A stretch of 64,000 nt of DNA from Octopus sinensis (taxonomy: Eukaryota). Below are positions 1-64,000 of this stretch, one piece after another. The position numbers and the translations under genes were made by a program. The notes beneath the pieces were generated by a model that did no database searches, was not told the origin of the DNA, and was given only the letters and a program-made list of their open reading frames with translations. Each line of letters opens with the position of its first letter. The stretch's first letter is position 1. The stretch is from contig NC_042998.1 in the NCBI RefSeq assembly GCF_006345805.1, forward strand, positions 91,636,001-91,700,000. Direction: 5' to 3'.

Positions 1-96
1 CTTCTTCACAATTTAATAATTTCTTTATTGATTATATTTATTGTATTATCATTATGTTATACTTGTATTTATATATTATGTTTATTCTATGTTTAG

Positions 97-173
97 TCTT
101 TCAAAGTTGGTGACAGTATGGAATTGAAGTGCAAATTCAGTGGTGAACCAAAGCCAACTGTCAAGTGGTTTAA
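97..173 (+). CDS. Exon 1 in window: Ig 5' half (77 nt, phase 0-2)
   Basis: tttag|TCT...TTTAA|gtgag; SFKVGDSMELKCKFSGEPKPTVKWF. Confidence 0.9.
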
Positions 174-1126
174 GTGAGTATTCTTTCCACAAGAATTTAA
201 ATTAAAGTTTCAATCTCAATTCTGACTTGAAATAATAGAAATATTAAGATATGAAGAATAAAAATAACCAACACTTATCTAAAGAGAATTATGATAATGA
301 ATGAAATAAGAAGGTTTTTTTACTTCAAATATAATCAACTTATAATTTATTTTCATGGTTAGTGTCTGTTGTCATTCATGTTTTTTCCTAAAATGTATTT
401 TCATTCCGGCCCTATGAATACATTTGGTTATAAAAGTCTTCTATTTGTAATCTAGTCCAGTTTAATTGTAAATCATTCAAAGTTTCATAAAACCTGATTA
501 TTGTTTTAAGGCTATAACTTCTCTCAGCATACATACTTGAAATAGTATTAAATTAAAATAACTAAGTGCATAACAAAATGTACATAGAAAAAGAGAATGG
601 CATTAGTCATCTCAGAGAGACTCCTTATCAGCAAATCATCAGATGCCAGTTACAATATAGAAATCAGAAACAAAGCAGTTACTGATTTGTGCGGAAGCTG
701 GACAAGCTTAAATTAAATATACACACTTGAAACAGCATTAGATTAAAATAATGGTGTGTGTGCCATTTACTATGTTTATACAAGCATAGAACAGTTCTAG
801 CTGTAATATTTTGTTTCAGAGAAACTTCTCTTAAGGGAATTTGAGTTTTAAAAATGTCATCAGAGGATCATCAGATATTCGTGTTTTGGCCTGGTTTAGC
901 CTCATCACTGATAAATAGCCCTGGGAAAATAACTAATTATTACATTAGAATTGACATATATGCTCTTCAAAATTTAATAATGGGAAAACAAAACTCATTT
1001 ACCTACCATTTTAAATAAATTAATATTTATTATAGATATATAGTCTTTATATTCCTATATCTTATGTAGTGATGCAAGAAAATTATGTTTTATGTAGATA
1101 TATAAGAAAATTATATATTTTTTCAG

Positions 1127-2255
1127 GAATGGAAAAGAAATCAGGCCAACCTCACTTACCAAAATTATTCAAGATGGTGAAGTGTGTACTTTAAAAACCA
1201 ATAAATTCACAAAGAATGATGTTGGTGTTTACAAGTGTGTTGTCACAAACACTGTTGGTTCTGTTGAATGTGAAGCTACTATTACACTTGATGAAGAAAA
1301 GCCTAAGGAACGCAAACCTGAATTTGAAGAAATCTTTACATCAGCCAATATCAAATTGAACGAACCATTGGAACTGAAATGTAAAGTAACAGGTGAACCA
1401 AAGCCTTCCATTAAGTGGTTTAAAGACAACAAGGAAATCAGACAAACCTCTCTCACCAAAATTATTCAAGATGGCTCAGTATATACTCTGAAAACTAGCA
1501 AATTCACTAAGAATGATGTCGGTGTTTACAAGTGTGTTGCTACAAATTCCACTGGCTCAGTTGAATGCGAAGCTACTATTACACTTGAGGAAGAAAAGAC
1601 ACGCAAACCTGAATTTGAAGAAATCTTTACATCAGCCACTTTCAAATTGAATGAACCATTGGAGCTGAAATGTAAGGTAACAGGTGAACCAAAGCCTACC
1701 ATTAAGTGGTTTAAAGACAACAAGGAAATCAAACAAACCTCTCTCACCAAAATTATTCAAGATGGCTCAGTATATACTCTAAAAACCAGTAAATTCACAA
1801 AGAATGATGTCGGTGTTTACAAGTGTGTTGCTACAAATTCTTCTGGTTCAGTTGAATGCGAAGCTACTATTACACTTGAGGAAGAAAAGACACGCAAACC
1901 TGAATTTGAAGAAATCTTCACATCAGCTACTATCAAATTGAATGAACCATTGGAGCTGAAATGTAAGGTAACAGGTGAACCAAAGCCTACCATTAAGTGG
2001 TTTAAAGACAACAAAGAAATTAAGCCAACATCACTTACCAAAATTACTCAAGATGGTACTATATGTATATTAAAAACAACTAAATTCACTAAGAATGAAG
2101 TCGGTGTTTACAAGTGTGTTGCTACAAATTCCACTGGTTCAGTTGAATGTGAAGCTACTATCACACTTGAGGAAGAAAAACCAAAGGAAGCCAAACCAGA
2201 ACAGAAGAAACCTGAACAGAAGAAACCTGAATTTGTAGAAGTTCTTCAACCAACT
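1127..2255 (+). CDS. Exon 2: 1129-nt fused exon with one Ig 3' half, three near-identical full Ig domains (291-nt period) and a KPEQK linker
   Basis: tttcag|G...CCAACT|gtaag; overlaps ORF 1182..2273. Confidence 0.93.
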
Positions 2256-2381
2256 GTAAGTATTTCATTCTGAATCCTGAAATTTTTTTCCGTTTTAGTA
2301 TTTTTTTTATATGTCAGTAAAATCTGAGTTTTGCTTTTTATAGTTAGACACTTATTCATTGATTTTTAATTTTCATTTCAG

Positions 2382-2458
2382 AGCATCAAAAATGAAGAAA
2401 GTTTGAATTTGGTGTGCAAAGTTACTGGTGAACCCAAACCGACCATCAAATGGTTCAA
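2382..2458 (+). CDS. Exon 3: Ig 5' half (77 nt)
   Basis: ttcag|AGC...TTCAA|gtaag; SIKNEESLNLVCKVTGEPKPTIKWF. Confidence 0.9.
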
Positions 2459-2897
2459 GTAAGTTTTTTGTTTCTTAAAATATTTATATGCATAATGGTA
2501 ATTATTAGAATATACTTATTTAAAATTCCACTACATTAAGATATTTGAAAAAAGTTTAATGCTAAAAACACTTTACTATTATCTCTATTGAGAAATTGAT
2601 TGCAAACAATGTACAACATTAAAAAAAAATTCTGGTTAATATCTCTGGTGCACATATCTTATACTTAACTTTTTAAGGTATGTTGGTATTGAATAGCTCA
2701 GTCAGCTATTTAAAACAAATCTCTGCCATGAAAGTGGCCAGTCAAATGCAAGGAACAAGCTATTGTTCCAGCACCCTTATATAGTTTCAGGACAATACTT
2801 GTGATATGTTGGTTTCGTTAAGCATCATGATTTGATCCCAGTGAAGATGACCATCCAATTTAAGTTAGGACATCACTCCTTGGTTAGGATGCTAACC

Positions 2898-3130
2898 AAG
2901 GCGAGCGAAGGCAGAAACATTAGCACGCTGGGCAAAATGCCTAGTGGTATTTCGTCTGTCTTTACGTTCTGAGTTCAAATTCCACCGAGGTTGACTTTGC
3001 CTTTCATCATTTTGGGGGTTGATAAATTAAGTATCAGTTACACACTGGGGTCGATATAATCGACTTAATCCCTTTGTCTGTCCTTGTTTGTCCCCTCTGT
3101 TTAGCCCCTTGTGGGCAATAAAGAAATAAG
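2898..3130 (+). mobile_element. SINE-like family B with target-site duplication
   Basis: Homologous to 49084-49300 (+) and 52066-52288 (-); B-box-like GAGTTCAAATTCC; flanked by direct repeat AGGATGCTAACC (2886-2897 and 3129-3140). Confidence 0.8.
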
Positions 3131-3579
3131 GATGCTAACCTATCACTGATAGCATTTCCAAATGAACTGAATAAATTGCTCTGCTCAGCAACACAACAAA
3201 AGCAATTCTGTTCAGTTATGCAATCTACTTATATTTCTCAGTTAGTAATAATCTTCTTACTTTCTTTAAATTTGGATCACTTATTAAAAAGAAAGGATTA
3301 AATGGATTTTAAGAGGCTTGAACCATATATAAAATATTTGTGTTTGCAAGAAGATGATTTTGAAATACATGACAATATTAGAACATAATAGAGGAAAATT
3401 GTGCTTTTGTTATTTTAGATTTTTAAAATTTTATCATATGTTGATGTAAAATTTCTACTTGTATTCTCAGAAAACTGGATGAAATTTAATTTCATATTTT
3501 GTAATTTTTTTTGCATTTAGATTTCACCTTAAGATTGAGATAAATATTAAAAGAAATATCTCTTTATATTTCATTACAG

Positions 3580-3746
3580 AGACAATGTTGAAATTAAGCC
3601 AACTATTAAATATAAGATGTCACAAGAGGGAGATGTATGCACTTTGAAAATGGCTAAATTTACTAAAGCAGATGCAGGCATTTATAAATGTCTTGCAACT
3701 AATCCTGCAGGATCAACAAGTTGTGAAGCTTCAGTTACCTTATTTG
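3580..3746 (+). CDS. Exon 4: Ig 3' half (167 nt, phase 2-1)
   Basis: ttacag|A...TTTG|gtatgt; DNVEIKPT...DAGIYKCLATNPAGSTSCEASVTLF. Confidence 0.9.
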
Positions 3747-4108
3747 GTATGTAAAATCTTGCTGTTTTTTTTTTAGTAAAAAAAGTAGTTTTTTTTTAAA
3801 AATCCAATAGTTAATTCTATTTTCTAAAACAGAAACAAAACATATTCATTGCATTTTTGAATTATGACTATCTTGTATGCATTTTTGCTTTGGCATAATT
3901 GCTCTATACATGACAGTAAAGCATATTCATAAGTATATCATTCATATTAATGATATTCAGGTAAAATGATATTCCAGTCAAGAAAGTAATATTCTAAAAA
4001 ATTACGTAAAATTCATATTTATTTATAAAGTTTAATTCAAATTGAACCTATAATATGTATATGTATATTTACAAACCTAATATGATACTCTTTTAATTGA
4101 ATTATTAG

Positions 4109-4146
4109 AACAAGCTCCAGAATTTGTTAAAGTCCTTGAACCAGCT
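4109..4146 (+). CDS. Exon 5: 38-nt micro-exon (Ig A strand, phase 1-0)
   Basis: attag|AA...CCAGCT|gtaag; EQAPEFVKVLEPA. Confidence 0.85.
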
Positions 4147-4251
4147 GTAAGTAGAATATTTTGTCTATATTTATTCAAATTATTCTTAATATAATAAGAT
4201 TTATTATTTATTTGAATTATATTTAAACTATCCTAATATTTTACATTTTAG

Positions 4252-4328
4252 ACTGTGAAGACAAATGAAGTTGTAGAACTGACATGTGAAGTCACTGGTG
4301 AACCTAAACCAACAATTAAATGGTTTAA
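4252..4328 (+). CDS. Exon 6: Ig 5' half (77 nt)
   Basis: tttag|ACT...TTTAA|gtaag; TVKTNEVVELTCEVTGEPKPTIKWF. Confidence 0.9.
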
Positions 4329-4381
4329 GTAAGTTAGACATTTTTATCTAGCGTGAAATCCCTGTATATGTTTTTCTTTCA

Positions 4382-4780
4382 GCAGGTGCAGGCATGGCTG
4401 TGTGGTAAGAAGCTTGCTTCCAGCCATGTAGTGCTATGTTCAATCTCACTGCATGGCAACTTGGGCAAGTGTCTTCTGCTATAATCTTGGGCCAACCAAA
4501 GCCTTGTGAGTCAATTTAGTTGATAGAAACTTAAAGAAGCCCACTGTGTGTGCATCTTTGTGTCTGTGTTTGTCCCTGCACCACATGACAGCTGATGGTG
4601 GTGTGTTTATGTCACCATAACTTAGCAGTTTAGCAAAAAGAGAGACTAATAAAATAAGTACCACACTCAGAAAATAAAAATAAGTACTAGATTTGATTTC
4701 TTCGACTAAACATTCTTCAGGGTAGTGCTCCAGCATGGCTCTAGTCTAATGACTGAAACAAGCTAAAGATGAGAGATAAA
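4382..4780 (+). mobile_element. SINE-like family A (GGCTGTGTGGTAAG head ... GACTGAAAC tail)
   Basis: Homologous to copies at 5163, 16845, 18255 and 39975; internal (GT)n-like tract. Confidence 0.75.
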
Positions 4781-5133
4781 GAAAGTTAAGCATATCAGTC
4801 TTACCAGTTTCATAGGGCCTGCAAATGCTATGACACTACTCCTTAAAAGAAATTATACTGTTATATAAACCATACAGTGATTACAATATTGAATATTTCC
4901 TTTGTTACAAACTTAAGGCTTTTCTTCTTGATTTATTACCTTTTTATATAGATAGAACTAGTAGAATTGGACAGTTCTCCCTATATATTCTTGAAATTAT
5001 CTCTGTTTCAGTCAGTTGAATATTAAATAGCATAAAAAAAGAAAGAAGATCCAAGTTTGCTATTAAACCATGGGCTGCATAGCTAAAGCTTTACCATAAT
5101 AGTTAATAACTACTCTTTACCAGTAACAACTGG

Positions 5134-5580
5134 TAGGAGTGGCTATGTGCTAAGTAGCTAGGCGTAGGAGTGGCTGTGTGGTAAGTAGCTTGCTTACGAA
5201 CCACACTGTTCCGGGTTCAGTCCCACTGTGTGGTACCTTGGGCAAGGGACTTCTATTATAGCCTCAGGCCGACCAAAGCCTAGTGAGTGGATTTGGTAGA
5301 CAAAAACTGAAAGAAGCCCATCGTATGTATATATATATATGTGTGTGTGTGTGTATGTTTGTGTGTCTGTGTTTGTCCACCCTCCAACATTGCTTGACAA
5401 CCAATGCTGGTGTGTTTATGTCCCTGTAACTTAGCATTTCAGCAAAAGAGACCAATAGAATAAGTACTAGAGTACTAGGCTTACAAAGAATAAGTCCTGG
5501 GGGCGATTTGCTCGACTAAAGGTAGTGCTTCAGCATGGCCACAGTCAATATGACTGACAAGTAAAAGAGTAAAAGAGTAA
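5134..5580 (+). mobile_element. SINE-like family A with duplicated 5' head
   Basis: GTAGGAGTGGCT(A/G)TGTG..AAGTAGCT occurs twice in tandem (about 5134 and 5164); B-box-like GGGTTCAGTCCC; internal (TA)(TG) tract. Confidence 0.8.
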
Positions 5581-5717
5581 TACATTGGTATTCCAGATGT
5601 AAAGATTCTTTAAATGTGAGCAAGATAAATGAATGTGGGGTTTTATATAATTAATTTTGTCAAATTTTATTTATTTCATTTTAATATATCTTGTGAATTT
5701 TTTTTCTTATATTACAG

Positions 5718-5884
5718 AAATGATAAGGAGATTAAAAACACTTCCAAATCTCCAATTACTCGCCAAGAAAATGTTTGCACCTTGAAAATACCTACATTCA
5801 CAAAACCAGAAGCTGGTATATACAAATGTGTTGCTACTAATTCAGCTGGCTCAGCAGAATGTGAAGCTACAATCAATCTATTTG
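5718..5884 (+). CDS. Exon 7: Ig 3' half (167 nt)
   Basis: ttacag|A...TTTG|gttag; NDKEIKNT...EAGIYKCVATNSAGSAECEATINLF. Confidence 0.9.
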
Positions 5885-6636
5885 GTTAGTATATGTTGTA
5901 AACAAAGATGTTTTCTTGAAGTACAATGTTCTTTTGTGAGATGGGATTTTTAAATGGTAAGATTAAAGAATTATTAGCCTCAGGGCTGAGAAAGCATAAA
6001 ATAAAGGAAAAAACACCAAAAGAATATCCATATGCTTCGCTAAATTCTTTTACATGAGTCTTTTAGATGGATGGACCTTTGAAAACACTTGAGAAGTTTG
6101 TCTCCAAAAATTAAAATTTCCCAAATCCATCTATCCACTATATTATTAAGATATATATGACATACAAGTTTTAAAAAATTGGAAAGAATTTTATATATAT
6201 AGCATGTAAAATATAGATCTCCTCTTACCATATGAACATAAGTAAGATGTATGATTCTTCCTCTTTAAAAAAAAAAAAGGCTGGGGAGAATGTTTCTGTA
6301 CAAAAATATAGTTAGATATCTTTTGAAAAATTTTGAAATTTGCATACTGTTGTAGCAGTTTATTCACATGTGCATGTGATTTATGTAATAGATACATTCA
6401 AAATAACTCTTTATGGTTTTTCTAGGTATATGTTTTTTTTTTCTGATATCCCTTGAAATTTTGCCATGTTTATAATAGGTAGATATTTGTTTGTTGCATA
6501 AAAGGATAACAGAACTACAGAATACAATGTTTCCAAGTTTTAGATTATTCTGGACAGAATATTATCCTGTGGATTTAAAGCATACCAAATTATGTAAATG
6601 TGTGTAATTAATGTTTTTAATTTTTAATTTTTCCAG

Positions 6637-6674
6637 AGCAAAAGCCAGAATTTGAAGAAATTCTTCAACCTGTG
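6637..6674 (+). CDS. Exon 8: 38-nt micro-exon
   Basis: ttccag|AG...CCTGTG|gtagg; EQKPEFEEILQPV. Confidence 0.85.
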
Positions 6675-6911
6675 GTAGGTTACAGATTTTCTTTTCTATC
6701 AGTTTAATATCTTGTTACTATAACGCTTTTGGTACATATTTATAAATGATTTGTAACTCATAATAAGAATGATAAGAGACCATTTCTACCTTGGTGCAAA
6801 TAACTTTGTTCACACAGAGAACTTTATTAAAAGGGCACCATTCTTTGTCAATGTTAACATATTTAAATATGTGTAAATATAAGGTAATACATTCATATCT
6901 AAATTTTTCAG

Positions 6912-6988
6912 ACTCTGAAGGCTGATGAACCATTAGAGCTTAAGTGCACAGTAATTGGTGAACCCAAACCAACTGTTAAATGGTTTAA
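6912..6988 (+). CDS. Exon 9: Ig 5' half (77 nt)
   Basis: tttcag|ACT...TTTAA|gtaag; TLKADEPLELKCTVIGEPKPTVKWF. Confidence 0.9.
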
Positions 6989-7299
6989 GTAAGTATATAC
7001 ACTTTTTATCAATATATGTATGAATATATGTATAAATGATAAATATGTATGCATTTATTCTTTTGAATTATTATTTAGTTGGTCTATGCAGCATTTGCAC
7101 TCACGACATTCCAAAGTGTAACAGTAAATAATACGCATGTATATAAAGCACAATGTGATTCAGAGTATCTGAAACATAAATAATTTAGATAATTCTATAG
7201 TTATTTATTTGAAAGCCTTAACTGGGGATTGAAGTTATGTGAAAAAATTCCATTGTTCTCTAAAGTAACAAAAATATAATTGTAATGAGACAAAGGATG

Positions 7300-8190
7300 T
7301 ATTTAGAAGCAGATGGGAAGATTCTTTGAGTGAGGGCTTGTGTGAATGTGCTACATCTTGAAACATTATGGGAGCAGAAACTTTTGTAGCAGCAGTAAAA
7401 ACCTAGATAAAAGAAGCAGCATGTAGGTGAGTAAGTCATTGCAGCATCAGCCCAGCAATGTTATCTTTTTAAATGATGCTAGTGCAAGAGTTATAGGAAA
7501 ATTGGCTACAATTTCCAGCAGACTTAATGGGCATGTAGATGCTCTCTCATGGGTCAGCTGAACATTTGTTTAGTTGTGTAGTATTTACATACAGGGAGAA
7601 TGTTGTGCATGTTTCTTTCCTTCATACATGTAGTATTTATGCTTACTTGCTGTTGATGCAGACTGTCATCATATTTCCATTGCAAGTTGATTTCAAAGTT
7701 GCTGCTTATGAAAGAAGTGGCAGTTTAATGTAAGGTTCTAGAGTTGATGTTGATAATGTCAATGTACTAAAGCTTAAGGAAGAGTGAGGGGCTCAGTACC
7801 ATCTTGTATGTAAATGTGTATATTGTTCTACAAGTAGTAGAGAATTGTTTATTAATGTATAAAAAGAAGAGATTTGAAGACATTACAGAGTCTTGAAGTA
7901 TACCAGAATTATAGAGTTGGCTGGTGTAATGGAGTCTAACAGAAAACACTTGATTCAAGAGATGATAGTTTAATGGAGCATGTAGACTAGTAACTTAACT
8001 TGGAGATTTTCATGGAAGGTATAGTCAAATGTCTTACTAATGTCAAGGTAAACCACATTGTTTTCACTGAAATTCTCAAAAATGAGACAACACTCAATCG
8101 AGACATAGGAGAACAAATATTCAGGAAATTTATTCAAGAGTTTAGTTGTATGTGTGCAGTTTAAATCTGCAAGCAAGATTAGGAGCAAAT
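7300..8190 (-). mobile_element. Decayed non-LTR retrotransposon RT fragment (CR1/Jockey-like)
   Basis: Minus-strand peptides NVVYLDISKTFD (about 8024-8056; cf. YLDFSKAFD) and SGILQDSVMSSNLFFLYIN (about 7860-7908; cf. SGVPQGSVLGPLLFLLYIND), in different frames. Confidence 0.7.
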
Positions 8191-8299
8191 GCAGTTACTT
8201 TATTTACAGGAATGCTTCTTACAAGTAAGAAATATATATTTCGATAATTCAATAAAAATTAATAATTACTAACTTTTAATCTTTAATAATTTTTTCCAG

Positions 8300-8466
8300 A
8301 GATAACAAGGAAATTAAGAATACTTCCAAGAACAAAATTACCATGGATGATAAAGTATGCTACATGAAAGTGCCTAAGTTTACCAAAGCAGAAGCTGGAA
8401 TATACAAATGTGTTGCTACAAACTCAGCTGGCACTGCTGAGTGTGAGGCATCTGTTGTTCTCTATG
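8300..8466 (+). CDS. Exon 10: Ig 3' half (167 nt)
   Basis: ttccag|A...TATG|gtcag; DNKEIKNT...EAGIYKCVATNSAGTAECEASVVLY. Confidence 0.9.
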
Positions 8467-8848
8467 GTCAGTTCATTTTATAATTAATATACTTGTTAAT
8501 ATTTGATTAATTTTATAATGAATTTTATAATTAATATATTTGTTAATATTTAATTAAATATATGGCCTTGTATCAAAATTTAAAATCAACATTTAATTAA
8601 ACATGATTTTATTTGAAGAAATGTTAAAGATTATTATTACTTAGATTAATTGCATGGCAATTAAACAAGTGCCCACTTTGAAATCTTATATGCCTCAATT
8701 TCAAAATTAATGATTGGTAGGTAGTATAGATGCATTTTCAGAGCATATATGGTGATGAAATATTGAGATACTAATCTTAAAGAAGTGTTTCAGCAATGAA
8801 AATTCATTCAATGTATTTATTTATTTATTTAAATAATATTAATTGCAG

Positions 8849-8886
8849 AACGCAAGCCAGAATTTGTAGAAGTATTGCAACCAGTG
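8849..8886 (+). CDS. Exon 11: 38-nt micro-exon
   Basis: ttgcag|AA...CCAGTG|gtaag; ERKPEFVEVLQPV. Confidence 0.85.
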
Positions 8887-9129
8887 GTAAGTGAAGTTCC
8901 TTTGATAATTATTATTAATGACATATATTTATATATTTAGTGCATGTTAAAAATGATTTTTATTACCATTAAAAACTTAACAATAGTTTCACTGAAATAA
9001 TTCTTCTTTGCATTTATATTTAAATTTCTTTAAGGAATATATTATTTCAGAAATTTCTTAATATTTGTTATATTCTACTAATATATTGAATTTTATAATA
9101 CATGGAATTTATATTTGCTTGAAATTTAG

Positions 9130-9206
9130 ACAAAGAAAGCTGATGAAGAAGTAGAAATGAGATGTAAAGTAACTGGTGACCCTAAACCTACAGTGAAATG
9201 GTTCAA
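9130..9206 (+). CDS. Exon 12: Ig 5' half (77 nt)
   Basis: tttag|ACA...TTCAA|gtaag; TKKADEEVEMRCKVTGDPKPTVKWF. Confidence 0.9.
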
Positions 9207-9439
9207 GTAAGTCAACAACTTTTATAATTTTTACATGCTTTAATAAGTACAAAAATAGGAATAAGATAATTCAATATAAGAGTCCCAAATGTTTAAGGGC
9301 TATAGAAAGGTGTAACTATATTCATATCTATCATGCATAACAGGAAACAAGCTTATTTTTCACTCTTATTAATTATGAACAATCTTTTACAAAATTTCCA
9401 AAGTTGTTTCAAGTGCTAAGTTTCACAGTCCCTGATCAT

Positions 9440-9850
9440 CTTTCATAGTAAACCCACATATAAGCTTTGCCAAAATTGTGTCATAAAGAATCAGTTTCTT
9501 TTTTAGTGTCACAAAATATTTCGGCCCTTATTAATCACTCATACTCTTCAAGGCTCAACTAAGACCTACAGCAGAGTATTGCTCATATGCATGAGATGGT
9601 GAGGCTACTGCACACAAACATCCCAAACAAGCTACCTGCATAGCCTCTCCACCTTCTCATTATTCTTATCAGACTTAATGTATATCACTTTCTAGGACTT
9701 ATACAAAACACTTTGTTATCTGCATCATCCCCAGAATCTCAACTCTAAAATTATTATCACAGCCATGATTTTAGTGAAGAGATAACTCAACCACATAAAT
9801 GTGACCAGCCATGAAAGGCTTGTAAAAGTCATAGTCACTAAACTTCTATG
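9440..9850 (+). mobile_element. Decayed LINE RT C-terminal fragment
   Basis: KAQLRPTAEYCSYA*DG at about 9550-9600 resembles the (Y)KAQxRPxxEYCSxxW motif of CR1/Jockey-type RTs; in-frame stop at the W position. Confidence 0.5.
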
Positions 9851-10158
9851 AAAAAAAAATCTTTAAATCAAAATTGTTAGAAATGGTTATTAGTTTTGAA
9901 CAACGGTTGTAAAACAAAAGGTACATCATTTATATAAGATATGTATAAAATCACATGTTTATTTATTTAATATACCTTTATTAGTTGTGATGCATGAAAC
10001 AAAATTTACAAGTACAAGGAAGAATGATAAATTATTTTACCATTGAAGTTTTCAGCTTCCTAGTGATAAAAAATGCAGATTTAATTAATTTATGATACAA
10101 ACATAATCTACAAGAAATATAATGTATTTTCTTAAAATGGCTTTATTTTTATTTATAG

Positions 10159-10325
10159 GGATGGCAAAGAAATAAAGACTTCTTCCAAATATAAAATCTC
10201 AACAGAGGAAGATGTTTGCATTTTGAAAATACTAAAATTTGCAAAGCCTGATAGTGGCGTATACAAATGTGTTGCAACTAATTCCGCTGGTTCAGCAGAA
10301 TGTGAAGCACCTGTTAATATCTATG
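10159..10325 (+). CDS. Exon 13: Ig 3' half (167 nt)
   Basis: ttatag|G...TATG|gtaag; DGKEIKTS...DSGVYKCVATNSAGSAECEAPVNIY. Confidence 0.9.
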
Positions 10326-11131
10326 GTAAGTTACAATATAATGTATATATACATCTTGCTGTATTTTATTTAAAGTTTTATGTTCAATTGTATACTACAG
10401 AATAAGGCTTGAGAGTATATGTGGCCATGTTCTAGAAATGCATGCCTGTACTATCATATTTGTATTATATTAATATTATTATATTTCACATCTTCCATAC
10501 TATTTATAAAAAATAGTTGTACATTGCAAGCCAATAAGAGAACCTCATGTGATTGCTCAGCTTGCTGGGAATAGCAGCCAAATATCCCTCAAATTAAATC
10601 CTACTGTACAAAGAAAATTACATTGAATAATGTAGTCTACTGCCCCCCCCCTCTAAACAAAATTATTAATGCTGGATTGTCTTTGATCATAGGCCTGCTT
10701 AATTGGGGCTGACCTGGAGTTAAACAATATAGTAACAAATACTATAATTATACGGTTTTAATTGAATATGTCATATCATAATTTATCTTGCATATTACAT
10801 AAATTCCATCTTAACTATGTCGCATAAGATAGGCATTTTTGGCTCAAAGAGAATCGAATAAATGTTTCAAAAAATTCAAATAAAATTATAATTAAGAACA
10901 TTATTTGTATTCTTAGTATCAATTATATATGTACACAAAAATAATGTTTCTTTATTACATGTTACACATCCAGAGTTATAAAATGTTTCCTGGTTTAAAG
11001 AAGGTAGAATATAAGCTTGAATGTAATTTACTATTAAATTTTACATATTAAATTCAATTAACTTTTAGATTTGCTTATGAAAAAAATGGAATAATAATAT
11101 GTGATTAAACTTCTATTTTCAATTTTAACAG

Positions 11132-11169
11132 AAGTAAAACCAGAATTTGAAGAAGTCATTCAACCTTCT
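11132..11169 (+). CDS. Exon 14: 38-nt micro-exon
   Basis: taacag|AA...CCTTCT|gtaag; EVKPEFEEVIQPS. Confidence 0.85.
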
Positions 11170-11690
11170 GTAAGTATCCATTATATTGGCAATTTTAACA
11201 CTAAGTTAAAATGTTAACATATATTTCAATTAATAGTTCCTGTCAATGTGTTAGACCTATTTTTTGGAAGTATGGATATTAATATTAAAATAAATATAGA
11301 TTTTATATATATATATACCAATTAATGACTGACAATACATTCACATATCTCTGTGCGAGTTATTTTTTTAATTTCATGTTAAAACAATTGTAGTATAATT
11401 ATGTCTTAAAATACCTGTTGTTATCCACTTTTTAGAATATATATCTTCCAACTTGAACCTATTAATTACCTGCTAAAACGTTTCAGTACAAATTATATTA
11501 GACACTTGAAGCAGCGACTTAAAGCAGAAAAGAACAACAATTGCATCAATAGCACCATTGATCTTTTCTGTCACAAATTAGTGATTATGTCTACTATTAT
11601 CAATTGGTCTAGTACCTAATTAGAAGAAAGCATTCTTACTATTTCTTCAAAATAATTGATAAATATCAATAATTTTTTTTAATGATTCAG

Positions 11691-11767
11691 GTACTGAAGA
11701 TTAATGAAGAGTTAGTGTTGAAAAGCAAAGTTACTGGTGAACCTAAGCCTACTGTGAAATGGTTCAA
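11691..11767 (+). CDS. Exon 15: Ig 5' half (77 nt); B-strand Cys replaced by Ser
   Basis: attcag|GTA...TTCAA|gtaag; VLKINEELVLKSKVTGEPKPTVKWF. Confidence 0.88.
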
Positions 11768-11827
11768 GTAAGTATATGTAACCCTTTTAACACCTATTTA
11801 CTCACCACTACCATCATCAACACCACC

Positions 11828-11858
<31 letters not shown>

Positions 11859-12099
11859 CTTAAATTCTGTCGCTGACACAGGCTGGATGGTTTGACAGGA
11901 TCTGAAGGTTGGAGGACTGCATCAGGCTCCAATGTCTGTTATGGTTTGGTTTCTATGACTGGATGCCTTTCCTAATGCTAACCACTCTGCAGTATATACA
12001 GTACTTTCTCATGGCCCCTGCTTATGTGCTTATTAGTCCTATAATAAGTTTGTACTGATAAGTTTCTATTAATCTAATTTTTATTTGTTTCATAACCAG

Positions 12100-12920
12100 G
12101 GATGGCAAAGAAGTAAGAAACACAGCTAAGAGTGTTATAACTCAAGATGGGCAACAGTGCACTCTGAAAATACCAAAGATTTCAAAGACAGATATTGGTC
12201 TTTATAAATGTGTTGCAACAAACCCTGCTGGATCTGCTGAATGTGAAGCTCCTGTTTCACTTGAAGAAGAAAAGCCAGCAGAAAAGAAACCAGAGGAAAA
12301 GAAACCAGAAGAAAAGAAGCCAGAGCAAAAGAAACCTGTATTTGAAGAGATCTTCAGTTCAACAATCATCAAGGTGAATGACATTTTGGAATTGAAATGT
12401 AAGGTAACTGGTGAACCGAAACCTACCATCAAGTGGTTTAAAGATAACAAAGAAATTAAGCCAACATCTCTTACCAAACTTACTCAAGATGGCCAAGTGT
12501 GCATATTAAAAACCAGTAAATGCACAAAGAATGATGTTGGTGTTTACAAATGTGTTGCCACAAACCCTGCTGGATCTGCTGAGTGTGAAGCTACTATAAC
12601 ACTTGAGGAAGAAAAACCAAAAGAAAAGAAACCAGAGCAAAAGAAACCAGAATTTGAAGAGATCTTCCCATCAGTATCCCTTAAACCTAATGACGTTTTG
12701 GAACTGAAATGCAAGGTAACTGGTGAACCAAAGCCTACTATTAAGTGGTTTAAAGACAACAAAGAAATTAAACCAACATCACTTACCAAACTCACACAAG
12801 ATGGCCCTGTATGTGTACTAAAAACCAGCAAATTCTCCAAGAATGAAGTTGGTGTTTACAAATGTCTTGCCACAAATCCTGCTGGTTCTGCAGAATGTGA
12901 AGCCACTGTTTCACTTGAAG
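12100..12920 (+). CDS. Exon 16: 821-nt fused exon (Ig 3' half plus two full Ig domains with KPE(E/Q)K linkers)
   Basis: aaccag|G...GAAG|gtcag; includes ORF 12374..12928. Confidence 0.92.
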
Positions 12921-14265
12921 GTCAGTAGAAATCCCTCAAATCTTAATCTTGTCAAAATTGTTGTTAATAATGGTCTGTTCCCTTTCAGAATCACTTTTTT
13001 CCTTTTAAATGGTTGAGAAATGTGCTCTATGATAATATTTGAGTAAACAAAGAATCAAAGATTCAAAATTACCAATACTATCAAAATCTAGAACATACTT
13101 ACATTGCATAATAACTTTAGAGATCTTATGCATAGTACATGTAATGTAGGATTATTACTAGAGGGATGATGTTATATTATTTCCAAAATTAAAGTTGTGT
13201 TTAAAAAACAGTAACAACTTTATTGGTATCTTTTTCAGTTGTGTATTTAACAAAGACAATAAGCTTTTAGTTTTCAGAGTCCTAGAAATTCACAAGCCTG
13301 AGGAGTTTTGACCATGAGTAGTGTTTTTCAAATAAAAATAAACACCTCAGTCCAAGGAAATTAATGGTTATCTTTTTAGGTTGAAATTTGGATAAAGTGT
13401 CTATATCATAGATGAGAACAATACCCATGGTGTACAAACCTATCTTTGACAAAACATTTTTCTTCTCTTCCTATTTATCTAAGTTTTATAGTTATTTACT
13501 TCATGATCTAGAGTAGAATTATTGAAATCATAACCATTGTAGGTATTGATTATTAACCTTTCACTCCTCATATTAAAAGTTGATGGGAATGAATGAGTAG
13601 AAAACAAAATGCGAAAAAAATGTGTTGAATCATAGCAGTACATTGAATGTTTTGGTTAGTGAAAGATAACAAATAACAAGTAGAAAGACAGGTATCAAGA
13701 ATTCTTTGATATAAATTAGGGATGAATCCAATAATTTCAAAGTTATTGTAGAAACTTGCCTTTAACTGTAAAATAACACTAACTTTCAGTAAAATAAATA
13801 AATAAAAGATTGAGATAATAAATTAGCAGTAAGTTGAGAAACAGTATTTGGAATATCCTTAGCATTTTGACTAGTAGAGTAAATAAGAATAATAAAAATT
13901 AGTAATATACCAAAAAGATGGAGAACAAACATTAACTCTCAAAAGTTTATTATTTTCAATTTTTTGCAATGGTTATGACAATGATGACAGTTATGTTCCT
14001 CTATAACATCTACTAGTTTAAGTTCTCTTTTTAAATCCTATACAATATATTGTTGTTTGATAAGTTATAGATTCATGTGTTGTATGATAAAAGTAAATTC
14101 AATTTGATTTTCCATATTTCAAATGTAAGTGAAAATTTGCTTAAAACTTAATTCTAAGATTTAAAAATATGCATTAGAATTAAAGTGATTCAAACTATGA
14201 CAAATCATGAAATTTTATTATCATTTAATAATGATAATAATATCTGTATTATATCATTATTTTAG

Positions 14266-14345
14266 AAAAACCAAAAGATGAGAAGAAGGAACCAGTTGAA
14301 AAAGTTAAAACTCCACCTAAGATTGAAGATGTCACAGAATCTACT
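14266..14345 (+). CDS. Exon 17: 80-nt linker plus Ig A strand
   Basis: tttag|AA...TCTACT|gtaag; EKPKDEKKEPVEKVKTPPKIEDVTEST. Confidence 0.85.
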
Positions 14346-14739
14346 GTAAGATATATTTTTGTTTGTTTTGGAAATCTTTTTCTCTTAATCATCCTATCAT
14401 ATTAAATAAAATAACACATAAAAATATAAAGGAGGCATTCAGTTATAGATTAATAGCTATTACTTTAATTTCATTTACTACATAAACAATGAGAATATCA
14501 CTGCTATGTAGATTTTGAAAGTAAGTGAAAAAACATCCATTAATTATAATTGCTTCATGAGTATTAATATTTGATATTACGTTATTTCTGAAATTTATAT
14601 TTTTTATACAAATGGCAACTGATTTGAATAAATTTAGTTCTGTTCTTTAATGAGAAATAGTAAAATAAAAAGGCTTCAAACATCAATACTATGAAAAATC
14701 AAGCAATTTTATTATTAGAATGGTTATTAAGCTTTTACA

Positions 14740-15030
14740 TCATCATCATCAGTGTTTAACGTCTGTTTTCCATGCTGGCATGGGTTGGATGGTTCAACTG
14801 GGGTCTGGGAAACCAGGAGGCTGCACCAGGCTCTAATCTGATCTGGCAGTGTTTTTACATGTCACAGGCACAGGGGCCAGAGGAACTGGAATCGACCATG
14901 ATTGGATGGTGCTTTTTATGTGCCACCAGCATGGAAGCCAGTGAAGGTGGCTCTGGTATCGGCCACGTTCGGATGGTGCTTTTTACATGCCACCAGCATG
15001 GGGTTCACAGCTACAATTTCCATTTGATTT
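14740..15030 (+). mobile_element. Interspersed repeat family C ((CAT)n-TTTAACGTC...CATGCTGGCATGGGTTGG)
   Basis: Homologous to 25330-25710 (-), 31010-31185 (-) and 31378-31590 (+); weaker copies near 11850-12020 and 20905-21060. Confidence 0.7.
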
Positions 15031-15772
15031 TGATATTGAAGTTGGTATCATTAAATATTAATAGTAATTAATGTAGTCTGTGAAAATTGATTATATCACA
15101 TACATATTCTTAATTAAATTATAAATAAATACACCTGGAAAATATTACACTCTTAGATAATCAAGTTTGGTTAGAAAGTTCAATTACACAATTGACCTTT
15201 GATTTGTTTAGAAAGTTCAGTTACACAATTGATGTCCGATTTGTGAAATAATAAATCAAAGGAGTATAATTTTGGTATGGAGTGTGGATGGTTTTCTTGT
15301 AGCTAAACCCAAGTTATGAACAACAGGCTCTGCTGCAGTGGTGCACACAAATATAGTATTAAATTGTAGTGAGATTGCTATTATCCTATGATAGCTGCAG
15401 TCCAGCTCATCTTTACACAATTCAAAGTTCTTTTATTATATAATGTACAAATAAAACAGTTTTTCTACATGTATATCACAACAGGCAATAATTATATTCC
15501 TAGTATATGAGAATATAGAAATACATAGAATACAGTAACATCAAAGTGTACTTGACACAAAAAAACTGTAAACTTTGAAATCTATACCTGTAATGTATAC
15601 ACAATGAATTTTTATGTATTTCATTTTTGTACTACATCAGAAGATTACATTAATTCTAAAACATTTTTCATTTTTTAAACTCCACTGTTATTGCTTTGGG
15701 ATTTAGATATGTTTTCTAATATTTAAAGTTGAAGAGTTTTTAATACATATATATACTGTCATTTCATTTTAG

Positions 15773-15849
15773 AAAATTATGGAAGATAAACCTTTTGAAA
15801 TAAGATGTAAAGTAACTGGTGATCCGAAACCCACAATCAAATGGTTTAA
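15773..15849 (+). CDS. Exon 18: Ig 5' half (77 nt)
   Basis: ttttag|AAA...TTTAA|gtaag; KIMEDKPFEIRCKVTGDPKPTIKWF. Confidence 0.9.
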
Positions 15850-16175
15850 GTAAGTATTTCATAAATATCTAATTTTTTTTTAGATATTTTAAAAATAAGA
15901 ACTATTTTTTACAAATACATTATAAAAGTTATATGTATTCACTAGGCCTACCTAATAAGTGAGCCTTCTGTCTCTAGAATCTCAATTTGATGGAAAATGT
16001 ATGCAAAGAATAGATTTTAGAAGCAACAGTTTACAGTGATAGTAATGATATAAGAGAAAGAAACTAACACCAGCCTTTCCATGGACTAGAGTTAGAGAAT
16101 TTTGATAAGTGAGTGTAACTGAACACATAAATGGCTTCATTATAAATGCTAACCATATTTAAATTTGTTATTTAG

Positions 16176-16342
16176 GGATGATAAACCAATTACATCAAAT
16201 GCTGACATCAAAATATCTCAAGATGGCACTACTTGCATTATAAAACTTCCCAAAACAAAGAAAGATCAAAGTGGAACATATAAATGTGTTGCCACAAATG
16301 CTGTTGGAACTGCAGAATGTACATGTACAGTTACTGTTGAAG
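16176..16342 (+). CDS. Exon 19: Ig 3' half (167 nt)
   Basis: tttag|G...GAAG|gtaat; DDKPITSN...QSGTYKCVATNAVGTAECTCTVTVE. Confidence 0.9.
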
Positions 16343-16513
16343 GTAATTATTTTTTGAGTAATAAGTCAAATTTATTGTGTAAAGTATATACAGATCATAA
16401 GAAATTTAATTAAAATATTTTACCATGTTTGCAAATCATGTTTGTTTTTGAACTTTATATTTTCATAAGAATTCCTTTAATAATGTTAATTGTTGTATTT
16501 TTATTTCTTCTAG

Positions 16514-16813
16514 AAAAAACAGAGGCACCAGTTTTTACAAGGAAACTTACAAAGAAAGACTGCAGGGAAGGGCGGCCATTTTCAGTTGATGTTGGTGTTA
16601 AAGGTATACCTTTGCCCGAGGTTACCTGGTATATAAATCAAAAGCTTATTGAATCTAATGAAAGGTTCAAACTTGAAACTAAAAAAGCTTTCTCTGACAT
16701 TCAACATACACTAAAGATTGATGCAGTTGAACTGGAAGATGCAGGCATTATTAAAGCTGTTGCCAAAAATATTGCTGGTGAAGCAGAAACTGAAGGAGAA
16801 TTTATTGTAGAAG
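16514..16813 (+). CDS. Exon 20: single-exon Ig domain (300 nt)
   Basis: ttctag|AA...GAAG|gtaaa; EKTEAPVFTRKL...DAGIIKAVAKNIAGEAETEGEFIVE. Confidence 0.9.
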
Positions 16814-16844
16814 GTAAATAAATTTAGTTCTATGCAAAGGGGAA

Positions 16845-16995
16845 ACAGGAGTGGCTGTGTGGTAAGTAGCTTGCTTACCAACCACATGGTTCCGGGTTCA
16901 CTGTGTGGCATCTTGGGCAAGTGTCTTCTACTATAGCCTCGGGCCAACCAAAGCCTTGTGAGTGGATTTGGAAGACGGAAACTGAAAGAAGCCCG

Positions 16996-17051
<56 letters not shown>

Positions 17052-17250
17052 TTTGTGTGTCTGTGTTTTGTCCCCCCAACATTGCTTGACAACCGATGCT
17101 GTTGTGTTTATGTCCTCGTAACTTAACGGTTCAGCAAATGAGATCGATAGAATAAGTACTAGGCTTACAAAAGAATAAGTCCTGGGGTCGATTTGCTCAA
17201 CTAAAGGCAGTGCTCCAGCATAGCTGCAGTCAAATGACTGAAACAAATAA
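16845..17250 (+). mobile_element. SINE-like family A, well preserved, with internal (TA)n
   Basis: Near-identical to 5163-5580. Confidence 0.8.
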
Positions 17251-17324
17251 AACCTCTATATTTTGTTTTTAATATTTATGAATTAATGGCAGATAAACTT
17301 AATTCTGACATACAAGTATAGCTG

Positions 17325-17490
17325 TATAGGTGCAGGCACGACTAATAAGGAATGATTAGGAAGTTCACTTCTTAATCATGTTGTTTTGTGTTCAGTCTCA
17401 ATGTGTAGCACCACAAGCAAGAGTCTTTTGTTATCACCTCAGGTCAACCAAAGCCTTGTGAATGGATTTAGTAGATAGAAACTCTGTGCA
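17325..17490 (+). mobile_element. SINE-like family A, degenerate 5' fragment
   Basis: Shares ggtcaaccaaagccttgtgaatggatttagtagatagaaact. Confidence 0.55.
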
Positions 17491-17907
17491 TGTGTGTTTT
17501 TATCTCCTTATCTTGACATCACATGATAGTTGTGAATGTTTGTCACCATCATACAAATAGATCATTCATTTCCAATCTTCCATAGAAACATGTCTTGTCA
17601 TAGAGAAATATTACTTTGCTTGGAGACAGGAAGAGCACCCAGCTGTAGAGAATCTATTTCAGTAAATAAAGTCTGACTCATGCAAACATGTGGACATTAA
17701 AACAAAGATAACAATGATGATGGTGATGGCAATGATATTGACAATGTTGACAATGTTTATGATGATAATAATGATGATGAGGATAAGGCTAATGATACAA
17801 GTTGCCTAGAAATTTATTTTTCAAAGCAATATTTGATAATTCTTTACTTTTTTTTTTAGACTATGTAAGACTTTTTTTTCAATAGATTTTTTTTTTTCAC
17901 ATTTCAG

Positions 17908-18022
17908 AAAAGAAAGAAACACCCAAGTTTATCAAAAAGCTTGAAAATTATGAAATTGATGAATTAGAAACTTTCAACATGGAAGTTATTGTAAGCGGCA
18001 AACCTAAGCCTAATGTTGTCTG
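17908..18022 (+). CDS. Exon 21: Ig 5' part (115 nt, phase 1-2)
   Basis: tttcag|AA...GTCTG|gttag; EKKETPKFIKKLENYEIDELETFNMEVIVSGKPKPNVVW. Confidence 0.88.
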
Positions 18023-18182
18023 GTTAGTAGTAAATATTATTCCTTTTGCTTTGATTATTGCATATTCATATAATGGTCAAATAATCAAGATTTAATATTT
18101 AAATAGAAGAGGCTAAAATAGAAAACCATGTGTTTACTTTATGTTTCTCGTTTTTTTTTTTCATTTCTGGTCTCTTTAATTG

Positions 18183-18213
<31 letters not shown>

Positions 18214-18254
18214 TTAATCTAAATGAAATTGATGCATATAATTTGATCATAAGT

Positions 18255-18600
18255 ACCAGCATGGCTGTGTGGTTTAGTAGCTCACCTTGCATTGCAAGTA
18301 TGTGAGCAAGGATCTTCTACTATAGTCCTGGGACAACCAGTGCTTTGTGAGTGAATTTGGTAGATGAAAACTTTGTGTATCTTTGTGCCTATGTTTGTCC
18401 CTGCCTTCTTGCTTAGCAACTGATGTTGGTTTGTTTCTGTTCCTGTAACTTAGAAGTTCAGCTAAGGAAATTAATAGAATAAGTACCAGACTTTAAAAAA
18501 TGCTAAGTACTACAGTTGATTTGATTGACTAAAACCACTCAAGGCAGTGCCCCAGCATGGCTATAGTCTAATGACTGAAACAAGCAAAACATAACAAGTT
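18255..18600 (+). mobile_element. SINE-like family A, diverged
   Basis: Head catggctgtgtgg, body tcttctactatag, tail gtgcccagcatggc...atgactgaaac. Confidence 0.7.
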
Positions 18601-18862
18601 ATGACAAAATCAAAAATTGTTAATGTTCTTGTCATGGAGTTAGTAGAGGAGAGACAAGAACAGTTTGTAACCAGATTATATGCCCTTAGGATGTGGTTCT
18701 AATCCTTTTATGTTCCAAGTTCACATTCTTTTGCAATCCACATTGCCTTCCTCTCTCCCACAATTAAAGTTGATTATAATGACTTCATCACTAACTCAGA
18801 ATGTGTAACTTAATGCCAAAGTTAGAAATCCTTATTGTTGATGAATTATATTGTTCGATATG

Positions 18863-19180
18863 AAGGCGCATGGCTTAGTGGTTAGGGCATTCAGCTCACA
18901 ATTGTAAGGTCATGAGTTCGATTCCTGGCAACATGTTGTGTCCTTGAGCAAGATACTTTATTTTGCGTTGCTCCAGTCCACTCAGCTGGCAAAAATGAGT
19001 TGTACCTGTATTTCAAAGGGCCAGCCTTGTCACACTCTGTGTCATGCTAAATCTCCCTGAGAACTATGTTAGGGGTATGCATGTCTGTGGATTGCTCACT
19101 CACTTGCATGTTAATTTCATGAGCAGGCTGTTCCATTGATCGTATCAGCTGGGACCTTCATTGTCATAACCGACGGAGTG
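18863..19180 (+). mobile_element. tRNA-derived SINE-like family D
   Basis: A box TGGCTTAGTGG and B box GAGTTCGATTCC (18914-18925); body shared with 26641-26958 (-) and 53741-53970 (+). Confidence 0.75.
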
Positions 19181-19798
19181 TTCCTATATTGTTCATGTTA
19201 CAGATATTAATTGGCATAACATATGTTTCTGTTTTGATATTCAAATACAAGAGTTCCAGTCAAATGCTAGGGTTGTTTTATTTGCTTGTATCTCCCCCAA
19301 ACTTGCAGACTTTTGCTAACTTTAGAAATCAATATTTAAATAACACTTTAACTATCTTGATAACTAAACCCACCTGAGACTGACTATTGGTTATATGATA
19401 TAAACCCGTTTTAAAGTGATCCAAGTTAAAATATTGCATTCAAATTTCATGTTAATTTGGATCCCTGACGCTAGCTTAATAATGCCAAAATTAATTTGCT
19501 AAATGTTTCATTATTTTCAAAATTAATTGAAACAAAGGCAGTGCATTTCGACAGAAATTTAGCAACAAAAGAATTAGAATTAACTTTATAATTTTTCATT
19601 TCTATTTCCTGAAGAATTTTGTACATTTTAGTTGCCGTTAGATTGTATTGCAGGTACATAGTATCATTCAACAAATAAACTATTTATTTGTAATTAGAAA
19701 TTTAGAATAATGATTATTATTTAAAAGTCATATTAAAATTATATTTTCATTGATTTCATGTAAAATTTTAATATTAATGATGATTTCTTACATTAAAG

Positions 19799-19971
19799 GC
19801 TCAAAGGCAATAAAGAATTGACTGAGGATGACAACATAAAGTTTTTGGTTGAAGATGATAAGCATACATTGCAATTTAAGTATGTTTCTACAGATGATGC
19901 TGGATTGTTCACTGCTCGAGCTGTAAATCCTGCTGGTCAAATGGCTTGTAATGGCCGTTTGAAAGTTATCC
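19799..19971 (+). CDS. Exon 22: Ig 3' part (173 nt)
   Basis: taaag|G...ATCC|gtaag (AAG acceptor); LKGNKELTEDD...DAGLFTARAVNPAGQMACNGRLKVI. Confidence 0.87.
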
Positions 19972-20396
19972 GTAAGATTTTGTTTTTTGATTTTATAATA
20001 TTTTGGATGATTTCCTTGTATCAAGTAATACATGAATAAAGATAATGTGAATAAAGAGGAGTATATCGTGCTTAATTTGTTAAGTTGGGATATTTTTCAA
20101 ATTTAAATAATTTTAGTTTTGAGGAAAAACCTAAGTTTATTAACACCAAAACAATAATTTATCAAAAACAATAGTAAATAAAACCCATTCAGTTTAAAAG
20201 ATTATTGAATCATTAAATAGATATCTGAATATATGTTCAGATTATGGTTTACTTTTACAATACATTGTATTCTATATAACTGTTTCTTTTCTGTATGTAT
20301 AGTTGCTCTTCTGGCTGTGATTTATTTTTGAAAAAATATACATTACTTTAGTATAATTTTGTCAATTATTTCTATGTAATAAATTTATATTAACAG

Positions 20397-20508
20397 CTGT
20401 TAAGAAGCCATCCTTTGTCAAGAAACCAGTTGATAAATTGGTACCTGAAAATGGTTCAGTTACATTTGATTGTAAAGTCAGTGGACAACCATCACCTACT
20501 GTTACCTG
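20397..20508 (+). CDS. Exon 23: Ig 5' part (112 nt)
   Basis: taacag|CT...ACCTG|gttag; VKKPSFVKKPVDKLVPENGSVTFDCKVSGQPSPTVTW. Confidence 0.88.
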
Positions 20509-20667
20509 GTTAGTATATAATATATTTGAAAATATTTCTAGCCATATTAGAATTTATATAAACGTATTTGTTATCAAATTTTGCATTAAAAAATATTTTT
20601 AAATAAAAGCATTCTCTTCATTTATTTATTTTTTTATGGTACTAATGTATAATTATGTTATCTTTAG

Positions 20668-20894
20668 GTACATCAATGATAAGGAACTCAAAGAAAGTGA
20701 CATTATTCATTTTGATTCTCCAAAGAAAGATGAATATACTCTTACCATTGATAAAGCTAGCCCTGAACTGAAAGGAAAACTGAAAGCTGTTGCAATTAAT
20801 AGGGGAGGAGAAGCTTCAGCTGAAGCCAAGATTGATATTAGAGGCAGAGCACCAGAGTTCATTGAAGTACCTCAGAAATGTACAATTTTGGAAG
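20668..20894 (+). CDS. Exon 24: Ig 3' part plus start of the next Ig (227 nt)
   Basis: tttag|G...GAAG|gtaat; YINDKELKES...AVAINRGGEASAEAKIDIRGRAPEFIEVPQKCTILE. Confidence 0.88.
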
Positions 20895-21352
20895 GTAATC
20901 ATTATCAACATCATTTAATGTCAATGTTTCATGCTGGGAAGGGTAGAACAGTTTGGCAGGATTTGATGGGCTCAAGAACAGTGTCTTCTTTGGCATGGTT
21001 TCTATGGCTGGATGCCTTCCTAATGCCAACTATTTCACAATGTGCACTGGGTGCTTCTTTCATACTACCAGACCTAGTGAGGTCATCATGCATCTTGCAA
21101 GACATAAACCCCGATGCTTGGAGATGAAAGGTAAAAGTATGAAAGAAAGGACCAGAGAAGAACATGTTTCTTGTTGTAGAGAAGTTAGATGGCTGTTTAC
21201 ATATTAGTAGAGAGAAACCTTATTTGTATTTGAAATAAATTTATTGATTGAAAAGAAGAAAAGGCAAATATTTATTCTCATAAATTCAGTTTTATTACAA
21301 CTGTTTCTACTTTACATGTATATTTTATATTCTATAAATTTCTTAATTTAAG

Positions 21353-21638
21353 ATGGTACCACAGAATTCCGTTGCAAGATTGCTGGTGAACCTAAACCAA
21401 CAATTGAGTGGTCTAAGGGAAAATGGATGAAACTTCAAGATGGTGGACGTATTAAAATCTATTATGATGAAAAAACAGGAGAAGAGGTTATGAAGATGGA
21501 AACAACCAAAACTGGAGATGCAGGTACTTACACTGTAACGTTGACCAATGAGCATGGAACAGAATCTGCACCAGCAACTCTTATTGTAACAGACAAGGAA
21601 GAGGAGGAAACAGATTGGAAAGCCGGCTTAAAACACAG
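21353..21638 (+). CDS. Exon 25: KGKW-type Ig domain (MyBP-C C1 / titin I80-like)
   Basis: ttaag|AT...CACAG|gtaaa; GTTEFRCKIAGEPKPTIEWSKGKWMKLQDGGRIKI...NEHGTESAPATLIVTDKEEEETDWKAGLKHR. Confidence 0.9.
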
Positions 21639-21760
21639 GTAAAATTATTGAAGCTGTAAATATTTATTTTTTGCATGTTTTTTTTATAATAGGAAATATA
21701 GCTGCTCTGTACTTGTACATTTACACACATGCCCTCACACACATACATACATGCATATAT

Positions 21761-23453
<1,693 letters not shown>

Positions 23454-23526
23454 AGAGTTTTCAAAAAAATAAAAGACGAAGACAGGTAGTGTACAAAACA
23501 AACAGATGTACAGGAATAGAAAAAGT

Positions 23527-23562
23527 CTTTTACGTTTCGAGTCTACGCTCTTCTACAGAAAG
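23527..23562 (-). ncRNA. Degenerate minimal hammerhead-like motif in a repeat next to a (TA)n tract
   Basis: Minus strand: CTTT-CTGTAGA-A-GAGC-GTAG-ACTC-GAAAC-GT-A-AAAG; core deviates from CUGANGA at A6 and stem II has one mismatch. Confidence 0.4.
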
Positions 23563-23784
23563 GGACACAGAAAAAACAAGGAGAGAAAAAAATGTGTGTA
23601 GTGGCTAATGATCTATCATGGCGACTGCCAGACAGAAGGGTCATATATGAGAAGTATTGGTATCCAGAAGACCCAAGATGGCAGGTAACGCTATGTAAGT
23701 GCTATGGAAGGACCATAGTTAAACTCTTGGTTCAATAGTAATACGAATGAGGAGCTTAATGCGGGTCTTGTGTGAGCATGTATA

Positions 23785-24123
23785 TGTTAAATAAAATGAG
23801 ACAACAAAACCAAGGCTCTGTGGAATTTTACACAGGACTTTCTATACAGCACTTTCCTTGGATAATGGAATTGCAACTGTAACATCCTACATATATTTTT
23901 ACTTTTATTCTCTTATTTCCCTTTATACTTCCTATATCCATCCTTTTCCAAAATAACTCCTTATATTGAACTGTATTACTTCCCTCGAGCTCACTCTCTC
24001 ATATTGTCTCTCATAAAGGGATATCCATAATATCCCAGAAACAGATGTAAGATTACCTTTCTCTTTATAAATATCCTATAAATTCCACACAGCCTTGGCT
24101 TTGTTGTCTCATTTTATTTAACA
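23785..24123. repeat. Inverted repeat with arms of about 44 bp (MITE-like)
   Basis: tgttaaataaaatgagacaacaaaaccaaggctctgtggaattt (23785-23828) versus reverse complement of 24080-24123, with 2 mismatches. Confidence 0.75.
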
Positions 24124-24296
24124 CACATACACACACGCACACATTTATTTATTTACATAATCATTAAAAAATTCAAAATTATTACTGAATCTGAGAAAAA
24201 TATTTATAGAATTAAATTTGATGATCATAGAAACTAACTAGCATAGAGAATAAATATTCCATAAAAATTTTTAATATTAAAACCTGTTTTATATAG

Positions 24297-24462
24297 GGAG
24301 CAAGAAGAACGAGAACTTGAAGAAGACGCTGGCTTTGATATTAACCTTCGTAAGGTTGAACTGGAAGAACAAGAGGTGACTCTAACTGATACCACCAAAC
24401 GTACTATGGAAATTGAAGCAGATGAAGTAACATATGATCTAAAGAAGAGAGATATGCCTGAA
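24297..24462 (+). CDS. Exon 26: acidic non-Ig linker (166 nt, phase 2-0)
   Basis: atatag|G...CCTGAA|gtaag; EQEERELEEDAGFDINLRKVELEEQEVTLTDTTKRTMEIEADEVTYDLKKRDMPE; not in the ORF track but bridges the phases exactly. Confidence 0.85.
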
Positions 24463-24917
24463 GTAAGTAGAATTTTTATATATCTTTGTGAGTGAAGATT
24501 GTATTTTATTTATTGAAGGATATCTATTTACATTTTTTGTTAGATGTGCTAACTCTAAAAATCAGTATATAAATGAAGCATGTTTAATACTACATACATA
24601 GTTAAATTCTATAATATCAAAGTGATATTTTTTACTAGAGAAATGCAAAGTATAAAATATCATTAAAGTTAAGCCCATTAAAATATTATCTTTGATATTT
24701 AATATTTTAAACTGACCATGTCGTTATTGAAGAGTAAATTAGCTCTTGAAATTAATACTGAAATGAATATTTAGTTTGTGGATGTTATTTTTTGTTTTAT
24801 AATAACAAGATGTTAATATTATAATTAAGGTTTTTATATTTCAATTTTAAGATTTAAATTTTAAATACATATTTTTACGTTTTTATTTTCATTATGTTTA
24901 TGTATTTTTGTTTTTAG

Positions 24918-25112
24918 TTGGATGAATTCAAAGACAAAACATATGATCTTCAAAAACGTGAAGACATTGAGTTAGCTAAAGTAGATAAGAAACCTGGAAA
25001 GGATGAAAAAGAGAAAGATAAAAAGAAACCTGAAGACAAATATGCAAAGAAACCCAAAGAAAAAGATACTGCTACCCTAGAAGATGGTGGTTTCAAGACT
25101 GTCAAGAAAACG
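24918..25112 (+). CDS. Exon 27: K/D/E-rich PEVK-like linker (195 nt, phase 0-0)
   Basis: ttttag|TTG...AAAACG|gtgag; LDEFKDKTYDLQKREDIELAKVDKKPGKDEKEKDKKKPEDKYAKKPKEK... Confidence 0.87.
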
Positions 25113-25329
25113 GTGAGAAAAATGATAAATTTGTTAGGAAGAGTAATTGAAAGTTTTTTAGTGGACACATCAAAAATATTAGCAATATTTGAAACTTTCT
25201 TACCATTATCCTCTAAAACATAAAAGAACTTCACTAAATTCATACACATTTCACTTATTCCCTCTGGGAGATTTTCCATGAATTATGAATCATCTGAGCA
25301 TGATCGTTGCTAGAGCAACAAACTAGCTT

Positions 25330-25712
25330 CTATGCTGGTGGCACATAAAAAGCACCATTCAAACATGATCACTACCTGCGACGTCTTACTGGCACTTGTG
25401 CTGGTGGCACATGAAAAAACATTCAAGTGAGGGCGTTGCCAGTGCCACTAGACTGGCTCCTGTGCAGGTGGCACATAAAAAGCACCATTTGAGCATGGTC
25501 ATTGCCAGTAACACCTGACTGGTCCTTGTGCCAGTGGCATGTAAAAGCACCCACTACACTCTCGGAGTGGTTGGCATTAAGAAGAGCATCCAGCTGTAGA
25601 AACTCTGCCAGATCAGATTGGAGCCTGGTGCAGCCATCTGGTTCGCCAGACCTCAGTCAAATCATCCAACCCATGCTAGCATGGAAAGCAGACGTTAAAC
25701 GATGATGATGAT
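25330..25712 (-). mobile_element. Interspersed repeat family C, reverse orientation, with internal GTGGCACAT subrepeats
   Basis: Reverse complement of 31378-31590; ends in (GAT)n. Confidence 0.75.
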
Positions 25713-25943
25713 GTTTCTTATAAAGTAATGAATAATGCTATAAAGGTTTGAAGACATAGAAAAAAATGTTTGATTATAAATTAATTCTATGTGGAAGAAA
25801 ATAATGTTAGATAGATGAGTAACATAAGTGTAAAAATTGTTCAATCTTTTGTTATATATTATTATACTTTATTTGTGTGATGATTGAAATTGATATGCTT
25901 ATCAAACATTGTGATTACATTTATATATTTATTTCAAATTCAG

Positions 25944-26202
25944 TGGAAATGGGTGAGACCATTAGAAGATACGGAAGTAAAAGAACGAGAATGTGCAACA
26001 TTCGAATGTGAACTATTTGTTGCTGATGTAATTGTGGCTTGGAAAGTACATGGAGAAGAAATTGAGGCTAGTCCCAAATATAACTTCAAAGCTAATGGAA
26101 AAGTTCATACTTTGATTATTACCAAATGCCGTCCAAAAGATGAAGGTGCTGTGTCTTGCTCATATGGCAGTATTACGACTGAAGCCAAATTGTCCGTAGA
26201 AC
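25944..26202 (+). CDS. Exon 28: distal Ig 1
   Basis: ttcag|TGG...GAAC|gtaag; WKWVRPLEDTEVKERECATFECEL... Confidence 0.9.
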
Positions 26203-26640
26203 GTAAGTAGAGATATTTAAATTACTTATCTTTCTCAATTCAAGTTGACTTAATATATAATAATATTTTAGATATTTACATGAGATTTTGAAATATATAT
26301 TTTTCAGTTGTATTCATTTTTTTATAGCCAGCTACTCTGCTGTAAAAATATGTCTTATCCAAAGAATTGGGTCATTCACTGTAATATAGTTTGAACTAAA
26401 CTGTAATTTGACTTTGAACACACATACACACACACATGCGCATGCACATACACACACACATGCACATACACACACATACATTTGTATGATGTGAGTTTGG
26501 GAATCTGTATGTGCATTTGTATGTCTGTGCTTGTGTGCATGTATGGGTATACAAACAAAAGAAAAGTGCTCATTATATGTATTTGCTTATTCATAGATTT
26601 GATAAACAAAAATGTTTGTGTGTGTGAGTATATATATATG

Positions 26641-26958
26641 TGCCAGTCCATTGGTTATGACGACGAGGGTTCCAGTTGATCCAATCAACAGAACAGCCTG
26701 CTTGTGAAATTAGCGTGTAAGTGGCTGAGCACTCCACAGACACGTGTACCCTTAATGTAGTTCTTGGAGAGATTCAGCATGAAATAGAGTGTGACAAGCC
26801 TGGCCCTTTGAAATACAGGTACAGCAGAAACAGGAAGAAAGAGTGAGAAATTTAGGTATTTTCGCTCAATAAACACTCACAATGCCCGGTCTGGGATTTG
26901 AAACCACAATCCTATGACCATGAGTCCACTGCCCTAACCACTGGGCCATTGCACCTCC
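26641..26958 (-). mobile_element. tRNA-derived SINE-like family D, reverse orientation
   Basis: Minus strand GGAGGTGCAATGGCCCAGTGGTTAGGGC...GGTTTCAAATCCC; shares gtacctgtatttcaaagggcc with the 18863 copy. Confidence 0.75.
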
Positions 26959-26960
26959 AC

Positions 26961-27056
<96 letters not shown>

Positions 27057-27215
27057 CACACACACACACATACACACACACACACACACACATACAGATA
27101 TATACATTCATTATAGAGAAATATTGTATGTTTGATAACAATTTATGCATTTAAATAATCTTAATAAAATTCTTTTAAAACAGTTTTAATTTACACCCTA
27201 ATTCTTCTTTTGCAG

Positions 27216-27482
27216 CTGTTCCTCCTGATTTTGTTGATGTCATCAAAGATTTAACTGTTCCTGAAAAAAGTGAAGCTGTGTTCCAATGCAAAACAAATGA
27301 CGATGAAGCTGAAGTTGAATGGTTCTTAGATGGTAAACCTATATCTAAGAACACTAGGTATAAAACTGAGTGGAATCGTTTCACTCACACCCTTACAATT
27401 AAGAACGTCGTTCCAACTGATGAGTGTGAAGTAACTGCAAAATTGCTTGAAAAAGAATGCCGAGCTAAGTTAACAGTTACAG
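27216..27482 (+). CDS. Exon 29: distal Ig 2 (267 nt, phase 1-1)
   Basis: ttgcag|CT...ACAG|gtaag; VPPDFVDVIKDLTVPEKSEAVFQC... Confidence 0.9.
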
Positions 27483-28499
27483 GTAAGAAATATAATTTCA
27501 TGTTTCTTTCAATAAACATTTCAATAGTATGTCATATAAAACTTATTTTCAGACTGCAAGTTTGAGCAAGAATGACAAAATACAATTTTATAGAAATCAT
27601 TTAGATTTTTATTTGGTTACAATCAAATCTTTCAATGCATATAAAATGTATTGTGAAAAAAAAAATAATTTAGTTTATCAGGCATTTGTTTTAATACAGT
27701 TCACTTTAAGACAGAAATGTATTAGAAATAGCTTTATGAAACTTGCTTCATTTACACAACACAATGAGGTAGGCTGAAAAACAGTTTATTTTATATTGTG
27801 TAATAATGTTGTTGATACAGGTGAGTAATATATATTTTATGCGATCTCCTTTACAATACTAACCTACTTTCATCAAATGCAACATTCATCCGTGCTTTTA
27901 ATTAAACCATTACTTGCAATGGTTTACTGATATGCAAGAATGAATGTTGCATAGCCACTTTTAACATCATCAATTTATTATTTACTAATTATTTTACTAA
28001 TATCAATATTCAAAAGCCATCAACATCAAAGTTTAAGGTTATTCAACCTCAGGACCAATCAGGTGTCAGCTGGAAAGACTGTCAGGGAACCGAGGGTTAT
28101 CATTACATTTTCATATTCAAAGTCCACTGGAAGGAAATTTTAATAAGTGTTTCATTTCTATGTTATTTATATTCATGATTATATATTTATGTTTAGAAAT
28201 GAATATACTTATTGTAAATATCATTTATATTATTATTTCATATTTTTTATTCCTTCCTGTGGCAAAAAATGAAATGGATTCAGTATATTGGTTTCATTAG
28301 AAACATTGTTTCAGTCAGATTGTTGAAAAATTTTTATAGTAAATTTTTACTATAAAAATTATGAAAAAAAAAAATTTCAAATCAACTTAAAATATTTTCA
28401 TGCCCAAAATATTGAATCCAATTCATTTTCTATATGTACCCTCTTTTAAATGTTCTGATAATTCAGCAGTTTATTAACAATAATTTTAAATCTTCCCAG

Positions 28500-28769
28500 C
28501 ATTACCTGCTAAGTTTGTTCAGAAGATTCGAGATAAAAGTGTTAAAGAACTTGGCAGAACAGAGTTTTCATGTGAAGTATCTAGACCTGGAGCTCGTGTC
28601 AAATGGTTTATAGGTGGAAAGGAAATCAGCAGCGATGATGATCGTTATGAAATAGTTGCAAAGGGAGCAATTCATAAATTGATCATAAAAGAAGCAAAGT
28701 TCAGTGATGCTGGTACAATAATGGCATCTGTTGATAATGATAAGACATCTGCTAAATTGAAAGTCGAAG
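28500..28769 (+). CDS. Exon 30: distal Ig 3 (270 nt)
   Basis: tcccag|CA...GAAG|gtgag; LPAKFVQKIRDKSVKELGRTEFSCEVSRPGARVKWF... Confidence 0.9.
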
Positions 28770-28975
28770 GTGAGAAACAAAATATATCTAATTGCATGTT
28801 ATATTTTTGTATACCACTTTATATCTATTCAAAAATATCAAGCTACTATTTTCTTTTGTTCAAATTAGTATGTACTAATTTATGTGTTTATGTTTTTATT
28901 ACCATAAAATGAAGGTGCTTTTATGATTGTCATAAAATACTTGCTTAGATACTTAAGTTTTTTTTAAATAATTTT

Positions 28976-29748
28976 TTTTGCTTGCAATAGCCAGTTCTTT
29001 TTGTCAAACCATCGTATCTCCAGCTGCTTCAGTTGCCAAGATATGAAAATTGTCTAAGTGTAGTGCAATGGTTTAGTATTTTTCAAACATGTAATAAATC
29101 CTACATATGACAGTTTTGCTAATTAGGAAGAAGAAATTTGCACTTTGCTATTGTACTAAATTTGTTAAATAATAATTTACTTCACTTAAATTTAGTGCAT
29201 TTTTTCTTTATAAACCAAAAGTTCTGTTGATTTTTGTTTTCAGTTAGCCAGTTTACTTTACAATAATAGAGAGAAGCAACCATATTTTTCATTTTCTTCT
29301 TTGCATTTAAATTTACATATAATAGTTCAAAATTCCTTTATTGCAAAGGAATATACAGAATTAATTAGATCTTAAATAATTGGAAGAAATCTGTCTTATT
29401 CCATAATTTTTATCATATATGAAACACTATTGATGTTAACATTATTGACAAAAACTATATTATATATTCAAACTACGATGAAAGTATAAAAAGTTTGCTT
29501 TAGAAGTGTTGAGATGTATTGAAAGATACAGATAGCAAAATATGGATATTTTATCCTGTTCCTGCTATTCTTTTAGCATTATTCTGTATTTGAGAATAAA
29601 CTATTTCCTTATTTATCTGTATCTTTATATTATATATATATTATATATTTTGATACATTAACTCAAATATTTCTCAAAAGATGAATGAAATATATAAATT
29701 AATTTATAGTAATGATATAAAATATACTATTGAAAATTTATATGTATG

Positions 29749-29779
<31 letters not shown>

Positions 29780-30310
29780 TATATATGTGTGTGTGTGTGT
29801 GGAGGCACACATATATATATGTGGTTAGGGCAGTGGACTCGCGGTTGTAGGATCGCAGTTTCGATTCCCAGATTGGGCGTTGTGAGTGTTTATTGAGCGA
29901 AAACACCTATAGCTCCATGAGGCTCTGGCAGGGGGTGGTGGTGATCCCTGTTGTACTCTTTCACTGCAACTTTCTCTCACTCTTTCTTCTGTTGGCCTGC
30001 TCACTTAGCCAGCAGGGTGGCGTCATTTGAAGGCTAAATCAATGCGAAGCGCATTGTGACCAGCGATGTGTAGCAACATCTGATAGCCTGGTTGGTCACG
30101 TGATCACGTGATATGTGTATATATATATCGTTGCTATTATGTTAAACTCGTATGTTCAGTGTTTAATTTTGCTTGCAATAGCCAGTTCTTTTTGTCAAAC
30201 CATCGTATCTCCAGCTGCTTCAGTTGCCAAGATATGAAAATTGTCTAAGTGTAGTGCAATGGTTTAGTATTTTTCAAACATGTAATAAATCCTTCATATG
30301 ACAGTTTTGC
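28976..30310 (+). repeat. Direct duplication of about 145 bp (28976-29119 and 30167-30310)
   Basis: ttttgcttgcaatagccagttc...gacagttttgc occurs twice 1191 bp apart; I see one internal substitution. Confidence 0.9.
29801..30110 (+). mobile_element. tRNA-derived SINE-like copy (family D head, different body)
   Basis: gtggttagggcagtggactc...gtttcgattcccag...gtgagtgtttattgagcgaaaa shared with 26641-26958. Confidence 0.7.
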
Positions 30311-30667
30311 AAAACTATTTCTGGCTAAAAATATCATACATGCATGGAATTACAATTTTAAGCACCCAACGAAGTATTATTGTAAGCTGAAGTTGTTACT
30401 AATATAAAAAGAAATGGAATGGTGAAACTATTTTTTCATTTTCTGAGAAAGCAACGTTTTGGACTTATGATACTTTTGTATAATAGCAACGATATAATTT
30501 CATATTCAATACATTCAATTTCAAGCAATTACATTGTCCTTAAATTTAGTTACTATATATGTTATTAAATCAATTTTTATTTTTATTTTGTAATACTATA
30601 ACAGTGATGAAAATGTTTATCTGCATTATTTAATTATTATCTACTGCAAAGCTATTTCTTAAATTAA

Positions 30668-30890
30668 TGGGCCTCACAGTAGTGAGGTGGCTGAGTTCCT
30701 TTCAAGCTTTGGGTCTCATGGAGGCAAAGTGGCTGAGTTCCTTTTGAATGTTGGGCCTTACAGAAGTGGGGTGACTGAGTTCCTTTTGAGTGGGCCTCAT
30801 GAAGGGGAGGTGGCTGAGTTCCTTTTGAGTGTTGGGCCTCATGGAGGTAAAGTGGCCCAGGTCCTTTTGAGTGTTGGGCCTCACGGAGAC
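30668..30890 (+). repeat. Minisatellite, unit of about 39-42 bp, about 5 copies
   Basis: Recurring GTGGCTGAGTTCCTTTTGAGTGTTGGGCCTCATGGAGG; translates as the VAEFLLSVGPHGGK repeats of ORF 30687..31043. Confidence 0.8.
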
Positions 30891-31185
30891 AATGACCAAG
30901 ACCTTTGGCATTATGTCATGCTTGAGAAGACCCATCAAGCCGAGCAAAATCCCAGTCAGGGCAGATACCGGTGTCATGCAAATGGCACCCATGCTTGTGG
31001 CATGTTAAAACATCCATTACACTCTCAGAGTAGTTGGCAGTAGGAAGGGCATCCAACCATATAAAACCATGCTAAATCAGACTGGATCCTGGCACAGCCT
31101 TCCATTGTGCCAGCCCAGTCAAACTGTCCAACTCATGCCAGCCTGGACAACAGACGTTAAATGACATTGATGATGATGATGATGA
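30890..31185 (-). mobile_element. Interspersed repeat family C, reverse orientation
   Basis: gttggcagtaggaagggcatcc...gacgttaaatga...(GAT)n. Confidence 0.7.
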
Positions 31186-31377
31186 TTTTCTTGCTTTTAC
31201 TTCACAATTAATTGTGATGTATAATAAATTAAAATTTACTGAACTGATTTGGCTTATGTATTTGTTAAAATCACTACCGTTTTACTTTTCACTATAGCTC
31301 TTACATGTTCTACAAAAACGTCATTATATAGATATGGGAAGTAAAATTTTAAAGTTAATGATGATGTAAATAACTTC

Positions 31378-31590
31378 ATCATCATCACCATCATCATCAT
31401 CATTTAACGTCCGCTTTCCATGCTTGCATGTGTTGGACGATTTGACTGAGGCCTGGGGAACCAGATGGCTCACCAGGCTCCAATCTGATCTGGCAGAGTT
31501 TCTACAGCTGGATGCCTTTCCTAATGCCAACCACTCTGAGAGTGTAGTGGCTGATTTTACATGACACCAGCACGAGGGCCAGTCAGATGG
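31378..31590 (+). mobile_element. Interspersed repeat family C, inverted relative to the copy about 200 bp upstream
   Basis: (CAT)n-ttaacgtccgctttccatgc...ggatgcctttcctaatgccaaccactc. Confidence 0.75.
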
Positions 31591-32307
31591 TCTGAATAAA
31601 TAAAGAAAGTATAGTAAAACAATTTTTAAATAAACATTTATTTCATTTTGACTATTTTAGCTCATTCAATTTTTCGCAAAACATATTTAGCTATTAAGAT
31701 TTACTTTTCTTTATGAAAACTAGGTATTAAAATAGTTTTGCAAACATCAAAATGAAATTTATAAATATGGCATTTGTTGACACTTTAAAGCTGCAAAAAT
31801 TATATTGCTCTAATATTTTAGCTTAGCTTGAATTATTCTTTTGCATTTTACATGTGCTTTATTTGACATATTACAATCATTAAGGTCTTAACATTTGATG
31901 TGACTTTTCCCTCATACATTTAGTTTGTGTATTGATCAAAGCAAAGAGTATTCAATAGATACAGGAGTAGATATTAAAGTTTTCATCAACCAGGAATCCT
32001 TCATATAGCATTTTAACAAAGAAAGTGTTCTTTAGAAAAAGTATTGTATTAAGTGGTCTTATATTATTGCATTTCTCTGGAATATTAATGAGGGCTTTGT
32101 CTCATTATTATAAATCATCGATTAGAATTTATTTTCGCAATAGTATTTCATTATGATATCCACTTAATACATTTAATATATGTAAATGCTGCATCAAGAT
32201 ATATTTTTCAACTGAACAGAGTTAGCACAACTTCTGATTGTGTAACACAGGGTTTGCTCAGTAATTAAGCATTCACTAAATGTGTTTTAAGTTCTGTACA
32301 TTCTGTG

Positions 32308-32353
<46 letters not shown>

Positions 32354-32393
32354 TAAAAAAATGAAGTTAACGCAGGTGTAATCAAATATTTTT

Positions 32394-32479
32394 ACTTTCA
32401 ACACATGTTTCGAAAATTCCACTGATACTATTCAAAAGAATAAATGGTATAAACAATGCAATCTTCTCCTCAGGAAAGT
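32394..32479 (-). ncRNA. Second type I hammerhead motif, in the opposite arm of the same inverted repeat
   Basis: Minus strand reads ACTTTC-CTGAGGA-GAAGATTGC...GGAATTTTC-GAAAC-ATGT-GTT-GAAAGT; GUU triplet fits the NUH rule. Confidence 0.7.
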
Positions 32480-32577
32480 GAGAAAAACGAAACTCATCAA
32501 TAAGACATTTTAGCAAAAAATGATGGATTTGTACAGCAATAGACAGAAGGCTATTATTGACGAGTTTCGTTTTTTTC

Positions 32578-32663
32578 ACTTTCCTGAGGAGGAGATTGCA
32601 TTGTTTATATCATTTATTCTTTTGAATAGTATCAGTGGAATTTTCGAAACATGTGTCGAAAGT
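32578..32663 (+). ncRNA. Type I hammerhead ribozyme motif (minimal stem III, Penelope/retrozyme style), intronic and on the pre-mRNA strand
   Basis: Stem I ACTTTC (32578-83) pairs with GAAAGT (32658-63); core CTGAGGA at 32584-90; stem II GGAGATT pairs with AATTTTC; GAAAC at 32646-50; palindromic loop ATGT; GTC cleavage triplet at 32655-57. Confidence 0.75.
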
Positions 32664-32852
32664 AAAAATATTTGATTACACCTGCGTTAAATCCATTTTT
32701 TTATTCATATTATTCAAAATATTCAACGTAAACACGAAGTTTCTACCTTTATAAACAAGGAGTTACAACACCTTTACTTGTGAGATTTTTGCTGCCCTGG
32801 TAACTATTTATTTATTCTCCGTGTTAATTGTTAACAAGGTAAAATACACTCA

Positions 32853-32903
<51 letters not shown>

Positions 32904-34710
32904 TGATAAAGCTGAGGTATTTCTGATTTCCTCATACCTGATGATAAATTCAAGTTTAAGGAAACCACTCATAAATTTACCTTAGATTTTTCTGAAATCA
33001 TTTCTTTCTGTTCAGTTATTTTGCAGCATATATCATTTATGATTTTAATATCAATAGTTTATATGACAGAGATAAATCAATGTTCTCTTCGTTCTCCTTA
33101 AAGTATTAAGATATTTGAAAGAACTATTTTCTTTTCTTTGTGTTTTTATCAACACAGTAGCAATAAAAGTAGTATTCAGAAAATTAAATGATTTTAATAT
33201 GTCAATGCTTGATTCATTTCAATGTTTTTAGAGCTTTTTTTTTATCTTTCAAGAATTTTGAATGTTTTTTTTCTTTTAGTATTTGTAAATTGTTATAGTT
33301 TTAATACATACATTGTTGAACTTATTGAAAATCATTCATTAAGTTTGTGCATTTATGTATTGAAAGTTAATGCTAATACTAATCTTTAAGAAAAGCAATT
33401 AAATATTAATAAATTAAAATTCATAATTAAAATGCAAAGTTCAAGGATTAAAAGAGAAGCTTTCAGTCATATTATTTTATCTTAGTGTTAGTTAAATCAA
33501 ACCTGTTGCGACCATTGAAAGTAACTGAACATTAATTTTAAAATCTTAAATACTGTGATCTTAAAATAAGAAAAGAACATATAACCATTACTTAAATCTA
33601 AATTTCATAGTAGAAAAAATTGTTTTAGGAATAGCTAATTGAGAAGAAAAATAATGATACTTGATTTCTTTATTTGGATCTGAATTTTAGATAATATACT
33701 ATCAAAATCTAGATTAGGTTTTTCTTGATTTTATCTTCTATAGAACGAAAAAAATAACACAATAATGTATAAATATTAAATGTATATAAAATATCATTGT
33801 TGTTATACCTTAAGGATAATTAGAATAAGTAGCTAACCAAACCTAGAGACTGTGTGTAATATTTTGTTTAAAAACACTACAAGAGTCCATCCATCTATCC
33901 ATTTTCTCTACCCTCTATTCCTGGAAAGATCAGAGAGCTGCAGTTCCCAGGCACCTCCATAGGGCCCTATCAGAAACACCTATAATCAAACTTTCCTGAT
34001 GGGTTCCCAGGTGTGACCAACTGTGACTATGGATATTATCTAACCATGTCACTCATAGTCTACCCCTGGGTTGAATAATTTCATGAATTATAAAGCATAA
34101 TTCTATTAATTTTAAAAAAGGTTATTTATATTTTATAAACAGGACTATAAGTATGAAAATAAATGTACATTTACATTTTTATCTGCAAGTGTGTGTATAA
34201 GGCTGAATTGTTGGCACACTAGATAGAATACCTTGATATTCATTCTGGCTCTCTATGCTTTGGTTTCAAATCTTACTAAAGTCAATTACATCTTGTCCTT
34301 TTGGAAGTGGTAAATGAAGTACCTGTGCAGTACATGTGTTGGCTCTCTTCACACCCTTCCTCCTTCCAACCATGTGAGCTAAAAATTTGTCATACCTATT
34401 ATTAAAGACTTTCATGAGCTTAGGAGATTTAATAGAATAGAACCTATAATTACATCGAAAGGCAATTAAATAAGAAGAGAAATATTTGTTACATTGATCA
34501 ATATAACGTTTCCCAAAACATTTTTATAATATTCAACTGCTTTTCTTAATTGCTGCTAAATAGTGAGAAATTTATTTAGGGCATTTTTCCATCAGCAAAA
34601 TTGTAATTTATTATTTGATTTATTTAACTAATGCATAAAGCTTTTATCAAATGCACATATCTGAGGATCTGTACCTCTTTTTCAATTACACTAACATCAA
34701 TTTATTCCAG

Positions 34711-34989
34711 ACACACCTTTGGTATTCATTAAAGAATTGAATAATGTGGTTGTCTATGAGAAACAAGAATTGTTTACTCTTGATGTTACAATATCTAAGC
34801 CTCAACCCAAAGTGACATGGTATTTTAAAAATCAACAAATCATGAATGATAAGAGACATGAAATTAAGTGCACGAATAAAGAGAAAACTGCTTTTGAACT
34901 TGTTATATACAATGTTGAACTTTCTGATGAAGGATTATATAGTTGCAAGGCTGGCAAATTATCAACACAAGGAGTTGTTACTGTTAAGG
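34711..34989 (+). CDS. Exon 31: distal Ig 4 (279 nt)
   Basis: ttccag|AC...AAGG|gtaat; TPLVFIKELNNVVVYEKQ...DEGLYSCKAG. Confidence 0.9.
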
Positions 34990-35925
34990 GTAATATTAAA
35001 TGTTTTCCAAGGGTGATGATAAATACCTTAAATATGATGTATACCTTGCACTGATAGCTGATATTGTGAAGCATGCTAATTTTCCTAACTAAATTTCTAA
35101 ATTTCATTTTCCCATCTGTATCATTTTAAATATCATGAATGCATGCTTCTGCAGTACTAATTTTCGGCAGAAAATTCTCAAGCTGAATATCTGGTATCAT
35201 ATTTTCTTTCCAAATTTCATGTATATCTCTACCCTTTGCACAAAATTGTCACAAATATTCAACCTTATCTCTCAAATCCTATAAGTTTACTTACAAAACA
35301 ATTCACAATTGTCCAATATTTTCCATTCCTGTCTTCCCAATTAGTGTGTTTTATTTTAATGAAAGGTGCCATGTGAATCCAATGGCACATTTCCCTGTCA
35401 CCACTTGAGTTTCACTATAAATATTGATGCATGGTCTCCTATCATAATGTATAATGTATAAATATTATTTTTATATCTATTTGCAGTAGTTTAGTTTTGT
35501 TTTATTTGTACATTTTTATAATTAGAAAGAAGTACTCTTTCATTGAAAACATAATAATATTAAATCTTTGAATTTAGAATTAATTTCATGTAATAAACCT
35601 TATAATAGTCATCAGTTAAGTGTCATTAGTTATAAATAAAATCATTAATTTGTTGAATTCCTAAAATAGAGTCTACTATGACATTAATAATGCTAGTCAT
35701 TTATCTAACTATAATTTTTATTATAGCAAATTTCAAAATATATTTAAATATTTTATTTCATTTTCTGTATTTGCACAAGAATAGTAATTTCATTTTCTGA
35801 AAATATATATAAACTGTAATGAGAAAGGTTATAGTGTATATACAATTAAGTTTATGATTTCTTTGAAATATATACAATAAATACATTTCTAAGATTTCTT
35901 TTTGAATTCAAATTCTTTTGTGCAG

Positions 35926-36195
35926 AAGAAGAAGCTGTATTCACCACTGACATGGAGGATAAGACTATCAAAGAAACTGAGTCAGCTGAGTTTACTTGTG
36001 AGTTAAACAAACCTAACAAAAAGGTTCAATGGATGAAGAATAAGAAGACTCTTAAATCAAGTCAGCGTATTACTATATCTACAGACAAGTGCATCCAGAA
36101 ATTAAGTATTAAAGATGCTGTTATGGATGATCAAGACGAATATACATGTGTCTTACCAAATGGAAATGAAGTGTCTGCTAAATTGACAGTAATAG
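35926..36195 (+). CDS. Exon 32: distal Ig 5 (270 nt)
   Basis: gtgcag|AA...ATAG|gtaaa; EEAVFTTDMEDKTIKETESAEFTCEL... Confidence 0.9.
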
Positions 36196-36432
36196 GTAAA
36201 TTTAAATAGCTATGACAAAAATTTAATAATTGAGTAATTTTAAAATTGAAGCACATTTTTTACATTATGTAATTAAATTTTTTGTACCTCAACATTCATT
36301 TTCTTTTGGACATACCAAATAACGATGCCTTAATCTTATTTGTATTTTTTCTTGTAGATGCATTTTAATATTCTTATTTTAAAATAAGCATAATTTTTCT
36401 CTATTCATTAAAAAATATAATTTTTTTTGCAG

Positions 36433-36699
36433 AACTTCCAGCAACATTTAAAACAAATCTGAAGGATGTAACTGTGAAAGAAAAACAAACTGCTACCCTG
36501 AAATGCGAATTAACAAAGGAAATTGCAACTGTTAAATGGTTGAAGAATGGAAAAGAAATCACACCTAGTGATCATTTTGAAATTATCACTGATGGTTTCC
36601 AACAGAAGCTTATAATACATGATGCCACACTAGATGACAAAGCAGAATATACCTGTGTTTGTGGGGATGTTTCAACTAAAGCTACCTTGACTATTGAAG
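36433..36699 (+). CDS. Exon 33: distal Ig 6 (267 nt)
   Basis: ttgcag|AA...GAAG|gtact; LPATFKTNLKDVTVKEKQTATLKCEL... Confidence 0.9.
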
Positions 36700-38036
36700 G
36701 TACTATTAATTGTATTATTTAATGATGATTTTAGAAGTTGAAAATATTAAAAACTATGTGAAAAATTGTTCTACAGATTATATTTAATATATGCAATTTC
36801 ATAAGTGTTAAAATATAACAAAAGCCCTAATATTTAAAACTAGCTCTGTTATTTAAAGGGATTTGTTGTATGGAGTATTTTAACACAAACATGATATAGT
36901 AATAATTTCTCTGAAAGCTAACAGCATTGAGTTAGAAGACAATACAAATAATTTTTATTGCTTATGTTAGGTGAAAGTTGAATAGTTTCCCCTATGAAAT
37001 ATATATATATATATATATATAAAATTTGTATATAAGTTCTTAAAGCAATCATAGTCTTAACATTCATGTAGTTGCATTAATATATTTACTCTGAAGAATA
37101 AAGTCTAGAATAATGTTATTTTAAGGATCTATTCTCATTTTTCAAGTTATCCATTTTGTATATAGAGCTGTGAAAAGAGTTTGAAAATTCTAAATATAAT
37201 TTGCAATATTACTTGTACTGATTTTATAAGAGAAATATGCTGAGAATTTTCCTTTATTCAAAAGATAGGATACATATTATGTATCTTAAAATGTTGATAA
37301 TGGTTTTATAAGGTTATTTTTTAAATATGAGTGGAAAAGATATAAAGCTGATGATTTTCAGAGGTATGACATATAAATTTGGAAGATTGACTGAACATTC
37401 AAGCATTAAACATTATTGAAATAGACAACTTGTGAAGATTATGTTGAATGAGATGACAAATTCTATGCTGTGAGACTAAATTAACAGCTATCCAAGAGAA
37501 GGTGTGAGAAATAATATTGTTGATACATAACAAATAATTAACATGAACAAGCTGAAGAAAAACAACTTGAAAATTTATTAAATCAATTCTAATAGAAGCA
37601 AAATATGAGAAATGATAGTGAATAGATATTGATACTTCTGTTTTTCCTAATTCATGTTTTTGTTACCAAAATCTAAAATCAATTTTACCCAGTAGAAATT
37701 TTCAAAACATTTTCCTCTTTGTCTAACTCATTTCAACTACCTTTAATACACTCCCCTTACCAACTTCTTCCCAAACATCAAACTATGAACCCTTAGCCTC
37801 TGCTCTCTCTAATATTCACTTGTTTTTGTTGAATATTGTCAAAAATAAACATCTGAAATCAATGAGTAGCTCTGGCTAAAACTATCGTTTATTATTCATC
37901 ATGTATAGTAAACCATCAGTAATGATTCTATCATATCTTGTCCTGCAATTAAGACATCTATTTCTGCCTGAAATAATCATTCTCAGTAGTTTCAATGCTT
38001 GCAACTTTTACAATTTGATGCTTTTCTTATTTTTAG

Positions 38037-38303
38037 AACTTCCTGCTGCATTCAAGAAACCGTTGAATGATGTTCATGTGACTGAAAAACAAGAAGCTAT
38101 ATTAGAGTGCCAGGTTACAAAACCAAATGCCACCATTATATGGAAAAAGGATGGCAAAGAGATTAAACCTAGTGACAAAATTAAATTTGTCTCTGATGGT
38201 TCTACTCGCCAAATTATTTTTACTGAAGCTGCTCTAATGGATGAAGCTGATTATTCTTGTTGTATTGGGGATGTGGAGACTACAGCCACTCTCTTTGTAG
38301 ATG
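38037..38303 (+). CDS. Exon 34: distal Ig 7 (267 nt)
   Basis: ttttag|AA...GATG|gtaat; LPAAFKKPLNDVHVTEKQEAILECQV... Confidence 0.9.
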
Positions 38304-38973
38304 GTAATTTCATTTGATCTAAAATTGCAAATATTTTCCTAGCTTCTTAAATATTAGAAGATATCAAAATATGACTAATATTTAATAAGAAATTATTTCT
38401 TTGTAATATTTATATCTATAGGATATTTGTATGAATTTCTGTAAGTACCTGTGTGTTTGTATGTGTTATGAATGTACAATATACATCATACATTAACATC
38501 TTAAGCTAGCATACATCACCTTATTCCTATACACTAACCACATTGTTTTAAACAGTCAATGATTGCTTTTACACTATTTCATCCAATGACTGCCGTTACA
38601 CATTTCTCATATAAATATTTCATAGCCTATTCCACAAACAATACCTAGAAAAATCAATAAGTACATTTTTGTTCTAGTGGTCCATGATTGTGAAATATGA
38701 AATTATATTACAAATAGATTACAATTTATCTATATTTGTGCATCAAGATGAAGAATTATGTTGTAGGTAACACTAATTATCAGAAATTAAGTTTGTCTTT
38801 AATCATTCAAATATTATTCTTATTTTGATATGGTTTATTTTGTTTTATTAGTTGTTGTTGGCTCTATTATACATTTTCCAAACATTTCTCAATATATATT
38901 TTTTTAAAAAGTGAAGTTTTTAAAAACAAAATTTGTACTTTGATAATAGTGAGTTCTTTTAAAAATATTGCAG

Positions 38974-39240
38974 AAGAACCAGTTCAGTTCCTGAAACCAC
39001 TTAAAGATATCAAAATTATGGAGAAAGAGAAAGCTGTCATGGAATGTGAAATTAACAAACCAAATAAAAAGGCAGTTTGGAAGTTTGAAAAAGAAATCTT
39101 TAGTGGTAGTGAACGAGTTGAACTTGTTGTGGATGGTTGCGTTCACAGAATGATCATTGAACCCTCTGAACTTGATGATGAAGGGGAATATACTATTGTG
39201 GTAGATGGTGTAAAGAGCTCTGCAATTCTAACGGTTGATG
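38974..39240 (+). CDS. Exon 35: distal Ig 8 (267 nt)
   Basis: ttgcag|AA...GATG|gtagg; EPVQFLKPLKDIKIMEKEKAVMECEI... Confidence 0.9.
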
Positions 39241-39974
39241 GTAGGTTATTCATATTTATATTATTTTTGTTACCTAACTTGTTACATATCTAAACAAATT
39301 ATTGATTTTCTTTTTATTGTGTATTGGTTATTTCGCTTTATATTACATATATTTGGCTTACAGCATAGTTTTGATAATTGTTAGTAGTAAGATTGCAAAG
39401 AAAATTCTTTCATTGAAAATATTTTGTCGTGTATTGTTTCATAACAGATAAACAGTATGGAAACTATTTCTTTCTCATCATTGATATTAATATTATTGTT
39501 ATGAATCAACCAGTCACTTCACTACTATCATCTTTACTACCTTCATCATCACCATCATCACCAGTACCAGTGCCACTATTTTAACAATTCATGCTACTAT
39601 GGTTAGATTGGCTTTCTTAACACTAGTTGATTAGTTCAGAAAATGAAGGTGTATAGATATATTTATATACTGTAAGCTGAATTTGTTATTGAAAAATTAA
39701 TGTTGAGGTTATAAATGCTTTCAAATGGGATTTTGAAATTATATGTCACTTTTACATTTAAAAAAATGTAATGATTTTTATTAAACACACTTTAAAATAG
39801 TGTTATAGTTTGTGAATAACATTTGTAATATCAGCAATTTAGTTAGTTTAATTTTCTTTAAATATTTTAGAAATTAAACTATGTGTAGTTTAATTTAGAT
39901 TTACTTTGGTTGTGTAACTAGTATCAAGAATCTTACTGAACAAATGCAAAAATCCAATATCTTTGATATCAGGT

Positions 39975-40370
39975 GCAGCAGGTATGGCTGTGTGATAGGA
40001 AGCTTGCTTTGCAGTCTTCAAGTTCAGTCTCACTGCACAACACCTTGGGCATTTGCCTTCTGCCTTAGCCCCAGGCCAACCAATGCTGTGGAAATGACTT
40101 TTATAGACAGAAACTGTATGGAAGCCCATCATATATATGTATACATACACATGAATGTGTGTATATCAGTGTTTTCTGTCAGCGTTTGACCTTCTCACCT
40201 CTTGACAACCAGTGTTGATTTGCTTACATCCCTGTAAGTTAGTGGTTCAGAAAAGGAGACTGACAGAATAAATACCTGACTTCAAAAAACAAGTACTGAG
40301 GTCAATTTGGTTTTAGTGCCCCATTATGGTCGCAGTTTACTGACTGAAACCAGTAACAGATAATAAAAGA
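39975..40370 (+). mobile_element. SINE-like family A, diverged, just upstream of the candidate cassette exon
   Basis: Head gtatggctgtgtg; tail cttgacaacc...tgactgaaac. Confidence 0.65.
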
Positions 40371-40567
40371 TGTCATTCACTCACACATTCTTGCAATTGA
40401 AGATTATAATTTTATTTGATTTTCTTTAAATTATTTGAACTCTAATCATAATTTATGTTGATCATTGTTTCATTAGTTTATTTGTTACCACTTTTATTTT
40501 CTAAGCACAGCAACATACAAAGAAATACAAATCACTTTGCCACAAATATCAATTGTTATTTTTTCAG

Positions 40568-41602
40568 AAGATGGTCAAGATGTTGGCCATAATAGGCACC
40601 AAAATATTGACTATCCAGTTAAAGATGATATTCAACAAAAGAAAGGCCATAGGAAAGATAATGTCAATGAGTTTGATCTAAATCATAGTGGCTATCACGT
40701 TGATCAACAAATAAGCAAATCCACTGACTTGGAGTCTAATCTTGAGGCTCAACAAAAAATTGGTAGAGAAGTTGACCAAAAGATCAGATTCAAAGTCAAG
40801 AAAGACTCTGATCAAATGGCCAGTTCTGAGGCTGAACTTACAAATGCTACAGATAGAAAAACTAGTCTCATAACTGACCAGAACTTTGATCAGAATGTTG
40901 ACAAAAAGGTCATCCCTGAAATTGATCAAGTTACTAATTTGGTTGATCAAAAGATGTCTAAAGGTTATAATAAAAAAGACCATCTTGAAATCAACCAAAC
41001 AGGTCTGTCAGAACTCTCAAAAGATACAAGTAGAAATGTTGATGCTCCTTCTGATTTTGTTAGAAGATCTGAAGAGGATGAAATGCTGAATATTTATTCA
41101 GATGAGATTGATCATAAACTTAAATCAAATAAAACTAGGATTTGTCATAAAGCTAATGATGTTACTGATTCTGACTTTTATCAAATAGAAGGTAGCAAAG
41201 CTAGTTATGACTTGAGTTCTGAAGTAAGACCTAAAGGATATTTTGAATCTGGTAATAAAGCTATTTTAAGAGATGGTGCAAATCTAGATGAGAAATTGGA
41301 TCAGAAAATACGAAAAGCAAATGAGAGAGACTATAGTTTAAAAGATACTAATAAACTTGATCAAGGGGATGACTGGCCAGTTGACAATAAAGCTAATCAA
41401 GCAGTTGAGCAACATATTAGCCATGGCATTAAAATTGATCAATTTAATGATCATAACATTGGCCAAAGTGCAGAATATGGCCAAAGTGCAGAATATGGCC
41501 AGAGTGCAGAATATGGCCAAAGTGCAGAATATGGCCAAAGAGCAGGATATGGCCAAAACAGTAATCAAGATGCCAAACATGGCTTACAATGGATTGACAA
41601 AA
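40568..41602 (+). CDS. Candidate alternative exon: 1035-nt phase 1-1 cassette encoding 345 aa of low-complexity D/Q/K/N/S-rich sequence with (GQSAEY)n
   Basis: Stop-free frame (ORF 40537..41664) in AT-rich intron DNA. The acceptor ttttttcag|AA is in the phase required by exon 35, and the candidate donor AAAA|gtatta keeps frame into exon 43224. The donor is weak, so a terminal-exon reading (stop at 41662-41664) is also possible. Confidence 0.6.
41461..41550 (+). repeat. 18-bp tandem repeat x5 (GGCCAAAGTGCAGAATAT) inside the candidate exon
   Basis: Encodes GQSAEY x4 plus GQRAGY; unit length is a multiple of 3. Confidence 0.92.
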
Positions 41603-43223
41603 GTATTATTTTCTGTTATTTTTACATTAACTTCCACTGTTTTGTATTTGATTTTCAGAAATAATTAGTATTTAAGTATCTTTATTAATAAAATAATATG
41701 TAGATACTAACCTTCATGCATTTTGATAACATTTTAACAATGTATTTGAATATCACATTGCATTGTTTCATAATTCCATCTCTTGAAATATTTTTCTTCA
41801 TATTTGTACAGTTAATTAGTTACATGTGAATTAGGAAGAGAAAGATAAACTACTTCAATTATTGTCTAAACGTATACAGCAAAACCTTTTGGATTATTTT
41901 CAACAACTGTTAATACACTATTTAACTTTACCCATGTCATCATTTCCTAAAAGTATCTTGTCAATCACCATAAATAATATAATTTGAACCTATTGCATAT
42001 ATTAAATATATTACTGGTATATATATATATATATACACAGTTGTTCCATGTTTGGCATGTTTTAAGGCAAGATTTTTTTTATCATCACTAAAAACAGAAG
42101 CAGTTTCCTTTGTTTTTCAACTGAATTTTCTTTCAGTTTTCTTCCAAATCCTCAAAACACAAGGAAGCATTAAATTCAAATAATTATTGTATTAAGATAA
42201 AAATATATGAATAAACTCTGATATAATAGATTATATAATAGGCTATAATAGATTAACATGATCAGAATAGTTTGGTGTAATGTCTGTAAAGAAGAGCAGT
42301 TATAGCACCAGCAATTCTTTTTCTTTAATTTCTGATTTGTTGTTTAATTCATTTTTGTTAGTCCTGTCAATTGAAATTTATTCTTGTTATCTGATTTTGG
42401 TTAATTTCTAGAAGCAGTATTCATGTGTATCATGTAGCTGTCCTCATTATAAATCATGGAATTTATGAGATAATGAAAATAAGGAAATGTATATGCTTGT
42501 GTATTATTAATACAACTGATCCTATGAATATCCTAAGACTGAAATATACAACCATCAATCTTTTAGTAATATTCTGGTAGATGTGCATGTTGGTATATAT
42601 TGAGAGATTCACATTCTTCAATTATATAAACTTTCTCAATAATTATTTTGACACTAAATAAAAGGAATGGAATAACCAATTGAATGTAAGGAATTATGCT
42701 TACATTGATCTATAGAATTAGTCTTTCTGTCTGTTGCTCTCTTATCCTGTCTTTCCTCCTTTCTCACTCTTTTCTCTCATTCCTTCTTCCCTCTACTCTT
42801 TTCCCTCTTTAACTTTGTCTTGCTGTCTCCCTCATACACACACACACACGCACTTATTATTCTCTCTAATTTTGTCCCTCTCTCTTGCTTTAGGAACCAC
42901 ATTAATTCTTAAAACTTAATATTATGCATGTTTCTAGTAATTTATATTATTAATTACTTTGATTATGCTGCAGAATTATTTTGTTGTCATGCTGTCATTT
43001 ATTTTATCACCAAATTCATTATCTTTATGATTCTAACAATTAATTCAACTAGACATTTTTTTTCTAGTCTGGAGATAAATATTTGAATAAGTTTAATAAA
43101 AATATTAATTTATATTTTTATTTTTAAGCATTAAAATTATAGATTCCTACTATATAGACTAAGTATTAATTACAACTTTCCCCATTAAACTTTCTAAATA
43201 TAAAATGCAATTTTATTTTTCAG

Positions 43224-43490
43224 AAGAGCCATTAGAATTTTTGAGTCCTCTAAAAGACCAAGAGGTAATGGAAAATGATGACATTCTCTTGGTATGCGAG
43301 GTATCCAAACCAAATGTGACTGGTTGTTGGATGAAAGCAGGAAAAGTTATTGAAAAGGACTCGCATTTCAATTTCACAGTTGAAGAAAAGAAACATACAC
43401 TAATTGTGCAAAAAGCACAGCTTAATGATGAAGCAAATTATGAATTCAAAATAATGAATAAATCCACAAAAGCTTTTGTAAAAGTGAAAG
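43224..43490 (+). CDS. Exon 36: distal Ig 9 (267 nt)
   Basis: tttcag|AA...AAAG|gttgg; EPLEFLSPLKDQEVMENDDILLVCEV... Confidence 0.9.
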
Positions 43491-44352
43491 GTTGGTCACT
43501 GTAACTTATTAATTAGATTTGATCTTTCTACAACACCTTTGATCATTATGTTTCTGTTGAAATACTCTGCCTTTATTACAATTAATTTTGAAAATACTGG
43601 AGAATTTAGTAAAATAACTTTATCATTACTAAGCTAGTATTTGGATCATAAACTATAAAATCTTACCAGAAGTTTATAATTTAATTTTGAAACAAGAAGT
43701 TCATGTCATAGAACCAAAGGCAGGTTGATAGCAAAATGGTTAGATCATAGCCAAGTAATTAGAATGCCTCTTAGTTGAAGCATTTCAAAATACAGATTGA
43801 GACTTCTTTTTGATTTAGTATTGTTAAACTTGTCAGATTCACTCTTACAATTTTCTATGTTGTTTCTAGTGCAAAAATTCTAATAGCGTATCTGTTGTTT
43901 TATTAGAGGATGATTAAGAAGCTATAAATAATTACATATAGAAATTGGACATAAATATACTATCATAATTAATTTTTCTATTTTTATGATAAGTAATATT
44001 TTATTTCAATCTACTGGTTTATTATTGTTTAATTAGTCTCCACAAACTGCTATTTAGTACCTTTCCCCTTTTCTGGTACTCCTAATTTTTACATTAACTT
44101 TGTTTGAAAATTGAATTATAGAATACATATTTTGTTGGAGAAGAATTGGAAATATGTATTGCACATATAAAACATATGGTACATATTTTATGTGTATTGT
44201 ACATATAAAGTATGTATCATGCACATATAAAACCATATAAAAAAATAACTGCAATAAACTTAGAGATGTATTTTCTCATAATTTAATTTTACAAAATAAA
44301 CAAAGTAAACAAGATCTGATAAGTCTGTAACAAATTCTTCATTGTTTTACAG

Positions 44353-44622
44353 AGGGTGAAGTCAAATTCATCAAAGAACTTGAAGATCAAACCGTTGAAA
44401 AGATTCCTGGTGAAGCCACTTTCACATGTGAGATAAATCGTCCTAATTTGAAAGCTCAATGGTTCTGTAAGGGCAAACCTATTACACCAAATAAAAAATA
44501 TGAAATTGTTGTTGAAGGCTGTGTGCACAAATTAATCATAAAGGGTGTGAAACCTGAAGATGTTGCTGACTATAGCATGACTGTTAAAGACAAAACTACA
44601 AAAGCTGCTCTATCTGTTGAAG
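44353..44622 (+). CDS. Exon 37: distal Ig 10 (270 nt)
   Basis: ttacag|AG...GAAG|gtaaa; GEVKFIKELEDQTVEKIPGEATFTCEI... Confidence 0.9.
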
Positions 44623-44731
44623 GTAAAATTGATATCAAATTTAATAAAATCATATTTCATGTAAAATACACTTAAATGATATTTTCCACTATGTTGATGG
44701 AAAAATAACAATGTATTTCTTCTGCTTCTAG

Positions 44732-45016
44732 TTGCTCCTGAGTACACTTTGGCTGATAAATACAAGGAAGTTATTTGTATTAAAGCTGGTGAAAGCACAT
44801 CTGTCTCAGTACCATTCTCTGGCTTTCCTATTCCGAAAGCCACTTGGCTTCATAATGATAGTGAACTTGATAAAACAAGGATGTTGGTTGACTCTTCTGC
44901 TGATGTTACCAAGATAAATTTCAAAAATGTTAAAAGGTCAGATTCTGGTGAATACAAACTCTGCTTAGAGAATTCTGCTGGAAAAGTTGATGTCACTATT
45001 ACACTAAAGGTTCTAG
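44732..45016 (+). CDS. Exon 38: Ig immediately preceding the first FN3 (285 nt)
   Basis: ttctag|TT...CTAG|gtaac; APEYTLADKYKEVICIKAGESTSVSVPFSGFPIPKATW... Confidence 0.9.
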
Positions 45017-45779
45017 GTAACTATCTAACATGTTATTTACGATATTGTTTGTGACAAAGTTTGGCAACAAGACATTTATATATATTTACTTATATATAAA
45101 AAAATGTCTTTTAATGCTTAAAATTTAATCTTCAAATACAGATTTAACTGCAATCAATGCTTTAACTTTGAAATTCTTGATTTATACAGTGATATTTGAA
45201 TTTCTAAATTGTGTGTTCATACTTTTAAGTTTCATCATATTTTGTTTGAAAAGCACTTTTATTGCCTTTAACATTAAGAAGTATATTCATTCAATATGTT
45301 GATAAAATTGTGGCAGGAAAGTTAATATTTTGAAGTGATTTAATGGCTTATATGCATTGAAAACAATTGCTATTATAATACATTACTATAGACAACACAA
45401 AATACAAATACGCTTTATTTTTTTTTGCTTTTACTTAACTAATGACTTTGTAATGCTATTGGGCAATTTATTGCATGTCTTATTGCTTATTTTTATTTAT
45501 TTACCGCAATTTTATTACACCTGAGAACGTTTTTGATCACATGTATTATTTTATAACAAAATGAATTAAGAAATATTTACTTTCATCAAAATGTATCAAT
45601 ATTCAAGTCAATGATTAAAAAAAAATAATTCATTAAAAAAAGCTTTGCAACATTAACAAATTATCTTGCATGGATTTGGTTAATTATTTAACTTATATTA
45701 TATTAGCTATTTTACATAGAAGGTTATATGACTGAATTTAGAATCTAGATATTAGTTAGATAATTGGTCTATATTTTAG

Positions 45780-46076
45780 ACAAGCCAGGTCCAGTCCGTA
45801 ACCTTCAAGTCAAAGATGTGTTGGCTGAATACATGACACTAACATGGCAAGTTCCTGAAGATAATGGAGGTAGTTCAATCACTGCTTATATTGTTGAAAA
45901 AAGAGAAGATAATCGACGAATGTGGCAAGAAGCAGGTGAATCAGTAATATTGGAACACGTTGTAGAAAATCTTCGAGAAGGAAGCAAATATCTCTTTCAA
46001 GTTGCTGCTAAAAATAAGTATGGTATTGGAGATTTCGTCGAAATTCCTGAGCCTGTTCTAGCAAGGCATCCATTTG
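45780..46076 (+). CDS. Exon 39: FN3 #1 (297 nt)
   Basis: ttttag|AC...TTTG|gtatg; KPGPVRNLQV...WQVPEDNGGSSITAY. Confidence 0.9.
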
Positions 46077-46629
46077 GTATGTAGATCAAATATATAGATA
46101 AAATTTTATCATTATTATCTCAAATATATTTTCTAATTTGCTTTGATATGCTCAGCTTATTTAACAACCTGCTTCACTAATTACACTAAAACTTATGTGT
46201 AGATAAATGTGTGTATGAATGTGTTTATGCAAATTTTTGTGTGATTTGCAAGGAGCATTCGATTCAATTTATAAAGAAAAAACATTTACTTTGATCTACT
46301 TGATTTAAATTACTGAAATATATTGTAGCTTAAGTCATTAGCAAATTAGAATATGTTAAATATCAAAACACAATTAAATATAGCTCTATGGTTCAGAAGT
46401 TTACACCTATGCAGTTTTCAATTTTATGCCACTGTGTGACACTTTGGGCTAGTGTCTTCTATGACAGTCCCAAGTTAATCAATACCTTATGAATAAAATT
46501 CGATAAATGGAGACTCTGCAGAAGACTGTTGTGTGTGAATGTATATATGTGTGTGCTTGCATGCAGATACGTATATATATTTATATATATAGATATATAT
46601 ATTTATATATATATATAGATATATATATT

Positions 46630-46670
<41 letters not shown>

Positions 46671-46840
46671 TGCATGGGTCAAAGTACTAGTGTTGATATA
46701 ATCCACAAATATTCATTGGACATACTGTGCCAGCATGGACATTGTCCAATGACTAATAATAGTAAAAGAAAAGGAAGAAAATTATTGCTATTTAAAAATA
46801 AAATACTTGTAATGAATTTTGTTGTGTCTTGGGTGAGTCA

Positions 46841-47133
46841 TTACACCAATAATAATAACACATGCATAGGTTCAATTCCACTTCTTTATTGTTAGTCAAC
46901 TAGGTAAATATTTAAGCAGCTAATTGTTTGTTAGTCAATTGTTTGTGGCTGTTCATGACCTTTTCAGTGACTTTCCCTCTTGTTCTAAGATTGCAATGGC
47001 AGAACTTTGATTAACAAACAGCCAAAAGATTGTTTTACCTGCACATTAAACAAATGATCATTGAAATATTTAACTAGTTGACTAACAGTAAAGAAGTGGA
47101 ACTGGACCTGTGCATGTGTTATTATTGGTGTAA
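46841..47133. repeat. Fold-back inverted repeat with arms of about 70 bp (MITE-like)
   Basis: 46841-46913 matches the reverse complement of 47064-47133; an inner segment tgtttgttagtcaa also pairs with ttgattaacaaaca. Confidence 0.8.
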
Positions 47134-47789
47134 TTACACTCTCAACAAAATTTGTTTCAACACAAATTCACAAGAAGAATCTTAAAAACCAATTACAAAA
47201 ACAAAGTTTGTAATGAAAATGTAGATATTATTTAAACTTGCAAATGATAATTTTTTCTTGCTATTCTCTGCTATTTTATGTCTTTAATATAATAAAATGC
47301 TTTTCATTTAACACTACAACAGGGAAATTTTAATTGTTTCTAATTTAAAAATTTTATTCAAAAACTAGCTTCACAAGTGTTATTACCTGAGCTAGTTTTA
47401 GAATCTGCACCACAGTACAATGGCAGAATTGACAGATGCATTTAAAAGCTCTAACCTGAAGCTGAGTACGGGAGAAGCTTTGCATGATTATTTTCAAGTG
47501 ATCAGTAATATACTTAATACTGCAAAGTAATGAAATACATCATTAATTATAACACTACTCATATTATTTTTAGCACTAAGCTATACTTATCTGTGGTACT
47601 CATTTTGATTAAATATGAACCAACTGTAGTGAGGATTAAATGTTTGTCAATCTCTCATAACTATCACAGTACAGTGTCTGTCGTGAAATAAGAATTGTTG
47701 ATCTTTAGAGCAGTATTTTAACAGCATTCTGACTCAGCCAGCTGCAACTCTAACAATATTACTGCAAAAATAGATAATCACAAGCAGTT

Positions 47790-48230
47790 ATAATAATAAT
47801 AATAATAATAATATTAGTAGTAGTTATAGTACTAGTAGTAGTAAGGAAATATCAACAACATTAATAATAGTAATAATAATGATAATAATAATAATAATAA
47901 TATTAATAATAATAGTAACTGTTTATTAAAAATAATGATGATACAATAATAATAATGATGATGATTATGAATATTTCATTTGCTACAGGGACATTGGATG
48001 GGGACATTAAAAGGACACTACAATTTGTGTGGGGATCTACATAAAAGATGATGGGAAAAAGGGAGAGAAGGGGAATGGAGATCAAAGTATACATGTTATA
48101 TAAAAAATATAAATAATAATATTGATTATAATGATAATTATATATAATAATAATCATGTAAATAATAATAGTAATAATAATGATAATTATAATAATAATG
48201 ATAATAATAATAATAATAATAATAATGAGT
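47790..48230. repeat. (AAT)n-rich trinucleotide tracts
   Basis: Visible at about 47790-47960 and 48110-48230. Confidence 0.9.
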
Positions 48231-48355
48231 ATTTTTAAAGTTATATCTCGGTTCTTATATTTTGAATAAGTTACAGTCTAGATGACCAAGTAATTTTGTA
48301 TACTTAAAAACTTTTCAATGATAGATGTCATAACATGTTTTCTAAAATTCTTCAG

Positions 48356-48658
48356 ATCGTCCTGATGCACCTGATGCACCAACTGTTACAGATGTATTCA
48401 AAACATCTGCAAAAGTAAGCTGGACCCCTCCAAAGGAGGATGGTGGATCACCTATTATTGGATATCATTTGGAGAAAATGTCAGATCTTAGCCCAAGGTG
48501 GATTCGTATTAACAAAGAACCAACTTCAAATCTTGATATGCTTTTGAACGATCTGGTAGAAGATTCTTCATATCAATTTAGGGTAGTTGCTGTCAATAAG
48601 GCTGGTGAAAGTGAACCCAGCAAACCATCCAGTCCTGTTAAGATGCAAGATCCTTGGC
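48356..48658 (+). CDS. Exon 40: FN3 #2 (303 nt)
   Basis: cttcag|AT...TGGC|gtgag; RPDAPDAPTVTDVFKTSAKVSWTPPKEDGGSPIIGY. Confidence 0.9.
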
Positions 48659-49083
48659 GTGAGTAAAAAAGAAATAAAGTGCATATTTTTCTCAAATATG
48701 ATATAAACCAATTTTTTTTTACTAGCCTGGCAAAGGTTACTCCTGGTTCAATGGTACCCCCTCCTTTTAAAATGATCTCACTTAAATCATTCCTCAAATT
48801 TTCATGGTAATAATTGTTCTAAAAATCAGCCTAATAATGAACAAAATTATTTTGCTAAACTCTTTTTTGTTTTCAAATTTAATTGAAGTAAAAGCAGCAT
48901 ATTGCAACAGAAATATGGTAGCCATTAGGAAATTAATGTCCAAGTTTGATATTTCTCAAGTAAAAGTAGAATAGAAATAGTATTTGTAGTATATTATTTG
49001 CTTTTTTAAAAAATATTTTTTGAATGAAACTAGATGGATTTTCTAGTATTTTAAAATAAAGTTTTCCATTTATTATATCATAA

Positions 49084-49460
49084 AAGGCGAGTTGGTAGAA
49101 ATGTTAGCACACGGGGTGAAATGCTCAGCAGTATTTCATCTGCCACTACGTTCTGAGTTCAAATTCCACCGAGGTTGATTTTGCCTTTCATCCTTTCGGG
49201 GTCGATTAAATAAGTACCAGTTACACACTGGAGTCGATGTAATCAACTTAATCCATTTGTCTGTCCTCTCTGTGTTTAGCCCCTTGTGGGTAGTAAAGAA
49301 ATAGGTATTTCATTTGTCTTTATGTTCTGAGGTCGATTTTGCCTTTCATCTTTTCGGGGTTGATAAATTAAGTACCAGTCGTGTACTGGGGTCAGTCTAA
49401 TCAACTGGCCCCCTCCCAGAAAAGTTTGGGCCTTGTGCCTAGAGTAGAAAAGATTATATC
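49084..49460 (+). mobile_element. SINE-like family B copy followed by a partial second copy
   Basis: Same sequence as 2898-3130; the ttctgag...gattttgcctttcatc block is repeated at about 49325. Confidence 0.75.
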
Positions 49461-50056
49461 GTGAAAGGGATGCAAAAGGGAACACAGTATTTCATTATGA
49501 ATATTAATATCATAGTATCTTAAATTTAAAATATTTATATTACATATAATATTTTCCAGTCAATATTTGTGATAGAAAAATTAAGTTGGCAAGTTTTAAA
49601 TATCAGTTGATGATTATCGGAATATAAGGTAATTAAAAGAGAGAAAATATGACCTTGGATGCTGGCAATAGCAATTTCAAAACTAAAGTATCCAGTTTGA
49701 ATATCTAAAACAATTGATGCTATTAAGATAGTGACGTTAATTAAATAGAAGAAAGTAAAAATTAGAAAGATATTTAGTTTCAAAAATGTATAACAAATTA
49801 AGTTAGATATACATTGAATTGTTAGAACTTTAAGTTTATTATGGTTCATGGTTTTCAATTTCAATGTACAGATTCAACTTCAAATCCAACTATTCTACCC
49901 ATTATCCCACAAAAACTGGTAAAATAAACAGCAATAATATAATTGAGAATGTATTCAATAGACCTAACCAGCATCAAAATTAACCATCTCCATTTCACAA
50001 AAGACATCTTTATTGATAGTAAGATATATTTCAAATCTGTACATTCTTCCTTTCAG

Positions 50057-50362
50057 ATAAACCTTCTAGACCTGATACACCTCTGGTTGTGGAAACAGAT
50101 GATACATCTGCACTGTTGAAATACTCACCACCTACTGATGATGGTGGTAGTCCTATATTTAATTATGTCATTGAATATCGTCTTGCTGGCTCAGTGAAAT
50201 GGACCCAAGCTAATATTGATAAAAAGGTTCCAGAACTCACCTATAGAGTACAGAAGTTGAAAAAAGGTTCAGAATATGAATTCAGAATTGCTGCTGAAAA
50301 TCGGGCTGGTGTTAGTGAATTTTCAGCACCAACAGAACTGATCAAAATTGAAAAACCAATTG
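50057..50362 (+). CDS. Exon 41: FN3 #3 (306 nt)
   Basis: tttcag|AT...ATTG|gtaat; KPSRPDTPLVV...YEFRIAAENRAG. Confidence 0.9.
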
Positions 50363-50933
50363 GTAATTATTGATTGTTTTAAATTATATGATTTTCGCAT
50401 AAGCATGTCCCATAAATAAATTTTAATTATAGGATTTAAGCACATATTTATATGTTATTAACATATTGAATCAAATTTAATTCCTTAGAAATTGTTGTAG
50501 TATGACTTACACATGTGGTTGTGTTATGAAATCCATCAACTAATTCTAAAAGAAATTTCTTGAGAAAAGAGGATAAATTATATGTAGCATCAAATATTTT
50601 CATTGAGCAAAGATACTCTAACACCAAGAAATGTAACATATTTCTTACTTCGAGAATTGGGCAATTATCTTTCCAAATGATAAAAATAGACATTGAGCAT
50701 ATTTACCATTTGATGCTGCCACAGAAATATTTTTTTAGATGTTGCTAGCTCCCAGCACGAATAGCATGTTTGTATATATGCTGTGTGTATTTATATCATT
50801 ATCATTATTGTTTTACATCCACTTTCCATACTGGCATGGGTTGGATAGACCACCATGGTCAGAGTCAACACATACTGAGGAGTGCTGCTTTACCTTTATT
50901 GGCTGGACAACCATGTGTGTGTGTATACATACA

Positions 50934-50997
<64 letters not shown>

Positions 50998-51076
50998 TGT
51001 GTGTGTGTGCATGTGGTGAGAGATAAGGCATTCACACAAATTAATGAATTCAATCCTTGTGAATTTTTGTTTACAG

Positions 51077-51191
51077 TTGGAAAACCACCCAAAATTCTGG
51101 AACCTTTAACTGATGTCACATTTGTTTCACCAAATGATGCTTCATTAGAATGTACTGTTGATCTTGGAGAACCTAAGGCTGAAATAAAATG
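51077..51191 (+). CDS. Exon 42: Ig 5' part (115 nt)
   Basis: ttacag|TT...AAATG|gtaaa; GKPPKILEPLTDVTFVSPNDASLECTV. Confidence 0.88.
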
Positions 51192-51306
51192 GTAAATATT
51201 CTGTTTAAATATTAGAAAAATTATTTGGTATAATTTTATATAGAAAATAAAAATATTTCAAATATTTGTGTTAATAAATATTTAAAACTAATTTTTCTTT
51301 AAACAG

Positions 51307-51479
51307 GTTTAAAGGTGATACTGCCATCAAAAAGAATTCTAAATATGACATGAATTATGAGGATGGTATTGCTACTCTTATTATTCATAAAACTGAACCA
51401 TCTGATACTGCTGTCTATTCATGCAAATTTTCTAATGCTCTTGGAAAATGTGAAACTAAAGGAAAACTCACCATTCACA
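51307..51479 (+). CDS. Exon 43: Ig 3' part (173 nt)
   Basis: aaacag|G...CACA|gtaag; FKGDTAIKKNSKY...DTAVYSCKFSNALGKCETKGKLTIH. Confidence 0.88.
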
Positions 51480-52065
51480 GTAAGTAAATCCAAGATTTTA
51501 TAAAATACATTATACTTTGCTGAAGTGCAAAATATCTTAAATAGAATTGAGGATGATGGGTGAAATATAGATGTAATGTAATCTTGTCAGTGACAAGGTC
51601 AGTTTGCATGATCATATTTTGATACTATATAACAAATAATATGTTTCAGTGAAGATAAATGTATACATGTAAACAAATAGAAAGCAAAGACTGAAATGTA
51701 TACATTTGTATACATGTATACAATTTATTTATATTGACTGTATTGAATCCACAGCTAAATGGTTTGGGGCTTAGTTCTGCTCAATACTTTGAGCAAGTGT
51801 CTCCTACTATAGTCGATGGCTGACCACTCCCTTATGAGTGGAATTGGTAGCCAGAAGTTATGCAGAAGCCTAGTGTATATGTGTGTATGAACGCTGTTTC
51901 AGCATGTCTTCACATTTATTATGTTTAAGCAAAGTGGTGGCATTTTTATGTTTTCTACAAACAATATGTACTGTAACTCACCAGCTTCAATGGGCTCAAC
52001 ATATAGAGACTAGAAAACAAAAATAGAATAGTTAGAGTGTTGTTAGAAAATACCTTGCAATATTT

Positions 52066-52288
52066 CTTATTTCTTTACTGCCCACAAGGGGCTAAACACA
52101 GAAGGAACAAACAAGAACAGACAAAGGAATTAAGTCGATTACATTGACCCCAGTACTTATTTAATTGACCCCGAAAAGATGAAAGGCTAAGTTTACCTCG
52201 GCGGAATTTGAACACAGAATGTAGCGACAGACGAAATACCGCTAAGCATTTCATTCGGTGTGCTAACGTTTCTGCCAGCTCACCACCT
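52066..52288 (-). mobile_element. SINE-like family B, reverse orientation, with target-site duplication
   Basis: Reverse complement of 2898-3130; direct repeat ACCTTGCAATATTTCTT at 52052-52068 and 52285-52301. Confidence 0.8.
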
Positions 52289-52530
52289 TGCAATATTTCT
52301 TCCAGCTCTTTATGTTCTGGATTTAATTTCTGCCTAGATCAACGTTACTTTTCATCCTTTCAGATTTGATAAAATAAAGTATAAGTACTGCAATCATTGG
52401 TTTTGACTAAATCCCTCCACTCAAAATTTGATGGCCTTATGCCTAAATCAGAAACAATTATTATTATCATTTGAATTATTTTACTGCATGATATTTCTTA
52501 TTTATTATACAAAATTTCTTAATTTTACAG

Positions 52531-52818
52531 CTCATCCACAGCTTGAATATGACAACCGTCTGCAAAGTACTCAGACCTTCAAGGCTGGATCTTCAATAGT
52601 TATCTTAGTTAATGTTTCCGGTATTCCAACTCCCACTATCAAATGGTTGTTGAATGAAAAAGAGATTGAAACATCTTACTCTCTTAATATCGAAACAACA
52701 GAAAAATCCTCTCGAGTAACTATTAAAAATGCAGACACTAAAGATGGTGGAGTATACACCATTGTTGCTGAAAACTCAGTTGGAAAAGCTGCTGCAGATT
52801 TTGAAATTCTTGTTAAAG
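52531..52818 (+). CDS. Exon 44: Ig (288 nt)
   Basis: ttacag|CT...AAAG|gtaac; HPQLEYDNRLQSTQTFKAGSSIVILVNVSGIPTPTIKW. Confidence 0.9.
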
Positions 52819-53115
52819 GTAACAAAAATTATTACTTGAATTGCTCTTGCATAAATATTTCACTTTTGTCAATAACTCTCTTATACTCTTATTATTTACA
52901 AGTTCATTCAGTACAACAGTAATAACATACAGCAACAAGAATCACAATTTCTTCAACCTCATATTCTTTACACAACCAATTCTGGGAAAAGATTAAAATT
53001 TTCTAATTTTTTATGTTTGTCAATTACCTGATAAAAGACATTGTGTGGGAAATGCACTTCTATATTTATAATTCTTTTTTTGTATAATATTCTATAATTT
53101 CTTTTCACACATTAG

Positions 53116-53418
53116 GTAAACCATCAAAACCACAAAACCTCAAGGTTAGTGATGTGCAGAAAAATTCTGTTACATTTTCATGGGAACCACCAAGTTCTGA
53201 TGGTGGAAGTGAAATCACTAAATATATCATTGAGAAACGCGATGCTAAGCGTTCTACATGGACACCTGTGAGCACTGTAGATGGAACTACATTGTCACTC
53301 GAAATTAACAAACTCACTGAAGAAGTAGAATACTTCTTTAGAGTTGCTGCTGAAAATAAAATTGGACAAAGCGATTTTGCTGAAACTGAAGAACCAACGG
53401 TACCCAAACTGCCATTCT
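53116..53418 (+). CDS. Exon 45: FN3 #4 (303 nt)
   Basis: cattag|GT...TTCT|gtaag; KPSKPQNLKV...WEPPSSDGGSEITKY. Confidence 0.9.
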
Positions 53419-53740
53419 GTAAGTAATCATTTTACAATTTATCAATATGTTGTTAAATACTTTTAATAATCAGCAATAATTTATTGGTGTTTCTTTCTGG
53501 TTTCTTCCTGCTTATTGGGGTAACCATACAACTTAAATACTTCCTTAAATTGTTCGTCGTGCTACACCTTGTGTCTGTGCAGTGATTAACTTGATAATAT
53601 GCTAGTTCTGAATTTTTAAATGTTGGGAATTTTAAATCTTCATGTTCTGCTGCAATTTATAGCATTCTAGTATTTATAGAATAGAATTAGAGATTTATAA
53701 ATATAAAAAAATAATTGAGCAGTATATAAGAAGCTGTAGT

Positions 53741-53970
53741 GGAGGTGCGTGGCTTAGTGGTTAGGGTGTCAGCATCATGATCGTAAGATTGTGGTTTCGA
53801 TTCCTGGACTGGGCGATGTGTTGTATTCTTGAGCAAAACACTTCATTTCACATTGCTCCAGTCCACTCAGCTGGCAAAAATGACGAACGCTGTGATGGAC
53901 TGGCATCCCATCCAGCTGGGGAACACATATGCCATAGAAACCAGGAAACCTGGCTAGACTTTAAAAGGGT
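53741..53970 (+). mobile_element. tRNA-derived SINE-like family D
   Basis: A box TGGCTTAGTGG, B box GGTTTCGATTCC; ttgctccagtccactcagctggcaaaaatga shared with the 18863 copy. Confidence 0.75.
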
Positions 53971-54134
53971 GCATTTATTTTATATATGCGAAACTGAAAA
54001 TACTTATTGCCAGTTGTATACCTTTTTATCTTTTAACCTGTAAGATATATTTTAAGTTTGAGAATATTCCATATTATTATCATTATTATTATTATTATTA
54101 ATATTATTATCATTCATTTTAAAATATTTTACAG

Positions 54135-54437
54135 CTGTTCCTGATGCTCCTATCAATGTCCACATGACTGATGTGACAAACTGCTCAGTCAGCTTGGCCT
54201 GGGAACCTCCAAAAAGTGATGGTGGTTCACCTATTATAGGTTACATAATTGAACGTAAACAAACATCAAGCAACAGATGGATTAAAGCTAATAAAACTGC
54301 TGTGCCAGAACTAAACTACACAGTTACAGATTTGGTAGAAAATGATACTTATGAATTCAGAGTATCAGCTGAAAACCTTGCAGGTGTTGGAAAACCATCT
54401 AAACCAACTCCACCTATTACTGTTAAATTTCCATTTG
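54135..54437 (+). CDS. Exon 46: FN3 #5 (303 nt)
   Basis: ttacag|CT...TTTG|gtaag; VPDAPINVHM...WEPPKSDGGSPIIGY. Confidence 0.9.
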
Positions 54438-54806
54438 GTAAGTTTTCTTTGTGGAGTTCAACATGCAATGATCACTCCATATCATTTTAGCCAATATTAA
54501 AAAAGATGAACTGATGTTTAAAATAATTCAGATAATTCTATAAGTTATTAAATAATCAAATAATGTTTTCTTGAGAAAATAATTTAGTACTGATTTATGA
54601 AACTTTATTTAGTTTAAGTATGATACTAATAAGTGCATAAATACATGATTATTTAAATAACTATATGCATAATAAATGCTCGTTAAAATTTGCTTGCTAA
54701 TTGCAAATGAATCATTAGATGGTTTGTATTCAATTTAATATGACATGCATTATATTACATGTATTATATTCAGATACTAAATTGTCTTCTGTAATCTTAT
54801 TTCCAG

Positions 54807-55112
54807 GTAAACCATCAGCTCCTGGCAAACCTGAGATCATTGATGTAACTCGTGACTCAATGACATTAAAATGGCTGCCTCCTGACAGCAATGGCGGAAG
54901 TCCTATAACTAACTACATTGTTGAAATGAGGGTAGCAGGGTCTGCTAAATGGATGTGTGCTTCACAAAATGTACATATACCAGATACAAGCTTTGTTGTT
55001 AAAGGCCTAACAGAAGGGTTGGAATATGAATATCGTATAATCGCTGAAAATAAGGCCGGCCCAAGTCCACCATCACAACCTTCCAAGAGTGTTGTTGCAA
55101 GAGATCCTATCA
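54807..55112 (+). CDS. Exon 47: FN3 #6 (306 nt)
   Basis: ttccag|GT...ATCA|gtaag; KPSAPGKPEII...WLPPDSNGGSPITNY. Confidence 0.9.
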
Positions 55113-55481
55113 GTAAGAACATATTTATACTTAAATATTCCTATAAACTTGATAACTTACTTTTTATTAAGGTTATTATTTTAATGAATCACTTCATGCT
55201 GTAGATTCTGATTAATTTTACTGCAACATTTAATTTTCATAATTATTTGTAAACTGAATCATTACTTTTTTTTTATTTTTTCAATTAAATTCATCCCTTC
55301 TGAGTGCTAATTATTAATTAGTGCGATTTTTTAAATCTTTATCTAATTTTATTCTTCATATAAAAATGAATAAGATACTATTAATACTAAAAATGTTTTT
55401 GAAAAGTTAACAGATGATATTTATTTACCAATAAGCCTGTTCAATAGAAAATTTAACAAGCATATGTCTTTCCTTGTTTAG

Positions 55482-55593
55482 TTGGAGATCCTCCATTGGT
55501 TGTGGAACCATTAAAAGACACTGCAGTATTTGTTGGAGAAACAACTGTACTGGAATGTAAAATTACTGGTGAACCCACACCAAACATCATTTG
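55482..55593 (+). CDS. Exon 48: Ig 5' part (112 nt)
   Basis: gtttag|TT...ATTTG|gtatg; GDPPLVVEPLKDTAVFVGETTVLECKITGEPTPNIIW. Confidence 0.88.
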
Positions 55594-55922
55594 GTATGTA
55601 TTTATTCCATATTAAGTATGCTGTATCTACAATTTTCAAGATGCATAAATTACCACTATTAATTGTATTTATAAAATACTTTATTGAATAAAATAATCGT
55701 CACAAAAAGGCTGGAAAAAGCACAGTATAATTCTGTCTTACATATAATCTTATAATTAATACCTAATCATAGTAGGTGCTGGCATGGTTGTGTGTTTGAA
55801 AATTTTGCTTTCAGATTCTGCCTTTCTGCTAAGCAATTTGAGCATGTGTCTTCTACTATAGCCTCATGCTGACAAATGACTTCTAAATGAATTTGGTTGG
55901 CAAAGTCTGTTTGATATATATA

Positions 55923-55988
<66 letters not shown>

Positions 55989-56374
55989 ATAATAAATATG
56001 TATAATAAAACTGCTGGTAATGACAGTCTCACTTGTCAGTGCTTGAGAAAAACAATGATTAGATATTTTCCTTCTTGACATTATAACTAGTTGCTCTGTG
56101 CTTCCAATGGTCTGTGGGATTTTAAAAAAATCACTATGAAAAATAGGTTAGAGTTGATGACAGGAAGAACATCCAGCCATAAAATCCTACTGTAAATGAA
56201 CCCTATCCAATCTATGCTTGAATGAATCGACACACGAGCAAATAAACAACAGTTTTTATGTTATATAATTAGAACGTTTGTTAAATTCATATAAAAAAGT
56301 AATTTTTTTGATATGATTACTATTAGATGATTTTTAGGATAAAACTTAATTCACATATTTTTTTAATATTTCAG

Positions 56375-56547
56375 GATCAAAGAGAAGAGGGAGATATCTG
56401 AATCTAAGAAATTTGATTTCTTCTACAAAGATTCATTTGCTAATCTCACAGTCAGGGACATGTCAGACAAAGATGCTGGTACCTATACATGCCAAGCAAA
56501 GAATGCTCTTGGAGAGGCTTCAACATCTTGCAAACTTACTATTCAAC
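56375..56547 (+). CDS. Exon 49: Ig 3' part (173 nt)
   Basis: tttcag|G...CAAC|gtgag; IKEKREISESKKF...DAGTYTCQAKNALGEASTSCKLTIQ. Confidence 0.88.
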
Positions 56548-56989
56548 GTGAGTTTCATATTGAAAACAAATTTTTTAAAATGATGACAATGAATCTATAA
56601 ATGTTCTTACTACATGAATGTTACTGAATGTAAAATAAAAAATAATAAGATGAAGAAGAAAATGAGTTATAAAAATATAATGAAATTATAATAAAATACA
56701 ATTATAAAATATAAATAATAATATAATAATGAAAAGTTGGCAATTTTTGTAATAGTAGCAAAATTTTTCATTTTTTTCCTTGGGAAATATATGTTAATTA
56801 GAGATTAAGTTATTTTTCATTTTTGCTTGATTGTGTTATAATAATCATATATCTTTCTTGTATTAGCTCTATACATCATTAAATCTTTTATTAGTAATTT
56901 TGTTGATTTTCAATTTGCTTCTTTAACAATTTCTGATGCAATATTGTTTTCAGTTCCTCCTGAGAAAATAATATTCTTTCTATTTGTAG

Positions 56990-57277
56990 AAACTCCTAAG
57001 CTAGAATATGATAACAAATTCAGAGACTTGATTCGTCTTCATGTTGGTACAAACTTACGAATCCCTGTTAAAGTGACAGGCATTCCAAAACCAGTACCAA
57101 CTTGGGCTAAAGAAAACAAACCTATGAAATCACAAGGTAGATGTACATTAGAAACCCTTGAGAATGTTACAACACTTTTAATTAAGAAAGTTACTCGGGA
57201 AGATGATGGAATGTACACATTGAAAGCTATCAATGATGTAGGTGAAGATTCAGCAACATTTGATGTTGAAGTTATTG
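56990..57277 (+). CDS. Exon 50: Ig (288 nt)
   Basis: ttgtag|AA...ATTG|gtaag; TPKLEYDNKFRDLIRLHVGTNLRIPVKVTGIPKP. Confidence 0.9.
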
Positions 57278-57517
57278 GTAAGCATATTAACTTTCTATAA
57301 GTTGTTTCTTCCCTCATTCTGTATTCAGATGTGCTCCATTGGAGTTTATTAACCTTTTGTCATCTACACTCAGGCCCTCTCAAATCATTCATTTCCTATT
57401 ATCACCTATACTGAGATACAATGTTGCTTATATAATTTCATTTTATGACAGAAATCTTTGGAAAAACAATCCAATTAGTATATATTTATTAAAATAATTT
57501 TATTTTCAATTATTTAG

Positions 57518-57823
57518 ATATCCCTAGTCCACCAACTTCTCCTATCACAGTAACTGATGTTGACCATGACAGAGCAACTCTTCACTGGAATCCACCAAAG
57601 GATGATGGTGGAGCTGATATTACTAGCTATATCATTGAACGACGAGATGCTGGAAGAAATATGTGGACTAAAGTTGGTAGTGTTGATGGTGGGAAAACCA
57701 GCTTTACAGACACTAAATTGCACGAAGGCAATGAATATTACTTCCGTGTTTCAGCTGGAAATGAAGTTGGTATATCAGAACCCAATGAAATGGACAAGAC
57801 AGTTACTGCAAAAAGTCCTTTCG
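57518..57823 (+). CDS. Exon 51: FN3 #7 (306 nt)
   Basis: atttag|AT...TTCG|gtaat; IPSPPTSPITVTDVDHDRATLHWNPPKDDGGADITSY (the ORF track shows only the wrong frame here). Confidence 0.9.
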
Positions 57824-59706
57824 GTAATTAAGATTTATAAAATACATGTTTATGCATGAGTGATGTGATTATTCAAGTATGACAATTGAATTTACTGTTG
57901 CCTTGTTATAATAATCTAGCTGTATAAAATTATCCCTTCCTACATATTTATTTTCAGTGTCTGCATGGTGTTGACTCTCATACCCTTCATATAAAAACTT
58001 GCTGTTAATTAGTTAAAACAATATTTCAGCATTAGTATATATAATTTCAAAACCACTACCGTTCCTTTTGTTTTAAAAGTATTTATAAGAACAGTTTAGC
58101 ATTTATAGTTTATTCATTAGCAATTGCTAATGTAATTAATATTTCCTTGTCTCCTTCACCTTTTTTCTATCTCAATTTTCATTATATGATATTAAATTGA
58201 CAAGTTTAAATTTGAAGGGTTTGATGATTTTAATGGAAAAATACAGTAAAGAATTGTTTTATTGTAATGTTTAGATGAATGTTTGCAGTTATATTTTCTG
58301 TTATTGAATATTATATGTATTTTCTTGTATTTTTGTTTATTAGACATTTTTTTGTGCTATAGACAAATATAAGCTGCTAACAAGTTTGATAATTATATAA
58401 CATTATTTTGTTACTGCTTTACTTTTCTGAATTTAATCCCACTACCATTATTTAAAAGATTATAAAGCAGTAAAATCGTTAAAAAGTATAGAATACTGAA
58501 CTAAATTTAAATGCTTAGTTCAAATCTAGTCAATGTTAACTTTAAATGTTATCCTTTCACCATTAATAAAATAAATACCAGTAAAATATTGGATTTAATG
58601 ATATCGACTATATTTATCCCTTCAAGAATATTAGTTTTGTGCCTTGGTATGAAATCATTATTTAAAGGATTATTTAAAAAGTTATATAATTATCTGTTCC
58701 AATTAAGTGGTTTACTATTGATATTTAATATATGATATATTTTAACGTTGTCTTTTTATAAAGAACTTATGGTACTTCCAGGAGATATATATTTTTGGCA
58801 TTCAATTTTATACTTAGAATTTCACACATAGACATACATGAACACACACACACACACACACACACATAGACATACATGAATACACACACACACATATATA
58901 CATACATTATAAAATTGGTAAGATTGCATTGCTGACTTATGAAGGTACTGCTTATTATGTTGACAGTGTAAAATATATTTGTGCAGGATAGTATTCTGAT
59001 AATTGATTGAATTAACATTAAGCTACCTTTTAACATTGTATATTTTATATTTTTAAGAAAGGAAAAAGTATTTATTTAATAATGTTGAACGTTTTAGTTG
59101 AATTTTTCACACTAACCATTCATGACACTCATGCATGATATATAAAATTGGTAAGTAGCACTTTTTGCATGGATTTCACATCAAATATCATTGTACTTCA
59201 TTTTCCATTTGCTAGTTAGAAGTAATATTTGTAGCATGTTCACTTGCTTTACATTCAAAGAGTTTGGAAACGACTGAATCCTTACAAGTAAGTGCGTGAT
59301 CTTGTTCAAAATATACATTTATTATAATTGTGTTCCTAATTTATACCTTACTCTAATTCTCATAACTTACATATAACTATAATTTTCTTTTTCAGAATAA
59401 TGGATATTTGTAAATTTCTGTAATTGAAAATAATGATTACCTTTTTGAGTAACTCATTAAGAGGCTTTTAATGAAGTATTATTTTATATATTCTTCAATA
59501 TTTAATACTTTACATAAATTAATATCATTTTAGAAAATTAATTTTTCATAACATTTATATTTTTATAGAGCTTATTTATTTAAATAATTTATATTTTTGA
59601 TATTACTTTTTATATTCTTTGTATTTTTATATCATTTTAAACATTATTCATATTTTCTGTACTTTATATAGTGCATAATGAAATTTTAATCTTTCTTTTC
59701 TCCTAG

Positions 59707-60012
59707 GCAAACCTTCACCTCCTTTGGGACCACTGATTATTACCAATGTTACACAGAATTCTGCTGATTTAGAATGGAAACCACCTAAGGATGATGGCGG
59801 ATGCCCCATCACCAAATACTTGATTGAGTATAAGCCAGTTACTAGGACTACTTGGAGTAAAGCTGGAAGTGTAAATGGTAACACTACAACATTTACAGCC
59901 TTAGATCTCATTGAAGGAACTGAATACTTATTCCGGGTTATAGCTGTGAATGATCAAGGGCAAAGTCCACCTTTGGAAGCTGAAGCAACAATCAAACCTA
60001 TGAAAAAGATGA
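59707..60012 (+). CDS. Exon 52: FN3 #8 (306 nt)
   Basis: tcctag|GC...ATGA|gtgag; KPSPPLGPLII...WKPPKDDGGCPITKY. Confidence 0.9.
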
Positions 60013-60317
60013 GTGAGTATAATTTTTGTTGTTAGTATAGATGTGCAAGAGCACAAAAGATAGAAAGTTATTTATAGATATTATGATTCATCAATTTAAT
60101 GCTAATATTTTGAATATTTTAAGGACTTTGTTAAGTCTGACATATTTCTTTAGTTACTCATGTTCATTAAGAAGTAATATTTTTGATTGAGATGTATTTC
60201 GTTACCTCACTTTTGATAAATGTATTTATATTTTGACTAATTACACATGAATTAGTTAATATATCTTTATATGATCATCAATCTTTCATTGTTTCTATGC
60301 ATCAATATGCATTTCAG

Positions 60318-60617
60318 ATCCACCTGACCCACCAGTCAACCTTAAAGAAACAGAAGTTGGTATTGATTATGTTGTACTAACATGGGAACCACCATTGAAA
60401 GATGGTGGCAGTCCTTTGACTAACTATGTTCTGGAATTATGTGAAGAAAAATCTGATGTTTTTGAGAAGATTGGTACAACAAAAGCATTCAATCTCACTT
60501 ACCGAGTAAACAACCTTAAGGATATTGGTTATTATTTTGCTGTTTCTGCACAAAATGCAGTTGGGGTCAGTGAACCTTGTGAAACAAGAGATGCAATTGT
60601 TCCCTCTAGGCCACCAT
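60318..60617 (+). CDS. Exon 53: FN3 #9 (300 nt)
   Basis: tttcag|AT...CCAT|gtaag; [10 protein letters not shown]...[15 protein letters not shown]. Confidence 0.9.
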
Positions 60618-61820
60618 GTAAGTATTTTAACATATGTCTTGAGAGTTAATGACTTAATAGATTCTTGTACGGACTTTATAGATTCTTTAGGATAAGAATA
60701 ACCAGAAAGCTATTGTTTAATGAATAGTATTGATGAAATTAATTTGAGACTGTAAACTTGGATGTTTTATGAGAATATAAGGAAAACAAAATAATTATAT
60801 AAGGTAGCAACTATCTGAATCAAAGAAAGATATAATATTAGAACAAGATTTAGTTAGAGAAAGAAGTAGTTTGCAAACAGAGCAGAAAGTTATTCACAGG
60901 ATGTAGGTTTAATGCACCTACAGTTCTGCTTCTTCCTGATTTTGTAAAACACTTTCTTATTATTGGATACAAGAATAATTTAATAATGGCTTACAAAATC
61001 TAGGTAATATGCATATATAACTACAATAAATAGGTCCTCACTGAAATGTAGTTATTACTGTGACGAGATTAGATTTAAATTCTGTGGTAGATATATAATA
61101 TTTACATTCATTAGATGTGACATAATTGAATGGTTAAAAAGTTTGCTTTGTAATAACAAGGTCCTGAGTTCAATTCAACAGTATGGCATCTCAGGACACA
61201 TGTCTTGGGACACTGTAGCCTCAGGTTAAACCAAGCCTTGTCCTTGTAAATGAAATTAAGAAGACAGAAACTGTGTGGAAGCCCATCGAATGGATTGTGC
61301 CTTTAATTTAGCGGTCAAGTCTTGTCGCACTGATTCCACTTGGGAATTACACTAAAGGCACAAAATATTCAGCCATTTCACATGTTAATTGAAAGAAAAG
61401 GTCATTCAGTTGATCTGACTTGTAGAAGGAAGTTATTCTCAGATAAGTTTTCTGGCCCCCAAAATTGCAATTGAGTTTACTCTGTTAACAGTACTCAAGA
61501 GCCAGCTGGTGGTGTTAAACTGAGTAACAGTTTACAACACTACACCTCTGAACGATGGCAATTTATAAATTAATTGTGAAGTATCAGTTTGTATGCTTTA
61601 ATACTAAAGTAAATAACCTTATATGGCTGGGGTGATAAATTTGCTAAATAGTTTGTTTTAAACAAATATCTATTTACATATGAATATATTTAAAAAAACC
61701 TATTATGATCTGAATCTAAAGATTTAAAAAAGATTACTACAAAGGTTTAAGTAATGATGTGAATAATAAACTTGAGTTATAGGTATGTCATGTGATTAAT
61801 TACATTATATTTATTTACAG

Positions 61821-62120
61821 CTGCTCCATCCAGTCCACTTGGTCCACTTAATGTGACTAATATTCAAAAGACATCTGTAGATCTTGATTGGAAGCCTCCA
61901 AAAGACACTGGTGGTTCACCAATTACCAGTTACATTGTTGAAAAGAAAGACAAATATGGCCGATGGACTATTGTTGATGAAGTTGAGGGAAATATTACCA
62001 AGCTTCATGTGCCAAGACTGACTGAAAACACAGAATATTTCTTCAGAGTTATTGCTGTTAACAAAATTGGAAAAAGTCCTCCTTTGGAAAGTGAGGCAGT
62101 AACCCCCAAGAGTCCATACT
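61821..62120 (+). CDS. Exon 54: FN3 #10 (300 nt)
   Basis: ttacag|CT...TACT|gtaag; APSSPLGPLNV...WKPPKDTGGSPITSY. Confidence 0.9.
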
Positions 62121-62199
62121 GTAAGTTTCAAAATGTTTTGAATTTATAAGTCTATTTTGTAACATAATTAATCAAAGACATCAATATTCATCATTTGTA

Positions 62200-62720
62200 A
62201 CGTTGTTTTAACATCAATTTTCCATGTTAACATCACTTTGAATGGTTGTTCCATATAGTAAACTACAATTTTACTTGGTCCTGAATTATCTGGTCTATGT
62301 AATAGAGGCCCAAGACCCTCAGGTCTAACTTCCCACATCTTTCCCTATCTTTTATAAATTTTGCCTGATTCTAGTGTATTCTACTGTCGGTTCACAGCAG
62401 TTTTTTGTCTCTTAGCAAATACTATCCATTAGATGTTTATACGTTATAGTTACTCCTTTCCACAATAGCTAATGTCTTTAATACTAACAGTAAATAGATG
62501 TTGCATAGCCCAGCAATCATGATCAATGTATTCCTCTCCAGTCTTATCAAAGATTCTTTATTTAATGCACATGTCTCTCTATATTGATGTATCCCATATT
62601 TTTAACACACTTTTGTACATTCTGTTCTCTTACTGAAAAAAAAAGCATTTTGTCACCAACAAAAGCTTTTCTAACACTTTACCAATTTTTAATTTCACTC
62701 GATCAATTTCTGCAATGAGT
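62200..62720 (-). mobile_element. Decayed RTE-like LINE fragment
   Basis: Minus-strand peptides LLVTK and RLERNTLIMIAGLCNI resemble the RTE RT C-terminal region, recognised from memory of the family. Confidence 0.4.
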
Positions 62721-63437
62721 ATATTAACTAGTAAACAAAACCATATACAGTTCCTAGTTAGGCATAGAAACAGATTATGGATTTCATTTCATGTGTGCTC
62801 TTGCTTTGATATACTCCTATATAACTGGAGCAGCCAATATTCTAGTTTGTTGTTAGTTTTTAACAGATTCTGCAATGAGAGCTAGGTCCTCAACACATAG
62901 AGTACTGAATAATAGTAAACTCTCCAATAAATGCTTGAAATGAGGGTCACTATTGACATTCATTCATTCTATCAATATATAGCTTGAGTTGCACTCAGAA
63001 GCTGCACTAAACTACTTTTAATGTTCTTTTTCCTATCAATCTATGAAACAAAAATCTTGACAAATAAAACTAAAATCTTGAAAAATAATACCTAACCTTA
63101 GTCAATAAAGCCTAGTGATGTAATCTATGGAAGTTGGGATATAGGACAAGTTATTTTGTGAGTGATGATGGTGTTGGTAGGGATGATGGTAGTAGGACTA
63201 TAATGCACATGACATCACCTCAGACGTTAATGATTTCAACTTGATGGAAATTTATAGAGAATCCAAATTTATCATTAATAATTCTCCTCGGTTTAAATAT
63301 GCCTTTTGCCACATTGAAATGTAAGCTGTTTAGCTCCATATTATTATTAAAAGATGACCTGATAAACTTTTTATAATGTAAAAAGCTATAATATCTTCAG
63401 ATTCTTGACAGACATTCTTTTTGTATTATTTTTTCAG

Positions 63438-63743
63438 CTGTTCCATCAGCTCCTATTGGACCTTTGGAAATAAGCAATGTCACTGTAAACTCTGCTGATC
63501 TTGAATGGAAGAAACCTAAAAGTGATGGTGGTCTTCCTATCACAGGTTACATAATTGAAAACAGGACAGCAACCAGATCAACATGGGGAAAATGTGGCAA
63601 TGTTGATGGTAAAACATTAACTTTCACTGCAACTGGTTTGCTGGAAGATACAGAATATATTTTCCGTGTTAGTGCTGTAAATGATGAAGGTGTCGGAGCT
63701 CCTCTTGAAGCTACTGATACAACAAAACCAACTAGAAAAATTG
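63438..63743 (+). CDS. Exon 55: FN3 #11 (306 nt); gene continues past the window
   Basis: tttcag|CT...ATTG|gtaag; VPSAPIGPLEI...WKKPKSDGGLPITGY. Confidence 0.9.
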
Positions 63744-64000
63744 GTAAGACATATTTAATGTTCTACTTCATTCCTATTTAAAACATTGACTAACAGCACC
63801 ATTTCCTTGCAATAATTCTAATTCCTATTAGTTTTTGCATATAATGCCAGTCAATCAGGCATGGTGATTTAAAAGTATCATTTAATCTGAACATTCCAGA
63901 CACTGATTATAGAAACACATTACTAGAACTGGAACTTTGCTAGACAATACTGGTTATGATTAGGATTTTGTCAGTTTTTCTATTTTTAAAGATATTTCAT

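What the first reader, a model, noticed from the sequence alone, without database searches (positions are those of the whole stretch)
40568..41602. Hidden 1035-nt frame-preserving cassette exon inserting a 345-aa disordered segment into the distal Ig tandem
Seen in sequence: over 1 kb without a stop codon in AT-rich intron DNA, with a good acceptor in exactly the phase left by exon 35. The candidate donor (AAAA|gtatta) makes the length 1035 = 345 codons, so inclusion or skipping keeps frame. The peptide has no Ig motifs and is D/Q/K/N/S-rich. It has recurring xDQ(K/N/Q) motifs (VDQQI, VDQKI, TDQNFDQN, VDQKM, LDQKI) and ends in GQSAEY repeats. Established knowledge: vertebrate titin (PEVK, N2B unique sequence, novex exons) and IGFN1 tune length and elasticity with large alternatively spliced unstructured exons. 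Inference: this is an isoform-specific spring or scaffold with a non-PEVK composition. Alternatively it is a terminal exon (stop at 41662-41664, AATAAA at about 41687) giving a truncated isoform without FN3 domains.
Basis: partly seen in the sequence, partly recalled or inferred. Interest (0 to 1): 0.72.

Follow-up and report, generated by a model that had tools for sequence, protein, structure and literature searches.

The report
Probable extra exon in titin-like gene
A 1-kb open reading frame inside an intron of a giant titin-like muscle gene looks like a real protein-coding exon with no known relatives, but how it ends (spliced onward or terminating the protein) cannot be settled without RNA data.

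Summary
Window 40477-41661 (+) is the longest stop-free frame in the 64 kb: 395 codons, about 1e-14 by composition. Its codon-position signature matches the Ig/FN3 exons of the host gene. It begins at one of the best acceptors in the window (40568), in the phase-1 register left by the upstream Ig exon (38974-39240). The peptide is acidic and polar (D/K/Q/S/N), carries ten hydrophobic-D-Q motifs and a 5.4-copy GQSAEY array, and has no predicted globular fold. It has no homolog in about 1.8 billion representative proteins, Pfam, PDB or metagenome contigs, and it is unique in the window.

The proposed donor (AAA|GTATTA, 41602/41603) scores below all 37 real donors of this gene. It lacks both -1G and +5G, which no real donor here does, and about half of all GTs in the window score as well. 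Against that, the coding signal ends exactly there (41577-41605). A good in-phase donor exists at 41251/41252. A stop follows at 41662, and the AATAAA at 41687 is at chance frequency.

My estimate: in-frame internal exon about 0.5, alternative terminal exon about 0.25, untranslated relic or other about 0.25. No transcript or ortholog data could be reached. Alternative splicing and a spring function are untested.

The parts
38974..39240 (+). Upstream I-set Ig exon of the titin-like host gene. Phase 1 at both ends; donor ATG|GTAGGT.
   Evidence: The sister-species protein P0001 carrying this exon has Pfam PF07679. The exon shows only 2 synonymous differences from the sister-species contigs L001/L002, against about 9 % divergence in the intron.
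39971..40366 (+). Interspersed SINE-like repeat in the intron upstream of the ORF. It is not part of the exon.
   Evidence: blastn finds copies at 5171-5467, 16838-17195, 4388-4543 and 18424-18597. 22-nt direct repeats at 39847 and 40415 flank it.
40511..40567 (+). Possible 57-nt 5' extension through an alternative in-phase acceptor (cacag|CA at 40511).
   Evidence: Acceptor PWM is 7.0, near the median of real acceptors, though sites this good occur 1.4 per kb. The codon-model 5' change point falls at 40507-40519.
40548..40567 (+). Polypyrimidine tract plus AG of the main acceptor (attgttattttttcag|).
   Evidence: PWM 13.0. This is within the top 0.4 % of 3433 AGs in the window, and at the top of the 2.4-13.8 range of the 37 real acceptors.
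40568..41602 (+). Coding-type segment of 345 codons in phase 1-1: an acidic, polar, non-domain peptide.
   Evidence: Codon log-likelihood is +0.24 bits per codon in frame, against -0.41 and -1.62 in the other frames; introns give -0.38 +/- 0.33 and real exons 0.26-0.88. The off-frame stop pattern (0 / 2.9 / 22 per 100 codons) parallels that of real exons (0 / 4.9 / 13). It ranks first among 72 non-annotated open frames. No homolog was found.
41252..41259 (+). Best internal donor candidate, CTG|GTAATAAA, in phase 1. It would give a 684-nt, 228-codon in-frame exon (40568-41251).
   Evidence: PWM 7.1 (median of real donors about 8.2) and 6 of 9 consensus matches. It has the same type as the real donor AGG|GTAATA.
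41460..41557 (+). 18-nt tandem array encoding (GQSAEY)x4 followed by GQRAGY.
   Evidence: TRF reports period 18, 5.4 copies, 95 % matches. The copies are listed.
41603..41610 (+).
   Evidence: It is weak: PWM -0.3, 4 of 9 consensus matches, and neither -1G nor +5G. It does sit at the 3' coding change point, 41577-41605.
41603..41664 (+). T-rich, intron-like read-through tail (SIIFCYFYINFHCFVFDFQK) ending in a TAA stop at 41662-41664. It also contains an acceptor-like site, ttttcag|AAA, at 41659.
   Evidence: The codon score falls monotonically after about 41605. A-T skew turns negative. The site at 41659 has acceptor PWM 8.9, a score reached 0.78 times per kb.
41687..41692 (+). AATAAA hexamer 23 nt after the stop.
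   Evidence: Present, but AATAAA occurs 106 times in the window, or 1.66 per kb.
43224..43490 (+). Downstream I-set Ig exon, phase 1-1. Further Ig exons follow, and the first FN3 exon is at 45780.
   Evidence: The spliced 576-aa product matches titin-family proteins at up to E = 2e-217.

Best explanation
The stretch is a genuine translated exon of the titin-like gene. It is lineage-restricted, with no detectable relatives.

The phase-1 donor at 39240 is spliced to the very strong acceptor at 40568. The exon is then joined onward to the Ig exon at 43224, which keeps the frame. It inserts 228-345 residues of acidic, polar, non-globular and partly helical linker between two Ig domains, three Ig domains upstream of the first FN3 domain.

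Shown here: the frame is maintained, its codon signature matches the host gene's exons, the acceptor is strong and in phase, and the coding signal has sharp limits.

Inferred, not shown:
- that the exon is included in mRNA;
- that it is internal and not terminal;
- which donor is used: the weak one at 41602|41603, where the coding signal ends, or the good one at 41251|41252;
- that inclusion is regulated;
- that the segment acts as an extensible or docking spacer.
For: - The open frame is 395 codons, the longest in the window, with P about 1e-14. No shuffle exceeded 128 codons.
- In-frame codon log-likelihood is +0.24, against -0.41 and -1.62 in the other frames and -0.38 +/- 0.33 for introns. 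Codon-position base composition and the off-frame stop pattern match the 34 curated exons. It ranks first among 72 unannotated open frames.
- The acceptor at 40568 scores 13.0, in the top 0.4 % of AGs, in the same phase as the flanking exons.
- The coding signal stops at 41577-41605. The same change-point method places the donor within about 10 nt for 28 of 31 real exons. A phase-1 GT lies at 41603.
- The 20-codon T-rich tail before the first stop is what random intron sequence gives, where the expected distance is about 13 codons.
- The segment is not a repeat or a transposable element. It is unique in the window, has no flanking terminal repeats, and has no Pfam, PDB or protein-database homolog.
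- Outside the 98-nt array it is not a simple amplification of a stop-free unit.
Against: - The donor at the coding end is worse than every one of the 37 real donors of this gene, and about half of all GTs in the window score as well.
- No transcript, junction or proteomic evidence was accessible.
- No ortholog of the segment was found, so purifying selection could not be tested. The sister-species contigs I reached cover only the upstream exon.
- The in-frame codon score (0.24) lies just below the range of real exons (0.26-0.88), although those exons trained the model and encode folded domains.
- A stop follows 60 nt after the coding end, which also fits a terminal exon.
Confidence: 0.5

Rival explanations
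1. Alternative 3'-terminal exon. Transcripts splice into 40568, read through to the TAA at 41662, and are cleaved and polyadenylated shortly after. The product is a truncated isoform that keeps the Ig/linker (I-band-like) part and lacks all FN3-containing repeats. This would be analogous to vertebrate titin Novex-3 or to the early-stop Sallimus/Kettin isoform. A composite version is possible, in which the good donor at 41251|41252 is used in long isoforms and bypassed in the short one.
For: - There is no credible donor at the end of the coding signal. None of the 37 real donors lacks both -1G and +5G, and the candidate lacks both.
- An in-frame stop lies 60 nt downstream, and an AATAAA follows 23 nt after it.
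- The position, just before the switch to Ig-FN3 architecture, is a natural truncation point.
- There is precedent. Novex-3 exon 48 introduces a stop and gives a titin of about 700 kDa (PMC5852582). [quoted passage not shown]
Against: - AATAAA or ATTAAA occur 3.3 times per kb here, so the hexamer is not evidence.
- The last 20 codons before the stop have intron composition and encode a hydrophobic tail unlike the rest of the peptide. This suggests the selected coding region ends at about 41602, not at the stop.
- A phase-1 GT sits exactly at that boundary.
Confidence: 0.25
2. An untranslated or decaying ORF. It could be a former exon that is no longer spliced in, or a young ORF grown from cryptic simple sequence. 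It would still be open only because too little time has passed.
For: - It has no homolog anywhere.
- It shows weak but significant internal self-similarity and recurring short motifs, including the palindromic TGATCA nine times and a young 18-nt array.
- The donor is very weak.
- The codon score is at the bottom edge of the range for real exons.
Against: - 395 open codons in about 30 % GC DNA is far beyond chance. Apart from the 98-nt array, no DNA-level repeats explain it.
- The codon-phase signature matches the host exons.
- One of the best acceptors in 64 kb sits exactly at the start of the coding signal and in the right phase.
Confidence: 0.17
3. An exon of a separate nested gene on the same strand, or the ORF of an unrecognised mobile element or virus-derived insertion.
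For: It is an orphan sequence lying in a long intron (3983 nt) beside a SINE-like repeat.
Against: - The coding signal starts at a splice acceptor, not at an ATG. The first in-frame ATG lies well inside the segment.
- The phase matches the host gene.
- There is no transposase, RT, integrase or any other Pfam domain; the only hit is AAA_lid_10 at E = 0.024, below its cutoff.
- There are no terminal direct or inverted repeats around it.
- It is single-copy in the window.
- Nothing matched in the metagenome contigs or in 1.84 billion representative proteins.
Confidence: 0.05

Closest known systems
Unique-sequence insertions of vertebrate titin (N2B-us, N2A-us, Novex-1/2 exons)
   Same: A non-domain segment encoded by its own exon. 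It is inserted between Ig-domain exons of a titin-family gene in a frame-preserving phase-1 context, and has a hydrophilic, non-globular composition.
   Different: No sequence similarity to any of them. Inclusion, regulation and binding partners are unknown. The host is an invertebrate titin-like gene, and the position is just before the Ig-FN3 region, not in the proximal I-band.
Titin PEVK / poly-E spring segment
   Same: Proposed role as an extensible, unfolded spacer. The same gene has E/K/P-rich linker exons further upstream (for example 12100-12920 and 24297-25120).
   Different: P+E+V+K is only 22.7 %, with P at 1.5 %. There are no 26-28-residue PEVK repeats. The segment is D/Q/N/S-rich instead, and AF2 predicts helices.
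Titin Novex-3 exon 48 and the early-stop Sallimus (Kettin) isoform
   Same: A large alternative exon with unique sequence that carries a stop and could yield a short isoform lacking the thick-filament-binding FN3 part (PMC5852582; PMC9886281).
   Different: Use as a terminal exon is unproven here. The exon has in-phase donor candidates, and the coding signal ends 60 nt before the stop.

Membership tests
Titin-family non-domain ('unique sequence') insertion exon | Lies inside a titin-family gene, between Ig-domain exons, on the coding strand | tested here: met
   The flanking exons 38974-39240 and 43224-43490 are I-set Ig. The spliced downstream product matches titin, twitchin and IGFN1 proteins at up to E = 2e-217.
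Titin-family non-domain ('unique sequence') insertion exon | Functional acceptor and donor that keep the reading frame with the neighbouring exons | tested here: inconclusive
   The acceptor is excellent and in phase (13.0 bits). The donor at 41602 is in phase but scores below all 37 real donors. A good in-phase donor lies at 41251|41252.
Titin-family non-domain ('unique sequence') insertion exon | Present in mature mRNA or protein | not testable with these tools
   No transcript data were available. The protein databases hold no spliced product from this region.
Titin-family non-domain ('unique sequence') insertion exon | No Ig/FN3 or other globular domain; low hydropathy | tested here: met
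   No Pfam domain reaches its cutoff and there is no PDB match. GRAVY is -1.26, and the Uversky mean hydropathy of 0.36 is below the 0.43 boundary, whereas the flanking Ig exons lie above it. AF2 gives pLDDT 50 and pTM 0.20 (single sequence, so weak evidence).
PEVK segment | Composition dominated by P, E, V and K (about 70 % in titin PEVK, stated from general knowledge), with PPAK or poly-E repeats | tested here: not met
   P+E+V+K is 22.7 % and P is 1.5 %. The only tandem repeat is GQSAEY.
Alternative 3'-terminal exon (Novex-3 / Kettin type) | In-frame stop within the exon, followed by a used poly(A) site | tested here: inconclusive
   The stop at 41662 and the AATAAA at 41687 are both present. 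The hexamer occurs at background frequency, 1.66 per kb. Use of the site cannot be tested.
Alternative 3'-terminal exon (Novex-3 / Kettin type) | No obligatory downstream 5' splice site | tested here: inconclusive
   The donor at the coding end is very weak, which fits. However, in-phase donors with normal scores exist inside the exon, at 41252, 40964 and 41003.
Transposable-element or viral ORF | Homology to transposase, RT, integrase, capsid or similar, multiple copies, and terminal repeats | tested here: not met
   There are no such Pfam hits. The only 2 hits among 1.84e9 representatives are spurious tandem-repeat proteins. The segment is single-copy in the window and has no flanking repeats. 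Genome-wide copy number could not be tested.

The most novel reading that the evidence does not exclude
A taxon-specific orphan segment with hydrophobic-D-Q motifs and a GQSAEY array has been recruited into a titin-like gene just before its thick-filament (Ig-FN3) part. It would serve either as a regulated non-PEVK spring or docking cassette, or as the C-terminal tail of an independently evolved 'Novex-3/Kettin-like' short isoform. Either case would be convergent isoform engineering of a giant muscle protein in a lineage where titin splicing has not been described.
Probability: 0.3. Interest if true: 0.55.

Novelty: new member of a known kind. Interest (0 to 1): 0.36.

Why it matters
Giant titin-family proteins set the passive stiffness and sarcomere layout of muscle largely through alternatively used non-domain exons. 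Almost all of what is known comes from vertebrates, Drosophila and C. elegans.

If this exon is expressed, it would give a concrete and testable handle on how another invertebrate lineage varies its titin-like protein. A SINE recalled from memory hints at an octopod; this was not tested. The variation would be either an added spacer with a new composition or a truncated isoform lacking the FN3 region. It would also be a clean example of an orphan coding sequence fixed inside a conserved modular gene.

If it is not expressed, it is a caution that long open frames with good acceptors can sit in introns. It is also directly useful for annotation: gene models of this locus should be checked for this exon.

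Tried and rejected
- **Homology searches on the 344-aa peptide.** The word-indexed search of 5.8e9 proteins gave nothing. Full HMMER against 1.84e9 representatives gave two hits, both tandem-repeat artefacts. Pfam gave only a sub-threshold AAA_lid_10 hit. PDB sequences and JGI metagenome contigs gave nothing. One caveat: no listed titin hit exceeded 1007 aa, so full-length titin models seem to be absent from that database, and an orthologous segment inside one would have been invisible.
- **Comparative test.** The flanking-exon query found contigs from a closely related species (L001/L002), but they cover only the upstream exon and part of the intron. The best distant locus (L003, 44 % identity) is a compact titin-like gene that already has FN3 domains upstream of the match, so it is not the orthologous junction. 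No dN/dS could be computed.
- **Sample identity.** A search for the SRA run numbers in the paper library returned nothing.
- **Transposable-element or repeat origin.** Rejected: no copies in the window, no terminal repeats and no domains.
- **'ORF kept open by amplification of a stop-free unit'.** Rejected for all but the 98-nt array. There is only weak peptide-level self-similarity, z about 3. Two blastp self-comparisons printed nothing useful.
- **Structured RNA.** Rfam found nothing at gathering threshold in the whole window.
- **Alternative donor types.** By reading the sequence, there is no GC-AG or U12-type (ATATCC / GTATCC) donor near 41577-41610. The GT at 41615 is in phase but would create a TAA at the junction.
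- **Fold search of the AF2 model.** Not run, because the model is low-confidence.

Full report
**Context.** The window carries, on the + strand, a long run of exons for a titin-family protein.
- Early on there are Ig modules joined by E/K/P-rich linkers, in large exons at 1127-2255 and 12100-12920.
- Next come charged non-domain exons near 24.3-25.1 kb, followed by a tandem of single-Ig exons.
- From 45780 onward there are Ig-FN3 repeats.
- A 576-aa product spliced from six consecutive phase-1 exons (43224-50362) matches titin, titin-like, twitchin and IGFN1 proteins, with E-values down to 2e-217 and at most 44 % identity.
- Introns are about 27-30 % GC.

The finding lies in the 3983-nt intron between two I-set Ig exons, 38974-39240 and 43224-43490. 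Both exons are phase 1 at both ends.

- The stop-to-stop frame 40477-41661 is 395 codons and is the longest open frame in any of the six frames of the window. It is longer than the largest confirmed exon.
- With the local stop-codon probability of 0.078 per codon, the chance of such a run is about 1e-14. In 2000 shuffles of the stretch the longest open run never exceeded 128 codons.
- The arithmetic of the proposed exon is right: 1035 nt, entering with AA to complete G|AA and leaving A|.
- The composition, the ten DQ motifs and the GQSAEY array are as described, and so are the stop at 41662 and the AATAAA at 41687.

**Is it coding?** I curated 37 acceptors and 37 donors of the host gene by eye from the open frames. 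From these I derived 34 exons with both ends and a codon table of 3069 codons, plus an intron trinucleotide background.
- The segment scores +0.24 bits per codon in its open frame. The other two sense frames score -0.41 and -1.62, and all antisense frames are negative.
- Intron windows give -0.38 +/- 0.33. Real exons give 0.26-0.88, but those exons trained the model and encode folded domains.
- Base composition by codon position closely tracks the exons. Position 1 is A .35 / G .35 against .37 / .34. Position 3 is T .46 / A .32 against .39 / .36.
- The off-frame stop pattern also matches: 0 / 2.9 / 22 per 100 codons, against 0 / 4.9 / 13.
- Among 72 unannotated open frames of at least 80 codons on both strands, it ranks first by codon score and is almost four times longer than any other.
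- Sliding windows show the signal switching on at about 40525-40600 and off at about 41575-41650, with positive A-T skew and raised GC in between.

Apart from the 98-nt 18-mer array, the DNA has no internal repeats that could have propagated a stop-free unit. At the peptide level there is only weak self-similarity, z about 3.

**Splice sites.**
- *Acceptor.* The acceptor at 40568 (attgttattttttcag|AAG) scores 13.0 bits. Only 0.4 % of the 3433 AGs in the window do as well, and it sits at the top of the real-acceptor range of 2.4-13.8. It is in the phase required by the upstream exon.
- *Second acceptor.* A second in-phase acceptor lies at 40511 with a score of 7.0. The 5' change point of the codon model falls there (40507-40519), so a 57-nt longer version is possible, but sites of that quality occur 1.4 per kb.
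It matches 4 of 9 positions of CAG|GTAAGT, where every real donor matches at least 5. Between 42 % and 58 % of all GTs in the window score as well. In this gene every donor without +5G has -1G (12 of 12) and every donor without -1G has +5G (11 of 11). The candidate has neither.
- *Better in-phase donors inside the frame.* They lie at 41252 (CTG|GTAATA, 7.1), 40964 (5.6), 41003 (4.5) and 41192 (4.2).

**Where does coding end?** A change-point test places the end of the coding signal within about 10 nt of the true donor for 28 of 31 real exons. For the segment it gives a plateau at 41577-41605, followed by a monotonic fall.
- The following 20 codons are T-rich and intron-like. The first stop comes at a distance typical of random sequence.
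- This pattern is what an internal exon ending at 41602 would show, but the donor there is abnormally weak.

A terminal exon explains the missing donor, but not why the last 60 nt before the stop look unselected. The AATAAA is uninformative at 1.66 per kb, or 3.3 per kb when ATTAAA is included. A composite reading is also possible, with a good donor at 41251 and read-through to the stop when that donor is not used. I could not discriminate between these without RNA data.

**What is the peptide?** It has 344 residues, GRAVY -1.26, pI 5.2, net charge -17 and 33 % charged residues. It lies on the disordered side of the charge-hydropathy boundary, while the two flanking Ig exons lie on the folded side. 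P+E+V+K is 23 %, so it is not PEVK-like. Single-sequence AlphaFold2 gives mean pLDDT 50 and pTM 0.20. Its long predicted helices are 52-101 (pLDDT up to 92), 106-130, 168-194 and 232-258, and the last 90 residues, including the GQSAEY array, are unstructured. That suggests a non-globular, partly helical spacer. The evidence is weak because there is no alignment behind the model.

**Relatives.** None were found. There is a caveat: the protein databases appear to lack full-length titin models, since no hit exceeded 1007 aa, so orthologous segments inside giant annotated proteins would be missed. Contigs from a closely related species exist. In L001/L002 the exon differs at 2 synonymous sites and the intron is about 9 % diverged with indels. 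They do not reach the segment, so conservation remains untested.

**Alternatives excluded or weakened.**
- *Transposable element or virus.* There are no domains, no flanking repeats and only a single copy in the window. The SINE-like repeat at 39971-40366 ends 200 nt upstream and is separate.
- *Independent gene.* The coding signal begins at an acceptor in the host's phase, not at an ATG.
- *Structured RNA.* No Rfam match.

**Comparison with known systems.**
- Functionally the closest are the unique-sequence exons of vertebrate titin (N2B-us, N2A-us, Novex-1/2). This part is stated from general knowledge.
- For the terminal reading, the closest are Novex-3 exon 48, which introduces a stop and yields a titin of about 700 kDa (PMC5852582), and the Sallimus isoform with an early alternative stop, historically called Kettin (PMC9886281).
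- The segment shares position and logic with these, not sequence. It fails the PEVK composition test.

**Verdict.** The most likely reading is a real, orphan, non-domain exon of the titin-like gene, with about 0.75 probability that it is translated in some isoform. I split that into about 0.5 for an in-frame internal exon and about 0.25 for an alternative terminal exon. About 0.17 goes to an unexpressed relic or young ORF, and about 0.05 to a nested gene or mobile element. 'Cassette' and 'spring' remain hypotheses.

It is a new member of a known kind of feature, and a useful annotation lead more than a surprise. Interest is 0.36.

Noticed in passing
window 39971-40366 (copies at 4388-4543, 5171-5467, 16838-17195, 18424-18597); direct repeats at 39847-39868 and 40415-40436: An interspersed SINE-like repeat family occurs in several introns. 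The copy upstream of the ORF is bracketed by 22-nt direct repeats (86 % identical) that could be a target-site duplication. It is also present in the sister-species contigs L001/L002. From memory it resembles the abundant octopus SINE, which would make the source an octopod. This was not tested.
   Followed up: partly
window 41603-41664: The T-rich tail after the coding end finishes in an acceptor-like site, ttttcag|AAA, at 41659 (PWM 8.9). Removing a 56-nt mini-intron (41603-41658) would read ...WIDK-K-stop. The shortest confirmed intron in the window is 109 nt, so this is speculative.
   Followed up: partly
window 40568-41602: The palindromic hexamer TGATCA occurs 9 times and GATCA 11 times (1.2 expected), almost always in the same codon phase (Asp-Gln). 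This could reflect a peptide motif (hydrophobic-D-Q) or an old decayed 3n repeat.
   Followed up: partly
window 1127-2255 and 12100-12920: Two unusually large exons (1129 and 821 nt) encode near-identical tandem Ig modules joined by E/K/P-rich linkers (EEEKPKEKKPEQKKPEFEE). This is a kettin-like Ig-linker arrangement, with signs of recent tandem duplication. Smaller 167-nt half-Ig exons of the same type recur at 3580, 5718, 8300, 10159 and 16176.
   Followed up: no
window 24297-24462 and about 24918-25120: Two further non-Ig, highly charged (E/K/D-rich, PEVK-like) coding stretches belong to the same gene. The donor of the second one could not be fixed by eye.
   Followed up: no
window 21600-23550: A roughly 2-kb block of TA-rich microsatellite (GC as low as 8 % at 22-23 kb) produces long spurious Y/I-rich open frames on both strands.
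   Followed up: no
window 30663-31040: A minisatellite-like tandem repeat is open on both strands (units such as GPHGGKVAEFLLSV), with raised GC (38 %). Its codon score is near zero, so it is probably non-coding repeat DNA.
   Followed up: no
(database, not window): No protein returned for the titin-like query was longer than 1007 aa, although titins are far larger. The protein collection seems to lack giant gene models, which limits any 'no homolog' statement for segments embedded in them.
   Followed up: no
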